This document shows positions 1-64,000 of a DNA stretch of 64,000 bases, in pieces. Within the stretch, counting starts at the first letter, position 1; every line of letters starts with the position of its first letter. The notes beneath the pieces were generated by a model. The model did no database searches, was not told where the DNA came from, and saw nothing but the letters and a program-made list of their open reading frames with translations. The stretch is from a virus, in IMG/VR virus record IMGVR_UViG_3300045988_158809, one strand, 5' to 3'. A program made the translations under genes and the position numbers.

Positions 1-14
1 TCACTGATTTTTTT
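1..14 (+). repeat. early-region junction motif, 3' part (TCACTGATTTTTTT), cut by window edge
   Basis: Identical to the 3' half of the motif at 428-461, 695-728 and other junctions. Confidence 0.6.
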
Positions 15-54
15 CAATGCTTTTGTATCTTTTTGGGATGCCGTTCAGGAAGTA

Positions 55-390
55 ATGAAAGAACAGCCGGAAGAAGAAAAACAGCCGGAGCCGGAAGATA
101 TTGCAAAAGTGCTGGAAGTATTCCCGGCTTTACTAGATGCCGTTTGTGAAATAATGAAAGCGGAGCCAGGCAAGGAGCCACGGAACAAGGAACGCGAACA
201 GGGTACCAATGAAATATATAATTCCGTTTGCTCCTCCGCTATTCTTTCGGGTGATTATATCAAGGCACGCCAGGAAATAAAACAGGCTATAAGGCAATAC
301 CGTTTTACGTTGCCACAGCTCAAATATTTGATTTATATCCTGAATACTCACCCCGGCATAAAAAGGGAAAGCCACAGAAAGGCGGCATAA
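55..390 (+). CDS. hypothetical protein (111 aa)
   Basis: ORF track; flanked by junction motifs; no domain recognised. Confidence 0.6.
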   Translation: MKEQPEEEKQPEPEDIAKVLEVFPALLDAVCEIMKAEPGKEPRNKEREQGTNEIYNSVCSSAILSGDYIKARQEIKQAIRQYRFTLPQLKYLIYILNTHPGIKRESHRKAA

Positions 391-427
391 GCCGCCAGGC
401 CTTGCGCCGGAGCGGTTTATATTCGAG

Positions 428-461
428 CCTATGGACTCCGACAGAAATCACTGATTTTTTT
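428..461 (+). repeat. early-region junction motif CCTATGG-N-AAATCACTGATTTTTTT
   Basis: cctatggactccgacagaaatcactgattttttt read directly. Confidence 0.85.
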
Positions 462-499
462 ACTTTATATTGAATCAATAAAAAAACATACACTACATT

Positions 500-691
500 A
501 TGAAAACAAAAAGAATGACAAAAGAAGAAGGCCAACGTTGCAATATTAGCAGATTCCCAAATTTTCATAAATCCGGAAGTATAAAAGGCATGAAACGTTT
601 GTACTATGGCAAAAATGCGCTTTTGGTACGTTGTGGCGATTATATATACAATGTCACATCAGAACCGGAAATATATCAGGCTGCCAGATAA
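500..691 (+). CDS. hypothetical protein (63 aa)
   Basis: ORF track; sits between two junction motifs. Confidence 0.45.
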   Translation: MKTKRMTKEEGQRCNISRFPNFHKSGSIKGMKRLYYGKNALLVRCGDYIYNVTSEPEIYQAAR

Positions 692-694
692 CAG

Positions 695-728
695 CCTATG
701 GAATCCGACAGAAATCACTGATTTTTTT
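695..728 (+). repeat. early-region junction motif
   Basis: cctatggaatccgacagaaatcactgattttttt. Confidence 0.85.
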
Positions 729-747
729 AACTTAAAATATTAAAACT

Positions 748-1176
748 ATGTTTCAGAATATCAAACCTATATCAGAAAAGTCTTATAAAGTTTTTTCATA
801 CCTGGCAGATGCAGCCAGAAACAGCAAAAACCATGCTATAAAAATAAAAAACTCAGAAACATATACCCCCGTTACAGTGGAAATAATTTTTTCTACTCCG
901 GAGTATGAACACGTATCTATATGTCATTACGGCGAAATGAACGGCGATCTTATGGCCGATCCTGAAATGGTTTTCTTCCATGATAAAAAAGAAAATGTGG
1001 CTTATCCAGGTTATTACCTGAACCATTATGCCGGTATAGAACAAACATCTTTGCAATATGATGATTATGGTAAGCCGGTAGGCGTTAGAAGGGCTATGCA
1101 GCGCGGTCAGGCCGATTTTGCAAACATGTGGATGAAAAATATCGACGAACAGCAAGCTTTGGCCCTTATAGGATAA
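748..1176 (+). CDS. hypothetical protein (142 aa)
   Basis: ORF track; contains HYGEMNGDLMADPEM segment; no confident family assignment. Confidence 0.65.
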   Translation: MFQNIKPISEKSYKVFSYLADAARNSKNHAIKIKNSETYTPVTVEIIFSTPEYEHVSICHYGEMNGDLMADPEMVFFHDKKENVAYPGYYLNHYAGIEQTSLQYDDYGKPVGVRRAMQRGQADFANMWMKNIDEQQALALIG

Positions 1177-1180
1177 TAAA

Positions 1181-1238
1181 CCTATGGCCCCATGGAAAAA
1201 TCACTCTATGGGGCTTGACAGAAATCACTGATTTTTTT
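1181..1238 (+). repeat. early-region junction motif, double unit (24-nt phase)
   Basis: cctatggccccatggaaaaatcactctatggggcttgacagaaatcactgattttttt. Confidence 0.85.
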
Positions 1239-1239
1239 C

Positions 1240-1247
1240 TAACTTTG
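1240..1247 (+). promoter_or_regulatory. Bacteroides-type -7 box TAACTTTG
   Basis: Exact TAnnTTTG 5 nt before ATG 1253, which implies a near-leaderless mRNA. Confidence 0.45.
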
Positions 1248-1252
1248 CAAAC

Positions 1253-1555
1253 ATGAATAAAGACTTTTACATATCGACAGAAAAAGGCGTTGAATGCGTT
1301 GTTCAATCTGCTTCCCCTCAGTACATCTTCCAGATTATCCGCACGACGGACGACGCGAAGTTCCGCGCTCTTATGGAAGACTCCACACAGTTATGCCTGC
1401 AGGTGCATCCAGATCATAACATTGCCATCCGGACGGCAGGTAATAAGGTGTATATAGCCATGACATCCGCCAACGTGGAACTTATATATAAAGAGCTTCA
1501 GGAAGTCAAGAGACAGGCTGCTGAATGGCTGTGTGAATACTACGGCATTAAATAG
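1253..1555 (+). CDS. hypothetical protein (100 aa)
   Basis: ORF track; -7 box immediately upstream. Confidence 0.6.
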   Translation: MNKDFYISTEKGVECVVQSASPQYIFQIIRTTDDAKFRALMEDSTQLCLQVHPDHNIAIRTAGNKVYIAMTSANVELIYKELQEVKRQAAEWLCEYYGIK

Positions 1556-1580
1556 TAGAATATTTTTAAAAATAATTGTA

Positions 1581-1618
1581 GTTTTATTTTGCTGCATCAA
1601 AATAAAACCTTATCTTTG
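1581..1618 (+). promoter_or_regulatory. Bacteroides-type promoter (-33 TTTG 1588-1591, 19-nt spacer, -7 TATCTTTG 1611-1618) embedded in an 11-bp AT hairpin
   Basis: gttttattttg/ctgcat/caaaataaaac inverted repeat at 1581-1608; canonical spacing. Confidence 0.65.
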
Positions 1619-1646
1619 TCACAGAATTAAGAAACAAACCATTAAA

Positions 1647-1661
1647 AGTGGGGGCAACACT
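1647..1661 (+). promoter_or_regulatory. conserved 5'-leader stem-loop AGTG-GGGGCAA-CACT
   Basis: Copy 1 of GTGGKGGCAACAC; the closing pair covaries with copies at 2389-2403 and 2727-2741. Confidence 0.45.
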
Positions 1662-1680
1662 ATAAACACCGCGGAAAATC

Positions 1681-2271
1681 ATGAAAAATCAAGTAGTCAT
1701 TACCGTATTCACAAAAAAAGCTGAATACGAGCATCCGGAAGAATACAGAAGTTATGCAGGTGATACCGTATATCAGTGTATGGAAGACATATACTACGAT
1801 TATGAAATTGTAATGAAGTACGGTGTCTCAGCGTCCGACATTGCAGACCGTACGGAAATACTGGTAGAAAATACCGGCGATGCTTTCCGATATAATCCTC
1901 AAACCTGGGAGCACATCGAAAACATGAATCTCGATCCACAGCTCCCTCTGCTTCCCCTTATGAAGAAATCTTTTCTTCCCGCTCTGTTCCTGAGCAACAA
2001 CACAGACCGCCCGGAAGAAGAACAACGCCCGCGCCGTCTGAAGGGTTTTACCTTCGCCATTACCGGTACTTTGAGTACAAAGAGAAAGAACGCCGTGGCT
2101 TATATCCTGGCCAACGGCGGCGATTATCTGCCGCGTGTGACAAAGAATGTAGATTTCCTGATAGTTGGAGAGGATGCCGGCGACACGAAGACAGAACTTT
2201 GTGAGCGTTATGGAATACGGGAAATTTCCGAGTGTGATCTTAGAACTATGGCAGAAGGTAAGGCCGCATAA
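1681..2271 (+). CDS. BRCT-domain protein (196 aa)
   Basis: C-terminal RLKGFTFAITGTLS..RKNAVAYILANGGDYLPRVTKNVDFLIVGEDAG fits the BRCT pattern known from NAD-ligase C-termini. Confidence 0.6.
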   Translation: MKNQVVITVFTKKAEYEHPEEYRSYAGDTVYQCMEDIYYDYEIVMKYGVSASDIADRTEILVENTGDAFRYNPQTWEHIENMNLDPQLPLLPLMKKSFLPALFLSNNTDRPEEEQRPRRLKGFTFAITGTLSTKRKNAVAYILANGGDYLPRVTKNVDFLIVGEDAGDTKTELCERYGIREISECDLRTMAEGKAA

Positions 2272-2313
2272 TTTGATGATATAAAACATATTTTTCCATA
2301 TAAAATAATTGTG

Positions 2314-2351
2314 TTTTTATTTTGCAAAAACAAAATAAAACCTTATCTTTG
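2314..2351 (+). promoter_or_regulatory. Bacteroides-type promoter (-33 TTTG 2321-2324, 19-nt spacer, -7 TATCTTTG 2344-2351) embedded in an AT hairpin
   Basis: ttttattttg/caaaaa/caaaataaaa; near-duplicate of 1581-1618. Confidence 0.65.
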
Positions 2352-2386
2352 TATCAGTGTTAAGGAACAAACATTATTTACTTTTT

Positions 2387-2414
2387 ACCGTGGTGGCAAC
2401 ACGTCAATTCAGCA
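2387..2414 (+). promoter_or_regulatory. 28-nt conserved leader element ACCGTGGTGGCAACACGTCAATTCAGCA
   Basis: Exact 28-nt direct repeat of 2725-2752; ends 8 nt before ATG 2423. Confidence 0.6.
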
Positions 2415-2422
2415 TTATTTAT

Positions 2423-2710
2423 ATGACTAAAAATCTCAACGTATGGTGTACATTATTTCATGAAAGTGAATGTAAAATTTACATACAAGATGAAGATGGT
2501 GAAACACTTTCTGAATATCTACATGTCCAAGGAAATCCAATTTCTGTAAAAGAAGTATATAAAAAAACAGGAGAGATAAAAGGTTCTTATAAAGGGATCT
2601 GTGAATCTGTGAAAGAGATTAAAGAAAGAGAAAAAGAGTTTATGAAAAGAAATAAAGAGGATTTTGCGCGATATTACGGTAGAAGAGAAGCGGATAAATA
2701 CTTTAAATAA
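2423..2710 (+). CDS. hypothetical protein (95 aa)
   Basis: The ORF-track start 2357 runs through the promoter and leader element; the first ATG after the leader is 2423. Confidence 0.55.
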   Translation: MTKNLNVWCTLFHESECKIYIQDEDGETLSEYLHVQGNPISVKEVYKKTGEIKGSYKGICESVKEIKEREKEFMKRNKEDFARYYGRREADKYFK

Positions 2711-2724
2711 AATATTCATTTATA

Positions 2725-2752
2725 ACCGTGGTGGCAACACGTCAATTCAGCA
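2725..2752 (+). promoter_or_regulatory. 28-nt conserved leader element (second exact copy)
   Basis: Identical to 2387-2414; ends 8 nt before ATG 2761. Confidence 0.6.
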
Positions 2753-2760
2753 GACACATT

Positions 2761-3270
2761 ATGTTACTTTACGTCGAAAAAAAATCTTCACAGGAACAAA
2801 TTTATCAGTTTGCAAAAGAAGTAGGTGCAAAATGGATTGTAGTCAATTCAGATCATTATAAGGGAAACAATAAAGGGTATTACCAGGATGTAGAATCTTT
2901 CCGTAGTTCAACGGTATTCCACTGGAATTTAAAACCGGAAGATCGCGGTGCCATTTCTGTATATGTTACGGATATTGATATACCGGCTGCAGTGTCTAAG
3001 AGGATAGAATTACAGCGGGAAATAGTCAGACTTGATTACGATTTTCAGTTATTTATGAAAAAGATTGAGACTGATTATCCTTTGCAGAAAATAGATAAAA
3101 GATGGGGAGTAAATAACCCTAAAAGGCTGGAAATTGAGGAACTTAGAGATAAACGTAGAGAGGCGATAAAGAATGCTTGTGAAGAGCATGACAAAAATGT
3201 AGCTCATATCAAGTCAGAAATGATTTCCACTAATTTCGTTTCTTCCACATTTATAGAATTATCCTTATAA
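2761..3270 (+). CDS. hypothetical protein (169 aa)
   Basis: The ORF-track start 2728 lies inside the leader repeat; ATG 2761 chosen. Confidence 0.6.
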   Translation: MLLYVEKKSSQEQIYQFAKEVGAKWIVVNSDHYKGNNKGYYQDVESFRSSTVFHWNLKPEDRGAISVYVTDIDIPAAVSKRIELQREIVRLDYDFQLFMKKIETDYPLQKIDKRWGVNNPKRLEIEELRDKRREAIKNACEEHDKNVAHIKSEMISTNFVSSTFIELSL

Positions 3271-3281
3271 TTTTTTATAAG

Positions 3282-3312
3282 CCTATGTACTTTCAGAAAA
3301 ATCACTGTTTTT
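3282..3312 (+). repeat. early-region junction motif, variant CCTATGT...AAAATCACTGTTTTT
   Basis: cctatgtactttcagaaaaatcactgttttt. Confidence 0.75.
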
Positions 3313-3337
3313 ATTAAACTTCATAAAATCAATTATC

Positions 3338-3826
3338 ATGAAACGTATTGTAAACATATTAAATATTAATCAGGCTGTATGCCGTTCCAGAGAAGACAAT
3401 ACAATAGTATCTTCTCTGGAAGATGAAAAATTATCTATAGCATTTATCGAGTCTTATCTAAATGGTAATATATGGGGAGTGTATTATCAAGAAGATAACC
3501 TGGTATATGAAACAAAAGACGGTGATATTTATTTCATGTCAGAAGATTGTGTGAAACTATCAGACGACGAACAATTACTTTTTGATACCAGCGATTTCGG
3601 CTGGAAAGTAAATCCGCAAAACTGGGTGTATCTTATAGGTACTGATAGTGTTGAAAAATTGGATTTGGAAGAAAATTCGGCCGATTCTGATAGCGATGTA
3701 TGTTACTATCAGGGAGAGTCTGGAGCCATGGTGACTGAAAAAGATAGTGACGGGACTGAGAATCCACTAAAATCAGGATGGTATCCGTGCTCCAGTTACA
3801 ATGAATATGTTGAATCTTATAATTAA
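3338..3826 (+). CDS. hypothetical protein (162 aa)
   Basis: ORF track; acidic C-terminal half. Confidence 0.65.
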   Translation: MKRIVNILNINQAVCRSREDNTIVSSLEDEKLSIAFIESYLNGNIWGVYYQEDNLVYETKDGDIYFMSEDCVKLSDDEQLLFDTSDFGWKVNPQNWVYLIGTDSVEKLDLEENSADSDSDVCYYQGESGAMVTEKDSDGTENPLKSGWYPCSSYNEYVESYN

Positions 3827-3835
3827 TTTGCTACA

Positions 3836-4273
3836 ATGAAAAAATTCAAAATATCACAAGACCAGATACATTATCAGGACGATAAAGTATTATTATCATT
3901 TGCAGTTGACAAAGGTGTACCGGGATATAATTCGCGTGAAAACAAGTTTTCTGAGCCGTTTGTGGCCGATATAGATGGCCGCATGTATCTTATACGGCCC
4001 GAAAATGTAACATCGTCCTCAGACGGTAAATTCTTCCTTATGGAAGCCGTAATGCCCGACCGCACCATGAACGACGCGGAAATCATTGGATGGAAACTGA
4101 AATGCGCCCGCCAGGACGCCGGGATTACATGCGATGAACTGGCCGATCGTGCCGGCGTGCGGCGTAACACAGTTGAACTCATTGAAAAAGGTTGTTTCAA
4201 CGCGAAAATCAATCTCATTTGCAGCCTGGCAGAAGCTATGGGAATGGAAGTAACACTCACCCCTATGGAGTGA
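3836..4273 (+). CDS. XRE-family HTH protein (145 aa)
   Basis: C-terminal IIGWKLKCARQDAGITCDELADRAGVRRNTVELIEKG matches the Cro/CI-type HTH pattern. Confidence 0.65.
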   Translation: MKKFKISQDQIHYQDDKVLLSFAVDKGVPGYNSRENKFSEPFVADIDGRMYLIRPENVTSSSDGKFFLMEAVMPDRTMNDAEIIGWKLKCARQDAGITCDELADRAGVRRNTVELIEKGCFNAKINLICSLAEAMGMEVTLTPME

Positions 4274-4315
4274 CGGAAAAATCACTCTATGGCACCTCAG
4301 AAAAATCACTGTTTT
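4262..4315 (+). repeat. early-region junction motif, double unit; overlaps the stop codon of 3836..4273
   Basis: cctatggagtgacggaaaaatcactctatggcacctcagaaaaatcactgtttt. Confidence 0.85.
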
Positions 4316-4383
4316 ATCGTCTAAATGTAAATAAACAAACGTAAGGCATACGGAAAAAACTGTATTAAATGGGTATTAAATAT

Positions 4384-4500
4384 AAATTAAAAGCGCGACG
4401 GAGTACGCCGCGCTAGGATACTAAAAGTGTGAAGCAATTCACAAATGAAAACCTACTGATAGTAGATTTTCGTTTTAATCCACAAGGGAAAATCCCTTGA
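4384..4500 (-). ncRNA. candidate ~115-nt structured small RNA on the minus strand
   Basis: Minus-strand -7 box at 4506-4513. Four hairpins follow (CAAGGGA/TCCCTTG, CTACT/AGTAG, GTGAA/TTCAC and GC-rich AGCGCG..CGCGCT at 4392-4414), then TTTAATTT. No ORF. Confidence 0.45.
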
Positions 4501-4505
4501 CGGCA

Positions 4506-4513
4506 CAAAGATA
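4506..4513 (-). promoter_or_regulatory. minus-strand -7 box TATCTTTG
   Basis: + strand reads caaagata; the only leftward promoter-like box in the + strand early block. Confidence 0.45.
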
Positions 4514-4597
4514 GTATTTATCTTATATCCAAAAAATATTCATCATAATTTCTATACCTGTTTTATGAACTGAATTATTATTTTAAAAGAAAAATCA

Positions 4598-5263
4598 ATG
4601 AAAACACAAATAGAGAAACTTAGACAACTTTCAGATAAAAAGAAAGGTGTAGTAATGAATCAATATGTAGATGATTTATTACGCAATGGAAAAGCATATA
4701 CTGTACGGAGCCGGTATAGTGGACGTTACTACCATAAAAAGAGTTATACTGAAGAACTGGATAAACTTCTTACAGAGCATGGCATAAGCCATGAAATAGG
4801 AAACGACGCCCCTCGCGGTGGAATGAATGGTGAGTTTGTATCACTTAAAGGTACTGTGTTAAAGTATGTATTAGACCGCAAAAAGGAAAGAGAGGAATTC
4901 TGGAAAGCAGAACAAGATGGCAAGGATAAACAAAGGAAATTGGCTTATGAAAGATATAAACAGGAATGCGAAAAAACTTATAAGTTCTGCGTGGAGAATA
5001 ATATAGAAATTGATTTTTCTTACTTTACTGAAAAAGATAATGAAAGGTTTTTCCATCTTGATTATGACGATATAAAGAAGGAAAAATTAGGATATAAAAT
5101 ATCTATTCCTAAACGCTTTTACGGTATAGCATCGAGGTCTTCAGGTGTACATTCGAATGAAGGATTTCGTAGATACGTTAAAGAAAAACTGTTGTCTTCG
5201 GGTTTATCGCATGAAGGGTGCAAGATTACTAAAGTTTACGACTGTGGCGTTGGCGATGGTTAA
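4598..5263 (+). CDS. hypothetical protein (221 aa)
   Basis: ORF track; Lys/Glu-rich. Confidence 0.65.
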   Translation: MKTQIEKLRQLSDKKKGVVMNQYVDDLLRNGKAYTVRSRYSGRYYHKKSYTEELDKLLTEHGISHEIGNDAPRGGMNGEFVSLKGTVLKYVLDRKKEREEFWKAEQDGKDKQRKLAYERYKQECEKTYKFCVENNIEIDFSYFTEKDNERFFHLDYDDIKKEKLGYKISIPKRFYGIASRSSGVHSNEGFRRYVKEKLLSSGLSHEGCKITKVYDCGVGDG

Positions 5264-5272
5264 TTTATACCA

Positions 5273-5309
5273 CCTATGGAGTTTCAGAAATATCACTGTT
5301 TTGTTTTTT
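5273..5309 (+). repeat. early-region junction motif, variant ...AAATATCACTGTTTTGTTTTTT
   Basis: cctatggagtttcagaaatatcactgttttgtttttt. Confidence 0.8.
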
Positions 5310-5322
5310 AATTATACTATTT

Positions 5323-5616
5323 ATGGACGAAAGATTTATAATTACACGATTTACTGACGATACAAACCGCTGGGCGTTGGAAGACACTGAGTTTGGAGTG
5401 TTGTATGAATATGTTGGCGCAGACCTTAACCCTGTAAATATCCTTACAGAAAAGAAAGGATTTTTCGACGGCAAGAAAGGACATCAGCGGATGGTTAATT
5501 TAGGAGTGGACGCTATCCAGTTCATCATAAAGAATCATGAGAAGATTTTCAGACTGGCCGAAATAGAAGAAGATGATATTGATGAATATCCGCAAATGGC
5601 GACAGAACTGAACTGA
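5323..5616 (+). CDS. hypothetical protein (97 aa)
   Basis: ORF track. Confidence 0.55.
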   Translation: MDERFIITRFTDDTNRWALEDTEFGVLYEYVGADLNPVNILTEKKGFFDGKKGHQRMVNLGVDAIQFIIKNHEKIFRLAEIEEDDIDEYPQMATELN

Positions 5617-5656
5617 GTTATCCCGAATAAATCCGTTTCTCTTTATTATATTCAAC

Positions 5657-5688
5657 CCTATGGACCTATAAAAATATCACTGTTTTTT
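5657..5688 (+). repeat. early-region junction motif abutting start codon 5689
   Basis: cctatggacctataaaaatatcactgtttttt followed directly by ATG. Confidence 0.8.
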
Positions 5689-6144
5689 ATGCAAGTATTC
5701 GTAACATCTACATCGTGTATCGAGACCGCCTCACAGCTCGACAAGAAAAGACTTAACAAACAGATTATAGAAGCCGGACAAATCCTTAAAGCCATAAGAG
5801 GGGAGGGGAAAGGCTGGCACCATCATCCTGCTACCCTGATGTATTCACACCACACGGCATGGCTGGAGCTTTACCGTCTTTGCCTGCAGGCCTACATGTC
5901 CGGCAACACTCAGGAGGCAGAAGCATACAGCCGACAGGCAGACGCGATACGTCCGCCCTTCCTGACAGACAGCCTTTGCGAGCAGCACAGAAAACGCCTG
6001 TTCACCAAAGCTCCGGAGCTATATCCTTTATTCCAGGCGTACGGCACGAGCCGCGAGAACTGGTATATTGTAGATGGCAGATTATTGAGATATATCGACG
6101 GCAAACTTATAAAGAAGCCTATGGAAAATGCCGGAAATCACTGA
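5689..6144 (+). CDS. possible pyrimidine-dimer DNA glycosylase (endonuclease V/DenV)-like protein (151 aa)
   Basis: N-terminal LDKKRLNKQIIEAGQILKAIRGEGKGWHHHP resembles the LD.KgL...EA..L.G...GY.hHP pattern of bacterial Pyr_excise-type proteins; recalled by eye only. Confidence 0.4.
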   Translation: MQVFVTSTSCIETASQLDKKRLNKQIIEAGQILKAIRGEGKGWHHHPATLMYSHHTAWLELYRLCLQAYMSGNTQEAEAYSRQADAIRPPFLTDSLCEQHRKRLFTKAPELYPLFQAYGTSRENWYIVDGRLLRYIDGKLIKKPMENAGNH

Positions 6145-6151
6145 TTTTTTT
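6118..6151 (+). repeat. early-region junction motif; its TGA is the stop codon of 5689..6144
   Basis: cctatggaaaatgccggaaatcactgattttttt. Confidence 0.85.
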
Positions 6152-6229
6152 ATTTATAATCGTGTCGGCAAAAAAAGATTGTAGTGAATACTGATTATAA
6201 TAGAAGTAACAATTAAAAATGTAGATATT

Positions 6230-7006
6230 ATGGGAAAATACGATTTCGATGATTCAATATATGACTATGAAGAAGAATTGTTTTATAACATTCGTTACTC
6301 AGACGATGTGACATTGATAGAAAATGTATCACATCTGCGTCATCACATAAACTGTCATGGCTTTAGTGAAAAATTATATGAGTATCTGAATATGGATTAC
6401 GAACAAATCTGTCAAGTGGTGGAATGCGCCAAAGGATCTATTTCTGTGGCAAGTCTGAGAAAAGATTTTAATGGCGTTATGGCTCCATTGATTGAGGAAA
6501 AACAGCGTAAAGAGGAAGCAATGGCAAAGAATGAAAAACTCATTGCCTGCCTGAAGGACAAAAGAAAAACTATGTGTGGAATAGGGACAAGAAAGCTGAA
6601 ACTGTTCCTTAACAAACTGATAAAGCAAGGTGACACAACAGCAGCTTTATATAGGACAGTACTGGAAGCAGAAGACTTTAATATTAAAGCAAAAGATACC
6701 CGTCTTGATTACAAGGAAAAAGTTTACGAAAAAAAGCATGAAGAAATACACAAACTGATAGAATTATGCCGTGAATATGGAGTCACGTTCGGGAAACAGT
6801 TGTCCGATGTCAGAGATACACGATATGTGGTTTATTTTGAACTGCCAAATATGGAACAAATCAGTTTTCATACGGATTTGATTGATGCCGGTAAGATACC
6901 CGACTATACGAAGGAGTGGGACGGCAAGCGATGTTCCACCCTCGGAAAGATTGAGAATGCCATTAATTTCAGATACAGAGATAGGATTGAAGAAGTCTAT
7001 AAATAA
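6230..7006 (+). CDS. hypothetical protein (258 aa)
   Basis: ORF track. Confidence 0.65.
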   Translation: MGKYDFDDSIYDYEEELFYNIRYSDDVTLIENVSHLRHHINCHGFSEKLYEYLNMDYEQICQVVECAKGSISVASLRKDFNGVMAPLIEEKQRKEEAMAKNEKLIACLKDKRKTMCGIGTRKLKLFLNKLIKQGDTTAALYRTVLEAEDFNIKAKDTRLDYKEKVYEKKHEEIHKLIELCREYGVTFGKQLSDVRDTRYVVYFELPNMEQISFHTDLIDAGKIPDYTKEWDGKRCSTLGKIENAINFRYRDRIEEVYK

Positions 7007-7089
7007 ATCTGAACCTATATTTATCAGGAATTATAATAATTGTTTCAATCTTATTGAGAAAACGATTAATGCACAGGCTTACAGAGTAG

Positions 7090-7124
7090 CCTATGGAACT
7101 TGACATAAATCACTGATTTTTTTT
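7090..7124 (+). repeat. early-region junction motif
   Basis: cctatggaacttgacataaatcactgatttttttt. Confidence 0.85.
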
Positions 7125-7137
7125 AAATATTGGAATT

Positions 7138-8088
7138 ATGGAAGAATTAGACAGACAGATAATTGAAATGTACCGTGCAGGCATAAAGGTGTCCGAAATT
7201 TGTCGTACATTGGGCACACACACCCAGAAAGTATATAAGGTGCTCCGAGAAAACAATATCTCGAAGAACGGACGCCGACTGACTCCGGAAGTTATTCAGG
7301 AAATTGCAGAAAAGCTTCGTCAGGATGTGCCATCTACAAAGCTGGCCGAACAGTACGGATGCTCCGTCTGGACCATACACAAGATTATGCGCGAAAACAA
7401 CATACCTATGCAGGTGGGCCGTCCGTGGCATCGCCGCAAAGACAAGCAGGCAGCATCCGCGCCATCTGCTCCCATCCCTGAGTCCTTACAAGCTCCCGAA
7501 ATGCCTGATTCGCTTCGCGCACTGGTCATGGCACCTGAAAACCGTACGTACTTTGCCTGTTTCCACAAAAACAAAAAAGAAGTGTCTTCTGCAGCCGAAG
7601 CGGTAGCCTTTCTGTATTCCGTCATGTCACGCCGTTTCACGCTGTCGTCCGACGACGTGACTCGCATAGAGCAGACATTTGCCCAGCTACAGGCATTCGA
7701 CAAACCGCGCCAGACGCTTGTATGCCCGCTCAGCATAAATGAAAATCTCCGTTTTAAGATTATGCTGGCACCGGAAGTGAACGCGCAGTACAGCGCATTC
7801 CAGAAGGGACGCGACGAGAGTGTGGTGAGATTGAAAAAGACAGACTGGCGGGCTTTTAATCCGGGCATGTACGGCATCTGTATTCCGGTAGGCGTGTATT
7901 CTGAGAATGGCGATGCGGTGAAGTATTACGACTTTAAGGGAGCGGTTCAGGCCGAATGCAAGGAGCAGGCATACGATCGTGCGCTGGATAAGTTGAAGGC
8001 AGAAACCGGTGAAGATCGTTTCAACAGCCTGAAAGTTCCTGGCAAGTACAGCGACAAGGTAAAATTCACTTTCAAGCCTATGGACTGA
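7138..8088 (+). CDS. DNA-binding protein with two tandem N-terminal HTH repeats (316 aa)
   Basis: IEMYRAGIKVSEICRTLGTHTQKVYKVLRENNI and LRQDVPSTKLAEQYGCSVWTIHKIMRENNI are repeated HTH-like units. Confidence 0.55.
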   Translation: MEELDRQIIEMYRAGIKVSEICRTLGTHTQKVYKVLRENNISKNGRRLTPEVIQEIAEKLRQDVPSTKLAEQYGCSVWTIHKIMRENNIPMQVGRPWHRRKDKQAASAPSAPIPESLQAPEMPDSLRALVMAPENRTYFACFHKNKKEVSSAAEAVAFLYSVMSRRFTLSSDDVTRIEQTFAQLQAFDKPRQTLVCPLSINENLRFKIMLAPEVNAQYSAFQKGRDESVVRLKKTDWRAFNPGMYGICIPVGVYSENGDAVKYYDFKGAVQAECKEQAYDRALDKLKAETGEDRFNSLKVPGKYSDKVKFTFKPMD

Positions 8089-8134
8089 CAAAAATATCAC
8101 CCTATGGAGTTTTTGAGAAATCACTGATTTTTTT
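8077..8134 (+). repeat. early-region junction motif, double unit; overlaps the stop of 7138..8088
   Basis: cctatggactgacaaaaatatcaccctatggagtttttgagaaatcactgattttttt. Confidence 0.85.
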
Positions 8135-8154
8135 GAAACATTCATTCCATTAAA

Positions 8155-8802
8155 ATGAAAAAGAACAGATTGTTTGAAGAGCGTAAAAGAAAAGTGTCCG
8201 CAAAAGCCAAAGAATTGGTCGATTCAGCTTTTAAACGAATTGATGAAGAGCATGAACTTTTAAAGGACAAAAATCTGCCTAAAGAGGATTTATTTCAATC
8301 AATATCTAAAACAACAAACATGAAAAAAGAATTCACATTAGAACAACTCGTAACGATACGCGACGTGTTTGCCGACATGTGCGACAAGCAGATTGAACGC
8401 GGAAAAAGAGATTTGGCAGAAGAATATCTGGACATTGTGAATGTAGTTCAAGCCAAAACAGGATGCGACGAATACGAAAGTCTGGAAGATTTTCAACTTG
8501 ACGAGAGTGGAACTTACGGCTATGCGGAAAAGAGAGAGCTGGACGACCTGGAAGAAGTGGCAGTGGACGAAATGATAGCTTTCGCAAAGTCTTCTGACGA
8601 GCAGCCATGGGAAATACTGAAAGCGAGAGTAAACAATTATCTGGAGGATGTTTCGGCAAACACAGGCATGACCCGTAAGGACACAATAGACCGTAGAACC
8701 ATTTGCATAAACAGGCTAATTATTCATTGTATCCATGCCTGCACCAGCGAAGAATTGAAGCGTCTGGACGGGATAGTAAAAGAACTTGCAGAGAATTTTT
8801 AG
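8155..8802 (+). CDS. hypothetical protein (215 aa)
   Basis: ORF track; acidic. Confidence 0.65.
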   Translation: MKKNRLFEERKRKVSAKAKELVDSAFKRIDEEHELLKDKNLPKEDLFQSISKTTNMKKEFTLEQLVTIRDVFADMCDKQIERGKRDLAEEYLDIVNVVQAKTGCDEYESLEDFQLDESGTYGYAEKRELDDLEEVAVDEMIAFAKSSDEQPWEILKARVNNYLEDVSANTGMTRKDTIDRRTICINRLIIHCIHACTSEELKRLDGIVKELAENF

Positions 8803-8868
8803 CCTATGGGCTCGGAGAAATATCACTCTATGGCATTTGCCAGAAATCACTGATTTTCCCACCTATGA
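8803..8868 (+). repeat. early-region junction motif, double unit plus a third partial CCTATGA; last copy in the window
   Basis: cctatgggctcggagaaatatcactctatggcatttgccagaaatcactgattttcccacctatga. Confidence 0.8.
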
Positions 8869-8965
8869 TTACGGTAAAAATATTTTACACTAAAATCACG
8901 CAAAAAAGTCGCTACGAAAACAAAAAATTTCTACCGCGGTAGCAAAAAAACGCCTTCGTAGTCAC

Positions 8966-9011
8966 ATAAAAAATAAGCATACAGTCCGGTAGTTCTGTAT
9001 GCTTATTTTTT
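8966..9011. terminator. bidirectional intrinsic terminator
   Basis: 12-bp stem ataagcatacag / ctgtatgcttat with a 10-nt loop, flanked by an A-run and a T-run; lies between convergent gene blocks. Confidence 0.7.
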
Positions 9012-9025
9012 ATTCAGATGTCGGT

Positions 9026-9490
9026 TTAAGTCAACTCTCCACCTCCACCGTCTTCACCACCGCCAGACTCTCCGCCGCCACCGGGTGATGTCGGTTCCGT
9101 GTCGGCTTCTTCGTAAGACACGACCGACAGATTACCGATAAATTCACGAAGTTTCTTTCCCGGTTGGAAAAGTATATGTTTGCGTTTTATGGAGTCCACT
9201 GTGGCTGTATCTGCCGTGTCCTGGCTTGCTGCGCTGAAAGTTGGTTTGAAGATACCGAAATCGCCAAGCCTTACGCCGTGACCTTGTTTCATAAACGTAA
9301 TACTTACTTCAATAAGAGCTTCTATAGCTGCATAGACTTCACCGTTATTAAGACGTGATTGTTTAGCGACTTCCTGAAGAATGTCCTCATAGCTGACTGT
9401 GTGGTTTCGCTGTGCGGTAGCCACATACTTTTCTGCTTTAGTCTTGTCGAAAGCAAAAACTCTTTTCTTTACTTTGTAACCTAATGGCAT
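9026..9490 (-). CDS. HU/IHF-like DNA-binding protein, Bacteroidota type, with Gly/Glu-rich tail (154 aa)
   Basis: VSYEDILQEVAKQSRLNNGEVYAAIEALIEVSITFMKQGHGVRLGDFGIFKPTF fits the HU-fold pattern. Start moved to MPLGYKV (ATG 9490) from ORF-track 9562. Confidence 0.65.
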   Translation of the reverse strand: MPLGYKVKKRVFAFDKTKAEKYVATAQRNHTVSYEDILQEVAKQSRLNNGEVYAAIEALIEVSITFMKQGHGVRLGDFGIFKPTFSAASQDTADTATVDSIKRKHILFQPGKKLREFIGNLSVVSYEEADTEPTSPGGGGESGGGEDGGGGELT

Positions 9491-9587
9491 AATTTTAAGG
9501 TTTAGTTTTTGTGTTTTGTATTGTGCTGCATCTACCGGAATGCGCCATAAAGATAAAAACAATTATCGGAAATGCAAATTTTCGGGG

Positions 9588-9625
9588 ATAAAAAAAGCTG
9601 CTGCATTTATAGGTGCAACAGCTTT
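9588..9625 (-). terminator. intrinsic terminator after the rep gene
   Basis: Minus strand reads AAAGCTGTTGCA-loop-TGCAGCAGCTTT followed by TTTTTTT. Confidence 0.55.
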
Positions 9626-9642
9626 TATCAGAGGATATGTAA

Positions 9643-11187
9643 TTATTTTTGAACTATCTCATACTTAATCTTCGCCTTCTCGCCAAATGCAGCTTCCGAA
9701 GCCTGTTCCAGCAGGGGCTTGAAGTTTTCCTGAATATATGTGTAGAAGAATGCGGTAGGCACTTTAATCGTGACTGTACCGCAGCCCGTTCCGCCGTAAT
9801 CGAGAAAGCGTAGCCAGGTGTTATATTCCGTCACGGTGCAGTTGTTCTGAATCACGTCCATGAAGATTTGCCATGCCTGGAGTTCCTTTTCCGTAGGCTG
9901 CGGGGTGGGGGATGCTTCCTTCTCCTCCTGCTGCCCTTTCTGTTCCGGTGGTTCCGGGTGAGCTTCTGGCGTGCGGCTGGTGATGAAGTTCTTCAGCGAG
10001 GTGATGACGTATGCCTTTACTGAGCGCGGCTTGTATCGCTTCACCATATCGCCCAGTTCGAGCACATATTTGCGGAAGTCGTTCACCAGCTCGTCGGGAA
10101 GCATATCCGACAGGCCTTTCACGTCGGTATCGGTCAGCTTGTATTCGGTGCGAAGGAGCGTCCATGCGTCGGCAGGCTGGTTGATGCGCTTGCGCTGCTG
10201 ACGGAGTTCTTCGCCCAGTCCTGAAAGCTTTATCTGGAACTGCAGGTTTTCGGGGTTTCCCCGCTTTGCGCCATTCTTGTATAGCGGCTTGTAATCAAAA
10301 GTAAAGTCCACGAGGTTGTATTCAGAAAGTTCGTCCAGATCTTCCTTTATCGGGTCGAGCACAGTGGAACAGAAACGTGAAAATTTGGGGTAAATGTCCT
10401 TATCCACCTTCACCTTGTTTCCGTTCTTGTCAGTTTCGGTCACTTCCTCTATCAGTCCGAGGTACTTTTTAAGCTCTACAAGGTTGACTGATTTACTGCC
10501 TATATCCTTCCATCGGGTGAGGTAGATGTAGATGGAAGGGGTGCGCTTGCGCCGGCATATACGGGTGATGTGGCGAAGATGGTTCATGTATCCCAGTCCG
10601 TTTCCGAGGTCGCAAAGGTATCTCAGGGTATTAAGCGACATCTGGACTTCCACATAGTTTTCGCGCCGTGTGGTGCTTTTCTTGTATTTGTATGTGCCTC
10701 CGATTTTCTCTTTTTCGGGAATACTGATTTCGGTGAACACATTTGCGAACACGCGCCTTAGCTGACCTGTTTCGGCATCCCGGCGTATGTAAGTGACGGA
10801 CATGTTTTTCAGATTCCCGCACGTTTCCTGAAGGATATGATACGCGTCCGGCTTTACACCTATCGATGCGGTATCTACGCGCAGAGTGACTATCTTGTTT
10901 TCGGTCTGTTTATTGTCTTTCGACTTATCCAGGCACTCCGCAAGGTCGTTTTCTTCTGGCATTCCGAGTTCAGGGAAAAGTACGAGCTGACGCCCGGCAT
11001 TTCCTTTTTTCAGGTATTGGTTGAACTGGTCCTGCAGGGAGTTCATGAGTTCTATCATGATGCTTCGCTCCGTGAGGGTGAAGTCGCCTCCTATCGTGGC
11101 GTAAAGATACGGCTGCTTGATAAATTCACAGTCTTTCAGCTCGCTTACAAGCTGGCTTTTCGGCAGAATATCTTTCTGTTTTTTCAT
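9643..11187 (-). CDS. replication initiator (plasmid Rep-like N-terminal part) with C-terminal DnaA-domain-I-like module (514 aa)
   Basis: Adjacent to iterons. The C-terminal 80 aa (WQIFMDVIQNNCTVTEYNTWLRFLDY..TVTIKVPTAFFYTYIQENFKPLLEQ..KIKYEIV) mirror the DnaA N-terminal domain pattern. Confidence 0.6.
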   Translation of the reverse strand: MKKQKDILPKSQLVSELKDCEFIKQPYLYATIGGDFTLTERSIMIELMNSLQDQFNQYLKKGNAGRQLVLFPELGMPEENDLAECLDKSKDNKQTENKIVTLRVDTASIGVKPDAYHILQETCGNLKNMSVTYIRRDAETGQLRRVFANVFTEISIPEKEKIGGTYKYKKSTTRRENYVEVQMSLNTLRYLCDLGNGLGYMNHLRHITRICRRKRTPSIYIYLTRWKDIGSKSVNLVELKKYLGLIEEVTETDKNGNKVKVDKDIYPKFSRFCSTVLDPIKEDLDELSEYNLVDFTFDYKPLYKNGAKRGNPENLQFQIKLSGLGEELRQQRKRINQPADAWTLLRTEYKLTDTDVKGLSDMLPDELVNDFRKYVLELGDMVKRYKPRSVKAYVITSLKNFITSRTPEAHPEPPEQKGQQEEKEASPTPQPTEKELQAWQIFMDVIQNNCTVTEYNTWLRFLDYGGTGCGTVTIKVPTAFFYTYIQENFKPLLEQASEAAFGEKAKIKYEIVQK

Positions 11188-11242
11188 GGGAAAAAGTTTT
11201 ATATTCGATTCGACACTTTATCTGACCTAAGTATTACTGAGG

Positions 11243-11500
11243 TCAGCTTTTCACTTCGCGTATTTCGAAGTGTCTCTCTCCGCTGGTGAAGGTGGATACC
11301 ACGCGCGAGGTATCGTCTTCTATCAGACTGATGAATGACACGCCGAGCACCTGGGCCACTTTCTCCATAAACTCGGTGGTGCAGCTCAGGTGTCCGTTCA
11401 TGCGCTGTGAGAGCGCCACCGGAGTCATTCCGAGTTCCTGGGCAAGTTCTATCTGCGACATGCCTTTTTCTTTCAGAATTTCCTTTATTCTTAATTTCAT
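11243..11500 (-). CDS. XRE-family HTH regulator (85 aa)
   Basis: IKEILKEKGMSQIELAQELGMTPVALSQRMNG is a classic Cro/CI HTH; first gene of the minus-strand rep operon. Confidence 0.75.
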   Translation of the reverse strand: MKLRIKEILKEKGMSQIELAQELGMTPVALSQRMNGHLSCTTEFMEKVAQVLGVSFISLIEDDTSRVVSTFTSGERHFEIREVKS

Positions 11501-11522
11501 GATGAATGTGTTTTGTTTCCGG

Positions 11523-11543
11523 CAAAGGTAGAAATAATTTCTA
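11523..11543 (-). promoter_or_regulatory. minus-strand -7 box TACCTTTG (11523-11530) overlapped by the 15-bp palindrome TAGAAATAATTTCTA (11529-11543)
   Basis: Read directly; 22 nt upstream of ATG 11500. Confidence 0.5.
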
Positions 11544-11601
11544 AATAATGAAATATTATTCTGGCATATTTCTATAAATCGAAATTATAAGAAAATATAT
11601 A

Positions 11602-11737
11602 GTTGTAGTAATTTGTACCTTCAGGCTGAAAAGTTGTAGTAAATTGTACTAAATGTTGGGGTAATTTGTACAATAAGTTGTAGTAATTTGTACCAAATGT
11701 TGTAGTAAATTGTCCCTATAGTTGTAGTAATTTGTAC
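11602..11737 (+). repeat. six 17-bp iterons GTTGTAGTAATTTGTAC
   Basis: Copies start at 11602, 11633, 11655, 11677, 11699 and 11721; the last five are spaced exactly 22 bp. Confidence 0.85.
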
Positions 11738-11932
11738 CGAAGCGTTTTTAATTTGCTGATTTTCAATTATTATTGCATCGTTATATATCTATATCTTATC
11801 ATTTCATATTTAAGCAGAACGAAAGGTATTTATTCTATAAATAATAATCTTTCCTCTTTTCCATATACTATGATGGATATATGATATAGAGAGTTTGTGA
11901 CGGTTGAATTTCAGAAGGTTACAAATGCGTTT
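11738..11932. other. AT-rich spacer between iteron arms (candidate DNA-unwinding region)
   Basis: Visibly AT-rich, no ORF, flanked by oppositely oriented iterons. Confidence 0.4.
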
Positions 11933-12058
11933 GTACAAATTACTACAACATTTGGTACAAAACGCTCAAACATTAGGGGCAAAACGGTGCAACATTACGG
12001 CCAAAATGATACAGCATTAGGGACAAAAAGTTCCAACTATACGGTCACAAAAATAGCA
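11933..12058 (-). repeat. inverted iteron arm: one exact inverted iteron (11933-11949) plus five degenerate 22-bp-phased units
   Basis: gtacaaattactacaac is the reverse complement of the iteron; ACATTnGG-like unit starts at 11948, 11970, 11992, 12014 and 12036. Confidence 0.7.
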
Positions 12059-12158
12059 GCCCCGATTCACATCGGAGCTGCATTTCCGCCGGTCGCATCC
12101 GGCATACTGTAATCAATCTAAAATTCAAGTTTTATGCTAATACTCAATTCAGAGTGCA

Positions 12159-12479
12159 TTATCTGTAGTCTACGCAAATAATCGGCTCTCCTGCTACCCC
12201 CGTTATCATACGGAAACCCTGGGCTCCCAGGAGCTCCAGGTAGTTTACCAGCGGGTCGCCAAGCGGACGAGGGTAAGCCTGAAAATACGACCGCAGCCGC
12301 GCTTCATCGAAAATCTCGTCGGCATCGGCTTCGTTGTCGGTATATCTGTATGACTTCACAAATGCTTCCACCTTGTGATAGGAAACGAAGTCGAGCACGC
12401 TGGGGCCCGATTGGGTTTCGGCCTGAGACGGTTCCGAATCGTACTCGTCGCGATCGTATTTTCGTTTAGACTTTCCCAT
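12159..12479 (-). CDS. hypothetical protein (106 aa)
   Basis: ORF track; minus-strand -7 box at 12525-12532. Confidence 0.55.
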   Translation of the reverse strand: MGKSKRKYDRDEYDSEPSQAETQSGPSVLDFVSYHKVEAFVKSYRYTDNEADADEIFDEARLRSYFQAYPRPLGDPLVNYLELLGAQGFRMITGVAGEPIICVDYR

Positions 12480-12524
12480 TTTTCTAAAGCATTTTACTTA
12501 TGTTGAAGAAATTCTATTGCGTTG

Positions 12525-12532
12525 CAAATATA
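12525..12532 (-). promoter_or_regulatory. minus-strand -7 box TATATTTG
   Basis: + strand reads caaatata. Confidence 0.4.
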
Positions 12533-12627
12533 GGATATTTTCTTTATCTAAATGCTAAAAACGACAATAAATCTCCTTTATGTTTAAAAATATATACCAA
12601 AACGGTAAACATTTATGAATACTTTTA

Positions 12628-12635
12628 TATATTTG
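12628..12635 (+). promoter_or_regulatory. -7 box TATATTTG
   Basis: Exact TAnnTTTG about 80 nt upstream of the terminator at 12717. Confidence 0.4.
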
Positions 12636-12641
12636 TGCGCA

Positions 12642-12742
12642 TGAAGGCATCCGTGAGGATATCCAATTCGACTCATTAGTTGGTGAATCGTATTCTTTAT
12701 TTAGGTAACAATTCTTCTGCCACGGGAAACCGTGGCAGTTTT
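12642..12742 (+). ncRNA. candidate ~100-nt small RNA or leader transcript
   Basis: Bounded by the -7 box at 12628-12635 and a strong intrinsic terminator; no credible ORF. Confidence 0.3.
12717..12742 (+). terminator. intrinsic terminator (9-bp stem, GAAA tetraloop, TTTT)
   Basis: ctgccacgg gaaa ccgtggcag tttt. Confidence 0.7.
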
Positions 12743-12836
12743 CCGGGTATTAATGATTTGATAATTCTCATTTTCATTACTTGCTGCGCCTTTTGTGAAA
12801 AATGTGCGGCGGTCTTTTTTTATAGTAGCTATACGA

Positions 12837-12868
12837 GGGAAAGAACCGAAAGATTCTTTCCCTTTTTT
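12837..12868 (+). terminator. intrinsic terminator (9-bp stem, T6)
   Basis: gggaaagaa ccgaaaga ttctttccc tttttt. Confidence 0.7.
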
Positions 12869-12933
12869 GTGAAAAAACGGCTCAAATGGTATATTAACTT
12901 TTTGTAATGCCCAAAAACATAAAAAATAATATA

Positions 12934-12961
12934 CCATTTTGGTATAGATTCTTTATCTTTG
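12934..12961 (+). promoter_or_regulatory. module-boundary box CCATTTTGGTATAGATTCTTTA fused to -7 box TATCTTTG (12954-12961)
   Basis: Near-identical boxes at 25494-25516 and 49224-49246 (opposite strand) and a related one at 41846-41863. Confidence 0.6.
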
Positions 12962-12995
12962 TAGCAAAATTTAAAATATTAATACCGGGTATGTA

Positions 12996-14741
12996 ATGGA
13001 AAACGTTATTACAAATGCTTATGGAACAGGTAATTTATTGTCCAGAAGCAATCTCATGAAAGGCTGTACTTCTTACAGCGCAACGAGTATCGAAAACTGT
13101 TCGGGCGACTTTGCCCGTATGCTGCATCCCGCATCCGTCGGTAATCTGGTCACGGTCAGCAATCCGTACGACAAATTTTCTACGCAGGAACGTGAGGCGA
13201 TGGCCCACACCTGGCACTTTCATCTTATCTCTGCCGAATGCACCTTTGCAGAATATCTGTATAACTATGTGCGCGAACTGGAGCAGATGATGGACGCTCA
13301 CGGTTTGCTGAAGTTCAACGCCAAGCGTCTGGTGAATGAACTGAAGGATACCGTACAGAGTATGCAGGTGCTCGTAAGGGGACACGGACGCGCACAGATC
13401 AAGCTTTTCTGTGTTCCTATCTTCGCCCCGATGGCCGACGAGTATTACAACATCGGCGGAGACCTGACAAGCCGTATCGTGCTGCGCATCCGCAAGCGCA
13501 TTGACGAGGAAGTGACCCGTATGTTCTACTGCACGAAGAATATGCTGAACCGTACCGGTTGCCCGTATGCCGACGTGCTGAACCACCTGCAGATGATTAT
13601 GTTCGTGGTGACTACCGATATAGAGTTTTCCGACGTGGTGAGAGACCGCGCAAGAAAGTTGCTCGACGGTACCGGAAAGGAGATTCAGTACACCATGTCG
13701 AACCACAACGCGCGCATCGTGAAGGCCGCACGCCAGCTCATCCTCCAGCTATACAATGAAACGAAGTATCCTTTCCACAAGGAGGATATGGAAAACGTGC
13801 GTACGCTGGCCCGCGTGATTCAGGAAAGGCTGGTGGGCGAACGTACCCGCGATGCGATGGACGAAGAAATATGGGGTGTGCGCGGCGACTTTACGCTCTT
13901 CGTGCTTCTCCGTCTGGCCATGCGCCTGCAAGGTCAGGGCGAGCCGGTGAGCCGCAAGGAGCTGAAGCATCTGCTGTTCCGCCTGGGCACGAAAGAGAAT
14001 GTGCGGGCCTTTGTGAAGGAACTGCGGGCAACCGCTATTCCCGAAGGTGAGGACATGATAGACCGCCTGGAGGGGTTTGACATTCCGGAAAGCAGTGACA
14101 CCCTGATGCAGCAGTTTTTCCGCCTGTGTCTGGAAGACAAGTCGATGTACCGGCCTTTCAGCTCGGACGAGGAAGTGAAGATGCGAAATATTCGTCAGAT
14201 GGTGTACTACAGCAAGGACTCCACTATCAGCGATTCTATGCTACGCTACATCTTCATCATGAAGGGAGGAGTGAAGAAGCGGGTGGAAGAGTTTCTTTCC
14301 GCCGCCGGTACCGAAGTGATGCGCAAGACGCTGCGCAAGCTGAAAAAGATGAAGGTGGCCGACCTGCAAGGACGAAAGGGCCGTTACTACTTTGATTTCT
14401 TTAAGGGTATAGACGAGCTGCGTAAGGAGCGCGGACTGAGCGACAAGGGCATGATGCAGGCCATGGGTTTAGGAAAGACGAAATATTACGGCATGAAGAA
14501 AGTCACCTCCATGCGCTATACGCGTGGTGATGAAATAAGCCGTCTGATTCGTGACCTTTCCACTTTCATGAAGGTGGATGCCGCCTATTACCTGTATCTG
14601 TGCATCCGTGAGACGGACAACGAGCTGGTTTCCGAGCAGACGGTGGAATACGTGCTTCGACGCGGCATTGTGGTGTATCTCACGAATAATGAAATCATGG
14701 CCGAAATGGATTCTGGAGAAGAGTATCAATTGGAAGGATAA
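12996..14741 (+). CDS. hypothetical protein (581 aa)
   Basis: Long uninterrupted ORF, visibly GC-richer than its flanks; no domain recognised. Confidence 0.7.
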   Translation: MENVITNAYGTGNLLSRSNLMKGCTSYSATSIENCSGDFARMLHPASVGNLVTVSNPYDKFSTQEREAMAHTWHFHLISAECTFAEYLYNYVRELEQMMDAHGLLKFNAKRLVNELKDTVQSMQVLVRGHGRAQIKLFCVPIFAPMADEYYNIGGDLTSRIVLRIRKRIDEEVTRMFYCTKNMLNRTGCPYADVLNHLQMIMFVVTTDIEFSDVVRDRARKLLDGTGKEIQYTMSNHNARIVKAARQLILQLYNETKYPFHKEDMENVRTLARVIQERLVGERTRDAMDEEIWGVRGDFTLFVLLRLAMRLQGQGEPVSRKELKHLLFRLGTKENVRAFVKELRATAIPEGEDMIDRLEGFDIPESSDTLMQQFFRLCLEDKSMYRPFSSDEEVKMRNIRQMVYYSKDSTISDSMLRYIFIMKGGVKKRVEEFLSAAGTEVMRKTLRKLKKMKVADLQGRKGRYYFDFFKGIDELRKERGLSDKGMMQAMGLGKTKYYGMKKVTSMRYTRGDEISRLIRDLSTFMKVDAAYYLYLCIRETDNELVSEQTVEYVLRRGIVVYLTNNEIMAEMDSGEEYQLEG

Positions 14742-14753
14742 ACAATATATAAA

Positions 14754-15609
14754 ATGAATTTGACAGAGAAAATAGAGTATTCAATTAATCTATTGAAAAA
14801 GAGTGAGAAAATGGCTCTTAAAATAGACCCTGAAAACGGCTTTTATTTGGCGTTTTCGGGTGGGAAAGACTCACAGGTATTATACCATTTAGCCGTAATG
14901 GGGGGGGGTGAAATTTAAAGCCCACATGAACCTTACAAGCGTAGATCCACCGGAGGTTATCAGGTTCGTAAAACAGCATTATCCTGATGTGGAACTGATA
15001 AAGCCGAAAATGAGTATCTATGATATGGCGAAGAAGAAAGGCTGTCTTCCTACTCAGAAAGTCAGATGGTGCTGTGAGGAATTTAAGGAAATGTCTGGGG
15101 CCGGCAAGGTTACGTTAATCGGAATAAGACGAGAGGAAAGTGCAAGAAGATCGAAGCGTAATGAGGTAGAAATGAATAATTATAAATTCAGCGGAAGCTT
15201 CGGTCAGTGGAGCGAACATCGCGAGAATATGGTGACTTGCGTGGGAGGAAAAGATAAGATAATTGTCAGTCCGATACTCTACTGGACGAGCCGCGACGTT
15301 TGGGAGTTTCTTAATTCAAACTACATACCTCATTGCAGTCTTTACGATAAAGGGTATAAAAGAATAGGTTGCATACTCTGTCCAATGTCAAATTATAAAC
15401 AAAAGATTAGAGAGATAAGAGATTATCCGCATGTTAAAAGAAATTGGATAAAAGCTATAGAGTGGATGATGGAAAATAAATGGACTGAAAAACGTTTAAC
15501 GGAAGATGCGGAAATGGCTTTCAACTGGTGGATAAGCGGGAAATCTTTCAAACAGTTTTATGCGGATGAATATCTGCAACAGAAGATAGATTTTGAGAAC
15601 GTAAAATGA
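14754..15609 (+). pseudogene. PAPS-reductase-family (PP-loop ATPase) gene split by a frameshift in a G9 tract
   Basis: ATG 14754 encodes MNLTEK..FYLAFSGGKDSQVLYHLAVMGGG and stops at 14916-14918. The rest (VKFKAHMNLTSVDPPEVIRF..RREES..) continues in the next frame from 14908. Removing one G fuses both parts. Confidence 0.7.
14900..14908 (+). repeat. homopolymeric G9 tract
   Basis: Counted directly: g at 14900 plus 8 g at 14901-14908. Confidence 0.95.
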
Positions 15610-15615
15610 TTTACT

Positions 15616-16119
15616 ATGAACTATAGAAAAGAAACTGAACTTGGGCCGGATGCCATTCAGAAATGGTGTGAGGAATTGGACAGAAAGCCTAAGATGGAAA
15701 TGAGCGAAGAAGATACAAAAATCTTTGTAGGAATAAAGCTTAGAGAAGATAAGATAAACAATGATTTGTATTGTAAGACAATGCTTGCGATGTCTCTTGT
15801 ACATAATAGAATAAAACAGTTTCACACATTCACAGCCAACAATGCTGTGCTGATGTTTCTGGGCTGCATGATTGATCGTCCTGGTATCGCAGTGGAATAC
15901 TGTAACTATATGCAGTACAAATGCTGGCAGCACGGAATCAAACACGTTGATATGGATTCATTCAGCAGATATATTTTCCCCATGGGATTTTTCAGCGAAG
16001 AAACTCTTCATGAAATGTGGGAGAAACAGAAAATCATTCCTAAAGACGGCGGAGGTTTGGCAAATATGCTCGATCATCCGGAATTTATGGAAAGTATCAG
16101 AGAGATTAAAGAGAAGTGA
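15616..16119 (+). CDS. hypothetical protein (167 aa)
   Basis: ORF track. Confidence 0.65.
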   Translation: MNYRKETELGPDAIQKWCEELDRKPKMEMSEEDTKIFVGIKLREDKINNDLYCKTMLAMSLVHNRIKQFHTFTANNAVLMFLGCMIDRPGIAVEYCNYMQYKCWQHGIKHVDMDSFSRYIFPMGFFSEETLHEMWEKQKIIPKDGGGLANMLDHPEFMESIREIKEK

Positions 16120-16634
16120 GTATGGGAAAGGTTGTATTCGCAAAAACATCATGCAAGTCAGCTTCGGCAAAGCTTATTGACGACAGACTGGAGAAGGCTT
16201 TTGATGATCATATTTATATCGCTTACGATGCCCTGTATAATGATTACGGGGTGACAGGTGATTTGTCTGACGGATTATTTGCTGATAAACATGAATTTCA
16301 GCTTGATCCGGACGAAGCCGACATGAGCCTTTGGGAGAATATCCGCGATGACTGGTATATTCCGAAAGAAGATGCAGCAGATGAGAATCTTCGAAAGATA
16401 TGGAAAGATATTAATGAACTTTTCCCGAAGAAGTCAGAAATAGCAGAAATGCTGAAGTTGCCAGCCGGAACGGAAGTATTGGAATACGTTTCAAACCGGA
16501 AAGGTTTTGATGTGTTCGTATTCTACTTTAATTGCGAGTATAAACCGGAACTTCTGCCCGATGATTTGGAAGAGATTTCCGACAAGGAATACGAAAGACT
16601 TTCGGGCGGAATTATTGAATTTCTTAAACGATAA
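16116..16634 (+). CDS. hypothetical, strongly acidic protein (172 aa)
   Basis: ORF track; GTG 16116 overlaps the upstream stop (alternative ATG at 16122); Asp/Glu-rich. Confidence 0.6.
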   Translation: MSMGKVVFAKTSCKSASAKLIDDRLEKAFDDHIYIAYDALYNDYGVTGDLSDGLFADKHEFQLDPDEADMSLWENIRDDWYIPKEDAADENLRKIWKDINELFPKKSEIAEMLKLPAGTEVLEYVSNRKGFDVFVFYFNCEYKPELLPDDLEEISDKEYERLSGGIIEFLKR

Positions 16635-16640
16635 ATAGTT

Positions 16641-17123
16641 ATGGACAGATATTACAAAACAGCAAAGGATTCTGAAACTGGGAAGAAGCTTTCGGAATTG
16701 GTAGAAAGATATAACGATTTTGAAGTCAAGAAAAAGGAGTTTGCTGAGAAGTACGGAATAAAAGGATTTTACAGTTATGAAATGTATTTAGCCCATGTAG
16801 GTGATGTAGTGTTTAAAGACAGTTCGCATGTAGATAAAAACAACTGGAAGAAAGGCTGTGCTTCAAACGCCTACCTGCCTAAGCAGAACCCGAAAGACAG
16901 GCAGCTCAAAAAAGACTGGGAAGAGCTTCGTTCTAAATCCATCCAGCGTTTTGAGCTTGATAAGATTGTAGGAGGTAAGGATCCGTTTCACATGTGCGGA
17001 TTTGATTACTCCTCCGAAGATTACTTCTTCATCATCACAAACAAACCGGAGAAATTCGATTTTCCTTTCGACGTGATAGAGATTAGTAACCTGGAATATT
17101 TGGAACTTACAAAACAGAAATGA
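16641..17123 (+). CDS. hypothetical protein (160 aa)
   Basis: ORF track. Confidence 0.65.
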   Translation: MDRYYKTAKDSETGKKLSELVERYNDFEVKKKEFAEKYGIKGFYSYEMYLAHVGDVVFKDSSHVDKNNWKKGCASNAYLPKQNPKDRQLKKDWEELRSKSIQRFELDKIVGGKDPFHMCGFDYSSEDYFFIITNKPEKFDFPFDVIEISNLEYLELTKQK

Positions 17124-17124
17124 T

Positions 17125-18117
17125 ATGGAAAACAAATTACCGAAATATATCAAAGGACAGTTTGTGGTAATGAGAAGTATAGAAGAGCTTCGAGCCATGA
17201 ATTATAAAGACGATGTGCTTAATTTTGTCCGTCCACTTGCGGGACAGGTAGTTATTATAGATAATGTTTCTAAAGCAGCGAATTCTTATTTTTATACCGT
17301 ACGAAAGTATAAGGAAAATCATTGTGTAATGGTACATGAAGATTTTATTTTGTGCGATGCAAACGGCCGGACGCAAAGAGAATCTCTTGAATGTCGCAAT
17401 GAAATAGACAGTATAATAGCTCGTGATATTCATGTAGCGCAATTAGATACCAGCAAGTTCAATCCCAGCCCTATGGAAACATGGAAAGCCTTGTTTGCCA
17501 GTGTAGAATCTTTTCTCTCCGTTGCTTCTCCTGATATACAGGCATGGGCAGCCGGACAACTATATGGTTACTCTGAATGTCTGATGCAGCAGATAACTGA
17601 AACGCCTATAGAAGCTCCGGATACCGGGAAGGAAGATTTCAATGCTACAATTCTTGTATGTCTTGCAGATGATGTACTGGAATGTCCGAATGAATGTGGA
17701 GGAAAAGAATTTGCTACTGGTACATTTAAACTGAAAGATGGTGCTTATTTCAGTAAGTACAGGATAAAGTCGTCATGTGTAGTTTATACTTCAAAAAACA
17801 TCGGATTAAGAAGTTATAACCATAAATCCGGACTTTTTTCTTTGGGATTTACAATTCGTCAGGAAGGATTTACTGAAGAAGATTTAAAGGATTTCCTGTT
17901 TAAATTTAAGGGAAGGAGAGTGGTTTTATTGTATAAGGAAGATGACAAAACATATTATAGCTGTATTTATACCAATGATATTACTTCTTCTTATGTGAAT
18001 TTTCTTTTAGATGAATCTGGTCTGAAATATGTTAGCCTGATTGCAGAAAGAGTTTTTGCTTTAGAGATAAGATTAAAAGAAGAGGATTTGAATTTATCTG
18101 AATTATTAAAAGACTAA
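17125..18117 (+). CDS. hypothetical protein (330 aa)
   Basis: ORF track. Confidence 0.7.
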   Translation: MENKLPKYIKGQFVVMRSIEELRAMNYKDDVLNFVRPLAGQVVIIDNVSKAANSYFYTVRKYKENHCVMVHEDFILCDANGRTQRESLECRNEIDSIIARDIHVAQLDTSKFNPSPMETWKALFASVESFLSVASPDIQAWAAGQLYGYSECLMQQITETPIEAPDTGKEDFNATILVCLADDVLECPNECGGKEFATGTFKLKDGAYFSKYRIKSSCVVYTSKNIGLRSYNHKSGLFSLGFTIRQEGFTEEDLKDFLFKFKGRRVVLLYKEDDKTYYSCIYTNDITSSYVNFLLDESGLKYVSLIAERVFALEIRLKEEDLNLSELLKD

Positions 18118-18121
18118 TTCT

Positions 18122-18418
18122 ATGAATAACCTGATACAAATACCTCCCATAACCAACCGATTGGGGCAGGGTTGGGAACAGCCGGATGCAGCCGAAATAC
18201 TGGTGGACGATGAATATGCAGTAATGTCGAAGGAAGCTTTCGATAAACTAAAAGACTATACAGCTTCTCAACCTACAGCACTTTATAATGGGAAGATGTG
18301 GAAAGCATGTTATCGTACGAAAGACGGCCCGTTATGGGTGTTGCACTACTGTTTCAATGAGGATATGGAAAATAATCTGATAGATATCGCCGCACGTGAT
18401 ATTTTGATTTTGGAATAA
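18122..18418 (+). CDS. hypothetical protein (98 aa)
   Basis: ORF track. Confidence 0.6.
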   Translation: MNNLIQIPPITNRLGQGWEQPDAAEILVDDEYAVMSKEAFDKLKDYTASQPTALYNGKMWKACYRTKDGPLWVLHYCFNEDMENNLIDIAARDILILE

Positions 18419-18438
18419 CACAGAAAGGAGAAAGACAC

Positions 18439-19215
18439 ATGTTCACATTGACACAAGCTACACCCACCGGCGGAGATTGTACCGCCGGTTACGATGTGAA
18501 ATTCAGTAATGAATATACCGTAAGAGAGCTTATAGAAGAAGTTTTAAAGACGCATCCCGGAGAGTGGGGATATTTCGAGTTAAAGAATTTAGGAGTCAGA
18601 ACGGATTATAAGCGTGGAAGACTGCTGAAACAGCATTTTGCCGATGAACTTCTGAACTCAAAGATAGTGAAAGCTTATGCTTCGGGCGGATGGTCACGTA
18701 TGGATTATTACCTGACCATAGAGCTGAAAGACGAGCATCCGGATAAATCAGTAAAACCTACTGAAGTGAAAGGGTGTTTCCAGAATGGAAATAACCACCC
18801 GCAACCTTTGGAAACGCTGGTTCCTCTCCGGTATAGTGAGGAAAATCAGAAAGACCTTCAGATAGTAAAGCTGAAAAGGATTATCGAGGACTACAAGAAG
18901 TATGACGCACGAAGGAAGGAATATTACGCTAAATCTATGATTCGACTGGGGATGCTTGAATCCGCATTCGATGAATTGAAAGAGTGCGGTTCCTACAATT
19001 CGCTAAAGGCAAAAGTTTTGTCTCAAAGAATTGAGATTGCCAGGTTGCTTCGCATACAGGGAGTAAATGAACTGTACCACAAGATAGACCCGGACATGAT
19101 TGATCACATAAAGTCTGTTTCTGAACTGATAATAGAGAATGAGGAGCTGAAGAAACGGGTCGATAGTTTGAACTACATTGTCAGCAAGCTGCTGAGAAAG
19201 GAGAATAATCAATGA
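18439..19215 (+). CDS. hypothetical protein with coiled-coil C-terminus (258 aa)
   Basis: ORF track; AAAGGAGA 7 nt upstream of the ATG. Confidence 0.7.
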   Translation: MFTLTQATPTGGDCTAGYDVKFSNEYTVRELIEEVLKTHPGEWGYFELKNLGVRTDYKRGRLLKQHFADELLNSKIVKAYASGGWSRMDYYLTIELKDEHPDKSVKPTEVKGCFQNGNNHPQPLETLVPLRYSEENQKDLQIVKLKRIIEDYKKYDARRKEYYAKSMIRLGMLESAFDELKECGSYNSLKAKVLSQRIEIARLLRIQGVNELYHKIDPDMIDHIKSVSELIIENEELKKRVDSLNYIVSKLLRKENNQ

Positions 19216-19442
19216 TAAACAAAAGAATGAAATCCCTTCTGCTTCCCCTTATCCTGGGGATGGCCGCGTCGGGGAATCCGAAAGAAGTGTTTGCTTCTTC
19301 GTTCCCTCAGAAGCCGAAATACAACCCCGATTATAAGCCGGAACAATCCCATCGTGAGTTGAAAGAGTTTTGTATCAAAGGTAAGAAAGTGATGGCCTAT
19401 TCGCGCAAGGATGCGATAGTCCGGTTAAGACATAAGAAATAG
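19212..19442 (+). CDS. hypothetical secreted/membrane protein (76 aa)
   Basis: ORF track; N-terminal hydrophobic segment; ATGA overlap with the upstream gene. Confidence 0.55.
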   Translation: MINKRMKSLLLPLILGMAASGNPKEVFASSFPQKPKYNPDYKPEQSHRELKEFCIKGKKVMAYSRKDAIVRLRHKK

Positions 19443-19443
19443 A

Positions 19444-19701
19444 ATGATGGAATGGACTAATTTAAGACAGTTTTTTGCAGACACATTATCAGAAAATTTA
19501 ATTGCCGCCATGCTTATACAGTGGGCCATAGTGGGACTTTTCTATTTGTTCTGCTACATCGATAAGGTGAAGCCTTCTACTATGTGGTCGCGCTACATTG
19601 TGTTAGGTGTTGCTTTAGTGATTACTTTTTTGTTTGCTGGTATTTGTTTTGGATATGCTTCTATAGATATTTATCATTTTGTAAGGAGCTGGATTTTTTA
19701 A
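19444..19701 (+). CDS. hypothetical membrane protein (85 aa)
   Basis: ORF track; about three hydrophobic segments. Confidence 0.55.
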   Translation: MMEWTNLRQFFADTLSENLIAAMLIQWAIVGLFYLFCYIDKVKPSTMWSRYIVLGVALVITFLFAGICFGYASIDIYHFVRSWIF

Positions 19702-19713
19702 TGTAGATGATTC

Positions 19714-19959
19714 ATGAATAAGTTTTATTACCTACACATCGCTCCGATAATCTGCCGGATATTCGGCCATAAATGGGATGGGGAATGTTATTCATTTCTT
19801 GACGCTTATGACATCGGCATACGGCGTTTCAATCGCGGAAGGAAAGGCGGAAAACGGCGTCCTCAGATATACCGTAAACGTAGTAAGCAAACTTTTGAAT
19901 ATTGCAGCCGGTGTGGTGAAGTAATGACAAAAACAGAAAGGAGAAAACTACATAAATAA
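19714..19959 (+). CDS. hypothetical zinc-ribbon, basic protein (81 aa)
   Basis: CRIFGHKW...CSRCG Cys/His pairs. Confidence 0.55.
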   Translation: MNKFYYLHIAPIICRIFGHKWDGECYSFLDAYDIGIRRFNRGRKGGKRRPQIYRKRSKQTFEYCSRCGEVMTKTERRKLHK

Positions 19960-20149
19960 TACCTATCCCTACACACCCGACAGCAAATAGTATTGTCCGA
20001 AGTGGAACAGAAGGCAGGCTTCGACAAACGATAACGGCACCACCTCTCCGCGTAAATCTTGCTTGCGTCTGCAGTACGAGCTACAAGGATGAAACAGTAG
20101 TAGCGGAAAATTGGACGAGCGGGAAATGGGGATCTAAAAACTAAAGAAG

Positions 20150-20302
20150 ATGATTGAAGTTTTAGAATTTATATTTCAAGATTTTTGGCATTGGATTGGG
20201 ACGGTGATACTCCTTTGCTGTACTCCTGTTCCGTTTAGCCGAAATGGATTCGAATTTAATATAGGTAAAAAACAATCTAAAGACGAGGAGGAGAAGAAGT
20301 GA
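20150..20302 (+). CDS. possible small membrane protein (50 aa)
   Basis: Not in the ORF track (under 60 aa). ATG 20150; the stop overlaps GTG 20299 of the next gene; hydrophobic WHWIGTVILLCCTPVPF. Confidence 0.3.
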   Translation: MIEVLEFIFQDFWHWIGTVILLCCTPVPFSRNGFEFNIGKKQSKDEEEKK

Positions 20303-20697
20303 GCAAACAAGTATTAGATATAGAACAAATGAAGCACTTGCAGGAGCTTGGGTTAGATACAAGCAAAGCAAGTATGTGTTATGTGGTAGACGACAGTAAA
20401 GCGTACAAGCCTATACTGTGTGTTTCTGGTAATGAAAGCGAGTATCTGGATGCGATTTCCTATTCCGTTCCTGCTTTTACGTTGCAGGATATAATAGATT
20501 TTTTTCCTGTAAACATAGACGGATATGTTTTGAGCATAGGTAAAAAAGGTGTAGCGTATAACAGATATGAGGATTTAGAAACTAAAGTCGGGAAAGGAGA
20601 CCGTGAATTGATAGACGCTGCTTATAAAATGCTTTGCTGGTGCATTGAAAACAAGCATATAGATAAAAGACATTTAAGCCATGAAACGAAAGTATAA
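20299..20697 (+). CDS. hypothetical protein, member of an in-window paralog family (132 aa)
   Basis: GTG start preceded by GAGGAGGAG. The C-terminal AAYKMLCWCIENKHIDKRHL resembles the ends of 24684..25277 and 34198..34617. Confidence 0.6.
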   Translation: MSKQVLDIEQMKHLQELGLDTSKASMCYVVDDSKAYKPILCVSGNESEYLDAISYSVPAFTLQDIIDFFPVNIDGYVLSIGKKGVAYNRYEDLETKVGKGDRELIDAAYKMLCWCIENKHIDKRHLSHETKV

Positions 20698-20884
20698 ATA
20701 CACCCTCATAGTGGAGTTGTTGGGATTCATCGGTTCATACATCATTTATGCCTGTTGCACCTGTAGACTTGATATTTGGAATTTACCGGAGAGTTTTTTT
20801 CGCATGTTCCTGGTTTCGACAATAGTCATGTGCCTGATTGGAGGGATACTGGTGAATTTAGTCGAAAATGAAATAGAAAAATAG
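20681..20884 (+). CDS. hypothetical membrane protein (67 aa)
   Basis: ORF track; two hydrophobic segments. Confidence 0.5.
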   Translation: MKRKYKYTLIVELLGFIGSYIIYACCTCRLDIWNLPESFFRMFLVSTIVMCLIGGILVNLVENEIEK

Positions 20885-20915
20885 TGATACAGATTAAATA
20901 GGAAAGGAGTTTAAA

Positions 20916-21392
20916 ATGAAGATAACGCCAAAATTTGAATACGTGACAGGAAGCTTTGATACTGATAATGTCAAGATGCTTTGCCTGGCAAACGAGAACC
21001 ATGGGAAAGTAGAATTATGTATAGAAGAAAATCCTAATGGATTTAATTTCCCGATATCAACTATAAAGCTACATAGCAGAGACCTTTATGTTGATTTCAA
21101 GGAAACGCTGGAAGATGCCAAATGTTTAGGAAAAGAAATAGCAAGAAGGTGGAATGAGTTTCCTTCTTGGCGTGACGTGTCGGACGAGAAATATCCTATA
21201 GACAAGGAAGTATTTTGTAGAATGAAATCGAATGGAGCGATTGTAAGTGGATATATCTATAAAGACAATGGCAAATACAAGGTGGCTACGTCTCCCAATT
21301 TTCATTTTGAAGATTACGGCGATTACGAATGCGATTTATATATGTTGATACCGGGAATGCCGGATAATGATACGACCAAAGAGGAGGAATAA
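20916..21392 (+). CDS. hypothetical protein (158 aa)
   Basis: ORF track; AAAGGAG upstream. Confidence 0.65.
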   Translation: MKITPKFEYVTGSFDTDNVKMLCLANENHGKVELCIEENPNGFNFPISTIKLHSRDLYVDFKETLEDAKCLGKEIARRWNEFPSWRDVSDEKYPIDKEVFCRMKSNGAIVSGYIYKDNGKYKVATSPNFHFEDYGDYECDLYMLIPGMPDNDTTKEEE

Positions 21393-21395
21393 ACC

Positions 21396-21698
21396 ATGAC
21401 AGTACACAGAGTTGCAGCCAGTCTGCAAGGAATAAGGAAACATCTTTGGAAAAAGAATCTTCATAGGTTCTTTACGGTAAATGGCCGGTATCTTACCGAC
21501 GACGAAGTGCGCAAAGTAGTGGACTACGGAATATCAAAGGGATATGACACGAATAAGGAATTTACGGACGAAGAGATTATTAATTTATTAGGCTGGAAAA
21601 ATGAGAAAACAGGATTATGTATCGATAGAAGTGGCAAAGTTGCTTCAGGAGAAAGGATTCAGGGAGCCGTGCAAGGGAACTTATTTGATGGAGTTTAA
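21396..21698 (+). CDS. hypothetical protein (100 aa)
   Basis: ORF track; GAGGAGG upstream; the 3' end overlaps the next ORF by 98 nt, so the extent is uncertain. Confidence 0.45.
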   Translation: MTVHRVAASLQGIRKHLWKKNLHRFFTVNGRYLTDDEVRKVVDYGISKGYDTNKEFTDEEIINLLGWKNEKTGLCIDRSGKVASGERIQGAVQGNLFDGV

Positions 21699-22017
21699 AG
21701 ACAGATACGATTTGTTTGTTTATGACAGAAAGAAGACTTTTAAATATTTGTCCCGCATTCCTTCAAAGGGAATACAGTTGCAGTATCTTGCGCCTACAAT
21801 CTATGAAGCACGAGATTGGATCATGAAGAAATATAATATCGTACTGCTTGTGGACTGGAATGAAACATTCTCTTCCAGGAATGGATATAGTCCTCTTCAC
21901 TTCGGATTCAAGATATATAAGAAATTGGAAGTTAGAGGATACTATGAAACGATGGAGCAAGCTTTAGATGCAGGAATATTGTATGTATTGGAAAATGAAG
22001 ATTTATGGGAAAATTGA
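21601..22017 (+). CDS. hypothetical protein, distant member of the paralog family (138 aa)
   Basis: The N-terminal VSIEVAKLLQEKGF resembles the N-termini of 20299 and 34198. Confidence 0.55.
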   Translation: MRKQDYVSIEVAKLLQEKGFREPCKGTYLMEFKDRYDLFVYDRKKTFKYLSRIPSKGIQLQYLAPTIYEARDWIMKKYNIVLLVDWNETFSSRNGYSPLHFGFKIYKKLEVRGYYETMEQALDAGILYVLENEDLWEN

Positions 22018-22223
22018 ATTTTAGAGGAAACGGAGATACTACAAAAAATATTGCAACAGTTTTTAATCAATTATGTGAAGATCTGGAAAACTTAGGCGAA
22101 ATGGATCAAAGTTATTGGGCTTTACATCTTCGAGGTAATAAAGCCACACTAAGAAGCCGTGCTAAACAGATAGTTATGAGGGCGAAATTGTTGCAGGAAG
22201 CGATAAATAGTTATACAGCCTAA
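22005..22223 (+). CDS. hypothetical protein (72 aa)
   Basis: ORF track. Confidence 0.5.
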   Translation: MGKLNFRGNGDTTKNIATVFNQLCEDLENLGEMDQSYWALHLRGNKATLRSRAKQIVMRAKLLQEAINSYTA

Positions 22224-22234
22224 ACAAACATACT

Positions 22235-22459
22235 ATGTTTAACGGAGAATTTAAAATCGGTGAGGTATTTCAGTGCGGACTTCTCAAACTGAAAGTAGTA
22301 GAAGCATCAAATCCCCTTCATGTACTGGATGCGACCTTGACGTTTTTGCTGATTGTTATGGCCATTTGTACAGTCTTGTGGGATTGTGCCGGGAAAGAAA
22401 AGATAATAAGAATGTCATCTTTAAAATTGTGGATGGAATATGACAATAGAAGAATTTAG
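22235..22459 (+). CDS. hypothetical protein (74 aa)
   Basis: ORF track. Confidence 0.45.
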   Translation: MFNGEFKIGEVFQCGLLKLKVVEASNPLHVLDATLTFLLIVMAICTVLWDCAGKEKIIRMSSLKLWMEYDNRRI

Positions 22460-22640
22460 TAAAACCGGATTTCATGCAGGAATGAAGGTGAGATACAAGT
22501 GCGAAATAAGAGATTTGGTTTCTGTAGATTTTGAAGAAAATCTTATCGGGATTGAATCTGGAGAAATAGAATGTGAAGAGTGCGGACATGTTGAGACAGG
22601 CATTCAATGGGTAAGATGTGAAAACTGTGATTTGATTTAG
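22440..22640 (+). CDS. hypothetical protein (66 aa)
   Basis: ORF track; CEECG...C.NC Cys pairs. Confidence 0.5.
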   Translation: MTIEEFSKTGFHAGMKVRYKCEIRDLVSVDFEENLIGIESGEIECEECGHVETGIQWVRCENCDLI

Positions 22641-22652
22641 GAGGACTGACAC

Positions 22653-23048
22653 ATGATACTACACAGATTTTGTTCCCAGGAAGAATTTGACAGCTATAAT
22701 CGTGGAGACCGGCTTGTAAACAATAAGGATCACAGCAAAACCCGCGGAAAGGCGACTACATCCGTCGGCTTTTGCTGGTTCACGGAAGACCCTGAGAAAG
22801 CCAAACACAGGCTGTCAGGAATTGTAGATTTCGATGTCTGCATTACGGTTGAAACAGATGCAAGCAATGTGAAGGAATCGAAAGGCCGTTATTGTGTAAA
22901 CGGAAAACGAGGTGTTTACCTTACCGAATATTGCTGTACTACATACGATAACACCCGGTTCCGACTCGTGGAAGCAACGGACAAATATAAATCGTATGCT
23001 CCCAATTTCCGTGATTTGAAACGGATAATGCCGTGGATGTTTGTATAA
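22653..23048 (+). CDS. hypothetical protein (131 aa)
   Basis: ORF track; AGGAGG 6 nt upstream. Confidence 0.65.
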   Translation: MILHRFCSQEEFDSYNRGDRLVNNKDHSKTRGKATTSVGFCWFTEDPEKAKHRLSGIVDFDVCITVETDASNVKESKGRYCVNGKRGVYLTEYCCTTYDNTRFRLVEATDKYKSYAPNFRDLKRIMPWMFV

Positions 23049-23073
23049 TATAAAAAACTAAGGAGAAAAGGAA

Positions 23074-23295
23074 ATGATACAGAAAGTAGATATGTACGCA
23101 TGTGTATGCGACAGATGTAGCAAAACACATGTAAACGAGAATTTAGGATATGTAGCTTGGACAGATGGAAGTCGGGCTTTTGAAGATGCAGAAGAAGCCG
23201 GTTGGACTGAAATAGACGGAAAATATTACTGCCCTGATTGCTATGAATATGACGAAGAAACAGACGAGTATAAACCAAAATCAAAGGAAGACTAA
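23074..23295 (+). CDS. hypothetical zinc-finger protein (73 aa)
   Basis: CVCDRC ... CPDC; AAGGAG upstream. Confidence 0.55.
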   Translation: MIQKVDMYACVCDRCSKTHVNENLGYVAWTDGSRAFEDAEEAGWTEIDGKYYCPDCYEYDEETDEYKPKSKED

Positions 23296-23299
23296 AAAA

Positions 23300-23566
23300 A
23301 TGACACCAGAAGAATATATAAAATCAAAAAGACGTGAAGATTACCCAGGAGGACAGCTTTGTTATACTGTATCAGAAGAAACCGCCTTGGAAGCTGTGAG
23401 AATGGCAAGGGAAGAAAAGGATAATTCAGCAATTCAAAATACAGGAATATTTGGTCAGCAAGGTTGGATATGTCCTAAGTGCGGAAGAGTTTATTCTCCG
23501 TTCACTTCAATGTGTAGTTTTTGTTCAAATGACAACATTTTTAAAACAACTTGCATGACTAAGTGA
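23300..23566 (+). CDS. hypothetical zinc-ribbon protein (88 aa)
   Basis: The ORF-track start 23243 overlaps the upstream gene; ATG 23300 follows its stop; CPKCG...CSFC. Confidence 0.5.
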   Translation: MTPEEYIKSKRREDYPGGQLCYTVSEETALEAVRMAREEKDNSAIQNTGIFGQQGWICPKCGRVYSPFTSMCSFCSNDNIFKTTCMTK

Positions 23567-23610
23567 TATTATTATTTACGAATTATTAAAAACATTAAGG
23601 AGGACAAACA

Positions 23611-23856
23611 ATGATAACAACACAATTCATCTTAAACGTAATATGGGCTTTGCTCGGAATAGCAATATTCATCTACTCATTTATCGCCATACGCGAACAG
23701 CGAAGAAAAACAAAGTTTGAATCCCTCATGCTTCACTTCCGCTACATCGAACAACTTACGAAGATGCGCGACATCTTCCGCAGCTACGGAATGAACCAGG
23801 CAGCCGATAACCTCGACAACGACATCAAGAAACTTATAAATGACCTGAAGATATGA
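23611..23856 (+). CDS. hypothetical membrane-anchored protein (81 aa)
   Basis: N-terminal TM segment; AAGGAGG upstream. Confidence 0.55.
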   Translation: MITTQFILNVIWALLGIAIFIYSFIAIREQRRKTKFESLMLHFRYIEQLTKMRDIFRSYGMNQAADNLDNDIKKLINDLKI

Positions 23857-23878
23857 GTGTCGTAAAACTCTCCGAAAG

Positions 23879-24109
23879 ATGATAAAACTTTTTCGCGCAG
23901 ACCAGCTTTTCCCGTCATCGTACGTGGTGGCGGTGAAAAGCCTGCATAAGACAGTATCCAAATGCCGCGAGCTGACCGGAAGCATCCTTCAGAAGCTTAT
24001 CGATGATGGGTACATCCCGGAGGAGAAGAAAGAAGAAATGCTCTCCCTCTTCGACCGGGAAATGAACGAGTATTTACAGTTCAAGAAAATAGAAAAGAAA
24101 CGTAAATGA
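23879..24109 (+). CDS. hypothetical protein (76 aa)
   Basis: ORF track. Confidence 0.5.
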   Translation: MIKLFRADQLFPSSYVVAVKSLHKTVSKCRELTGSILQKLIDDGYIPEEKKEEMLSLFDREMNEYLQFKKIEKKRK

Positions 24110-24119
24110 ATTTGAAGAT

Positions 24120-24665
24120 ATGAAAGAATTAAAAATGTATGGAGGTCAGAGCATAGGTGATGCCTACAGACTTATGAAAGATTATTCTCGCCGCACAGGT
24201 GAAGTTTGCTTTGTAAACTTTAATGATCAGATATTGTATTCTTATGATAGCTGGAATGCAATTTACATGAAGGTTACTCATAGGAACAGACGTGCATTTG
24301 AAAAGATGATGCGTGACAGTCAGAGAAAGATTAAAGAATCATTCAGACGTTATTTGGCATCTTTGCCGAAGTGGAGAAGAGAATTGAAAAGCAAGGCCCG
24401 TGGCGTGATAGATGATAAATATCTTGATAAATGGGACGAGTGCGTGAATATCAGGACGAAGGATTTGTATCGCGGATTTGAATTAAAGTGTGTTCTGGAA
24501 CTTATACAAGAGCTGAATCGGGATATTCCAAAGAACGAGAGATTTGAAAACTGTAAAGCGATAATGTTTCGTCAGGACCATACGGGAGGAAGTGCATATA
24601 TGACTCTTTCTTGTTTACGTGCTTTCCATGATTTAGGAGAAGAAGCTTCCTTATATCTTCGTTGA
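24120..24665 (+). CDS. hypothetical protein (181 aa)
   Basis: ORF track. Confidence 0.65.
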   Translation: MKELKMYGGQSIGDAYRLMKDYSRRTGEVCFVNFNDQILYSYDSWNAIYMKVTHRNRRAFEKMMRDSQRKIKESFRRYLASLPKWRRELKSKARGVIDDKYLDKWDECVNIRTKDLYRGFELKCVLELIQELNRDIPKNERFENCKAIMFRQDHTGGSAYMTLSCLRAFHDLGEEASLYLR

Positions 24666-24683
24666 ACTTAAAAGGATACCTTC

Positions 24684-25277
24684 ATGAGTAAAAAGAATAT
24701 TTGGTGCCGGATATTAGGTCACAGATACCAGATGGCGCTCGGTGGATATAGATGTGCAAGGTGTGGACATTTCAGGGAAGGGGCATGGGCTAAGATACCA
24801 CCTCCACCCAAACCTCCGAAGCCAGTTGAAAAAAGAACAGATTATGAAGAGCTTTGGAAAAACTCAAGAAGCGTCACGGATATTTTTCAATCCATGCGCC
24901 TGGCATTGTGGGGGATGTCCACTGACACATGCGATGTGATGTATGTCGGCGGGAAATACATCATTCTCGACGAGCCCCCCTCTCTGCTTCCCGAACAGGA
25001 GAAAGTCGCGCAGCTCCGATGGTCACTGGCCCGACTCATTGCGCTCGTTCCGAAATGTATCATTACGCCGCGAGGAACATTTAATGACTATCTGTTCCAC
25101 ATTAGTGGAGATTTTATAGTTTATTCCCATGAGGAGAATGGAGAACACATAAGTAATCTGATATTTGTCCGGTGCAATGGAGATTATGTAAGTGGGATGA
25201 TAAGTATCATAATCTGGCTTATTCAGAAAGGATTTATTGACAAAAAATATTTACGTGAAGATGCAGAAATAAAGTAA
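24684..25277 (+). CDS. hypothetical protein: N-terminal zinc ribbon plus C-terminal paralog-family domain (197 aa)
   Basis: CRILGHRY..CARCGH; the C-terminus MISIIIWLIQKGFIDKKYLRE resembles 34198..34617. Confidence 0.65.
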   Translation: MSKKNIWCRILGHRYQMALGGYRCARCGHFREGAWAKIPPPPKPPKPVEKRTDYEELWKNSRSVTDIFQSMRLALWGMSTDTCDVMYVGGKYIILDEPPSLLPEQEKVAQLRWSLARLIALVPKCIITPRGTFNDYLFHISGDFIVYSHEENGEHISNLIFVRCNGDYVSGMISIIIWLIQKGFIDKKYLREDAEIK

Positions 25278-25302
25278 AATTTTGTTTTCCATGACTTGTT
25301 TC

Positions 25303-25347
25303 AGCACAGCCGAGAGCATTCTATGTTCTCGGCTGTGCTGATTTTTT
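25303..25347 (+). terminator. strong intrinsic terminator (14-bp stem, T6)
   Basis: cagcacagccgaga-loop-tctcggctgtgctg a tttttt. Confidence 0.85.
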
Positions 25348-25477
25348 ATGCAGTTATCATCCGTTTTTACGCTCAAAGTGGTAAAGAATCTTTGTAAAAA
25401 TCTTAAATTTTACTATAATCATTCTATCCCATGCTCAAAAACATAAGAATCTTTACAATATAGCGGTAAATTATAGA

Positions 25478-25485
25478 TAACTTTG
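25478..25485 (+). promoter_or_regulatory. -7 box TAACTTTG
   Basis: Exact TAnnTTTG 75 nt upstream of ATG 25560. Confidence 0.45.
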
Positions 25486-25493
25486 CCAAAAAA

Positions 25494-25516
25494 TTAAAGA
25501 ATCTATCCCATAATGG
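25494..25516 (-). promoter_or_regulatory. module-boundary box (minus strand reads CCATTATGGGATAGATTCTTTAA)
   Basis: Matches 12934-12955 and 49224-49246; partial half-sites at 25379-25392, 25418-25432 and 25446-25455. Confidence 0.55.
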
Positions 25517-25559
25517 TAAAGAAAAGAAATCATTTTGAGCAAAAGAACAGATAGAATTT

Positions 25560-25991
25560 ATGACGGAAGATAAAACAGAATATACAGGGACTTTCGTTGG
25601 TCTTACTGCTAAGATATATGTGGCAAAGGAAGATGGCGAGCTGGTGGAGATTAATACACAGAAAAATCCGATAGCCTTGTCGCCTTATGATGAAACGGAT
25701 AAAGTGGGTCCGACTACTTCCGATAGCGATAGGATTGTCGATGAAGGATGCCGTTCACTAAAAGAGTATTCAATCACGTGCAGCGTTCGCTGTACGGAGA
25801 TCAGGAAGCTTATGAAAATTCTGGGGATAAGTCGCGGAGGGAAACATAAAGTTCTGTCCAGTGCTCCGTATTACCGCCGTTTTGAAGGAGACTTTTTCCG
25901 CGTGATGAAATCCGTCGGCCGTCAGCATACAAAATTCAATAGGAATGTCCGTCCGAAAGGTACGCATTCTCACTTCAGGTTTTACAGATAG
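25560..25991 (+). CDS. hypothetical protein (143 aa)
   Basis: ORF track. Confidence 0.6.
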   Translation: MTEDKTEYTGTFVGLTAKIYVAKEDGELVEINTQKNPIALSPYDETDKVGPTTSDSDRIVDEGCRSLKEYSITCSVRCTEIRKLMKILGISRGGKHKVLSSAPYYRRFEGDFFRVMKSVGRQHTKFNRNVRPKGTHSHFRFYR

Positions 25992-26001
25992 CACTAATTA
26001 T

Positions 26002-26187
26002 ATGGGAAAAGTCAAGAATAAATGTGTTGAATGTGAATTATATTATCGTTTGCGTGTAAATAATCCATATCATAAAACAGCATATTGTGAAGTCGGTTCA
26101 AAATCCGTTAATATGATATCTGATAAATCTATTGCTTGTGAGAATTTTAAGATGAGAAAATCGTTAGAAAGTCGTCTGAAAGAATAA
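26002..26187 (+). CDS. hypothetical Cys-rich protein (61 aa)
   Basis: Internal ATG of ORF 25945..26187 that avoids overlapping the upstream gene. Confidence 0.45.
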   Translation: MGKVKNKCVECELYYRLRVNNPYHKTAYCEVGSKSVNMISDKSIACENFKMRKSLESRLKE

Positions 26188-26199
26188 AATCATGAAAGT

Positions 26200-26472
26200 A
26201 TGAAAAAGAAATCAGATAAAAAAGAAAATGCACAATCGCTGAAGATGAAGATAGATAAGATTGCGCTGGAATACGGTTTCTATAAAGAGTCGAGCAATGC
26301 AGCAAATCTTTCGTCGAATTATCGTGACCCGGTGCTTCCGTTGCTAATTATATTCTATGCTACGACATGTACCATCGGGATAAGTTACTGTAAGCAACCT
26401 TTCAAATGGCATAAAGAATTAAAGGAGGAAAAGATAAAAGATGTGTTTGCTAATCCTTTGAATTATGTTTGA
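26200..26472 (+). CDS. hypothetical protein (90 aa)
   Basis: ORF track. Confidence 0.5.
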   Translation: MKKKSDKKENAQSLKMKIDKIALEYGFYKESSNAANLSSNYRDPVLPLLIIFYATTCTIGISYCKQPFKWHKELKEEKIKDVFANPLNYV

Positions 26473-26505
26473 TATAATCCTAATTATGTTTAATCAGCTT
26501 TGAAA

Positions 26506-27012
26506 ATGGATAATTCTAAAGTAAAACAGCGAAAGAAAGTATGTACCAAATGCGGCAGGAAGTTATGGCTTCGTGACTTTTACCGGCGCATTGACGGAAC
26601 GCTTGCTTCTGAATGCAAGGATTGTTACAGGGCGTACAAGCGTGAATATTACCGGCAGAACTTGAAGGTGGAAGACGGCACTTTCTATCATAAATCGTAT
26701 GGCAGGATAATGGTACACAATGGACTTTCCACACGCATATTTTGGTCTCCTTCAATGATAAGCTACCTGCAAAAGCATTTCCCTACAACAAAGAATAAGG
26801 AACTGGCAGAAGAATTAGGAGTTTCTCCACGCACCATGATACGCAAGGCCCGTGAGATGGGTTTACAGAAAAACCCGCAATGGATTCAAGGTGTATGGGA
26901 CGAACACAGGTTAATGGCACAGGCAGAGAACAAGCGAAAAGGTTATCCCGGAGCATTCAAACCTGGAAATGAGATAGGAAAAGAATACAGGTTTAAGAAA
27001 AAAGTCGTATAG
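26506..27012 (+). CDS. zinc-ribbon + HTH DNA-binding protein (168 aa), paralog of 27016..27513
   Basis: CTKCG..C.DC then TKNKELAEELGVSPRTMIRKAREMGL; first ATG of the TTG-started track ORF. Confidence 0.6.
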   Translation: MDNSKVKQRKKVCTKCGRKLWLRDFYRRIDGTLASECKDCYRAYKREYYRQNLKVEDGTFYHKSYGRIMVHNGLSTRIFWSPSMISYLQKHFPTTKNKELAEELGVSPRTMIRKAREMGLQKNPQWIQGVWDEHRLMAQAENKRKGYPGAFKPGNEIGKEYRFKKKVV

Positions 27013-27015
27013 AAT

Positions 27016-27513
27016 ATGAATTTAACCAGACCTTACAAGACCTGCCGCGTATGCGGATGCACCAAGCCGAAAGAGGATTTCGTGGAAGGAAGGAAAGTAT
27101 GTCTCTCTTGCTTCTCCGAATACAATAAGCAGCTCTACAGAAAAAGACATGCAGACCGTTCGGATGGAGTAAGATACAGCAAGGAATCCCGACAGATAGT
27201 GGAATACCGTAACGGGCTACAGCGGAAATACTGGAATCCGCAGATGATAGCCGATTTCAGGAAATTGTTTCCCGTCACTACGAATGAAGAGCTTGCTTCT
27301 TTGTTCTGTGTGTCGAAAAGAACAATCAACCGTAAGGCTACGGAACTGGGGTTGAGAAAAGATGCGGAGTGGATGCGGAAGATGAGTCGTCACAACCTGT
27401 TTTTCGCATCGGTGAAGAATCGCTTAAACGGTTATTCACAACTGGTAAAGGCCCGTAAGGCACTGGAAATAAAGTATAACAATCCGAATTTTACAAGAAT
27501 AGACAGAGTATGA
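27016..27513 (+). CDS. zinc-ribbon + HTH DNA-binding protein (165 aa), paralog of 26506..27012
   Basis: CRVCG..CLSC then TTNEELASLFCVSKRTINRKATELGL. Confidence 0.6.
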   Translation: MNLTRPYKTCRVCGCTKPKEDFVEGRKVCLSCFSEYNKQLYRKRHADRSDGVRYSKESRQIVEYRNGLQRKYWNPQMIADFRKLFPVTTNEELASLFCVSKRTINRKATELGLRKDAEWMRKMSRHNLFFASVKNRLNGYSQLVKARKALEIKYNNPNFTRIDRV

Positions 27514-28292
27514 ATATAGAACTGAATACAATATATAACGAGGACTGTATGGAAGGTATGAAGCGTATTCCTGACGGATCGGTGGATTGCATTATTTGTG
27601 ATTTGCCGTATGGAGTATTGAATAGAGGAAATGAACATGCGCAGTGGGACTGTCCTTTACCTATGGATCAACTTTGGGCTGAATATAAAAGAGTAACAAA
27701 GGACAATGCAGCTATAATTCTTTTTGCTCAAGGAATGTTTACTGCAGATTTAATGGTTAGCAACAGGAACATGTGGAGATATAATCTGATATGGGATAAA
27801 ATGGGTAAAACGGGATTTTTGAACGCCAACAGAATGCCTCTCCGACAGCATGAAGATATATGTGTATTCTATAATTCTTTGCCGGTGTATAATCCACAAA
27901 TGGAGAAATGTGAATTGCATAAAAGAAATCATGGACGTGGAAATCTTAAATCGCCTGTAACAAATAGTTGTTATGGTAAACATATAGAAGTAAAAACTAT
28001 CGAAAGTGATGAAAAATTCCCTACTTCTATTATAAGTATATCAAAGGAACATAAAATAGGGCATTTTTTTCACCCCACCCAGAAACCCGTTTCCCTCCTG
28101 AAATACCTCGTCCTCACCTACTCTAACAAAGGCGACACAATTCTTGACAACTGTATTGGAAGTGGCACAACAGCCTTAGCTTGCATAGATACTGGGCGCA
28201 ACTTCATCGGATTCGAGAAAGAAAAGAAATATTTCGACATAGCCATGAAGCGTATCGCTCAAATGAGACAACAACCAAAACTTGATTTTTAA
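27510..28292 (+). CDS. DNA methyltransferase, beta-class N6-adenine/N4-cytosine type (260 aa)
   Basis: Motif IV SVDCIICDLPYG precedes the PTQKP and DNCIGSGTT (motif I) segments, the order typical of the N6_N4_Mtase family. Confidence 0.85.
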   Translation: MNIELNTIYNEDCMEGMKRIPDGSVDCIICDLPYGVLNRGNEHAQWDCPLPMDQLWAEYKRVTKDNAAIILFAQGMFTADLMVSNRNMWRYNLIWDKMGKTGFLNANRMPLRQHEDICVFYNSLPVYNPQMEKCELHKRNHGRGNLKSPVTNSCYGKHIEVKTIESDEKFPTSIISISKEHKIGHFFHPTQKPVSLLKYLVLTYSNKGDTILDNCIGSGTTALACIDTGRNFIGFEKEKKYFDIAMKRIAQMRQQPKLDF

Positions 28293-28312
28293 TAAAAACC
28301 AAAACATACAAA

Positions 28313-29077
28313 ATGGAAAAGAAACAGACCGTTTATTTCCGGTTCCCTGCAGGAAGTGAGGGAGCGGAAAGCATGAAAAAACTCGTGGAAGCAATTACAA
28401 CTTGTGAAGATAAGGCCGAAGAGCTGGCCCTGGAAATGGGAGTCACTGAATACTACCATGACAGCACGGCGGAATTCGGGGGCATTGGACTGATGAGCTT
28501 CGAACGCAAGCCGAAGTCGTCCGTTTTCAAGCAGGTGGATGTGATCAGCCATAAGGAGGGCGAATCGAAGTGTCAACTCGACAAGCTGTATCAGCTCAAC
28601 GTGGACAGCGTAGATCTGGTGATGACCGAAGAAGAAACAGAAAAGCATCTGGGCCTTACGAATGTGCTTATCAGCTCCCAGCACTACACATGGTTGGAGA
28701 TAAAGCACCGTCTTACCATTTCATCGGCTGCGCAGATGTGCGGTTACAAGCTGACCGGCGATAAGGAGCGCGACGACGAATATATCACCATGCAACTTGG
28801 AGGAAAGAAGTTCCGCATCGTGACTGTGCTGAAATCAAAGAGCCAGCAGGCAATAGAATGGTACAAGGCCGTGAACCGCCTCCCCACTCTCCCACCCTTC
28901 ACCAGCAACCAATATGCCGGTGTACCCGTGGAAGGACGGCAGCCCGTGTATTTCTTCTTCAACATAGCGGGCGATTTCTTCTGCAAGGCTCCGGCGTACA
29001 GCAGCTTTTCGCACGAGATACTGACGGAATCGGCCTTCACGAGCATTTATGAAGGACTTAATACGAATAGAACATGA
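28313..29077 (+). CDS. hypothetical protein (254 aa)
   Basis: ORF track. Confidence 0.7.
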   Translation: MEKKQTVYFRFPAGSEGAESMKKLVEAITTCEDKAEELALEMGVTEYYHDSTAEFGGIGLMSFERKPKSSVFKQVDVISHKEGESKCQLDKLYQLNVDSVDLVMTEEETEKHLGLTNVLISSQHYTWLEIKHRLTISSAAQMCGYKLTGDKERDDEYITMQLGGKKFRIVTVLKSKSQQAIEWYKAVNRLPTLPPFTSNQYAGVPVEGRQPVYFFFNIAGDFFCKAPAYSSFSHEILTESAFTSIYEGLNTNRT

Positions 29078-29182
29078 GACTACACATTGAAAAATCGGCG
29101 GGACTGTACCTCATTCCTTTCTACATAAGGCGGGGCGGTCCGGGTTATCGTGAAAAAATCATTTATTTTTTGAAGTGGCGAA

Positions 29183-29620
29183 TTGCCGTTATTTGGAACA
29201 AGAAAGATGGACGCTAAGGAATTGAAACAGGTTTTGGAGCAGGACTTGTCGGTGCTTTCACCTCGTGAGAGAGCATACGCGCTGGCAGAAAAAATCAAAG
29301 TGTATCGTGAATATGGTATGAGAAACGTGGCGAAGGAAAAGGAGACCGACGTGGAGAAGGCTTTGCGCATGACACGCAATGTTTCCTTCCTCACCACGAA
29401 GGAAGAAAAGGAAATGTATGCGGGCGCTTTGCTGGCCGCAATCCGCTGGGGGCATAAGATTGACCGGATAAACAAGGCTTCGCAGAAGTCGGTAATTGAG
29501 CAGGCCGGTGGACAGAAGCCGGAGAAAAAAGCGGAGACGCAGGAAGAGCGAAGAGAACGCATACGCAAGAATTTTGAGAGATCTGTGAAACTACAAGATT
29601 TTTATAGGAGATATAATTAA
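29183..29620 (+). CDS. hypothetical protein (145 aa)
   Basis: ORF track; Lys/Glu-rich. Confidence 0.6.
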   Translation: MPLFGTRKMDAKELKQVLEQDLSVLSPRERAYALAEKIKVYREYGMRNVAKEKETDVEKALRMTRNVSFLTTKEEKEMYAGALLAAIRWGHKIDRINKASQKSVIEQAGGQKPEKKAETQEERRERIRKNFERSVKLQDFYRRYN

Positions 29621-30165
29621 TGTACAGATTAGACAATCTAATAGAACAGTGGGCGACGGAGTTCAAGCTTGTCTCCCACAATCCCGAAGGCGGTGCAGAC
29701 GGCAAACGGTTTTTCCGCATCGACTCCATATCGGACCTGAAACCCGTTATTCTGAGTCTGACGAAAATCAAGACTCCCGTAGTGGCATACAGCACGCAGA
29801 TAGAAGGCTCGTCCAACGAGGGCGGAAACGGAACGTACTATCTGGCGAACATCTACATACTCGTTCCGCAGGAGAAAACCACAGCCCCCTACCGTGAGGA
29901 CTTGAACGCGGCAAACGCCAAATATCTGGCAGTGGAGATAGCGGAAAAGCTGAAGGCATGGCTCATGGAGAAGAAGAAGAACGAAAAGCAATACCCGGAA
30001 CTGAGAGGTCTAAACCTGAAAACGGCAGCTATGGGATCATTCCCCAAACATTTCAACAACTGGTGGCCGCTCCATATCCAAATGGATTATCTGAACGCCG
30101 ATTACGTGTGCGTAAATCCCGAAGACTATCACCAGGACGAAGCCGGGGAGGGCGCACAGTCATGA
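29620..30165 (+). CDS. hypothetical protein, paralog of the tail-module gene 58183..58689 (181 aa)
   Basis: N-termini nearly identical: DNLIEQWATEFKLVSHNPEGGADGKRFFRID vs DNLLEKWATTFKAISHNPEGGAAGKRFFRID; shared C-terminal CVNPEDY. Confidence 0.7.
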   Translation: MYRLDNLIEQWATEFKLVSHNPEGGADGKRFFRIDSISDLKPVILSLTKIKTPVVAYSTQIEGSSNEGGNGTYYLANIYILVPQEKTTAPYREDLNAANAKYLAVEIAEKLKAWLMEKKKNEKQYPELRGLNLKTAAMGSFPKHFNNWWPLHIQMDYLNADYVCVNPEDYHQDEAGEGAQS

Positions 30166-30650
30166 AACGTCTGCCTCTTATAGTAGCCGCCTCCCTCCTC
30201 TGTGCTACCCTCTTCTTCGGATGCCGCACACAGCAGACCGGCACCACACGCATCATCACCCTTCGCGGCGACACTGTGATACGCAACCGTGTGGTACCCG
30301 TGGTATCGCCGGCAGACTCGGCCAGGATAAAAGCCCTCATGCGGTGCGACGAGAACGGACGTGTCCTCCTTGACTGGTACGAGCAGGAATGCAGCAAGAA
30401 CGCGCGTCTGAAGTTCAAACTCGATTCGCTTGGCAAGCTGATGATAGACTTCGACGTTCTCCGCGATACGGTGTACATTCCCGTGGCAGACACAACCGTG
30501 AACCGCAGCAGCAGCGTGGAAGAAGTCAATACGGTGGAAGTGGAGCGAAAAATGCGCTGGTGGGAGAAATATCTTATAGGAGTCGGGATATTGGCGCATG
30601 GTGTGTTAATCGGCTTCGGAATCTTTAAACTAAGGAAATTGTGGATTTGA
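30162..30650 (+). CDS. lipoprotein with C-terminal transmembrane helix (162 aa); unimolecular-spanin-like architecture
   Basis: MKRLPLIVAASLLCATLFFGC lipobox; C-terminal YLIGVGILAHGVLIGFGIF; the ORF-track start 29958 overlaps the upstream gene. Confidence 0.55.
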   Translation: MKRLPLIVAASLLCATLFFGCRTQQTGTTRIITLRGDTVIRNRVVPVVSPADSARIKALMRCDENGRVLLDWYEQECSKNARLKFKLDSLGKLMIDFDVLRDTVYIPVADTTVNRSSSVEEVNTVEVERKMRWWEKYLIGVGILAHGVLIGFGIFKLRKLWI

Positions 30651-30967
30651 TGAAAAAGACGAAAGTATATATCAGTCTGCCTATCTCAGGGCACGACATC
30701 GAGCAGGTGAAGAAACGCGCGGAGGAAGTGAAGCTGCGAATAGAGAACGACAGAGTGGAAGCCATTACCCCCTTCGACGTGTGCGACGAGAAAGACCGTC
30801 CATACTCCTACTACATGGGGCGCGACATCGAAGCCCTGATAGAGTGCGACGGCATCTATGTGTGCAACGGTTGGCACTCGTCGAAAGGCTGTCAGGCGGA
30901 AGTCCATGTAGCTGTGGTGTACGACAAGAAAATGGTGTTTGAGAGTAAAAGTAAGGTGTTTGTATGA
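30650..30967 (+). CDS. DUF4406-like / nucleoside 2-deoxyribosyltransferase-like protein (105 aa)
   Basis: VYISLPISG ... DIEALIECDGIYVCNGWHSSKGCQAEVHVA matches the pattern recalled for this family; TGATG overlap with the upstream stop. Confidence 0.5.
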   Translation: MKKTKVYISLPISGHDIEQVKKRAEEVKLRIENDRVEAITPFDVCDEKDRPYSYYMGRDIEALIECDGIYVCNGWHSSKGCQAEVHVAVVYDKKMVFESKSKVFV

Positions 30968-31887
30968 AAATAGGTTTGCTTTCGGTTGACAGCAGTTATC
31001 CCAACCTCGCGCTTATGAAGATTTCCGCATATCATAAACAACGCGGCGATGAAGTGGAATGGTACTCTCCTTTCGAGCATTACGATAAGGTTTATGCAGC
31101 AAAGGTATTCAGTTTCACTCCCGATTACGGATATTACATCAATGCTGACGAGGTGGAGCGTGGCGGAACAGGCTACGACATACAGAAATGTCTGCCAAAG
31201 GAAATTGAAACCGTGCAGCCGGACTACAGCATATGTGGCTCGATAGAAAAGAATGTGGCATACGGATTTCTCACCCGCGGCTGTCCGAACCGCTGTAAAT
31301 GGTGCGTCGTTCCTAAGAAAGAAGGTAAGATAGCTCCTTATATGGACGTGGAAGAAATAGCTATTGACGGCCGGAACAATCTTATTCTCATGGATAACAA
31401 CGTGCTGGCAAGCGATTACGGTATCAGTCAGATAGAAAAGATAGTGAAGCTGAAATATCGGGTAGATTTCAATCAGGGACTTGATGCCCGTCTGGTCACT
31501 CCCGAAATAGCCAAACTCCTTTCAAAGGTGAAATGGATAAAGCGAATCCGTTTCGGTTGCGACACTCTCGGACAGATAGACGATTGTGAAAAAGCCATAT
31601 CACTCCTGGAGAGAAACGGTTACAAAGGTGAATACTTTTTCTACTGCATTCTTCTGGACGATTTCGACGAAGCTTTCCGGCGCGTAAACCACTGGAAGCA
31701 GAGAGGCGGACGGTTCTATCCGCATTGCCAGCCATACCGCGACGTGAACAATCCTCACCAGATGATACCGCAATGGCAAAAGGATATGGCAAGCTGGGCA
31801 GACAAGAAGTGGATATTCAAGTCGTGCGAGTTTAAGGACTATGAGCCACGAAAAGGATTTAAGTGTAGTGCGTATTTTGAAAAGTAA
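30964..31887 (+). CDS. radical SAM enzyme (307 aa)
   Basis: GCPNRCKWC is a CxxxCxxC cluster motif in the usual position; ATGA overlap with the upstream gene. Confidence 0.7.
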   Translation: MKIGLLSVDSSYPNLALMKISAYHKQRGDEVEWYSPFEHYDKVYAAKVFSFTPDYGYYINADEVERGGTGYDIQKCLPKEIETVQPDYSICGSIEKNVAYGFLTRGCPNRCKWCVVPKKEGKIAPYMDVEEIAIDGRNNLILMDNNVLASDYGISQIEKIVKLKYRVDFNQGLDARLVTPEIAKLLSKVKWIKRIRFGCDTLGQIDDCEKAISLLERNGYKGEYFFYCILLDDFDEAFRRVNHWKQRGGRFYPHCQPYRDVNNPHQMIPQWQKDMASWADKKWIFKSCEFKDYEPRKGFKCSAYFEK

Positions 31888-32087
31888 GCTTTTATAAACT
31901 ACAACTCCCCCCACCCTGATTGCAGGACTTGAACTCCTCGGTTTCCGTCGCAGCCTGATAGACGATTTCAAGGGAGAGATTACAGTGATAACCGACGGAG
32001 TTATCACTACAGCAGATAGAGATTTCCTGAAAAGGAATCCTGAATATGTGGAATTTTATCCGACGCAGGAATTAGATACAGTAAATC

Positions 32088-32624
32088 ATGAGAACAAATG
32101 AAATCAGAAAAGCGGTGTTTCGCATTATCGAGAAATATACCGATATAAAAATAAAATCGGGCACCTTACTACGCGATGATGCCGGACTTGACAGCATGGA
32201 GCAGTTGGAAATATGCAATGATATAGAATCCGAGTTTAATTTAATCATTGAAGACAGTGAACTGTTTACCCCGAAAGTGGAGAATGCCACAGCAGGAGAA
32301 ATCGTGGAAATGGTAATAGAGAAACTGAAAGAACAGGACGCGCAGCAGAAGGAAGCACCTGAAGAAGAAACGGAGGAGCAGACGGAAGAAACATCCGATA
32401 AAAATAATGAAACAGATACATCCGGTTTAAGACGTAGGCTCGCCTTAATGATAAACGCCCGTTCTATCCTGTATTTTAATAATATGATTACAGAATCAGA
32501 GAACGACCGCATACACTCAAAGATAATGCAGTTTGCCGAAAAGAGTAAAATTCAAATATCGCGTGCGCAAATAGATTCAGTGAATTTTACATACGACGAT
32601 AATGCTAAAGACGAGGAGGAATAA
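32088..32624 (+). CDS. acyl-carrier-protein (PP-binding) domain fused through an acidic linker to a ~65-aa domain (178 aa)
   Basis: DAGLDSMEQLEICNDIESEFNLIIEDSEL carries the DSL/DSM phosphopantetheine-Ser motif; the C-terminal domain is paralogous to 33037..33279. Confidence 0.6.
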   Translation: MRTNEIRKAVFRIIEKYTDIKIKSGTLLRDDAGLDSMEQLEICNDIESEFNLIIEDSELFTPKVENATAGEIVEMVIEKLKEQDAQQKEAPEEETEEQTEETSDKNNETDTSGLRRRLALMINARSILYFNNMITESENDRIHSKIMQFAEKSKIQISRAQIDSVNFTYDDNAKDEEE

Positions 32625-32627
32625 ATT

Positions 32628-33044
32628 ATGTTTACACAATCATGTTTTATAAGGAAAAACTCTCCGGAGATTAGAGAAAAGCTTAAAGAGCTTGGATATC
32701 ATGTGTACGATTTAGACATGAATAAGGATTCTCCGGCAGATTGGTGTACGGTTATTGAATCTGAAGCTGATTATGTAGGTATATGGTGTAAAGAACCTGC
32801 TAACAAAGAAAAGTTCCTTGATTGCGGAACTAATGAAGAGTTATTTCTTGCACTTGCAGCACTCAGGGATGATACCGATGCTTACCAGTGGTTTGTAAAC
32901 GAAATCGGGAATGTTTGGTGGAGAACAGAGTTTGATTCTTTCCTGGAATGTTTCATTGAATCAAACGAAGATAGCGAATTAAAGTATGAAGATTTTCATA
33001 AAGCAACACCTGAAGAACTTATCAAACATTTCAAACATGGATAA
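32628..33044 (+). CDS. hypothetical protein (138 aa)
   Basis: ORF track; GAGGAGG upstream; ends in KHFKHG. Confidence 0.65.
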   Translation: MFTQSCFIRKNSPEIREKLKELGYHVYDLDMNKDSPADWCTVIESEADYVGIWCKEPANKEKFLDCGTNEELFLALAALRDDTDAYQWFVNEIGNVWWRTEFDSFLECFIESNEDSELKYEDFHKATPEELIKHFKHG

Positions 33045-33279
33045 AGAGAATAAAGATTTAAGATGCAAACTTGCTTTAATGATAAATACTCGATTTTTTT
33101 TGTATGAAAATAAAATGATTACTGAAGCTGAGAATGAACGTATTTGTAAAAGAATAAACAAGTTCTCAGAGAAACATAATGTCAAATTGTCCATAGGACA
33201 GATACACGGTGTTTCTTTCGTTTATGACGATAATACTAAATTTGAAGATGTGTTAACCAAACATTTTGGACATGGATAA
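33037..33279 (+). CDS. hypothetical protein (80 aa), stand-alone paralog of the C-terminal domain of 32088..32624
   Basis: LRCKLALMINTRFFLYENKMITEAENERI vs LRRRLALMINARSILYFNNMITESENDRI; ends in KHFGHG. Confidence 0.6.
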   Translation: MDKENKDLRCKLALMINTRFFLYENKMITEAENERICKRINKFSEKHNVKLSIGQIHGVSFVYDDNTKFEDVLTKHFGHG

Positions 33280-33922
33280 AGAATACAAACGTGGTTTGCT
33301 TCGGAAGTTTTCTCCATACACGGAAGTAGATGAATTCTCAGACGAAAATGATGCTTTCGACTCTATAGTGTTAGGCTTATATCTATCATCAAGAACAAGA
33401 CCTAAGCCGGAACAGGTAACAGAACAACAACTTGAAAAATTCTCAGAACAAATGAATGAAATGTCAGAAAAATACGGTAAAAGACCGATAGAAGAGGTAC
33501 GGGAAATGTACCGTGGTCATATCAGAAGGATTTTAATTGGGTTAAATAATTTATATAATAATGGAGTTCTTTCAGATTCTGATTATCAGCAGGCTAAAGA
33601 AAGATTGAAAAAGGTAGCCGATGAATACAATATTGATAATTTTGAGAATCTGCCATACATAGAGGAAACACAAGATTTGATTCAAAAAGAGAATGAAGAA
33701 AAGACAGAAAGACTTGCAGAAATATTGAATGACTGCCTTGAAGAACACGGGCTCGCTCGTCTCTCTTCTGCTTCTCCCTCTCCCACCCTACCCGTTTATG
33801 TTTTGGAGTCCAAACCGGAATTTCCAGCAATGATTAATTGCAGTTTTAAAGACGGGAAAGCAAAACGTTGTGAGTGCAGAGCAAAAGAAAGAATGACGAA
33901 GAAACAGAATAAAAGATATTAA
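33272..33922 (+). CDS. hypothetical protein (216 aa)
   Basis: ATG in the duplicated junction CATGGATAAAGA; the track start 33266 is TTG. Confidence 0.65.
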   Translation: MDKEYKRGLLRKFSPYTEVDEFSDENDAFDSIVLGLYLSSRTRPKPEQVTEQQLEKFSEQMNEMSEKYGKRPIEEVREMYRGHIRRILIGLNNLYNNGVLSDSDYQQAKERLKKVADEYNIDNFENLPYIEETQDLIQKENEEKTERLAEILNDCLEEHGLARLSSASPSPTLPVYVLESKPEFPAMINCSFKDGKAKRCECRAKERMTKKQNKRY

Positions 33923-33923
33923 T

Positions 33924-34208
33924 ATGACAACAAACATTACAATCATAGCAGTAACCTTTCTCCTATGCTTCACATTCCTTGTGGCATACTTCGGCTACCT
34001 CATAATGAAAACTGAGATTTATAAAGTCCGCAGGTTGCTACGCATTATTGCCAGGCTAAGGAAGGAACTCTTAGAACTTAGAAAATTCTCTGATGAGACA
34101 ATATATGAATGGGGTAAAGATATGGATAAAAGAAATAGTCAGTACGACGAACTTCTCGATAAATTTTATCAGTATGAATCCGCAAAACAAAACAACAATG
34201 AACTTTAA
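33924..34208 (+). CDS. hypothetical membrane-anchored protein (94 aa)
   Basis: N-terminal TM segment. Confidence 0.55.
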   Translation: MTTNITIIAVTFLLCFTFLVAYFGYLIMKTEIYKVRRLLRIIARLRKELLELRKFSDETIYEWGKDMDKRNSQYDELLDKFYQYESAKQNNNEL

Positions 34209-34617
34209 ATCACTACCCACAACCAGCGAACAGCAGTCGCAAACGCTACTTAAAGCCGGACTGAATCCAAAGACTGCCGACTGTTACATAGAAGAAGACG
34301 GCCACACGATAATCGCGAGGGATGATTACAATTTGGAAATAGCATTAGATTATCGGAACCTCACTCCGTCGTGGAGTCTTTCCCGATTGTTGGATATGAT
34401 GCCGTTTGAAGTTCCCGATCCTAAATCGGGATATAAACCACATCACCCTGAATTAATAAAGCGTCGTGAGGACTATGTTCTTTCGATAAGAAGATCTACA
34501 GCCGACTGTCTTGTAGGAACACATATCGAGGACAATCCGATAGAATGTGCAGTTTCTATGATAGGCTGGCTGATACGGAAAAATCATTTCAATAAAGAAT
34601 ATCTAAAAAAGAAATAA
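34198..34617 (+). CDS. hypothetical protein, paralog-family member (139 aa)
   Basis: Internal ATG of ORF 34093..34617; PSWSLSRLLDMMP and the C-terminal MIGWLIRKNHFNKEYLKK resemble 24684..25277. Confidence 0.6.
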   Translation: MNFKSLPTTSEQQSQTLLKAGLNPKTADCYIEEDGHTIIARDDYNLEIALDYRNLTPSWSLSRLLDMMPFEVPDPKSGYKPHHPELIKRREDYVLSIRRSTADCLVGTHIEDNPIECAVSMIGWLIRKNHFNKEYLKKK

Positions 34618-34619
34618 CC

Positions 34620-34958
34620 ATGCAAATACTCAAACAAATCTACCCTACCGCCCGTGTGCCGCACCGTTGCGACCTTTGTGGCGGTACTATCAATCCAGGA
34701 GAAACATACAAAAGGACTACCGTTTCGGAAGACGGCAGAGTGTCCGATTCTGTTACGCACATACATTGCAGCAATCTTATAGACAGGCTCGATATGGACG
34801 AATACTATGAGGGTGTTTTGATTGAGGATTACGAATGTATCGTTCAGGACTATGTTTCGGACAATCATCGTGATGATCCGCAATGGGATATAAAGGATTT
34901 GCCGAAATGTACAAGAATGATTTATGAAGAACTTTGTAAGGAGGAAAGTAAGGTATGA
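34620..34958 (+). CDS. hypothetical protein (112 aa)
   Basis: ORF track; CDLCGG Cys motif. Confidence 0.6.
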   Translation: MQILKQIYPTARVPHRCDLCGGTINPGETYKRTTVSEDGRVSDSVTHIHCSNLIDRLDMDEYYEGVLIEDYECIVQDYVSDNHRDDPQWDIKDLPKCTRMIYEELCKEESKV

Positions 34959-35221
34959 AAATAGCAGGATGTGTGTTCCGCCAGTCAGAAATTCAAATAA
35001 ACAACGAGAACACTTTTGCAGCACGTTACAGGAAGAGAACTATATACGTTTCGTCTGAACATGGATTCGGAAAAGCAAAAGAGCCAGGAAAGACTCGATT
35101 TTATCAGGAAGTATATGGTGATGATGGTATTTACGATATGGAATGTTATAATGATTTCCACAATATCGAGGAAGCAATTATAGATACGTTAGAAGGTGCA
35201 GGTTTAGCAAAGAACAATTAA
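34955..35221 (+). CDS. hypothetical protein (88 aa)
   Basis: ORF track; AAGGAGG upstream. Confidence 0.55.
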   Translation: MKIAGCVFRQSEIQINNENTFAARYRKRTIYVSSEHGFGKAKEPGKTRFYQEVYGDDGIYDMECYNDFHNIEEAIIDTLEGAGLAKNN

Positions 35222-35234
35222 AAACGAAATAATT

Positions 35235-35654
35235 ATGCGAAGAATCATACAAATAGATGAATCAGAATATAATCAGCTTGTAGATAAGGCAAACCTTAAC
35301 GAAAAGCAGATTGAAGAAAAGGCCGTAGCGCTTTATGAGGAGAAAGGAGTAGCTAACGTAGATATAACCGTGAAAACGGACAGCGATTGTTATTCCTCCA
35401 GATACTTTAAATGCGGTAGCTTTGTGTGGTATAAGGATGAACGTTTCTTCATTTCTGAAAAGTTGAGAAACAATCTTAGAAAGTTTATTACAGAACTGGT
35501 GCAGTATAAAGTAAACCAGGATTACGAAAAGCCTGAAAGGCTTGCAGAGGATTATGAACGCAAGTTGAATTTCCTTAAAAATGTGCGATACATTTTTTAC
35601 GCTGTAGCTTTATCCGGCTGGGCCGCATTTGTAACATTATTATGTATGAAGTAA
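35235..35654 (+). CDS. hypothetical protein with C-terminal TM segment (139 aa)
   Basis: ORF track. Confidence 0.6.
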   Translation: MRRIIQIDESEYNQLVDKANLNEKQIEEKAVALYEEKGVANVDITVKTDSDCYSSRYFKCGSFVWYKDERFFISEKLRNNLRKFITELVQYKVNQDYEKPERLAEDYERKLNFLKNVRYIFYAVALSGWAAFVTLLCMK

Positions 35655-35670
35655 ATTGAAACAGTAGAAT

Positions 35671-36231
35671 ATGAAACAGATAAACGAAATTGACTTAAAC
35701 TCTTACCGTGACAGAGTTTATCAGAATGCGGTAAACCATGGGTGGCATGAAGAAGAGAAAAGTATTGAGCATTGGCTTTGCATGGTAATGTCCGAACTGA
35801 TGGAAGCGGTGGAAGCAGACAGGTTGGGGAAATATGCAGACCGAAACCAGTTTGAGAATTATATGAATCTGGTAGAGCGTTCAAACGACGAATTTGTATA
35901 TGCTTTCAAATATGGAATAAAAGACTCGGTTGAAGATGAGCTTGCAGATGCTTGTATCAGGCTGTTTGATATGGCTGGAGTATATAATGCTGATTTTAAT
36001 CTTCTCACTCCTACCGAATATGAAACTTCAAGATATTCAAAATTAACTTTCACGGAGTCTGTTTATAAGATGATTGAAAATCTTTGCCTTTTCCAATTTA
36101 ATATAATAGGACACCTGGACGAAATCTTTACCTTCTGCCGTTCTCGCAATATAGACATTTTCTGGTTCATCGATCAGAAGATGAAATACAACGAATTCCG
36201 GCCATTTAAACACGGTGGAAAGAAATATTAA
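35671..36231 (+). CDS. MazG-like all-alpha nucleoside triphosphate pyrophosphohydrolase (186 aa)
   Basis: MVMSELMEAVEADR ... ELADACIRLFDMAG fits the EExxE/D and ELAD..I signature of MazG-type enzymes. Confidence 0.5.
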   Translation: MKQINEIDLNSYRDRVYQNAVNHGWHEEEKSIEHWLCMVMSELMEAVEADRLGKYADRNQFENYMNLVERSNDEFVYAFKYGIKDSVEDELADACIRLFDMAGVYNADFNLLTPTEYETSRYSKLTFTESVYKMIENLCLFQFNIIGHLDEIFTFCRSRNIDIFWFIDQKMKYNEFRPFKHGGKKY

Positions 36232-36305
36232 TCAGTTAAAACATGTAAAGCAATCCGGTTTGATTTTTGTCAGACCGGAACCCGCTTTACAAGTCATTCT
36301 GGGAG

Positions 36306-36371
36306 CGAAAAATTTTCATTGCAATCACAGAAAATTTTTATTGCATTCGCAGAAAATTTTCATTGCAATGC
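36306..36371 (+). repeat. three tandem 22-bp repeats, each containing the palindrome GAAAATTTTC (imperfect in copy 2)
   Basis: cgaaaaattttcattgcaatca / cagaaaatttttattgcattcg / cagaaaattttcattgcaatgc. Confidence 0.85.
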
Positions 36372-36451
36372 CGGATTTACGTTTTCGCAACCTCATTTTT
36401 ACGGCGTAAAATAAACGCTTTATTTTGACATTTAGAAACAATTTGTTTACA

Positions 36452-36459
36452 TATATTTG
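36452..36459 (+). promoter_or_regulatory. -7 box TATATTTG
   Basis: Exact TAnnTTTG 5 nt before ATG 36465. Confidence 0.45.
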
Positions 36460-36464
36460 CAATC

Positions 36465-36950
36465 ATGAACACGACATTTGAAAAGTCAGCAAACAGTACC
36501 GACGAATGGTACACCCCGAAAGAAATACTCGATGAGCTGGGCCCTTTCGACCTCGACCCATGTGCGCCGGTAGTTCCACTGTGGCCAACGGCTGCCACCA
36601 TGTATAATAAGAACGACGACGGACTTTCTAAGCCGTGGTTTGGCCGTGTATGGCTCAACCCTCCCTACTCCCGTCCGCTCATCGAGCAGTTTATCAACCG
36701 CATGGCGGAACACGGAAACGGCATCGCGCTTCTATTCAACCGGTGCGACAGCAAGATGTTTCAGGATGTGATTTTCAAGAAAGCATCCGCCATGAAGTTT
36801 TTGCGCCACAGAATAAAGTTCTACAGGTCAGATGGTTGTAGGGGGGGGTCGCCCGGATGTGGCAGTATTTTGATAGCTTTTGGCGATGAGAATGCAAATG
36901 TCATTCGTGATTGTAAGATAGAAGGTAAATTTGTATCACTTAAAGATTAA
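36465..36950 (+). CDS. phage Dam-type DNA N6-adenine methyltransferase (161 aa) containing an in-frame G8 tract
   Basis: DEWYTPKEILDELGPFDLDPCA and VWLNPPYS are hallmark segments of the small phage Dam family. Confidence 0.75.
   Translation: MNTTFEKSANSTDEWYTPKEILDELGPFDLDPCAPVVPLWPTAATMYNKNDDGLSKPWFGRVWLNPPYSRPLIEQFINRMAEHGNGIALLFNRCDSKMFQDVIFKKASAMKFLRHRIKFYRSDGCRGGSPGCGSILIAFGDENANVIRDCKIEGKFVSLKD
36841..36848 (+). repeat. homopolymeric G8 tract inside the Dam-type MTase ORF
   Basis: Counted directly; encodes ..CRGGS.. in frame. Confidence 0.95.
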
Positions 36951-36955
36951 TCGTT

Positions 36956-37642
36956 ATGGATAAGGAAGAAGAAGAAAGACTGGAATACAAACAGTATATG
37001 CAGGTGGTTGACGCTTGTCGTGAATTATTCAAAAAGAAATTGCAGGATTACGGTGCTGCATGGCGCATTCTACGCCCGGCGTCCGTGACCGACCAGATAT
37101 ATATCAAAGTGGCTCGCATCCGTAGCCTGCAGCTCTCCGGCGAGAACCTGGTGGGCGATTCGATAGAAAGTGAGTTTATCGGTATCGTGAATTATGGTAT
37201 TATCGGACTGATACAGTTTGAAGATGGGTTTTCTGAAAAGAATGATACGCCAATCGATTTGGCGGAGAAACTTTACGATAGTCACTTTGCAGAGTGCTTT
37301 AACGTAATGAAAAAGAAAAACCATGATTACGGCGAAGCATGGAGGAACATGCGTGTGGAGACTATCACAGATTTAATTTTGACAAAGGTGTTCCGAACAA
37401 AGCAGATTGAGGACCATGACGGGCATACTATCGCATCGGAGGGAATCCCTGCCAACTACATCGACATGGTGAATTATGCTATCTTTGCGTTGTGCCTGCT
37501 TCAGGAACGTCCGGTTTCAAGTACAGATAAATTAGATGGTGAGGAAATGCCAGATTTCTCTTTAATGCCAATTCCTCCAAGTGGGAAATATTATGCGGCA
37601 GAACGTAATCCTGAAGTAAATCCTTCCACTGAAACCAAGTAA
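36956..37642 (+). CDS. DUF1599-like protein with two internal repeats (228 aa)
   Basis: KKLQDYGAAWRILRPASVTDQIYIKVARIRSL and KKNHDYGEAWRNMRVETITDLILTKVFRTKQI are two repeats of the pattern I recall for DUF1599. Confidence 0.5.
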   Translation: MDKEEEERLEYKQYMQVVDACRELFKKKLQDYGAAWRILRPASVTDQIYIKVARIRSLQLSGENLVGDSIESEFIGIVNYGIIGLIQFEDGFSEKNDTPIDLAEKLYDSHFAECFNVMKKKNHDYGEAWRNMRVETITDLILTKVFRTKQIEDHDGHTIASEGIPANYIDMVNYAIFALCLLQERPVSSTDKLDGEEMPDFSLMPIPPSGKYYAAERNPEVNPSTETK

Positions 37643-37689
37643 TAATTTTGTATCACTATGTTTGTAAATTGGAAAAGATACTATATCCT

Positions 37690-38241
37690 ATGAAACTATT
37701 CAAAAAACTGAAAACCTTCTTCTCTGCTCCCCCCACCCCACTGTCAGAGGAAGCGCAGGCAGTAGAGTTTTTACGGAAGGAATCGGCACCGTACAGGGCG
37801 GTGCAGTTTGTCGACCGCATGGTCACTTCCGGAACCATATTCATCCGTCAGGAAGAGTCGGAAGTGTACATATCCACCAAATTAGTCTATCTGTATGCCG
37901 ACAAGAAACTATGGACTAATTTTCTGAAATCTGTCGGACTTTGGTTTTGTTACCAGAAGTCGCGCGAAATGTGGAGCCGCAGGTTTGTCGATGCGGAGAA
38001 TCAGGCCATCCGTGAATCCGGAAAGACACCGGAGGAACTGGGAGAAGCGGAAGTGCGTAGACTGAAATGGGAAGCTCGCCAGAAAGTAAAAGTAAGCGAC
38101 CTGTCTGCCCCGGCTCCAGGAAAATATAATTTCCTGCTCGTGTCCGAACATGACGGTTCGCCCGTGCTGGTAGGAAGTTATCAGGACGGACAAGTCACGA
38201 TGCGTAATTTTGACGAAGTGAAGGACCTGCTAAAAAAATAA
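37690..38241 (+). CDS. hypothetical protein (183 aa)
   Basis: First ATG of the TTG-started ORF 37648..38241; -7 box TATGTTTG at 37657-37664. Confidence 0.6.
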   Translation: MKLFKKLKTFFSAPPTPLSEEAQAVEFLRKESAPYRAVQFVDRMVTSGTIFIRQEESEVYISTKLVYLYADKKLWTNFLKSVGLWFCYQKSREMWSRRFVDAENQAIRESGKTPEELGEAEVRRLKWEARQKVKVSDLSAPAPGKYNFLLVSEHDGSPVLVGSYQDGQVTMRNFDEVKDLLKK

Positions 38242-38245
38242 TGCT

Positions 38246-38773
38246 ATGCCGGTACGTGGATATGTCAAACCGATTTCTGCAAGGCAGAAGTTGGAATTTA
38301 TTATTCAAGAAGCGCTCGAAGCCATAGAAAATAACTTCGAAACGCAGGGTATTTTCCCCTATGAAGTGTATCCTGGATACAGGGAAATAAACGAGGAAGC
38401 CGGTACCGGATCATGGAAAAGTACCGGAAAAGGTATGCAGTCTTTCCGTGGCCAGATACTTGCCGACAAGGTATCCAATTCGCGCATAGATTTCTTCTAC
38501 GACCGTCACCTTGATTTCGTGGATATGGGTGTGGGCAAAGGTCGTCCCATCGGGAAAGTGGAACGCCGTTTGAGCGCGGACTACAAAATCCGCTACATGG
38601 AGTGGAACGCGAAGGAAGGAAGTACGCAGCGTCCGGCCATTTCGATGGAGTTTCGTCACCAGACGCGAAGGATGCAACGTTACTGGGCAAACCGTTTCAA
38701 ATTTGATGCTCAGTGCGTGCTTGTTTTTGGTATAGAAGGTACACTCGAAGGTAATGAACCCGAATATACTTAA
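38246..38773 (+). CDS. hypothetical protein, paralog of the tail-module gene 58691..59206 (175 aa)
   Basis: FPYEVYPGYREINE..WKSTGKGMQSFRGQIL..FVDMGVGKGRPIG vs YPFEVYPGYKEKNE..WKSTGRAYRSFRGEIL..FVDMGVGKGRKIG. Confidence 0.7.
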   Translation: MPVRGYVKPISARQKLEFIIQEALEAIENNFETQGIFPYEVYPGYREINEEAGTGSWKSTGKGMQSFRGQILADKVSNSRIDFFYDRHLDFVDMGVGKGRPIGKVERRLSADYKIRYMEWNAKEGSTQRPAISMEFRHQTRRMQRYWANRFKFDAQCVLVFGIEGTLEGNEPEYT

Positions 38774-38884
38774 TTCACAGTTTGAAACTTTGGTAAACAA
38801 ATTTAAAGATTACGAGGTAAGGGGATTTTCGGACGATTTTATGCCGGAATCCCCCTTCACCCCCAAAAAAGAAGGTTGTCCCCT

Positions 38885-39040
38885 ACCCTTCCAGACAAAA
38901 AACGCAACTGCCGGACAACGAAAAACGCCTGTTTTGTCTGAAATTCACTTCGTTTTGTCCAGACTGATTTTCTGTAAACTACTATATATCAAAACAATAA
39001 GCCTAAAAATGGGGTTATTTTGTCCAATTGTCTGAAATTT
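38885..39040. repeat. cluster of TTTTGTCTG / CAGACAAAA boxes
   Basis: cagacaaaaaac, gttttgtctgaaat, gttttgtccagac and attttgtccaattgtctgaaat read directly; related to 48971-49080. Confidence 0.65.
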
Positions 39041-39099
39041 CGGGTAAATTACTTATGTTTCAAAAATATTTTTCTGTTGTGCCGTGCGTTGTGCGTCCT

Positions 39100-39590
39100 A
39101 AATGTTTACAAATTATAAACAGGTGAGTAAGTGATTGCGTGAGTAAATGTATATACACCGAAGTGAATCTGTGATAAATCATCTGTTCACCCAGGTGTAT
39201 GTGTACTTTCTCACTCAGGTGTGTTTGTGTTTTTCTACAAGTGATTTTGTGTGTAAGTGATTTTGCATTTGCGTGACTACGTGACAATGCACGCAGGTGA
39301 GTATGTGAGTGAAGATGTATAAATGTGTACGTGATTAATCATCTACGCATATATACATTTATGCATATAATAACTTACTCACTTACGCACTTACGCACGC
39401 GTTCACTTACACACCTGAGTGTGTGAACACATAAACATTTAAACATATAAACACATACACATATAAATGTAAATTCACTTAAATGATAAAGCACGTAATC
39501 ACATGAGTGTTTATTCACATTATCACATGAACACCTAAATATTTTCTCACTTAATCACCTAAACACTTGCACATATTTTAAATTTTGCCT
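39100..39590. repeat. centromere-like repeat field: TAAGTGA/CAGGTG-type motifs on the left, their complements TCACTTA/CACCT on the right, around an AT-rich centre near 39355
   Basis: The left half is GT-rich and the right half CA-rich on the + strand. At least 4 TAAGTGA and at least 4 TCACTTA; lies directly upstream of parA; no credible ORF. Confidence 0.55.
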
Positions 39591-39597
39591 ACATTTG
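39590..39597 (+). promoter_or_regulatory. -7 box TACATTTG upstream of parA
   Basis: Exact TAnnTTTG 27 nt before ATG 39625. Confidence 0.45.
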
Positions 39598-39624
39598 CAG
39601 TGTCGAATTTAAACATATAAGAAA

Positions 39625-40479
39625 ATGGCAAAAATTATTTCAGTGGTCAACTTCAAAGGGGGAGTGGCCAAATCAACCACAGCTTTTAATCTTGCGGCTG
39701 CACTTTGGATGTGCGGCAAACGTGTTTTGATAGTAGATGCAGATCCGCAGTATGAACTTACTACCCGTATCGGGTTTAATGAGCGCGATGCGGAGACTAT
39801 GTATGAATGGATGCTGTCGGAGGGTACGAAGAATGAACTTCCGGCTCCTATATATAACAGGTATGCCGGAAACGATGATTTCTGTTTTATCCCATCAAGT
39901 TCAAAGGTCTCAAACATCGAGCAGGCTCTTGTCACTCAGCCCAACCGCTTCAAGTCTCCGTATATGATATTGAGAAATCTGCTGCATAAGTATTGCGAAG
40001 ATTTCGATTATATCTTCCTGGACTGTCCACCGTCGCCGGGATTTATGAATAATCTGGCTCTTATCGCGAGTGATGAAATTATCGTGCCTGTGGAATGTGC
40101 CGGTGAGTCAATCGACGGACTTATCAAACTTGATATGACTATTCAGGACGTGAAGGAACAGGTGAATCCTGATTTGACGATAAAAGGCTACCTGCTTACC
40201 AAGTACGACGACCGTACAAAAATCACACGAAAAATCAGAGAGGAAATTTCGGAGGAGGGGTTACTCCTGAATACGAAAATCCGCTCGTCTATCAAGTTTA
40301 AGGAGGCGGGTATGTTCTATAAGAACATCTTTGAGTATGATCCGAACGGAAACGGCGCCGAGGATTATATGTCGCTGGCAGAGGAACTGTTTGATGTGAA
40401 AAGGCCGGACAACTGGAAGACTGTTTCGGCTGAGTGTTGGGAAAAGACTATTGGTTCGCAAACCGAGGACGAAGAATAA
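39625..40479 (+). CDS. parA: ParA/Soj-family partition ATPase (284 aa)
   Basis: Deviant Walker A VVNFKGGVAKSTTAFNLA, VLIVDADPQ, and Walker B-like DYIFLDCPPS. Confidence 0.85.
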   Translation: MAKIISVVNFKGGVAKSTTAFNLAAALWMCGKRVLIVDADPQYELTTRIGFNERDAETMYEWMLSEGTKNELPAPIYNRYAGNDDFCFIPSSSKVSNIEQALVTQPNRFKSPYMILRNLLHKYCEDFDYIFLDCPPSPGFMNNLALIASDEIIVPVECAGESIDGLIKLDMTIQDVKEQVNPDLTIKGYLLTKYDDRTKITRKIREEISEEGLLLNTKIRSSIKFKEAGMFYKNIFEYDPNGNGAEDYMSLAEELFDVKRPDNWKTVSAECWEKTIGSQTEDEE

Positions 40480-40494
40480 AGAAAGGAGGTTGAT

Positions 40495-41001
40495 ATGGTA
40501 TCTTTTCAGAAAAGCAGAAGTGCGCAGACAGGCAAAGAGGGCTCTTTCCTGCAGAAGAGAAAAAAAGAACTTCAGGGAAATGGTTCTGGAATAGCCGATG
40601 ATTTTTCCGCTCCATTGCATCAGCCGGAAGAAATGTATCAGTCTGAACAAGCATATAGTCAGACGATGGGAGAGGGGAGTGATAAAGTGCCGGTGGCGGT
40701 TCCGGAACAGACAGACGAAGGAACTGTGCCTGAAAATAAGAAGGAATCTCAAAAAACTTCCGAAAAGGTTGGGGAAGCAACGGAGAGTAAAAAGAAAAAG
40801 ACCATCATCAGAAAGACCATCGCGATAGAGGAAGATGTATTCATGCAGCTTCAGCTATTAAAGGCTTATCACCGGCTGGACCATCAGGACGTGATAGCGG
40901 TGGCCGTGAAAGAATTTCTGAAGCGTCACACTGAGAACGGACGCATTAAGGAAGCCGACATAAAAAGCATCATGAAGATGGTAGACGAACTGAAAAAGTA
41001 A
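40495..41001 (+). CDS. probable partition adaptor / centromere-binding protein with C-terminal ribbon-helix-helix (168 aa)
   Basis: Position directly after parA; the C-terminal KTIAIEEDVFMQLQLLKAYHRLDHQDVIAVAVKEFLKRH is RHH-like; AAGGAGG upstream. Confidence 0.45.
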   Translation: MVSFQKSRSAQTGKEGSFLQKRKKELQGNGSGIADDFSAPLHQPEEMYQSEQAYSQTMGEGSDKVPVAVPEQTDEGTVPENKKESQKTSEKVGEATESKKKKTIIRKTIAIEEDVFMQLQLLKAYHRLDHQDVIAVAVKEFLKRHTENGRIKEADIKSIMKMVDELKK

Positions 41002-41033
41002 ATCCACATCCTATTTTCAGTATATATCTTTGG

Positions 41034-41063
41034 CCTGCATACTTTAGGTGTGCAGGTTTTTTT
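41034..41063 (+). terminator. intrinsic terminator
   Basis: cctgca-loop-tgcagg ttttttt. Confidence 0.55.
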
Positions 41064-41163
41064 GTATATTTGTGCCGTATTCGACACTTTTCCCCGTTCA
41101 GGGAAAAAGTTAGGGGACGCAAGCCGTTTCGCGCCCCCTTTTCTTTTTTATATATAGGATAGT

Positions 41164-41784
41164 TTACAAGCTGGTTCCGTGCGAATCCTGCTCTGACAGC
41201 ACATCCGACGTGGCGTATTTCCTGGGAGAAGGACTTTTGAGCTGGTTTCTCAGTACGGCCACTTCTTCGCGCAGCCTTATTATCTCATCGCTTTGCTCCT
41301 TCAACCGCTTTTCGTACTTCGTTTCAATGGATTTTCTTTCCTGCTGCAGCGATTCCATGTTCTTCTTCGCCCATTTCTCGGCGGCCGCTTCACGTATGTC
41401 GCCTATGCGTTCCAGAAAGTCTTTCTCCATCTGGTTTATTTTGTTTTCATATCCTTCCTTAATCGCCCTCATCTGCTCCTCATATTTCATCACTTCGGCC
41501 ACATTGATGGATTTTTCCGAAGGCAGGCTTTTAAGTGCTTCTGTGTGGTCCTTGTCGTCGGTGTAAAGCGGTGATACCGGCATACCGTTTTCGGTAATGA
41601 AATCTCCCAGAGGGATTTTGAATTCATTGCAGATTTTCAGCAGCTTGGAAATGTAAATGTCTTCGCCGTGCACCCAGCGTATTACGGTCGGTCGTGAAGT
41701 ATTGGTCGATTCGGATAAAGTGCGCTGTGAAAAAGTCTTATTTTTTATATGCCTGGTAAGGCTTTTGTGATTGTATTCGTACAT
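41164..41784 (-). CDS. HTH (XRE-like) regulator with coiled-coil C-terminus (206 aa)
   Basis: FSQRTLSESTNTSRPTVIRWVHGEDIYISKLLKICNEFKIPLGDFI; divergent from the replication module. Confidence 0.6.
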   Translation of the reverse strand: MYEYNHKSLTRHIKNKTFSQRTLSESTNTSRPTVIRWVHGEDIYISKLLKICNEFKIPLGDFITENGMPVSPLYTDDKDHTEALKSLPSEKSINVAEVMKYEEQMRAIKEGYENKINQMEKDFLERIGDIREAAAEKWAKKNMESLQQERKSIETKYEKRLKEQSDEIIRLREEVAVLRNQLKSPSPRKYATSDVLSEQDSHGTSL

Positions 41785-41827
41785 AAAACTTGAATTAAAT
41801 GTTAAAGATTTAATCTCTCACAAAAAA

Positions 41828-41873
41828 ATGGTATATAAACTTTACAAATGGTATAGATTATTTACTATCTTTG
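41828..41873 (+). promoter_or_regulatory. related module-boundary box (ATGGTATATAAAC, then AAATGGTATAGATTATTT) fused to -7 box TATCTTTG (41866-41873)
   Basis: Same GGTATAGATTnTTTA-TATCTTTG arrangement as at 12941-12961. Confidence 0.5.
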
Positions 41874-41898
41874 TTCAAATTTAAAAAATTTCCATCGA

Positions 41899-42315
41899 AT
41901 GAGAAAATTGTATTTTGCAAAAATACTTAATGGTAGAGGGCACTCTAAGTCTTCCGACTTCTCCGTAAAGGAAAAGGAAAAACTGTTTTCATTCTTTGAA
42001 GGTTACGGCATGAAACGCGGAACGGTTTACAACCGTTTTTTCCGTGACGGGTTCAAGGAGTGGGAGCTGTGCGGAGTGGAGTTCTGCATTAAAGATTATT
42101 GCCACTCGAATGGGATTGAACCGCCTGCAGACATGAGAACTTTCTTCCGCGAAAGTGAGCGGAAAGAAATGTTTATCTCTTACATGAGCAAAATGGGCAT
42201 GTCTCGCCCCACCGTGCGGAAGCGTTTTGCTGCATGGTCATTCAAGGAGTGGGAGCTGTCTGGCGTCAGAAACCTTATCGACCGTCTGCTGGCGGAGGAG
42301 GTGGACGATGCTTAA
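41899..42315 (+). CDS. hypothetical protein with an internal duplication (138 aa)
   Basis: GMKRGTVYNRFFRDGFKEWELCGV and GMSRPTVRKRFAAWSFKEWELSGV are repeated. Confidence 0.6.
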   Translation: MRKLYFAKILNGRGHSKSSDFSVKEKEKLFSFFEGYGMKRGTVYNRFFRDGFKEWELCGVEFCIKDYCHSNGIEPPADMRTFFRESERKEMFISYMSKMGMSRPTVRKRFAAWSFKEWELSGVRNLIDRLLAEEVDDA

Positions 42316-42919
42316 ACCGTTTGAATCATCCCTACAGCCGGGTGGTGAAATCACGATACGGATAGTAGGAGAGAACACCTGCTTTATGTTCGATTCTACC
42401 GAAGGTTCCGATTTCATCGCGTCGCTGGTGGATGAAATGGAAAGGCGGCATCCTTCCGTGGTGCGTTCTGTGGAACAGAAGATCAGGCTTACCAACCGTT
42501 CGCTCTATGCCGTAATGATGAAGGATTTGAGGACTTACCGTCTGAACGTGGCGCGTGTCATTCTTTCCTGCTGTTTCGGTGAGAACGATGAGCATCCCGA
42601 CTGGGACGGTAAGGAGTTCCGGTTTGAGTTCCCGCGCATGTGCCGTGATGCTGCCTATTGCGTATGGAACGGATATTCGGAGCGTAACAAGGACAGCTAC
42701 AAGGTGATTTGCGGTGCGAAAGCGGAATACGGATTCACTCCGCAGGAAAGGAGAGTGGTGCTGAACATTCAGCGCGGAATTACGGATTTAGGAACCATTG
42801 CCGATGTGATGGGGCTCACGAAGGCAAGCATCTGGAAGTTCATGACTTCCATTTACCGGAAAACGGAAACCACTTCGCTTCCGGATCTGGTGTCAAAGAT
42901 TAAGGGATTGAAATTGTAA
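42308..42919 (+). CDS. protein with C-terminal LuxR/GerE-type HTH (203 aa)
   Basis: FTPQERRVVLNIQRGITDLGTIADVMGLTKASIWKFMTSIYRK; ATG 42308 chosen over track start 42227. Confidence 0.45.
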   Translation: MLKPFESSLQPGGEITIRIVGENTCFMFDSTEGSDFIASLVDEMERRHPSVVRSVEQKIRLTNRSLYAVMMKDLRTYRLNVARVILSCCFGENDEHPDWDGKEFRFEFPRMCRDAAYCVWNGYSERNKDSYKVICGAKAEYGFTPQERRVVLNIQRGITDLGTIADVMGLTKASIWKFMTSIYRKTETTSLPDLVSKIKGLKL

Positions 42920-42924
42920 ATGCC

Positions 42925-43494
42925 ATGCGTAAGTATAAGCTGATACCCAAAGAAAAATGCCGGCAGGCGTTCGACCTGTATAGGGAGCGCAACCGCTATT
43001 CGCCAGTCAGTCTGATCGCGTTTTGCGAAGCCTGTAAGATACCCTATTGGGTAATGCGCCGGTGGATGCGGAACAATAACGAAACGGTGCGCCAGGCGCG
43101 GACGGGTGTTCCTGCAAGGGATAAGGTGCGGATGCCCGACATGGGAATTGGTTTTTACTGCATTGACTGGGAAGACGGAAAGCCTTATCGGCTCATTTTC
43201 CGCATTCTTCCGTTTGAAATCGCCACTAAGATTGGCGAAATCATGCTTTCCATGAGGGTGTGCAGCTCGTGTGAGGTAAAGACAAAGACAGATTCCTACC
43301 GACGTGATTACGTGGCAGAACGGATTGAAATCAAAACCGAAGGATATACCGAAGGTTTTTCTGTTGAAAACTTGGAGAGGCTTTGCCGGGAGGTGGCTTT
43401 TGCCAGTGGATATGATTTGTACGAGCTCCCGGTGAACGATTTGATTAACCTGAAAGTCAAGACGGCTTTCAACAAAAGAAAAAGATATATATGA
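42925..43494 (+). CDS. hypothetical protein (189 aa)
   Basis: ORF track. Confidence 0.65.
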   Translation: MRKYKLIPKEKCRQAFDLYRERNRYSPVSLIAFCEACKIPYWVMRRWMRNNNETVRQARTGVPARDKVRMPDMGIGFYCIDWEDGKPYRLIFRILPFEIATKIGEIMLSMRVCSSCEVKTKTDSYRRDYVAERIEIKTEGYTEGFSVENLERLCREVAFASGYDLYELPVNDLINLKVKTAFNKRKRYI

Positions 43495-44213
43495 AAAAAC
43501 TGAATGTGGTTGTGGATATTGAAACATTGTCTTTAAGGCCCGACGCGGCTATTATCAGTATTGCGGCGGTGCCGTTTGTTTTGGATAAGAAGTCGCTACA
43601 AGATAATAATAAATACGGGTACTACGGTGTTCCTGCTTTCGATGAAATGACGAAAGGTGTATCATGCCCTGAAGAATATGCTCATTTCTATGAAACAATC
43701 GACGCGACATCATGCGCCATGGCTGGAATGGCTTTCGATATGGAGACTGTCAAGTTCTGGTCCGAAATGCCCGATGCGGCAAAATCCGCCATCCTTGAAA
43801 AACCGCGCGTAAGCATCCGTCAGGCATTAGAGGATTTTGTGGCTTACCTGGATAATCTGAAAGGAATGAACCAGGCCGATGAGCTTGTTATCTGGACGCA
43901 GGGAAGTGACTTCGATATTCCGATACTGAAAAATGCCATGTACAAGGTGCTCGGACTTACTCCGGAAACGCTTCCGTGGAAGCACCGCAATATCCGCGAC
44001 GCGCGTACTTTCATGATAGAATCGCTATCTTTGGTTTATCCCGACACTCCGGTGAACGAGCTTTACGGAAAACTTCTGCCATACGACGAACTGACGAAAC
44101 ACAACAGTCTGCACGATTGCATGTGGACGGCTCTGAACATTATCAACGAAAAACGTCGATTGTATGGAATGTTTACATCTGGTGACGGGGGAGAAAAAGC
44201 TTCTTCGGACTGA
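43491..44213 (+). CDS. DEDDh-type 3'-5' exonuclease (240 aa)
   Basis: ExoI VVDIET, ExoII QGSDFDIPIL, ExoIII HNSLHD. Confidence 0.7.
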   Translation: MKKLNVVVDIETLSLRPDAAIISIAAVPFVLDKKSLQDNNKYGYYGVPAFDEMTKGVSCPEEYAHFYETIDATSCAMAGMAFDMETVKFWSEMPDAAKSAILEKPRVSIRQALEDFVAYLDNLKGMNQADELVIWTQGSDFDIPILKNAMYKVLGLTPETLPWKHRNIRDARTFMIESLSLVYPDTPVNELYGKLLPYDELTKHNSLHDCMWTALNIINEKRRLYGMFTSGDGGEKASSD

Positions 44214-44577
44214 TTATTTCCGCTTGAATCCGTGGTTCAAGAGAATGAGGGCAGATATGGGTGCGGCCGAGTTCGACGAATGTTACCGCGGAGTTTACAA
44301 GCTTATGAGCAAACTCTATTTCGAGAATTATTTCATCATCGAAAAGGTTTGCATCAAGAAACCTGAGTATCACGATATAGTCTTGGCCTGTTGCGATGTA
44401 TATTGGCACATGGATTTGTTCGTCAATATGGATTACAACCGCGAAACGGACGCGATAACAGTCAGACGGCCTACGTTCCCGTTTCTGAAATGTACGGATC
44501 ACTACTGGCCGCCCGACGTTTACAGCCGACTTATCCGACAACCGGGTTTATGGGGAATAAATCCTGAAGATGTATAA
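44164..44577 (+). CDS. hypothetical protein (137 aa; start uncertain)
   Basis: ORF track; overlaps the upstream gene by 50 nt. Confidence 0.5.
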   Translation: MECLHLVTGEKKLLRTDYFRLNPWFKRMRADMGAAEFDECYRGVYKLMSKLYFENYFIIEKVCIKKPEYHDIVLACCDVYWHMDLFVNMDYNRETDAITVRRPTFPFLKCTDHYWPPDVYSRLIRQPGLWGINPEDV

Positions 44578-47500
44578 CTTTCCATTATCTGAAAAAATGA
44601 GCGATTTATTAGAAACATTAGACAATATAGACTTGAATGCGGTGATGCAGTCACACGGCTTCCAGCCTGCAGCAAAGCAGGAGAAGGAGGACGCTGTGAT
44701 GTATTTCTGCCCGTTCCACAAATCGGACAGGCAGCCGCATTTCCTTATAAGCAAAGGCTCGTCACGCGGAGGTCTGTACAATGCTCCGGCATGGCGCTGT
44801 CTTCGTGATGAACGCCGCAGCGGTTACGGAGCCATTGCGCTGGAAGCCGCACTTTCGGGTATGTCGGTCGAAGGTAACGACTTGCGCCAGGTGATGCAGA
44901 GCCTTTGCAAGATAGCCGGTATAGACGCCGACTGCCTGAATGACGAGAACCGCAACGGCATAGTTTCTTTTCCCGACGGATTTCCTGCCGAAGCTTCCGT
45001 GGAGCGCATGGAAGGTTTCACTCCATACGCATTGCAGCTTTTGGGGTGCCGCACAGAGAGAATGTATGAATATAAGAAGGGCGAGGGTAGGGCAGCACTG
45101 AAAGATGAAGAAGGGCAGCCCGTATATCGTTATTCTTTCGGACCGAAGTTTTCCGACAAGTACGCGAAAGACTCCAATTTCGACATCGAGCGTCTGCACA
45201 CCGAAATGTGCTGCTGGCAGATTGCATCGTATATCACTCCCGGCAAAGGCAAGAGCAAAGGTACAAAGGTGACAGCCCATGAGCTTTATCCTATCTTCGC
45301 ATTTATCTACACCACGAAGGGAGACAAGGAATACGGCATCATCTACGAACCTGAATACAGCGAGCCGGAGAGCGGAGTATGCGGCCGTCGTACAGTGTTC
45401 TACACCGGCGGACTGGCAGAAAAGGACGTGAATCTCACTCTTTGCGGCGACGCGGTTTGCATGGAAGTATTGAAAGGTATAACTATTCCCGATGCAGTGA
45501 AACGCGTGAATACCGGCGAGCCGCTACAGGAAGAGATAGAAACAAAGAACGATGACGGCGAAAAGGTGTACGAGCGTCTGCCGAAAGAAAAAGTTCGCGC
45601 CTATCATCTTATATACTGTAACTCCGCCCTCGATGCGCTTTGCTCGTACTTCCACCTGAATGCGGTGCGCGACTCCTACCGCGACGAACAACTTAAAGAA
45701 AGTTTCTTTCACGTATGCTGGAACGAGAAGCCCGATACTGAATACAGCGTTTACACCTACGCCATGCAGAAAAAGATAGCGAAAAATCTTTACGTTCTTC
45801 TTAATTTGAACAATGCCGGAAAGAATGCTTCATTCCGTATCGGCAAGAGATTTTCGGACGTGCGTCTGGCTTTTTTGCCGTATAACACCGAGAAGTACGT
45901 TATCTGCAAGGGCGGCGAGCTGAGGACCTGTGCCAGTGTGACCGATTTCTTCCGCACCTATCAGATGAATAAGGACGAAGCCATGAGTAGCGACTACGAC
46001 CTGAACAAGTTTCACCTCCAGTCTCTCACTGCTGCCCTTCCTGTCAATCCGCTTATCTACGAGCCGAAGTACGACAAGAAAGGCACGCTCATGAGCTACA
46101 ACTACCGTCTGGACGTGATGCGTCTGTGGCTTTTTATGGCTTCCGAAGGTTACTGCCGCGAGGTGGAAAAGGACTCTAAGGACACTATGGGCCGTATACT
46201 CCGCATAAGGGGCTGTTTCGTGAAGGAACTGGAGCCGCAGTCCGTCATCGTCGATGCGTCGGAGCACCTGAAGGAACTCGCCAAACGTCTGGCACGTCCG
46301 AATACCGACGACTACAATAAAATGACAAACGCTTTCGTCAATTCCCGGAGCATTACCAACATATCCATTTCCAACCTGCCTGTCATCAAGGTGGAATACA
46401 ATCGCGGATATGGTCCGGAACTCGATCATTTCTTCTACCGCAACGGAGCTTTGCGTATCACTCCCGACATGATAGACTTCGTATCGTACAATGACATCGA
46501 CTTTCATGTAGATGAAGCGCAGATACTCCCTTTCGATTTTGAAATGCCCTGCACCCGTGGTAACGAGCCTTTCTCCATTTATGAGAATCCCGAATATCGC
46601 GAGCGTCTGAAAACTCTGAACGAGCATAAGAAGGACACGAAGAACTATACCCAGTTTATGATTGAACAGGAGGAAGGAGAGCTCAATAAATGGGCGCAGC
46701 ACAACCGATGGAAGTTTGATTTCAAGGGGCGCGAGGAAAAGGACTGGTGGAAACCGCTCCGCGTTATCCGCTGCTTTGCGAATGAAGAGTTTGAGAAAGA
46801 AGCCGAACTTCGTCGCGAGAGAAAGGAGTTTTCGGAAGAACAGCATAACGACCTGCAGAGCCGCATGGCCAACCTGATTTACTCCCTTGGCCGTCCGCTG
46901 TTCCGCTTCAAGGGCAACGGTCTGAACTTCATGCCCTACCTTACGGAAAACAACGTGACCAGCGAGGGTAGGAGTGAGGGAGGTTCCGGTAAGTCTGTTT
47001 TCGGCAATATCTTTATGGGTTGTGCCGGTAAGGTACTTTCGCTCGATGCCCGCAATTTCAAGCCGGACACTGATACATCGCTCTTCCTGGCAACCTACAT
47101 ACACCGCGTGCACCGTGTGGTACACTGGGAGGACTGGCCGCGCATTCCGATTGATCCGCTATTCAACTACGTCACCAGTGGTTTCGTATCGCGCGACTAT
47201 CACAAGAAGGCCGTCCGCGTACCGCTTTCGGAAAGTCCCGGCATGATCGTATCGAGCAACTATCAGCAACGCTACGACAATGACTCCGCCGAAGGACGTA
47301 CCGTACAGACAGGTTTCTCCCACTATTTCCACCGCGCCAACAGCCGCAAGAACCAGCGAGCTTCAATGATTAGCGCCATCATGCCGGAGCTCCGCGACAC
47401 GCCCGAAGAAATGCCGACGGAGATACGCAACCAGATAGCCTACATTTGCGCTTTGGCCGTACAGTTCTGCATGAACGCCAAGGAACGCGTGCTTCCCCCA

Positions 47501-48154
47501 ATGGACAACCTGAACACCCGAAGCCGTGTGGCCGCAATGGGTTCCAAGTTTGTGGAATGGGCAGAGGACTTTTTCGCCAAGCCATACGTTTATAACTGCC
47601 CTATCGACATAAAGACCATTCAGAGCGAATACATAGACCTCTGTGAAGCGTCCGAAAGTAAAAAGGATTTATTCTCCCTGAATGCCTTCCGCGACAAGAT
47701 AAAGGAATATTGCAACGATATGGGTATAGACCCTCTGCCGGAAGTCTGTCTGAGTGGCGGTACCACCGGGAAGAAGTATCTCCGCGCAAAAGCTTGGGTA
47801 CGCCAGACATATTTCGACGACGAAAAGATTTGGGGACCGGGAATGCGAAAGGATATAAGGGTACTGACGCAATCGCAAAGCTGCCTGTTCTTCTGCCGCA
47901 AAGGCCAGGAACCAAAGGATTACGAGGAAGTACGCCGTATCTGCCGCGACTATTCAGCACAGGAAGACCCGGAACCATATCTCGATCCTGACGGGAATCC
48001 CGTAACACTTACAGAAGAGGAGCAGACGAAATGGAATGATTATCTGACGATGAAACAGGGCGGCAAACGTTCTTATCAGAAGTCTGGAGAAGCGGCAAGC
48101 ACAGCGTCAGGAAACGATGGGAATAAAGAAGTGAAGGATGATTTACCGTTTTAA
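44570..48154 (+). CDS. primase / P-loop helicase fusion (1194 aa) ending in an SSB-type DDLPF tail
   Basis: N-terminal CPFHKSDRQPHF resembles the DnaG CHC2 zinc finger; Walker A GRSEGGSGKSVF near residue 800; C-terminus KEVKDDLPF. Confidence 0.7.
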   Translation: MYNFPLSEKMSDLLETLDNIDLNAVMQSHGFQPAAKQEKEDAVMYFCPFHKSDRQPHFLISKGSSRGGLYNAPAWRCLRDERRSGYGAIALEAALSGMSVEGNDLRQVMQSLCKIAGIDADCLNDENRNGIVSFPDGFPAEASVERMEGFTPYALQLLGCRTERMYEYKKGEGRAALKDEEGQPVYRYSFGPKFSDKYAKDSNFDIERLHTEMCCWQIASYITPGKGKSKGTKVTAHELYPIFAFIYTTKGDKEYGIIYEPEYSEPESGVCGRRTVFYTGGLAEKDVNLTLCGDAVCMEVLKGITIPDAVKRVNTGEPLQEEIETKNDDGEKVYERLPKEKVRAYHLIYCNSALDALCSYFHLNAVRDSYRDEQLKESFFHVCWNEKPDTEYSVYTYAMQKKIAKNLYVLLNLNNAGKNASFRIGKRFSDVRLAFLPYNTEKYVICKGGELRTCASVTDFFRTYQMNKDEAMSSDYDLNKFHLQSLTAALPVNPLIYEPKYDKKGTLMSYNYRLDVMRLWLFMASEGYCREVEKDSKDTMGRILRIRGCFVKELEPQSVIVDASEHLKELAKRLARPNTDDYNKMTNAFVNSRSITNISISNLPVIKVEYNRGYGPELDHFFYRNGALRITPDMIDFVSYNDIDFHVDEAQILPFDFEMPCTRGNEPFSIYENPEYRERLKTLNEHKKDTKNYTQFMIEQEEGELNKWAQHNRWKFDFKGREEKDWWKPLRVIRCFANEEFEKEAELRRERKEFSEEQHNDLQSRMANLIYSLGRPLFRFKGNGLNFMPYLTENNVTSEGRSEGGSGKSVFGNIFMGCAGKVLSLDARNFKPDTDTSLFLATYIHRVHRVVHWEDWPRIPIDPLFNYVTSGFVSRDYHKKAVRVPLSESPGMIVSSNYQQRYDNDSAEGRTVQTGFSHYFHRANSRKNQRASMISAIMPELRDTPEEMPTEIRNQIAYICALAVQFCMNAKERVLPPMDNLNTRSRVAAMGSKFVEWAEDFFAKPYVYNCPIDIKTIQSEYIDLCEASESKKDLFSLNAFRDKIKEYCNDMGIDPLPEVCLSGGTTGKKYLRAKAWVRQTYFDDEKIWGPGMRKDIRVLTQSQSCLFFCRKGQEPKDYEEVRRICRDYSAQEDPEPYLDPDGNPVTLTEEEQTKWNDYLTMKQGGKRSYQKSGEAASTASGNDGNKEVKDDLPF

Positions 48155-48190
48155 ATAAAATATAAGTATAACATTTAAACAGAAAGAATT

Positions 48191-48724
48191 ATGAGTAATT
48201 TTAGTTTATCAGTAGATTTGTTGAAATTTATTGGCGCAGAAGTATGCAGCCTTGATTTTAAAGGACAGAAACGTAACTGTATCATCATCCCTGTGAATTG
48301 GAATGATATAGAAGTGAAATTAGATAACAATGGAAAGCCTGCAGCCGCACCGGTCTATATGAGAGGATGGGAGGCAAAGGAGTCTTACATTGAAGCCTGC
48401 AAGAAAAAGAACTCCGACAATAAGGATTTCGTGCCGCCTTCACATTTGCTCGAAGTAAACTGGCATGAGGATTTTATGAATCAGGCGGTAGAGACTGTAT
48501 ATAACCGAATGAAGGCCGACCCGCAGAATGCAAGTATCAGTGAAGAAGATTTGAGGAAGAAAGCGCTTTACGAGGTTAGAAACAAACTTCGCGTCGGCAA
48601 TATGAAGATGTTGGCTAAACGTGAACAGCCCACACTCCAGGGCGATGCTGCCCCTCTGAATGCCGCTCCGCAGGAATTTTCTAAGGAGGTTGAAGTAGAC
48701 GAGAAAGACGACCTTCCATTCTGA
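48191..48724 (+). CDS. probable ssDNA-binding / replisome accessory protein with SSB-type C-terminal tail (177 aa)
   Basis: Acidic C-terminus EVEVDEKDDLPF, like the bacterial SSB tip (D-D-D-I/L-P-F); no classical OB motif recognised. Confidence 0.45.
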   Translation: MSNFSLSVDLLKFIGAEVCSLDFKGQKRNCIIIPVNWNDIEVKLDNNGKPAAAPVYMRGWEAKESYIEACKKKNSDNKDFVPPSHLLEVNWHEDFMNQAVETVYNRMKADPQNASISEEDLRKKALYEVRNKLRVGNMKMLAKREQPTLQGDAAPLNAAPQEFSKEVEVDEKDDLPF

Positions 48725-48757
48725 TATAAGCCATTTTTCGTATATACTTTTTCATTT

Positions 48758-48798
48758 ATCCCGCTCCGCGAATCCAGTATTCGGGGGCGGGATTTTTC
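48758..48798 (+). terminator. intrinsic terminator
   Basis: atcccgc..gaat-ccagt-attc..gcgggat ttttt. Confidence 0.6.
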
Positions 48799-48970
48799 GT
48801 TTTTCGTCGCGCGCACAATCCCCGTAACCCCTAAAAGAGAATGGTAGCAACCATAGCGGTTGCAGACAACGGACTTAATGTATAAAAGGGGCAGCAATGG
48901 AGAGTAAAAATGCTGACTTCGGAATTTTTTATTTTTGAAACCATTAAACTTTAGAGTAATATATAGACTT

Positions 48971-49080
48971 TTAGACAAAATATCAGACAAAACCTATTCA
49001 GAAATACTTATAAGGCACTTTTGATTTTGTCTGATTTTGTCTGTGATTGTTTTTCATTGTCTGAACTGGACAAAACAAGG
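48971..49080. repeat. second cluster of CAGACAAAA / TTTTGTCTG boxes
   Basis: tagacaaaatatcagacaaaac ... gattttgtctgattttgtctgtg ... cattgtctgaactggacaaaac. Confidence 0.65.
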
Positions 49081-49223
49081 CTAAAAACTGTATATTTTCT
49101 GCATAAATCAGTAAAAACGTGATTTCCGTGCCGTGCGAACGTCGGCTTTTCATTCTTTCGGTTTGTGCTGTCTTATCGTATTTTTTGTGATGGTTTTCCG
49201 GATATATTTTCTGCCACATAACA

Positions 49224-49265
49224 TTAAAGAATCTATCCCGAAATGGCATAAAATATTTACCTTTG
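49224..49265 (+). promoter_or_regulatory. module-boundary box (minus strand reads CCATTTCGGGATAGATTCTTTAA, 49224-49246) followed by -7 box TACCTTTG (49258-49265)
   Basis: Read directly. Confidence 0.55.
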
Positions 49266-49290
49266 TGATGTGTGTTTTAATTATTTTAAT

Positions 49291-49458
49291 ATGAAAACGA
49301 TTTTAAGTATCTTGACGGTCTCTAAAAGTGGATGCAGAAAAGTTCTGCACACTTCGTATGTCACTTCAGACTTGAATGCTTATCGTGCGGAGATTCTGGA
49401 ACGCAATCCTGATTTGGAAAGAGTGTTTTTCATGTACGAAGAGCAAAACGTAGAGTAA
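49291..49458 (+). CDS. possible small protein (55 aa)
   Basis: Internal ATG of ORF 49270..49458, about 25 nt after the -7 box. Confidence 0.35.
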   Translation: MKTILSILTVSKSGCRKVLHTSYVTSDLNAYRAEILERNPDLERVFFMYEEQNVE

Positions 49459-49513
49459 ACTCTAATGTTTAATGTTTTTTGTGAGAATTCTGACATTTTC
49501 GCAAAAAAGTATC

Positions 49514-49541
49514 TATCTTTGTATCGTAATCAATTTAAAAT
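49514..49541 (+). promoter_or_regulatory. -7 box TATCTTTG (49514-49521) plus conserved 16-nt leader GTAATCAATTTAAAAT (49526-49541)
   Basis: The leader is identical to 54078-54093. Confidence 0.55.
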
Positions 49542-49544
49542 AAC

Positions 49545-49943
49545 ATGTACACACGTCTGGTGAAGAGTGTCGTGGTTGTTCTTTTGTTGACGCTATTCGC
49601 ATGTAGTGAGAAAGAATCTCCTATCGACCTTAACAAATCGGACATTGTGGGTGAGTGGGAAACGGAATATTTTGAGTGCGCTCCTATGTATGGCCCGCTA
49701 AAGGCTGTATTTACGGATGAAGGCACTTTCCGTTTTGAGTATTACATGAGCTTCAATGAGGATGATGACCGGAGTCTGGTCAGGGAAACTGGTATGTATT
49801 CGGTTTCTGGAAACAAGTTGAAGTATCAAAGTGAATACGGTTACTCCGGTGAGGTTTCTATCGAAGCGTTTACCGGGCGCACAGCCATCTTCAATGTTTC
49901 GAACGGAGAAATCGGATTCTCCGCCAAAGCTTCCAAAAAGTAG
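49545..49943 (+). CDS. lipoprotein (132 aa), paralog of 54101..54499
   Basis: Signal peptide plus lipobox LTLFAC; shared DIVGEWETEYF / DLVGTWKTDYF and PMYGPL / PFYGPM. Confidence 0.75.
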   Translation: MYTRLVKSVVVVLLLTLFACSEKESPIDLNKSDIVGEWETEYFECAPMYGPLKAVFTDEGTFRFEYYMSFNEDDDRSLVRETGMYSVSGNKLKYQSEYGYSGEVSIEAFTGRTAIFNVSNGEIGFSAKASKK

Positions 49944-49969
49944 CTTGGGTGTACAGGGAATCAAGTTGT

Positions 49970-50001
49970 CCGGCATGGTTTTTCCATGCCGGATTTTTTT
50001 T
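49970..50001 (+). terminator. intrinsic terminator (9-bp stem, T8)
   Basis: ccggcatgg ttttt ccatgccgg a tttttttt. Confidence 0.8.
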
Positions 50002-50026
50002 GTCACTTTACAAACTTCTTGATACA

Positions 50027-50034
50027 TATCTTTG
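50027..50034 (+). promoter_or_regulatory. -7 box TATCTTTG
   Basis: 24 nt before ATG 50059. Confidence 0.45.
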
Positions 50035-50058
50035 GTGTCATAAAAATATATTTTCATT

Positions 50059-50361
50059 ATGGCACAGACAACTCTAACCTTCCAGCCGCAAATGGTTGAC
50101 GGAAAACAGCGTTACGTTTGCGAAGAAACCGTAACAGCCGACTATGCGCTACATATAGAAAGGACCGGCGCCGGAAAACTTAACTTCTTTGTACGATCTA
50201 CAGCCGACGGCAAATACTGTCCGTCGGACGTAAGCTCATTCCTGCAGAACCTCGCAAAAGAGGTGTTCGATTATGATTTCACTCACCTGGTGTACCCGAA
50301 GTACATCCGCATTGAGAGCGATACGGAGGTCACTTCTGCTACCCTCATTACAGCAGAGTAA
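50059..50361 (+). CDS. hypothetical protein (100 aa)
   Basis: ORF track; first gene of the tail-fibre block. Confidence 0.6.
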   Translation: MAQTTLTFQPQMVDGKQRYVCEETVTADYALHIERTGAGKLNFFVRSTADGKYCPSDVSSFLQNLAKEVFDYDFTHLVYPKYIRIESDTEVTSATLITAE

Positions 50362-50364
50362 CGT

Positions 50365-50523
50365 ATGAAAATCAATTTTATAGGAGTAAACAGATTGAAA
50401 ACAGGGGGGCAGTATATCAATTTTGCAATTGAAAAATCCAAACCAGGAAAACCTGTTACTCCTCCTGAAGAAAAATACCTCGTACTCGACAAAGGAAAGC
50501 TCGATGTAAACAAATTAAAATAA
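50365..50523 (+). CDS. possible small protein (52 aa)
   Basis: Not in the track (under 60 aa); fills the gap between neighbouring genes exactly. Confidence 0.35.
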   Translation: MKINFIGVNRLKTGGQYINFAIEKSKPGKPVTPPEEKYLVLDKGKLDVNKLK

Positions 50524-50529
50524 TATGCC

Positions 50530-50781
50530 ATGGCAGATATTCAGAAATTAAATAAAACATTCACCAGAGAGCAGGTGTTGCAGTCTGATGAAATGAACAC
50601 TATAACGAAGAAGATAGACGAACTCGTAGATGGAGTAAACTCTTCCTTGAAACAAGTACCTGAAGGCTACATAACAGAAGAAGAACTTGCGAAGAAAGGG
50701 TACGCTACCTCTCAGGATTTAAGCAATGCTATAGGAGATATAAACACAGTACTTGATGAAGTAAACGGGGAGGTGATATAA
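50530..50781 (+). CDS. tail-fibre-associated protein (83 aa)
   Basis: The C-terminal INTVLDEVNGEVI motif is common at phage fibre N-termini/connectors; ATGA-type overlap with the next gene. Confidence 0.45.
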   Translation: MADIQKLNKTFTREQVLQSDEMNTITKKIDELVDGVNSSLKQVPEGYITEEELAKKGYATSQDLSNAIGDINTVLDEVNGEVI

Positions 50782-52199
50782 TGGGAACGACAGCAGACAA
50801 ACTAAACAAGTTAAAAGAAAGCAAAGCCGCCATAAAGGCAGCCATTGAAGCAAAGGGTGTAGAAAATGTAGGAGAAATCCTTTCCGAATACCCGGCTAAA
50901 ATAGCAGCCATTCCGACAGGGGATGAATACGCCCTTGAATCGCAAATGCTGATACTGCCGGTACGTTCGACCATTATCACCACGAGTGAAGGAAAGACTG
51001 CAGCGATAGCCACAAACGACCATATCAAGATTGTAGATGCAGACCTGAAACATTACACAGTAAAAGAATGGAACGACCGAAGCGTGGCAAATGGCTTCGA
51101 CAACGAACTCATTGCTCCTCCTGTAGGCTTTTCTCTGGAGTGTAACGGAGTCAGAACTATATTATACTGGCCGTGGATGGGAGAATACTATGCTACATCC
51201 GGCACTACAAGCAAGGTGTCAAACGCGATGCAACACTCCGTGTTTGAATACGACCAGATGACTGGAGCGCGCGAAGGTACAGATTATCACGGCACGGCAG
51301 ATGAAAACCTTGGCACGCACGCCGCAGGAAGTCACTTCGCGGCGGATTGGAGCGTGTCCGTGACCGAAGACGACAAACTGGAACTCTATTGCGGCAATAC
51401 CAAGCAACGCTGGATAATGGAAAAGAATTGCGGCAATGTAAATGCTATGATAGCGGATAATTACGCCGAACGTCTTGAAGCCATGTATGTACAGAATGAA
51501 TGGCTTCGCCACAGGTTTGCCATCTGTAGCGGCATAGCATCTTCTGAAGCAGAAGGCACAATAACCAATGTGGAAATCCTAAATTCATCAGGCGTACAGG
51601 CTCAGGTAGGTGAAGATATGTTTTTCTTCGTAAACGGCCAGAACACAGGTTTGAAAGCAATGTACAATACAAATAATAAGTATTTAGTAAACAACGCATA
51701 CTATTTCAAACCTGAATACGCTGAATGGCTGTACGAACAGCAGAAAACAAACGGTGTAAACATGAACGACACCGGAGTAAACTCCGTCGAACGACCTCTT
51801 CTTTCTCCGGGCGCAAAAGGAGCGGAAGCCATTACTGTTGATGGTTATTGGTATATCATCACCCCATACATAAGCAGACCGGGAAGTTCCAGTACAGATT
51901 ACGACTGGAATATGGCTGACTCTCCCGCTGTGTATTACATCAAATCTCTTGAAAATAAATATATGGTTGGAGAGAAAGAGTTATACGCATACTGGACAAA
52001 TAAAAGCATAATTTCAGGATTAATAAATTATCTTAATGTTTATGAAAAATGGGGTGTACCCAATGTCCTGGGCAGCAATGTCTGGAGCTGTGTCCGCTTA
52101 AATGGCTTCAGAGCCTGGTACGTGACCATGGGCTACGGCTACTTGCACATCAACGACCCGATCTACACCGGCAGTGTGGTGCCGGCCTCCGCTTTTTAG
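50781..52199 (+). CDS. tail fibre / receptor-binding-like protein (472 aa)
   Basis: N-terminal DKLNKLKESKAAIKAAIEAKGVENVGEILSEYPAKIAAI is a motif I recognise from phage fibre proteins; position in the tail block. Confidence 0.5.
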   Translation: MGTTADKLNKLKESKAAIKAAIEAKGVENVGEILSEYPAKIAAIPTGDEYALESQMLILPVRSTIITTSEGKTAAIATNDHIKIVDADLKHYTVKEWNDRSVANGFDNELIAPPVGFSLECNGVRTILYWPWMGEYYATSGTTSKVSNAMQHSVFEYDQMTGAREGTDYHGTADENLGTHAAGSHFAADWSVSVTEDDKLELYCGNTKQRWIMEKNCGNVNAMIADNYAERLEAMYVQNEWLRHRFAICSGIASSEAEGTITNVEILNSSGVQAQVGEDMFFFVNGQNTGLKAMYNTNNKYLVNNAYYFKPEYAEWLYEQQKTNGVNMNDTGVNSVERPLLSPGAKGAEAITVDGYWYIITPYISRPGSSSTDYDWNMADSPAVYYIKSLENKYMVGEKELYAYWTNKSIISGLINYLNVYEKWGVPNVLGSNVWSCVRLNGFRAWYVTMGYGYLHINDPIYTGSVVPASAF

Positions 52200-52342
52200 G
52201 AAAAGTGCCAGCCTGGATAGCTGTCGAAAGCGACTGTTACAAAAACAAGCACGCATCGCTCGAAGCAGCATCGTTTCATTCCAACCTGTCGCGTATTTAT
52301 GAATTGATAAACAGAATAAACAACGGCTAATTTTAGAAAAAT

Positions 52343-52717
52343 ATGAAATATGGGAAATTAATCAATGATACTCTTGAGATTAAAGAGTTTGAAAACGGAA
52401 TGGAGGTAGGCGGCAGCCTTACCGAGCAACAGATTATCGCACAAGGCTATAAGCCATACTGCGAAACGGAAAAGCCTGAAGAAGCAGACTTCTTCATCAA
52501 CCGTGAACATGAAACCTGCATAGTTCAGGAGTGGGGAACGATAACCGAAGAATCCGGCATAAGCCGCGAGGCACTGCTGTTCTTTATCGAGAATACAGAC
52601 AGCAACTCCGTTATCACACTCACGCTTCCGGCAAAAGACTATGCCTCAATCATCGAGGACGAAGAAATCCTGTCGGTACTGAAAAACAAACCATCAATCT
52701 CAATCGTGACATTATGA
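52343..52717 (+). CDS. hypothetical protein (124 aa)
   Basis: ORF track. Confidence 0.6.
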   Translation: MKYGKLINDTLEIKEFENGMEVGGSLTEQQIIAQGYKPYCETEKPEEADFFINREHETCIVQEWGTITEESGISREALLFFIENTDSNSVITLTLPAKDYASIIEDEEILSVLKNKPSISIVTL

Positions 52718-53238
52718 TAAAATTTACAGAAAAAGAGATTTACAGTACAGAAGGCCTGTACATAAATCGTATCGGAACAAACATCTATTTCAAGCGTGCC
52801 AACCGCCTTCCTTCCGACATGGAGGAAATGTTCAAAGAAGTAAGCGATCTGCCCACCGACGAACTGGGAGCCGCAAAAGCCGCGAAGATATTCGAGATAG
52901 ACAGCTACGACACTAGCGACGCGGTAAACAGCTTCACTCTCGACGGCGAATCCGTTTGGCTCGACAAGAACACCCGCGTAGGACTGATGAACTCCACCCG
53001 GATACAGAAGGCAGCCTCCATGATCACCACCAAACTCTGGTTCGGAGGTAAAAGCTACACCCTCGAATGCGACACAGCCATACAGATGCTCTCTGCCCTT
53101 GAACTGTACGCCCTGCAGTGTTACAACGTAACGGCACAACACAAGGCAAATGTGGAAGCCCTGCAAAGCGTGGAAGAAGTGGAAGCCTACGACCACACAA
53201 CAGGATATCCTGAAAAACTTAATCTGAACACAAAATGA
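52714..53238 (+). CDS. hypothetical protein, possibly DUF4376-like fibre accessory (174 aa)
   Basis: ATG 52714 (ATGA overlap) chosen over track start 52531, which lies inside the upstream gene. Confidence 0.5.
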   Translation: MIKFTEKEIYSTEGLYINRIGTNIYFKRANRLPSDMEEMFKEVSDLPTDELGAAKAAKIFEIDSYDTSDAVNSFTLDGESVWLDKNTRVGLMNSTRIQKAASMITTKLWFGGKSYTLECDTAIQMLSALELYALQCYNVTAQHKANVEALQSVEEVEAYDHTTGYPEKLNLNTK

Positions 53239-53750
53239 TACTCATAATCTTATCAATGGGCGTCATCCTCACATACGTGGGGGTGATGGTTTACAAAACA
53301 AAGGAGATACCTTACTCCATTAGCGACACATACTATTCGTTGAAACATAAGCTGTGGTTCGGCTTTACCATGGCCGCAACCGCCCTCCTCCTCATGCCCG
53401 CCATCCTCTCTGCTACCCCCGAAAATTATCAGTTCACCGCATTTTTGATGTGCGGAGCGTTGCTGTTCGTGGGTGCGGCACCCAATTTCAAAGCCGGGAT
53501 GGACCGGTCTGTACACATCGTCGCTACCACGATAGCTGCGCTCAACAGTCAGATATGGACAGCACTTACCTGCCCGTGGATGCTGCTTGTATGGATTGCG
53601 TGGGCATTATATATCGGTATACGCTTGAAACAAGTCTGGAATGGGGATTTATGGTACAGCTTCGTGCTATGCAAGCCGCTGTTCTGGGCGGAGGTGATAG
53701 CGTTCGGGATGGTTTATGGAACATTGTTTATAGCGGGAAATATATACTGA
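53235..53750 (+). CDS. polytopic membrane protein (171 aa)
   Basis: 5-6 hydrophobic segments. Confidence 0.65.
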   Translation: MILIILSMGVILTYVGVMVYKTKEIPYSISDTYYSLKHKLWFGFTMAATALLLMPAILSATPENYQFTAFLMCGALLFVGAAPNFKAGMDRSVHIVATTIAALNSQIWTALTCPWMLLVWIAWALYIGIRLKQVWNGDLWYSFVLCKPLFWAEVIAFGMVYGTLFIAGNIY

Positions 53751-53768
53751 ATATTTATTTTTATAATT

Positions 53769-53939
53769 ATGAAAAAGAAACTTATCATTTTAGCAATCGC
53801 TATTGTTGTTATTGTAGGATTGCTTGCTTATTACCAGTACGTGCCTTTCTGGGCGAGTATTGTAAGTACAGGAGCATTTATCGCCGGCATGGTAGTCGGT
53901 TGGATGGCCAAAGTCTGGTCAGAGAAACACATCGTTTGA
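53769..53939 (+). CDS. small two-TM membrane protein, holin-like architecture (56 aa)
   Basis: Not in the track. MKKKLIILAIAIVVIVGLLAYYQYVPFWASIVSTGAFIAGMVVGWMAKVWSEKHIV; followed by a terminator. Confidence 0.45.
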   Translation: MKKKLIILAIAIVVIVGLLAYYQYVPFWASIVSTGAFIAGMVVGWMAKVWSEKHIV

Positions 53940-53966
53940 CAGGATGATGTTTCATTTTAAGTTGAA

Positions 53967-53999
53967 GAGGAAAAGTTTTTGCTTTTCCTCTTTTTTTTT
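53967..53999 (+). terminator. intrinsic terminator (9-bp stem, T9)
   Basis: gaggaaaag tttttg cttttcctc ttttttttt. Confidence 0.8.
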
Positions 54000-54064
54000 G
54001 TAGAGCTAACTATTAGTTTATACTCATTATTAGTGAGATTTGATTTTTAGATAGATTATTTTTT

Positions 54065-54093
54065 TATTTTTGCTCATGTAATCAATTTAAAAT
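54065..54093 (+). promoter_or_regulatory. -7 box TATTTTTG (54065-54072) plus conserved 16-nt leader GTAATCAATTTAAAAT (54078-54093)
   Basis: The leader is identical to 49526-49541. Confidence 0.55.
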
Positions 54094-54100
54094 TATTATT

Positions 54101-54499
54101 ATGAAAGCAATGTGTTTTTTCAGAGTGGCAATAATTTTGCTTCTCTTATCTCTGTCGTCCTGCAAGAAGGAGACTGATATTTACTTATCTATTGAAGATT
54201 TGGTTGGAACATGGAAGACAGATTATTTTGATAAGTCACCATTTTATGGCCCCATGGCAATAACATTCAGAGACGACTATACTTTAACTATTCATTACAA
54301 AAAGACTTTAGACGATGGGCCTATGTCTAATGTTTATGTTTTGAGTATGTTTGATATTGATGGTAACAAAATTAATTATTACGGTTCTGATGGAAATACA
54401 TCCACTCTTTTGATAAAATCGTTTTCATGGAATACAATGAAATTCAGAATGTCTGATCACGAGATTAATTTAACTCTTGAAGCAGAAAAGATAGAATGA
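54101..54499 (+). CDS. lipoprotein (132 aa), paralog of 49545..49943
   Basis: Signal peptide plus lipobox LSLSSC. Confidence 0.75.
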   Translation: MKAMCFFRVAIILLLLSLSSCKKETDIYLSIEDLVGTWKTDYFDKSPFYGPMAITFRDDYTLTIHYKKTLDDGPMSNVYVLSMFDIDGNKINYYGSDGNTSTLLIKSFSWNTMKFRMSDHEINLTLEAEKIE

Positions 54500-54605
54500 T
54501 TTCTTGAAAAATTATCGTTAAATTATTTTGTTTAATTCCAGGAAAGAACTTCCTTTGCGTTAAATAAAAACCCGAATTTTAAATAATAAACAAAAGTTTA
54601 CATGA

Positions 54606-54640
54606 AGCGGAAAGCCTAAAAATGAGGTTTTCCGCTTTAT
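54606..54640. terminator. hairpin between convergent genes (8-bp stem AGCGGAAA/TTTCCGCT)
   Basis: Read directly; the loop carries the 18-mer shared with 38999-39016. Confidence 0.5.
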
Positions 54641-54651
54641 TATTGAAACAG

Positions 54652-54981
54652 TTAAATATTTTCCTTGAATTTCCTGTAAAGGCAGTATGTTGAAACAACA
54701 AACCAAACAAAAGCCGGGAAAGCGATAAGCGGATGCGAATCAACCATACAGACACCGGAAACTGAAGCCATTGCGTTTATGCCTGTTTTTGACAACATTA
54801 TCCGTACCTCATGCTTCTCCAATTCGCACCACTCCAACATGTATTTGAGAAGTTTTCTTTTCATTCGTGTGCGGATTGGTGTTATGGTTTCCGTCTGAGC
54901 ATTTTTAGGAACTGTTCCCACTCTTTCTACAGGTTGAATGTTGTTTAGTATTATAAGTGTATCGTTCTTTGCCATAGTCAA
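54652..54981 (-). CDS. hypothetical membrane protein (109 aa)
   Basis: ORF track; C-terminal hydrophobic segments; overlaps the stop of the upstream gene. Confidence 0.55.
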   Translation of the reverse strand: MTMAKNDTLIILNNIQPVERVGTVPKNAQTETITPIRTRMKRKLLKYMLEWCELEKHEVRIMLSKTGINAMASVSGVCMVDSHPLIAFPAFVWFVVSTYCLYRKFKENI

Positions 54982-56135
54982 AGTTCTTTTGAAATTTTCA
55001 TCATGTTTTCCATTATCTCTTCCAGAGTGTTGCTTGGAGCAACTTTATTTATTTCGTAAAGCTTGATTATTGAGTCAAGCAGGACAACCTTCTGCTCATT
55101 TGTTTTTGCTTGTGACCTTTGTAGAGCCGTTTGCTTGACGGATTTCGTTTTAGGTACAATGCTGTAGTCACTGCTGAACACTTTTTCAAAGATTTCCCTG
55201 TACAATTGAACCGGTTCAACCATTATTCTTTCAAAGGTTTTGATACTCATGTAGTATTTGCCTAAAGCATCCTTATGAGTTCTTTCGCTTCCCTTCTGAG
55301 TGTAATCTTTGTCATAAACAAAGATATTCGGCTGTCCGTTACGTCCAAGCAGCTTATCCATGACACGGCGCTTTGCGCTAAACCTCATACCCCAAACTTC
55401 ATCTACCGGAACAGGAAATTTGTTGTTGTCGGCACATTTCATCTTTATTTCAAGAAAATACGCTTCAATCTCTTCGCGTGTGGATTCGGCAGTGAGGCGA
55501 AGCATTTCTTTTGATGTGGGCTTGTGTACAATGGCTTTCTGAGGTTTTTCGGCTACTTTGTGGAACACTTGGCGGTACACCTCAAACACGGCTCTGATTT
55601 TTCGGGCGATGAAGAATTCAAGGCATGAAACGGAGAGGTAGTATTTTTCTATCGGACGGCCTTTTCTTGATTTTTCCGCATTTCTGCGTAAAAATTGATT
55701 ATCAGCACCTTGCGGTTGCGTTTCCGTAATATTCGCATCTTCTCCGAATACATCTTTTGTCCATTCTTTGTCCGAAGTGTTTGATTTTTTGATATTTTGG
55801 TCAAAAAATTGATATTCAGTTACTTGTGTATTTTTAATTCCGTTTTTAAAGCCTGTGTTTTTAGGCTGGAATGAATCTCGCTTGCCATTTTGGTCAAGCG
55901 AGTTTGATTTTGGTTTTTCGCTCTTTGTAATAAAATCTATGCTCTCAATAAAGTTGTTTTTTAAAGCCTTTACAGCCACACCTTTTTCAGCATACGCCAA
56001 CATCCAAACATCATCAAGTTCCACCGGAAACTCTTTGTTCTCTCTCGTCAGTTTTAGGATTCCCTGAAAGTAACTCTTAATAGTTGCTTCGGGACAGTCC
56101 TTTGTCAGTTTCAAAATTTCTGTTGCCATTTTCAC
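54978..56135 (-). CDS. hypothetical protein built from two tandem ~180-aa repeats, antirepressor-like (385 aa)
   Basis: EATIKSYFQGILKLTRENKEFPVELDDVW / REEIEAYFLEIKMKCADNNKFPVPVDEVW and KYYLSVSCLEFF / KYYMSIKTFERI. Confidence 0.5.
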   Translation of the reverse strand: MKMATEILKLTKDCPEATIKSYFQGILKLTRENKEFPVELDDVWMLAYAEKGVAVKALKNNFIESIDFITKSEKPKSNSLDQNGKRDSFQPKNTGFKNGIKNTQVTEYQFFDQNIKKSNTSDKEWTKDVFGEDANITETQPQGADNQFLRRNAEKSRKGRPIEKYYLSVSCLEFFIARKIRAVFEVYRQVFHKVAEKPQKAIVHKPTSKEMLRLTAESTREEIEAYFLEIKMKCADNNKFPVPVDEVWGMRFSAKRRVMDKLLGRNGQPNIFVYDKDYTQKGSERTHKDALGKYYMSIKTFERIMVEPVQLYREIFEKVFSSDYSIVPKTKSVKQTALQRSQAKTNEQKVVLLDSIIKLYEINKVAPSNTLEEIMENMMKISKEL

Positions 56136-56386
56136 TCAATTTTTAAGTTTATATTCTGTTTAATTTGATTGTTGTCTTTCTGAAACATAGCAAGTAGACC
56201 AATAAATGATTCAAAGAAATATTTGTTTACCTCTATATTTCCGGTTGCATTGCTGATTGTTACTGTATTACCGCTTTCGCAAATTGAAACGCTTTCGGTC
56301 GTTCCTATTTCCGTGTCAATGATATAGTTTATTTCCTTTGTAATTTTCTTTGTTCCCATGATTCCTGATGCTTTTTTGTTATACAT
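56132..56386 (-). CDS. hypothetical protein (84 aa)
   Basis: ORF track; overlapping start/stop with neighbours. Confidence 0.5.
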   Translation of the reverse strand: MYNKKASGIMGTKKITKEINYIIDTEIGTTESVSICESGNTVTISNATGNIEVNKYFFESFIGLLAMFQKDNNQIKQNINLKIE

Positions 56387-56606
56387 AATTCTTAACGTAG
56401 TTCATTGCCCTGTAGTGTTGTCCGTACATCTGAACATCCGGTCTGTAAGGCTCAAACACGAACTCTTTCACTCCATCAGGATGCACAGCCATTGCCTCTG
56501 CTCCGTCTTTATGGTACACTATCTTCACCACTGCCGCATTACTTAACTTTTCATGAATGCGCCTGCAGGCTTCCACCTGCTCTTTTCCGATTCTGGTCTT
56601 TTCCAT
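56379..56606 (-). CDS. hypothetical protein (75 aa)
   Basis: ORF track. Confidence 0.5.
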   Translation of the reverse strand: MEKTRIGKEQVEACRRIHEKLSNAAVVKIVYHKDGAEAMAVHPDGVKEFVFEPYRPDVQMYGQHYRAMNYVKNYV

Positions 56607-56624
56607 AATTATATAAGTATTGGT

Positions 56625-56882
56625 TTAAAATTTTCTGTAACCATAGTCAACACGCCAGTCGTTTCTACCGAAAGTCACATTGCGGTATGCGCGCTCATTC
56701 TGTATGTCTTTTGCAGAACGAGTGAATGATACAGCTTTCCCCTCATTTGCTTCCCTTTCTTTCAAGGCTACCTTTGCGCGACGCCATGCTTCTTTCAATG
56801 CCTGGCTCATTGTGCACCATGAGTTTCTGAAAATGCGGTGAGCTGCTTTCATTATTTCTGACTTGTTGAATTTTGATTTCAT
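56625..56882 (-). CDS. hypothetical basic protein (85 aa)
   Basis: ATG 56882 chosen; the track start 56912 is TTG and lies inside the -7 box. Confidence 0.5.
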   Translation of the reverse strand: MKSKFNKSEIMKAAHRIFRNSWCTMSQALKEAWRRAKVALKEREANEGKAVSFTRSAKDIQNERAYRNVTFGRNDWRVDYGYRKF

Positions 56883-56909
56883 ATTTACTGCTACTTTATT
56901 ATTATGGCG

Positions 56910-56991
56910 CAAATATATAGTAATAGTATATATAAAACAAAGCAGAAAATAAATAAATACTTTATATTAACATCTTTTATATATAGTAATA
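56910..56991. promoter_or_regulatory. divergent control region: minus-strand -7 box TATATTTG (56910-56917) and two direct 12-bp repeats TATATAGTAATA (56914-56925, 56980-56991)
   Basis: Read directly. Confidence 0.45.
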
Positions 56992-57014
56992 CTTTACTTT
57001 ATAGATAGATGGTT

Positions 57015-57022
57015 TATTTTTG
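57015..57022 (+). promoter_or_regulatory. -7 box TATTTTTG
   Basis: 28 nt before ATG 57051. Confidence 0.45.
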
Positions 57023-57050
57023 CAGAAACATTTATAACCTATAACTTAAT

Positions 57051-57329
57051 ATGAAATATAGAATTAAAGAAATTTGTGACGAGAAGGGAATAAAAGTCAA
57101 TTCCCTTACTGAAACGGTTGGTATTACATTACCAGCTCTTTACAATATCGTAAATGGAAAAATGTCGCCTAAAATGGAAACATTGGTAAAAATTGCCGAA
57201 GCCCTAAATGTACCTTTGTGGCAATTATTTGCTTCACCTGAAGAAGTCAGAAAAGAAACGGAGACAGCAGGAAATTATGTTTGCCCCAAATGTGGCGCAA
57301 AGTTAGAGATTGAGATAAAAGAAGTTTAA
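57051..57329 (+). CDS. XRE-family HTH regulator with C-terminal zinc ribbon (92 aa)
   Basis: IKEICDEKGIKVNSLTETVGITLPALYNIVNG; CPKCG. Confidence 0.7.
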   Translation: MKYRIKEICDEKGIKVNSLTETVGITLPALYNIVNGKMSPKMETLVKIAEALNVPLWQLFASPEEVRKETETAGNYVCPKCGAKLEIEIKEV

Positions 57330-57347
57330 TTTTAAAATTCAGTAGTT

Positions 57348-58157
57348 ATGGGGGCTTTAATAGTTGCTTTTGTTATAGCTATTTTTATTGGAACATTTAT
57401 TTATGCATGGAAAGAAGAAAAGGTTGAAGGAGAGGTTTCTTCCGAAGAGTTGTTGGAGAGAATAAAATGTTCTGACATTAAAAGAATAGATTTCAGGATA
57501 AGAGGTATTGCTTTTTTATCCGAAGAAAGCAGGCAAATGGTGTTTTCCTTGATGCCGACAGATACTTTATATTTAAGGCGAGAACCTTGGAATCCTGTAG
57601 ATTCGAATGCTGTGGCGGTTTTCAGAGGTGATGAAAAGATTGGATATGTAGAAAAACCTATAAACAAGGTTATTCTTAAATATATATCAAGTGATTTTAT
57701 GTATAATTGCTGTTTTGCATATAAGGAAAGGAATGATAAGGATTATATGGAATATTATTGTTCGTTTTTTATTGAATCAAAAGGGAGCAATGATAAATTG
57801 CCGTCAGGTGTTCTAAATCCTACAATGGATAATATTTTCACTAATCCAAAAATAGATTTTCCTTTTGGTAAAGAAAATTATGATTTTTATGCCGTTCCTG
57901 GAGAATGGATTTTCAGTGAATACCAATCTTATGGAAAGAAAAGCAAACTTGAGGTTAAAGAAGATCCTGATACAAGAGAATTATATGATGCAAATAAAGA
58001 TTTAATGTCTGATTTTTTAAATAATTTATATCTTTTGAACGAGGAAACTACAACTGTAAATGACGTTATTAGAAAATATAGAGAATTATTTAAAAAAAGA
58101 TATATGGAAGGTTGGATTAACAAGTATTTAGCTACTCATGATATATTTATAGATTAA
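57348..58157 (+). CDS. membrane-anchored HIRAN-domain protein (269 aa)
   Basis: N-terminal TM ALIVAFVIAIFIGTFIY; IRGIAF..DTLYLRREPWNPVDSNAVAVFRGDEKIGYVEK fits the HIRAN pattern (L.REP.NP.D.NA..V....IGY). Confidence 0.65.
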   Translation: MGALIVAFVIAIFIGTFIYAWKEEKVEGEVSSEELLERIKCSDIKRIDFRIRGIAFLSEESRQMVFSLMPTDTLYLRREPWNPVDSNAVAVFRGDEKIGYVEKPINKVILKYISSDFMYNCCFAYKERNDKDYMEYYCSFFIESKGSNDKLPSGVLNPTMDNIFTNPKIDFPFGKENYDFYAVPGEWIFSEYQSYGKKSKLEVKEDPDTRELYDANKDLMSDFLNNLYLLNEETTTVNDVIRKYRELFKKRYMEGWINKYLATHDIFID

Positions 58158-58182
58158 TTATTTAACAGTAAAAATATTAGAC

Positions 58183-58689
58183 ATGCAGAGATTTGACAAT
58201 TTACTTGAAAAGTGGGCTACAACCTTTAAGGCCATATCTCACAATCCTGAAGGAGGAGCGGCAGGAAAACGTTTTTTCAGGATAGACGGACCGGAACATT
58301 TAAGTACAGTCCTGAACTCAATAGTAGGAGTTAAAACACCGATTGTGGGGTATATAACGCAAATAGCAGGAACGGCAATTGACAATAAGGACGGGCTTAT
58401 GGAGTATATTCACAGGGTGTTTATCTTTTCATACGCCAGAGTTCAGAACAATTACAGGGACGACCTTGTGGCTACTGAAAGCAAGGTGGAAGCTGTGGAG
58501 ATTGCCGAAAAGCTTATAGCTTATTTGCGCCAGTTGAAAAAACAGGACCCTGAGTACCGTGGCCTGAGTCTTGACGATACAGCCTTGATGGCATATCCGG
58601 TGAAATTTGGCAACTGGTATCCTGTTGAAGTAACTTTCTACCAGACGCAGAATTATAACATGTGTGTTAATCCTGAAGATTATTATTAA
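58183..58689 (+). CDS. tail-module protein, function unassigned (168 aa); paralog of 29620..30165
   Basis: Two genes upstream of the tape measure. Confidence 0.65.
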   Translation: MQRFDNLLEKWATTFKAISHNPEGGAAGKRFFRIDGPEHLSTVLNSIVGVKTPIVGYITQIAGTAIDNKDGLMEYIHRVFIFSYARVQNNYRDDLVATESKVEAVEIAEKLIAYLRQLKKQDPEYRGLSLDDTALMAYPVKFGNWYPVEVTFYQTQNYNMCVNPEDYY

Positions 58690-58690
58690 A

Positions 58691-59206
58691 ATGGAAGAAG
58701 ATAAAAAAATAATTCCTGTAAACAGAAAAGTTGCCTTCATTGTGTCCGATACACTGACGGCGTTAAAAGAAAATTTTGATACACAGCGTATCTATCCGTT
58801 TGAGGTTTATCCGGGTTACAAGGAGAAAAACGAAAAGGTAAAAAAAGGATGGAAAAGTACAGGGCGTGCTTATAGATCGTTCAGAGGCGAGATTTTAAGC
58901 TCCAAGATAGACGATGTTCATATCCGATTTACCTATATGTATTACATGAGGTTTGTCGATATGGGTGTGGGTAAAGGACGAAAAATCGGTGATGTAAATA
59001 CCCAGCTTGATGCATCCAGAAAAGTCAGGTATGTCAAGATATGGAATGCGGCAAAAGGGGAAACGCATCGTCCGGCATTGATGATGGAGTATAAACGTCA
59101 GAGCAAAAGGCTTGAAAGCTATTGGGTTAACGCATTCGAAGATGCAGCTATGTTCACTATCATGCGAACGCTTGACGGAATGGAAATCAATATCGGAGAA
59201 GAGTGA
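58691..59206 (+). CDS. tail-module protein, function unassigned (171 aa); paralog of 38246..38773
   Basis: ATG 58691 directly after the upstream stop (track start 58664 overlaps); immediately upstream of the tape measure. Confidence 0.65.
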   Translation: MEEDKKIIPVNRKVAFIVSDTLTALKENFDTQRIYPFEVYPGYKEKNEKVKKGWKSTGRAYRSFRGEILSSKIDDVHIRFTYMYYMRFVDMGVGKGRKIGDVNTQLDASRKVRYVKIWNAAKGETHRPALMMEYKRQSKRLESYWVNAFEDAAMFTIMRTLDGMEINIGEE

Positions 59207-59207
59207 G

Positions 59208-59235
59208 AAAGGAGGGCGGCGGCTCTCCTTTTTTT
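59208..59235 (+). terminator. terminator-like hairpin (7-bp stem, T-run)
   Basis: aaaggag ggcggcggct ctccttt tttt. Confidence 0.4.
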
Positions 59236-59266
59236 GTCTCTAAAGCCTTTATTGTGAGGGCTAAAT

Positions 59267-59298
59267 TTGCCATAAACAATCATTCTTATTTATGGCAA
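59267..59298 (+). promoter_or_regulatory. 10-bp perfect inverted repeat enclosing the tape-measure start codon
   Basis: ttgccataaa (59267-59276) / 12-nt loop / tttatggcaa (59289-59298); the ATG is 59292-59294. Confidence 0.5.
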
Positions 59299-62200
59299 AA
59301 AGCGACAGCAACAAGGTTGCACATATAGAACTTCTACTTAATGGTAATAAGGCACGAAATGTGCTTGAAGGATTACGTCGCGGTGCGGAATCCTTGAAAA
59401 AAGAACTGGAGGAACTGAAAGCGACAGGCCTTCCTGATGATGACAAGCGTGTCAAACAGTTGACCGCTGCATTAAAAGATGCCACGAGTGCGGTAAACGC
59501 GGCAGAACGTAATTTGCTTGACCTTGACAGTATTGTGAAAAATCTTAGCAGTCAAAGTCTGAAAAAACTTGAAGCTGCCGCAAGACAGCTAAAGAAACAA
59601 ATGTCGCTTACGGCTGGAGATGACCCGAAGTTAAATGAACTCATAAAGCAGTATCAGACTATCAATGAACAGATTGATAATATCACTAATCGGTGGAAAA
59701 AGCAAAACACAGAACTTAATCAGACTGAGAAGGAGTTGCTTGATATCAAGAAGATAATAGACAGTCTTGATACGCAGAGCGTTGATGTTCTGGAAAAAGC
59801 CAAAAGTCAGATAAAGAAAGAATACACGAGTGTTTCGCCAACCGATCCTAAAATGAAGGAACTGGCGGCACAGTATAAAATCATTGATGAAAGAATAAGT
59901 GATATAAACAACGGGCTAAAGCGGCAAAACACAGAACTTGACAGTTCTGAAAAAGAATTGCTGGACATTAAGAAGATTGTAGATACTCTTGATACTCAAA
60001 GCCTGAAAATCTTGAATCAGGCAAAGACTCAAATAGAAAAAGACCTGAACGAGGCAATACCCGGTTCAGAACAAATGGCTGAATTGTCAGAGCAGTATAA
60101 GGTTATAAAAAACAGAATATCCGAAGTTTCTGATACCTGGAAAAAACAGGAAGAGGTAATTGAAGATGTAGAAGAAGAATTGCTTGATGTCAATAAGATT
60201 CTGAAAGAACTTAACAAGCAGGATTTGGCTACTCTTACCAAAGCCATGAAGCAGGTAAGGGATGAAATGGAACATACGGCTGCCAATTCTCCTAAAATGA
60301 AAGAATTGGCCAAGCTGTATCAAGCCCTTGATGACCAGGTATCGAAAATAACAGGTTCATGGAAGCGTCAGGACGGCGCTATTACGTCTGTGGTGCGCAG
60401 ACTTGCCGCGTATGTGTCGGTGTATGGCGGATTTAATCTGGTTACAGACCGTTTGCGACAGATAGTTACTGGGAATCTGGAATTTTCCGATTCCCTTGCA
60501 GATATTCAGAAAACTACCGGACTTTCTGCCGACGGTGTAGCTGAATTAAGTTACCAGATAAGCAAGATTGATACCCGTACAAGTGTTCAGGCTCTTCATG
60601 AACTTGCATACGAAGCCGGAAAGCTTGGTATAGGTAGCGAAGGTGTGGAAGGTGTGGCAGGATTCGTTCGTGCAGCAGATAAGATTTCAGTTGCTTTGGG
60701 AGAAGAACTTGGAGGTTCGGAAGCGATTAAGGAACTGATGAAAATGAATGATGTGTTAGGCCTTACACAGAAAATGGGTATTGAAAAATCCCTTATGGCC
60801 ACAGGTTCTGCAATCAATCTTTTAGGACAGACTTCTACTGCTAATGCAAGTTATATAGCTGATTTCGCAAAGAGACTTTCAGGTATTGCCACACAGGCCC
60901 ATATAACAATGGATGAAATTCTGGCTTTTGGTGCGGCAGCAGACGCAACAGGTCAGGAGGTGGAAGTGGCGGCTACTGCAATGAACTTGTTTATCACACA
61001 GTTACAGACACACTATAAGACAGTTTCTCAGGCAGCCGGAGTAAATGAAGAAACAATAAAGAATCTTCTTGAAATGGGTAAGACTACCGAAGCTGTCATG
61101 ATAGTTCTTAGAGGATTGTCAGAGAAAGGCGGTCTTTCACAGTTAGGGCCAATTATGAAAGATTTAGGTTCGGAAGGTGCGCGTATGTCTGGTGTGCTTG
61201 CCAACTTCGCAAGTAATCTTGATATGGTGGAACAGGCTTTAATGGTCTCAAAAAAAGGTTTTACAGAAGCTACTTCAGTAACCAACGAATATAACATCAA
61301 GAATGAAAATGCGGCGGCCATAATGGAGAAGATGGCTAATTCATGGGAGAAGATGTTTGTCAATTCCCAGAATACCGGACTTGTGAAAGATATGGCCGAC
61401 AATTTCTATGAGCTTTCAAAATCCTTGCAGCAAAGCAGCGTGTGGATGAACTCTATATATGCTATATTATGGGGATTACAGAAACTCATATCCACACTCA
61501 TTGCTTCCCTTCCTGTTTTGATAACGCTGTTTACTTTGAAGGGGCTTGTGGTGGGTATCGCTCGTCTTTCAGCCTTTATAAAAGAAGCCCGTGCGGCTGC
61601 TACTGCAATGACCGTGCTTAATTCAGCCATGAAAAGCAATGTCATAATTTCTGTTATCAGTCTTGTGGCCGGTCTTGCATTCAGTCTTGTAAATCTAAAA
61701 CGTGAACTATCCGATGTAGAAAAATCTGCAAACGACCTTAGTGACAGCTTTCGCAAATTCAGTAAGGACAGTAACGCCGCAGGAATAGAAGCAAATACCC
61801 TTTTTGGACGATTGAAAAACCTGAAAGCAGGTACTGATGAACGTCGTGATTTGCTCATTAAGATTAATGAACTATATGGAAAATACATTCCCCATCTGCT
61901 TTCCGAAAAATCCACTCTTGAAGAAATTAAGGAAGCCCAGGATGCGGTAAACGCTTCGCTGGCACAATCCATAGCCTACCGTTCAAAGGAGTCGGCCATA
62001 CAGCGAGTTGGTGAACAATATACAAGCAAGCTGGCCGACCAGATTAGTGATTTGCAGAATGTGTATAGTGCGGCTGGAGTAGGGAACTTAGGAGATATTG
62101 ATGCACAGAAGTTAGCAGAACTTACGGCAAAGTATTATGATGCAGGGCTGAAATGGCGCTCGGCGCAAAAACAGATCTGGCAGGACATGTACGGGCAGAA

Positions 62201-64000
62201 AGGTATGTCACACAGTCTGGTTACTGAGAACAGTGTGTTTATCAATCGAATGGATGAAGCGCAGCGTGCTGTAAATAATTATGTGGCCCATTTCTACAAC
62301 CAGCAGCAGGCAATAAAAAATATCAATAAAAAGTACGATCCGGTTATCGGTTCCTACAAGCCGAAGGAAGAAGAGGAAGGTCCGTATAAAATTACGGAGG
62401 CAGAAAAAGACTCTGAAGCCAAACGCCGACAACGTGAAGCATTGAAATATGCGCGCGATGAATACGATGCGGTTATGGCAGCTATCAAGGTGTATTACAG
62501 CCAGCAGCGTCAGGTTATCAATGACAGCTACCTGCAGCAGAAGATTACAACCGAACAGCGGGAAAAGGAACTTACTGACATTGAACTGAGAGAATTGAAC
62601 ACACGCATAGAGGCACGTAAGAAGCTTCATGGCGATGCCGATGAGAACTGGGCTACAGAACTTGGTTACATTTCGCAGAATGACATTGCAAAAACGGATT
62701 CTTCGCAAAAGGCTATTGTAAACCTCACCTCGAAAAACCTGGACGACATTCGCGAAAAACTGAAAAAGTTTGGTACCGGTGAAATGGATGGAATATGGTC
62801 TGAGCTGGAAAAAGATCTTTTGAAGATTCAGGAAATATCCATCGATTTGCAGAAGGAAATCGAGGACATTCTTCTGAAAAAAGATTATTCCGGGCAGGTG
62901 GAAAGAAACTATCAGGCACAGCTTGAAAAGCTCGGACTTTTCTTTACGCAATATGAAGAGATGGCGAAGGAAGGAATGGAGGGTGCTTCCGGAGAAATGC
63001 TTTTAGGCCTGAAAAAGCTGGCCAACCAGGCAGCAGGTGAAGGAATGAAGGCATTGCTCGATATAAGCAAACAGCTTTACACCATCGATATAAATACCGA
63101 AGAAGGACAGGCGGCTTTCCGTAAGATGTTGTCCGACCAGGCTATTTTCGGCGAAGAAATGGTAAATCTGGAAGGAGACCGTCTGAAGGCACTTTATTAC
63201 AAGACCATTGAATACGGCGACGCTACCACTCAGGCCATAAAAAAGCAGCGCGAGGAGCAGTTGAAGATTGCAGCAGAAAGATTTGCTCCACGCCAGCGCG
63301 AGCTTGATAAAGAGGGAAAAGGTTATGAATGGGCTGTAAATTTCCGGAAAGCAGAGCATGACATTGGTCTGGCCACTCCAGGAATGGTGCTCGATACGGA
63401 AGTGGAAATGTATCGTCAACGACTGGAAGCCGCTCAGGAATATTACGATTATCTGGCCACGCATGGATACGATGTGGAAGAGCAGCGTATGGTAGTAGAA
63501 CAGGCCGCTTCCGATTTGTCGGAAAAGATGGTGGAGCAGGTAAAAAACAGGTTGAGCACCTATAAAGACTATTTCGATGCCTTTGAGGAAATGGGAGAAA
63601 ACTTTACCTTTGAGGGTGGAGAAGAAGGGCTTGAAGCGCGACAGGAAGCGTTTGAGAATTTCGTGAAGGAAATGGGAAATCTCACGAAAGAGCTCATCAT
63701 GAACTGGGTGAAGGAGAAGATAGAACATGCGCTCATTCGTGCGGCGATGGTTGATACAGAGAAAGAATCGCAGGATGAAATGAGTGATGTGTCAAAGGAA
63801 GGTTTGGAAAGTGAGGGAGATATAGCGAAGAAAGCTGGTAAGAAAACTTTGAGCGAAATAGCAAAAGTTGGCTTGTCAAAGATTTCCTTGAAAAAGAAAG
63901 AAAACAAGGATGTGACAAATGTAGTTCAGGAAGGGCAGAATGCTGAACAGACCTTAGTTCAGGAAGGAGCCGGGGCCATTGCTAACGCTACAATGCAAAT
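59292..64000 (+). CDS. tail tape measure protein, 3'-truncated by the window end (more than 1569 aa)
   Basis: The frame is open from ATG 59292 to the window end. I checked codons 59292-60240 explicitly and read the rest through without seeing a stop. It is absent from the ORF track because it is unterminated. Features: coiled-coil repeats, the core segment LADIQKTTGLSADGVAELSYQISKIDTRTSVQALHELAYEAGKLG and a hydrophobic segment, all typical of tape measures. Confidence 0.8.
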   Translation, partial: MAKSDSNKVAHIELLLNGNKARNVLEGLRRGAESLKKELEELKATGLPDDDKRVKQLTAALKDATSAVNAAERNLLDLDSIVKNLSSQSLKKLEAAARQLKKQMSLTAGDDPKLNELIKQYQTINEQIDNITNRWKKQNTELNQTEKELLDIKKIIDSLDTQSVDVLEKAKSQIKKEYTSVSPTDPKMKELAAQYKIIDERISDINNGLKRQNTELDSSEKELLDIKKIVDTLDTQSLKILNQAKTQIEKDLNEAIPGSEQMAELSEQYKVIKNRISEVSDTWKKQEEVIEDVEEELLDVNKILKELNKQDLATLTKAMKQVRDEMEHTAANSPKMKELAKLYQALDDQVSKITGSWKRQDGAITSVVRRLAAYVSVYGGFNLVTDRLRQIVTGNLEFSDSLADIQKTTGLSADGVAELSYQISKIDTRTSVQALHELAYEAGKLGIGSEGVEGVAGFVRAADKISVALGEELGGSEAIKELMKMNDVLGLTQKMGIEKSLMATGSAINLLGQTSTANASYIADFAKRLSGIATQAHITMDEILAFGAAADATGQEVEVAATAMNLFITQLQTHYKTVSQAAGVNEETIKNLLEMGKTTEAVMIVLRGLSEKGGLSQLGPIMKDLGSEGARMSGVLANFASNLDMVEQALMVSKKGFTEATSVTNEYNIKNENAAAIMEKMANSWEKMFVNSQNTGLVKDMADNFYELSKSLQQSSVWMNSIYAILWGLQKLISTLIASLPVLITLFTLKGLVVGIARLSAFIKEARAAATAMTVLNSAMKSNVIISVISLVAGLAFSLVNLKRELSDVEKSANDLSDSFRKFSKDSNAAGIEANTLFGRLKNLKAGTDERRDLLIKINELYGKYIPHLLSEKSTLEEIKEAQDAVNASLAQSIAYRSKESAIQRVGEQYTSKLADQISDLQNVYSAAGVGNLGDIDAQKLAELTAKYYDAGLKWRSAQKQIWQDMYGQKGMSHSLVTENSVFINRMDEAQRAVNNYVAHFYNQQQAIKNINKKYDPVIGSYKPKEEEEGPYKITEAEKDSEAKRRQREALKYARDEYDAVMAAIKVYYSQQRQVINDSYLQQKITTEQREKELTDIELRELNTRIEARKKLHGDADENWATELGYISQNDIAKTDSSQKAIVNLTSKNLDDIREKLKKFGTGEMDGIWSELEKDLLKIQEISIDLQKEIEDILLKKDYSGQVERNYQAQLEKLGLFFTQYEEMAKEGMEGASGEMLLGLKKLANQAAGEGMKALLDISKQLYTIDINTEEGQAAFRKMLSDQAIFGEEMVNLEGDRLKALYYKTIEYGDATTQAIKKQREEQLKIAAERFAPRQRELDKEGKGYEWAVNFRKAEHDIGLATPGMVLDTEVEMYRQRLEAAQEYYDYLATHGYDVEEQRMVVEQAASDLSEKMVEQVKNRLSTYKDYFDAFEEMGENFTFEGGEEGLEARQEAFENFVKEMGNLTKELIMNWVKEKIEHALIRAAMVDTEKESQDEMSDVSKEGLESEGDIAKKAGKKTLSEIAKVGLSKISLKKKENKDVTNVVQEGQNAEQTLVQEGAGAIANATMQ
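59619..60380 (+). repeat. about 3.4 tandem in-frame repeats of 222-225 nt (74-75 aa) in the tape measure N-terminus
   Basis: Units start at 59619, 59844, 60066 and 60288: DPKLNELIKQYQTINEQI.. / DPKMKELAAQYKIIDERI.. / EQMAELSEQYKVIKNRI.. / PKMKELAKLYQALDDQV.. Confidence 0.8.

Follow-up and report, generated by a model that had tools for sequence, protein, structure and literature searches.

A probable poly-G contingency locus in the orphan Dam-family adenine methyltransferase gene of a human-gut virus

Phase variation of mod (Type III) and hsd (Type I) methyltransferase genes underlies the bacterial phasevarions described from Haemophilus, Neisseria, Moraxella, and other bacteria (PMC13076061). 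In phages, contingency loci have been recognised only recently, in the receptor-binding genes of Campylobacter phages and in T2 agt and T4 rIIA (bioRxiv 10.1101/2025.10.21.683753). The agt gene of T2 encodes an alpha-glucosyltransferase and contains an A9 run in which a one-base change inactivates the gene reversibly (Gomez, Barrick and Waters, bioRxiv 10.1101/2025.10.21.683753). The run reverts at ∼1000 times the rate of a point mutation, and the state of the gene trades TgvAB sensitivity against McrA/BC sensitivity (bioRxiv 10.1101/2025.10.21.683753). Campylobacter phages carry hypermutable poly-G tracts with ON/OFF subpopulations (Sorensen et al. 2021, Cell Rep 35:109214, as cited in PMC12823448). 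Methylomes and restriction systems are highly diverse in Bacteroides, where many methyltransferases are prophage-borne (PMC10333322). The literature searched (one library) yielded neither an account of phase variation in a phage-encoded methyltransferase nor one of poly-G tracts in LoVEphage.

Here we analyse a G8 run in a methyltransferase gene of an uncultured gut Bacteroidales virus, starting from a 64,000-nucleotide stretch of the IMG/VR record IMGVR_UViG_3300045988_158809 (hereafter, the window). We judge it likely that this run is a contingency locus, i.e. a slippage-prone simple-sequence repeat in the coding region of a viral orphan Dam-family adenine methyltransferase, and sequence comparisons support placing it with the phage contingency loci in DNA-modification genes. 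As in T2 agt, the homopolymer falls within a gene whose product would modify the DNA of the virus that carries it. The T2 run is poly-A in a glucosyltransferase gene, whereas that of the window virus is poly-G in a Dam-family methyltransferase gene; laboratory reversion assays and a demonstrated trade-off underpin the former, and polymorphism in natural populations the latter. The Campylobacter-phage tracts are likewise coding-region poly-G with ON/OFF subpopulations. However, they reportedly lie in receptor-binding and tail genes, where they alter host recognition, whereas the tracts of the window virus and LoVEphage lie in DNA-modification genes. Bacterial phasevarions share a simple-sequence repeat in a DNA methyltransferase ORF, which is there switched ON and OFF stochastically by slipped-strand mispairing. 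They differ in being chromosomal and usually part of restriction-modification systems; their repeats are often of four or five nucleotides, and what defines them is a regulon that depends on methylation. The window gene instead appears to be viral and to encode a small orphan enzyme, which would likely protect viral DNA.

The methyltransferase gene occupies 36465..36950 on the + strand and, in the ON state seen in the window, encodes a 161-aa protein. It resembles the phage orphan Dam-family enzymes (PF05869, TIGR01712 'phage N-6-adenine-methyltransferase') in its Pfam match, its NPPY motif, and its small size. The match to Pfam PF05869 Dam spans residues 10–123 and scores 45.6 bits against a gathering cut-off of 28.1 (E = 7.8e-12); the protein also matches the phrog_111 DNA methyltransferase family (E = 3.6e-38) and the PADLOC models for orphan methyltransferases. 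The NPPY catalytic motif is read from the translation at residues 65–68, and across 30 homologues no change is seen at N65, P67, or Y68, while at least 90% keep P66. Unlike ordinary orphan members of the family, the protein falls below the cut-off of the NCBIfam equivalog model TIGR01712 (37.3 bits against 97.05), as a related protein that is not an equivalog. A PDB sequence search with the methyltransferase gave no match. Foldseek comparison of its AlphaFold model with the PDB returned weak matches only (best E = 0.06), to class-I SAM methyltransferases; these appear to agree with a class-I SAM fold and are silent on the C-terminus and the target motif. The neighbouring genes encode a MazG-like pyrophosphatase (phrog_9236), a DUF1599 'nucleotide modification associated' protein, and ParA; farther upstream there is a gene for a radical-SAM protein and another for a second methyltransferase (PF01555). 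The vicinity showed no restriction enzyme that could partner the methyltransferase. In a contig look-up, the neighbouring genes of the methyltransferase were listed on only one short contig (ERR527015).

The sequence at 36840–36849 reads a-GGGGGGGG-t, and the G8 tract, followed by T, lies at 36841..36848 on the + strand. Here the codons TGT AGG GGG GGG TCG encode C125, R126, G127, G128, and S129, the tract itself covering codons R126-G127-G128, and the frame is open. The initial annotation had described just this arrangement, an in-frame G8 run encoding C-R-G-G-S in the ON state, and had proposed that one G gained or lost would truncate the enzyme about 35 aa before its end. Rebuilding the gene in silico bears this out: the G7 version encodes 135 aa ending in CRGGRPDVAVF, the G9 version encodes 141 aa with the tail CRGGVARMWQYFDSFWR (ending VARMWQYFDSFWR), and the native last 33 residues are absent from both products. 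As in a contingency locus, then, the repeat lies within the ORF and a change in its length yields a truncated product.

The C-terminal 33 codons (36849..36947, + strand), which are read in the ON frame only, include the conserved SPGCGSILIAFG segment. In the homologue alignment P130, G133, A138, F139, G140, N143, C150, G154, and K155, all downstream of the tract, are invariant. In the AlphaFold model, which is of moderate quality overall (pLDDT 71, pTM 0.74), the tract falls in a loop that is followed by a strand (134–139), a helix (141–148), and a further strand (154–158) with pLDDT 82–93. Because conserved residues and modelled core elements would be lost, we infer that the truncated products of 135–141 aa, without the last two core strands and the helix, are inactive. 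We also considered whether a D-to-G change at residue 128 damages the enzyme and rejected this, as R-G-G-S-P-G-C-G-S is common in intact orthologues. R-G-G-S is a normal variant among them, and the tract therefore leaves the protein motif undamaged.

A census of G and C runs across the whole window identified only two of at least 8 nt, the G8 tract at 36841–36848 and a G9 tract at 14900–14908. None of the remaining runs exceeds 6 nt, a length reached by one G run and three C runs, in line with the initial annotation. A first-order Markov model predicts 0.30 G and 0.12 C runs of at least 8 nt in the window, and extrapolation of the window's own run-length decay predicts ∼0.05; runs of 5–7 nt are depleted. 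Long G/C runs in the window exceed chance expectation. The codons that make up the G8 tract are rare ones, with GGG accounting for 11.7% of glycine codons and AGG for 11.5% of arginine codons in the window, and the probability of AGG GGG GGG given R-G-G is ∼0.0016 from this codon usage.

Distant orthologues do not share the tract. The distant comparison set (n = 84) comprises genes of the Bacteroides phages BT19, SJC01, BT34, and LoVEphage and 80 IMG/VR loci, with 67–73% nucleotide and ∼80% amino-acid identity to the window methyltransferase. At the tract position these genes read ACT CGT GGA GAT TCG or similar (T-R-G-D-S). In contrast to the window gene, the longest G run anywhere in each of these ordinary orphan family members is only 2–4 nt, and the window-type tract is absent from all 84. 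Between the common CGT GGA GAT and the window's AGG GGG GGG there are five base differences, all of which extend the run. The check for the tract in orthologous methyltransferases, proposed at the outset, shows it present throughout the close clade and missing from the distant set, which contradicts the refuting case of a tract absent from every orthologue.

Within the close clade, tract length is highly variable. The 90%-identity protein cluster around the window enzyme has 149 members, with lengths of 161, 160, 141, and 135 aa, exactly the sizes predicted from tract-length changes. At the DNA level we compared the window with 28 relatives whose nucleotide identity is 94–100%; these stem from independent samples of the human gut, assembled in Logan, ENA, IMG/VR, and JGI. 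Among these 29 genes, the in-frame alleles are G6 followed by C (eight genes, 160 aa) and G8 followed by T (four genes, 161 aa), both of which occur on several backgrounds. The out-of-frame alleles are G8 followed by C and G7 followed by T (six genes each), G10 followed by C (three), and G7 followed by C and G9 followed by T (one each). The close relatives were sampled mostly through protein-variant look-ups, and these counts are therefore biased and not frequencies. Pattern scans unbiased for length returned G7T, G7, G9T, G7T, and G8T in this clade. An in-frame G9-C allele (CRGGAPGCGS) is known at the protein level (P0131 and P0132), which together with the seven DNA-level alleles makes eight. 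The 135-aa product P0121 occurs in 41 collection blocks, and OFF is the commonest state.

Tract length changes without accompanying substitutions. In a haplotype matrix of 38 variable sites, identical haplotypes bear different tract lengths: L098 (G8) and L100–102 (G10), L097 (G7T) and L112 (G9T), L089 (G7T) and L096 (G8), and L090/L093/L099 (G8) and L109 (G6). Tract length differs in six of 13 zero-substitution pairs (477 nt compared). At the consensus level, tract length varies between samples, and an absence of such heterogeneity had been named beforehand as the result that would count against a switch; instead, the eight alleles lie in and out of frame, on identical haplotypes, and across independent samples and assemblers. 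These length differences could in principle be homopolymer errors of sequencing or assembly, since homopolymers are error-prone and the data are mostly short-read metagenome assemblies. We regard this as scarcely credible. Individual alleles recur across assemblers and across independent samples (12 contigs with G6 and eight with G10, besides the widespread 135-aa product), and they lie up to 4 nt apart. Control runs in coding sequence of the same 10 kb (A6, A7, and T6) are invariant in the same contigs, the A7 at 38232 being constant in 23 of 23; a few intergenic runs in these 10 kb do vary. Recurrence, the size of the differences, and the invariance of the coding A/T runs all speak against sequencing error. 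Isolate-derived genomes of the LoVEphage clade, described below, also differ among themselves (G7 versus G9).

The window strain itself appears stable. Its exact 161-aa product is found on eight contigs (the longest 98,163 bp), and none of eight alternative-length products built on the window haplotype was found in the protein collection. The possibility that other copies of the window strain are OFF was rejected, given the ON product on these eight contigs. The G9 of the second tract is the same in L118 and L119, 98-kb contigs with zero mismatch to the window over 3.9–4.2 kb. At the consensus level, the window strain is uniformly ON for the methyltransferase and OFF for the gene that carries this second tract.

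The methyltransferase gene is well maintained irrespective of its frame. After normalisation of the tract, each of the 28 full-length genes forms an unbroken ORF of 161 codons, and their C-terminal 33 residues are the same except for one D/E change. Among the 51 codons that vary between relatives, 45 vary only synonymously, with pS 0.10, pN 0.0017, and pN/pS ∼0.016 for the 28 normalised genes. This pattern indicates strong purifying selection. Since 17 of the 28 genes are out of frame yet undamaged, OFF states would be transient, too brief for further damage to accumulate. Read in this way, the intact OFF genes carry the evolutionary signature of reversible switching and not of pseudogenisation. 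Intact downstream frames in every OFF allele would also be expected if transcriptional slippage or ribosomal frameshifting produced the full-length enzyme from 'OFF' alleles, with DNA length tuning the dose. Long homopolymers can provoke RNA polymerase slippage, and this could happen on the present tract. We nevertheless consider such recoding very improbable: transient OFF states account equally well for the intact downstream frame, no frameshift-stimulating structure was found save a weak hairpin at 36848–36863, and the LoVEphage tract lies before NPPY and has the same length ladder. On this population-level evidence, the reading of the G8 tract as an ON/OFF switch, raised as a potential in the initial annotation, is supported by the polymorphism, by the apparent purifying selection, by a second polymorphic tract in the window clade (below), and by the parallel in LoVEphage.

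LoVEphage is an isolated temperate phage, and isolates of its clade exist in culture. It was the commonest inducible prophage species in one survey and was present in ∼8% of 1,241 gut viromes, and induced LoVEphage was obtained from several host species (PMC12629997). In some GenBank records of the LoVEphage clade the orthologous methyltransferase is annotated as split. The gene has a poly-G tract at nt 173, in W-G-G codons directly before RIWLNPPY. Six LoVEphage-clade genes that are 99% identical have tracts of 6, 9, 8, 8, 7, and 9, of which G8 alone keeps the frame. Because the tract lies upstream of NPPY, the OFF alleles are certainly null. A length-unbiased pattern scan combined with GenBank records (GTDB genomes, IMG/VR, and GenBank) gave 45 loci, with one G6, nine G7, 21 G8, 13 G9, and one G10; the mode is the in-frame G8. 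Sixteen LoVEphage-clade genes that are the same outside the tract span G6–G9, and the tract differs in 99 of 141 zero-substitution pairs. Isolate-derived genomes vary as well, with G7 in BI-TP1 and G9 in PV4-TP1, B. intestinalis AF14-32, and B. oleiciplenus YIT 12058. The comparison indicates that poly-G arose convergently in the same enzyme, at a different codon, in an unrelated phage.

The methyltransferase tract is not the only one in LoVEphage. The genome OY725593 contains eight G/C runs of 8–11 nt, all in the early region at 52–66 kb, and the genes hit are those for three annotated methyltransferases (the Dam-family enzyme and two others), a PAPS reductase, a Lar-like protein of restriction alleviation, and two hypothetical proteins. 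Elsewhere in this genome G/C runs are 6 nt or shorter, except for an intergenic C7 at 9722–9728. All six tracts that are comparable across five genomes vary, and a seventh (methyltransferase 00082/83) was found in one genome only. The LoVEphage PAPS tract was surveyed at 30 loci, where it ranges from G7 to G12 and is in frame at nine (30%). On single contigs of the LoVEphage clade, the Dam and PAPS genes occur in all four combinations of ON and OFF.

The second long tract of the window also interrupts a PAPS-reductase-like gene. Its 5′ fragment (14754..14918, + strand) contains the PP-loop (SGGKDS) and ends at a premature stop that results from the G9 tract (14900..14908, + strand). The 3′ fragment (14908..15609, + strand) corresponds to a 227-aa product, P0172, found on 8–10 contigs. 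A tract of G8 or G11 joins both fragments, and the repaired protein matches PF01507 PAPS_reduct (E = 3.6e-24); the two pieces and this match confirm the earlier suggestion that G9 disrupts such a gene. In-frame relatives have either G8 (VMGGVKF; L116 and L117) or G11 (VMGGGVKF; L115 and P0153), and the tract is missing from more distant relatives, whose residues here are VMSGVKF or LQAGVKF. ON and OFF products have also been seen with the same protein haplotype (P0262, 284 aa, and P0263, 227 aa; P0138, 281 aa, and P0260, 224 aa). The best explanation of these sequences would be a second, independently switching locus, like the methyltransferase G8 and OFF in the window. In the window clade, the methyltransferase and PAPS states can be paired on one genome for the window strain only (ON/OFF). 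The LoVEphage PAPS tract lies ∼10 residues past the SGGKDS PP-loop, as does that of the window, and the two proteins are 26% identical. A role of the PAPS-reductase-like protein in DNA modification is plausible because it resembles BrxP of BREX systems (E = 5.8e-18) and, weakly, DndC. In both lineages, long G/C tracts appear to cluster in DNA-modification and anti-restriction genes.

The same observations bear on whether switching benefits the virus. The tract could be a non-adaptive mutational hotspot that drifted into a sometimes-needed accessory gene, where slippage breaks the frame and selection or recombination repairs it. Neutral drift in length predicts in-frame fractions such as those seen, about one third in the window clade and 9/30 for the LoVEphage PAPS tract, and the prevalence of the OFF state and the stability of the window strain also suit this account. 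On balance, however, we find it unlikely. Strong purifying selection on the whole ORF implies that the function is often needed. A costly tract should have been lost by synonymous change, yet it persists across a clade with pS 0.10, and in some alleles a T-to-G change has made it longer. Further, LoVEphage evolved an independent tract at another codon with the in-frame G8 as its mode (21 of 45 loci), and long G/C tracts concentrate in modification and anti-restriction genes in both lineages.

The preferred reading, a contingency locus in the methyltransferase gene, entails the following mechanism. Strand slippage during replication would add or remove Gs far more often than substitutions occur; its outcome is seen in the tract-length alleles. 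Read from the sequences, G8 followed by T, or G6 or G9 where the T became G, yields an enzyme of 160–161 aa, and every other length a product of 135–141 aa. Conservation and the structure model suggest that the truncated products would be inactive. If the analogy to T2 agt holds, the progeny would comprise both methylating and non-methylating genomes. Methylated DNA might evade methylation-sensitive restriction, unmethylated DNA might evade methylation-dependent (Type IV-like) restriction or other costs, and the state suited to the current Bacteroidales host would become enriched. On the same analogy, switching probably lets the virus hedge between bacterial restriction defences. The window itself is strongly depleted in GATC (62 sites observed against 217 expected, O/E 0.29), which agrees with restriction pressure on a Dam-type site and gives only a hint of the enzyme's target.

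The element that carries the gene is virus-like, with relatives in IMG/VR (L089 and L111) and recurring contigs of 98–104 kb. Its phage-type genes in the window are few, namely an exonuclease (phrog_255) and a weak tail-fibre match (phrog_1807), and Rep-like and ParA genes are also present; the window consists mainly of replication and modification genes. Megablast found no match among GenBank phages for 15 kb of window sequence, nor in a plasmid collection for 6 kb, and the sole tblastn match of a 1194-aa protein in phages was a TOPRIM match at 25%. A scan of GTDB genomes for the window-type tract returned 0 matches.

A broader reading, which we offer tentatively and hold at somewhat less than even confidence, is that the ∼98-kb lineage and LoVEphage both have independently switching poly-G loci concentrated in modification and anti-restriction genes, such that the progeny would form a combinatorial epigenetic mix and the lysogen a phasevarion. 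The loci concerned are the Dam-family methyltransferase, a C5 and a further methyltransferase, the BrxP/DndC-like PAPS reductase, and the Lar-like gene. Under this broader reading, each burst might be pre-adapted to hosts with differing restriction and methylation-dependent defences, and in lysogens the switching methyltransferases might also modify the host chromosome, which would make them a phasevarion carried by the virus.

The methyltransferase tract adds to the known phage contingency loci a natural-population case from the human gut in which switching appears to affect a DNA methyltransferase that the virus itself encodes. It also adds convergence, with LoVEphage affected at another codon of the same enzyme, and clustering in anti-restriction genes. 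Annotation at present files such switched genes as split or hypothetical. If switching is adaptive, it would give gut phages a simple means to meet the diverse methylomes and restriction systems of Bacteroides, and would bear on host-range prediction, the design of phage therapy, and annotation.

The orthologous Dam-family methyltransferase of the LoVEphage clade carries an independent poly-G tract at nt 173 of the gene, where the run occupies the W-G-G codons ahead of the RIWLNPPY segment. We compared this tract across six GenBank loci (L004 and L120–L124; records MW660583, OY731433, OY725593, OY731444, PQ571265 and PQ571302) and the further loci L125–L172. Among 45 loci, the in-frame length, G8, occurs 21 times, and the remainder have G6 (one locus), G7 (nine), G9 (13) or G10 (one). 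Sixteen methyltransferase genes of this clade that do not differ outside the tract still range from G6 to G9. Several GenBank records give the LoVEphage-clade enzyme as two fragments or as ‘hypothetical’.

The poly-G of the PAPS-reductase-like gene lies ∼10 residues past the SGGKDS PP-loop in the window lineage (14900–14908 in the window) and in LoVEphage (about 12865–12872 in L178, the BI-TP1 locus); the proteins themselves share only 26% identity. The LoVEphage tract is in frame at G9 and varies from G7 to G12, with nine of 30 loci in frame. All four ON/OFF combinations of the Dam-family and PAPS-reductase tracts are seen in LoVEphage.

Across the whole LoVEphage genome OY725593, eight G/C runs of 8–11 nt are found, exclusively in the early region (loci L174 and L175, record coordinates 52091–65601; L176–L179 served as further loci of comparison). 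These runs fall in the Dam-family methyltransferase, two other annotated methyltransferases, the PAPS reductase, a Lar-like restriction-alleviation gene, and two hypothetical genes. Each of the six tracts that could be matched between five LoVEphage genomes varies in length.

Among relatives of the window, a few short runs also differ in length, chiefly intergenic ones. The T6 at 41144–41149 (5–8 nt across 11 contigs) and the A7 at 41822–41828 lie between genes; two C runs (31907–31912 and 38851–38855) vary as well. Coding A/T runs of this region are constant in length.

One close-clade sub-lineage breaks the methyltransferase elsewhere, near residue 105 (...DVIFRKQLQ*), leaving a 109-aa protein (P0128) and a separately called 52-aa C-terminal piece (P0135), which co-occur on three contigs, the longest of 65,557 bp. 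This split is an inactivation that does not involve the G tract. The 233-nt gap 5′ of the window methyltransferase contains three tandem copies (36309–36374; 86–100% identical) of a 22-nt unit, AAAATTTTCATTGCAATCACAG, and TAtaTTTG, which resembles the Bacteroidetes −7 promoter element, directly precedes the ATG at 36465. These elements may serve as an operator or as a set of sites bound by a regulator.

Over the whole window, GATC is scarce (62 observed versus 217 expected; O/E 0.29) and CTAG nearly missing (3 versus 65), with the remaining 4-nt palindromes at O/E 0.77–1.09. Nucleotide and DNA-modification genes are abundant, and the window encodes a second methyltransferase (PF01555; 27510–28292), a radical-SAM protein (30964–31887), a MazG-like pyrophosphatase (35671–36231) and a DUF1599 protein (36956–37642). 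A Rep-like initiator with DnaA_N and Rep3_C matches (9643–11187, minus strand) and ParA (39625–40479) are encoded as well. This gene content suggests a phage-plasmid-like lifestyle for the ∼98-kb element.
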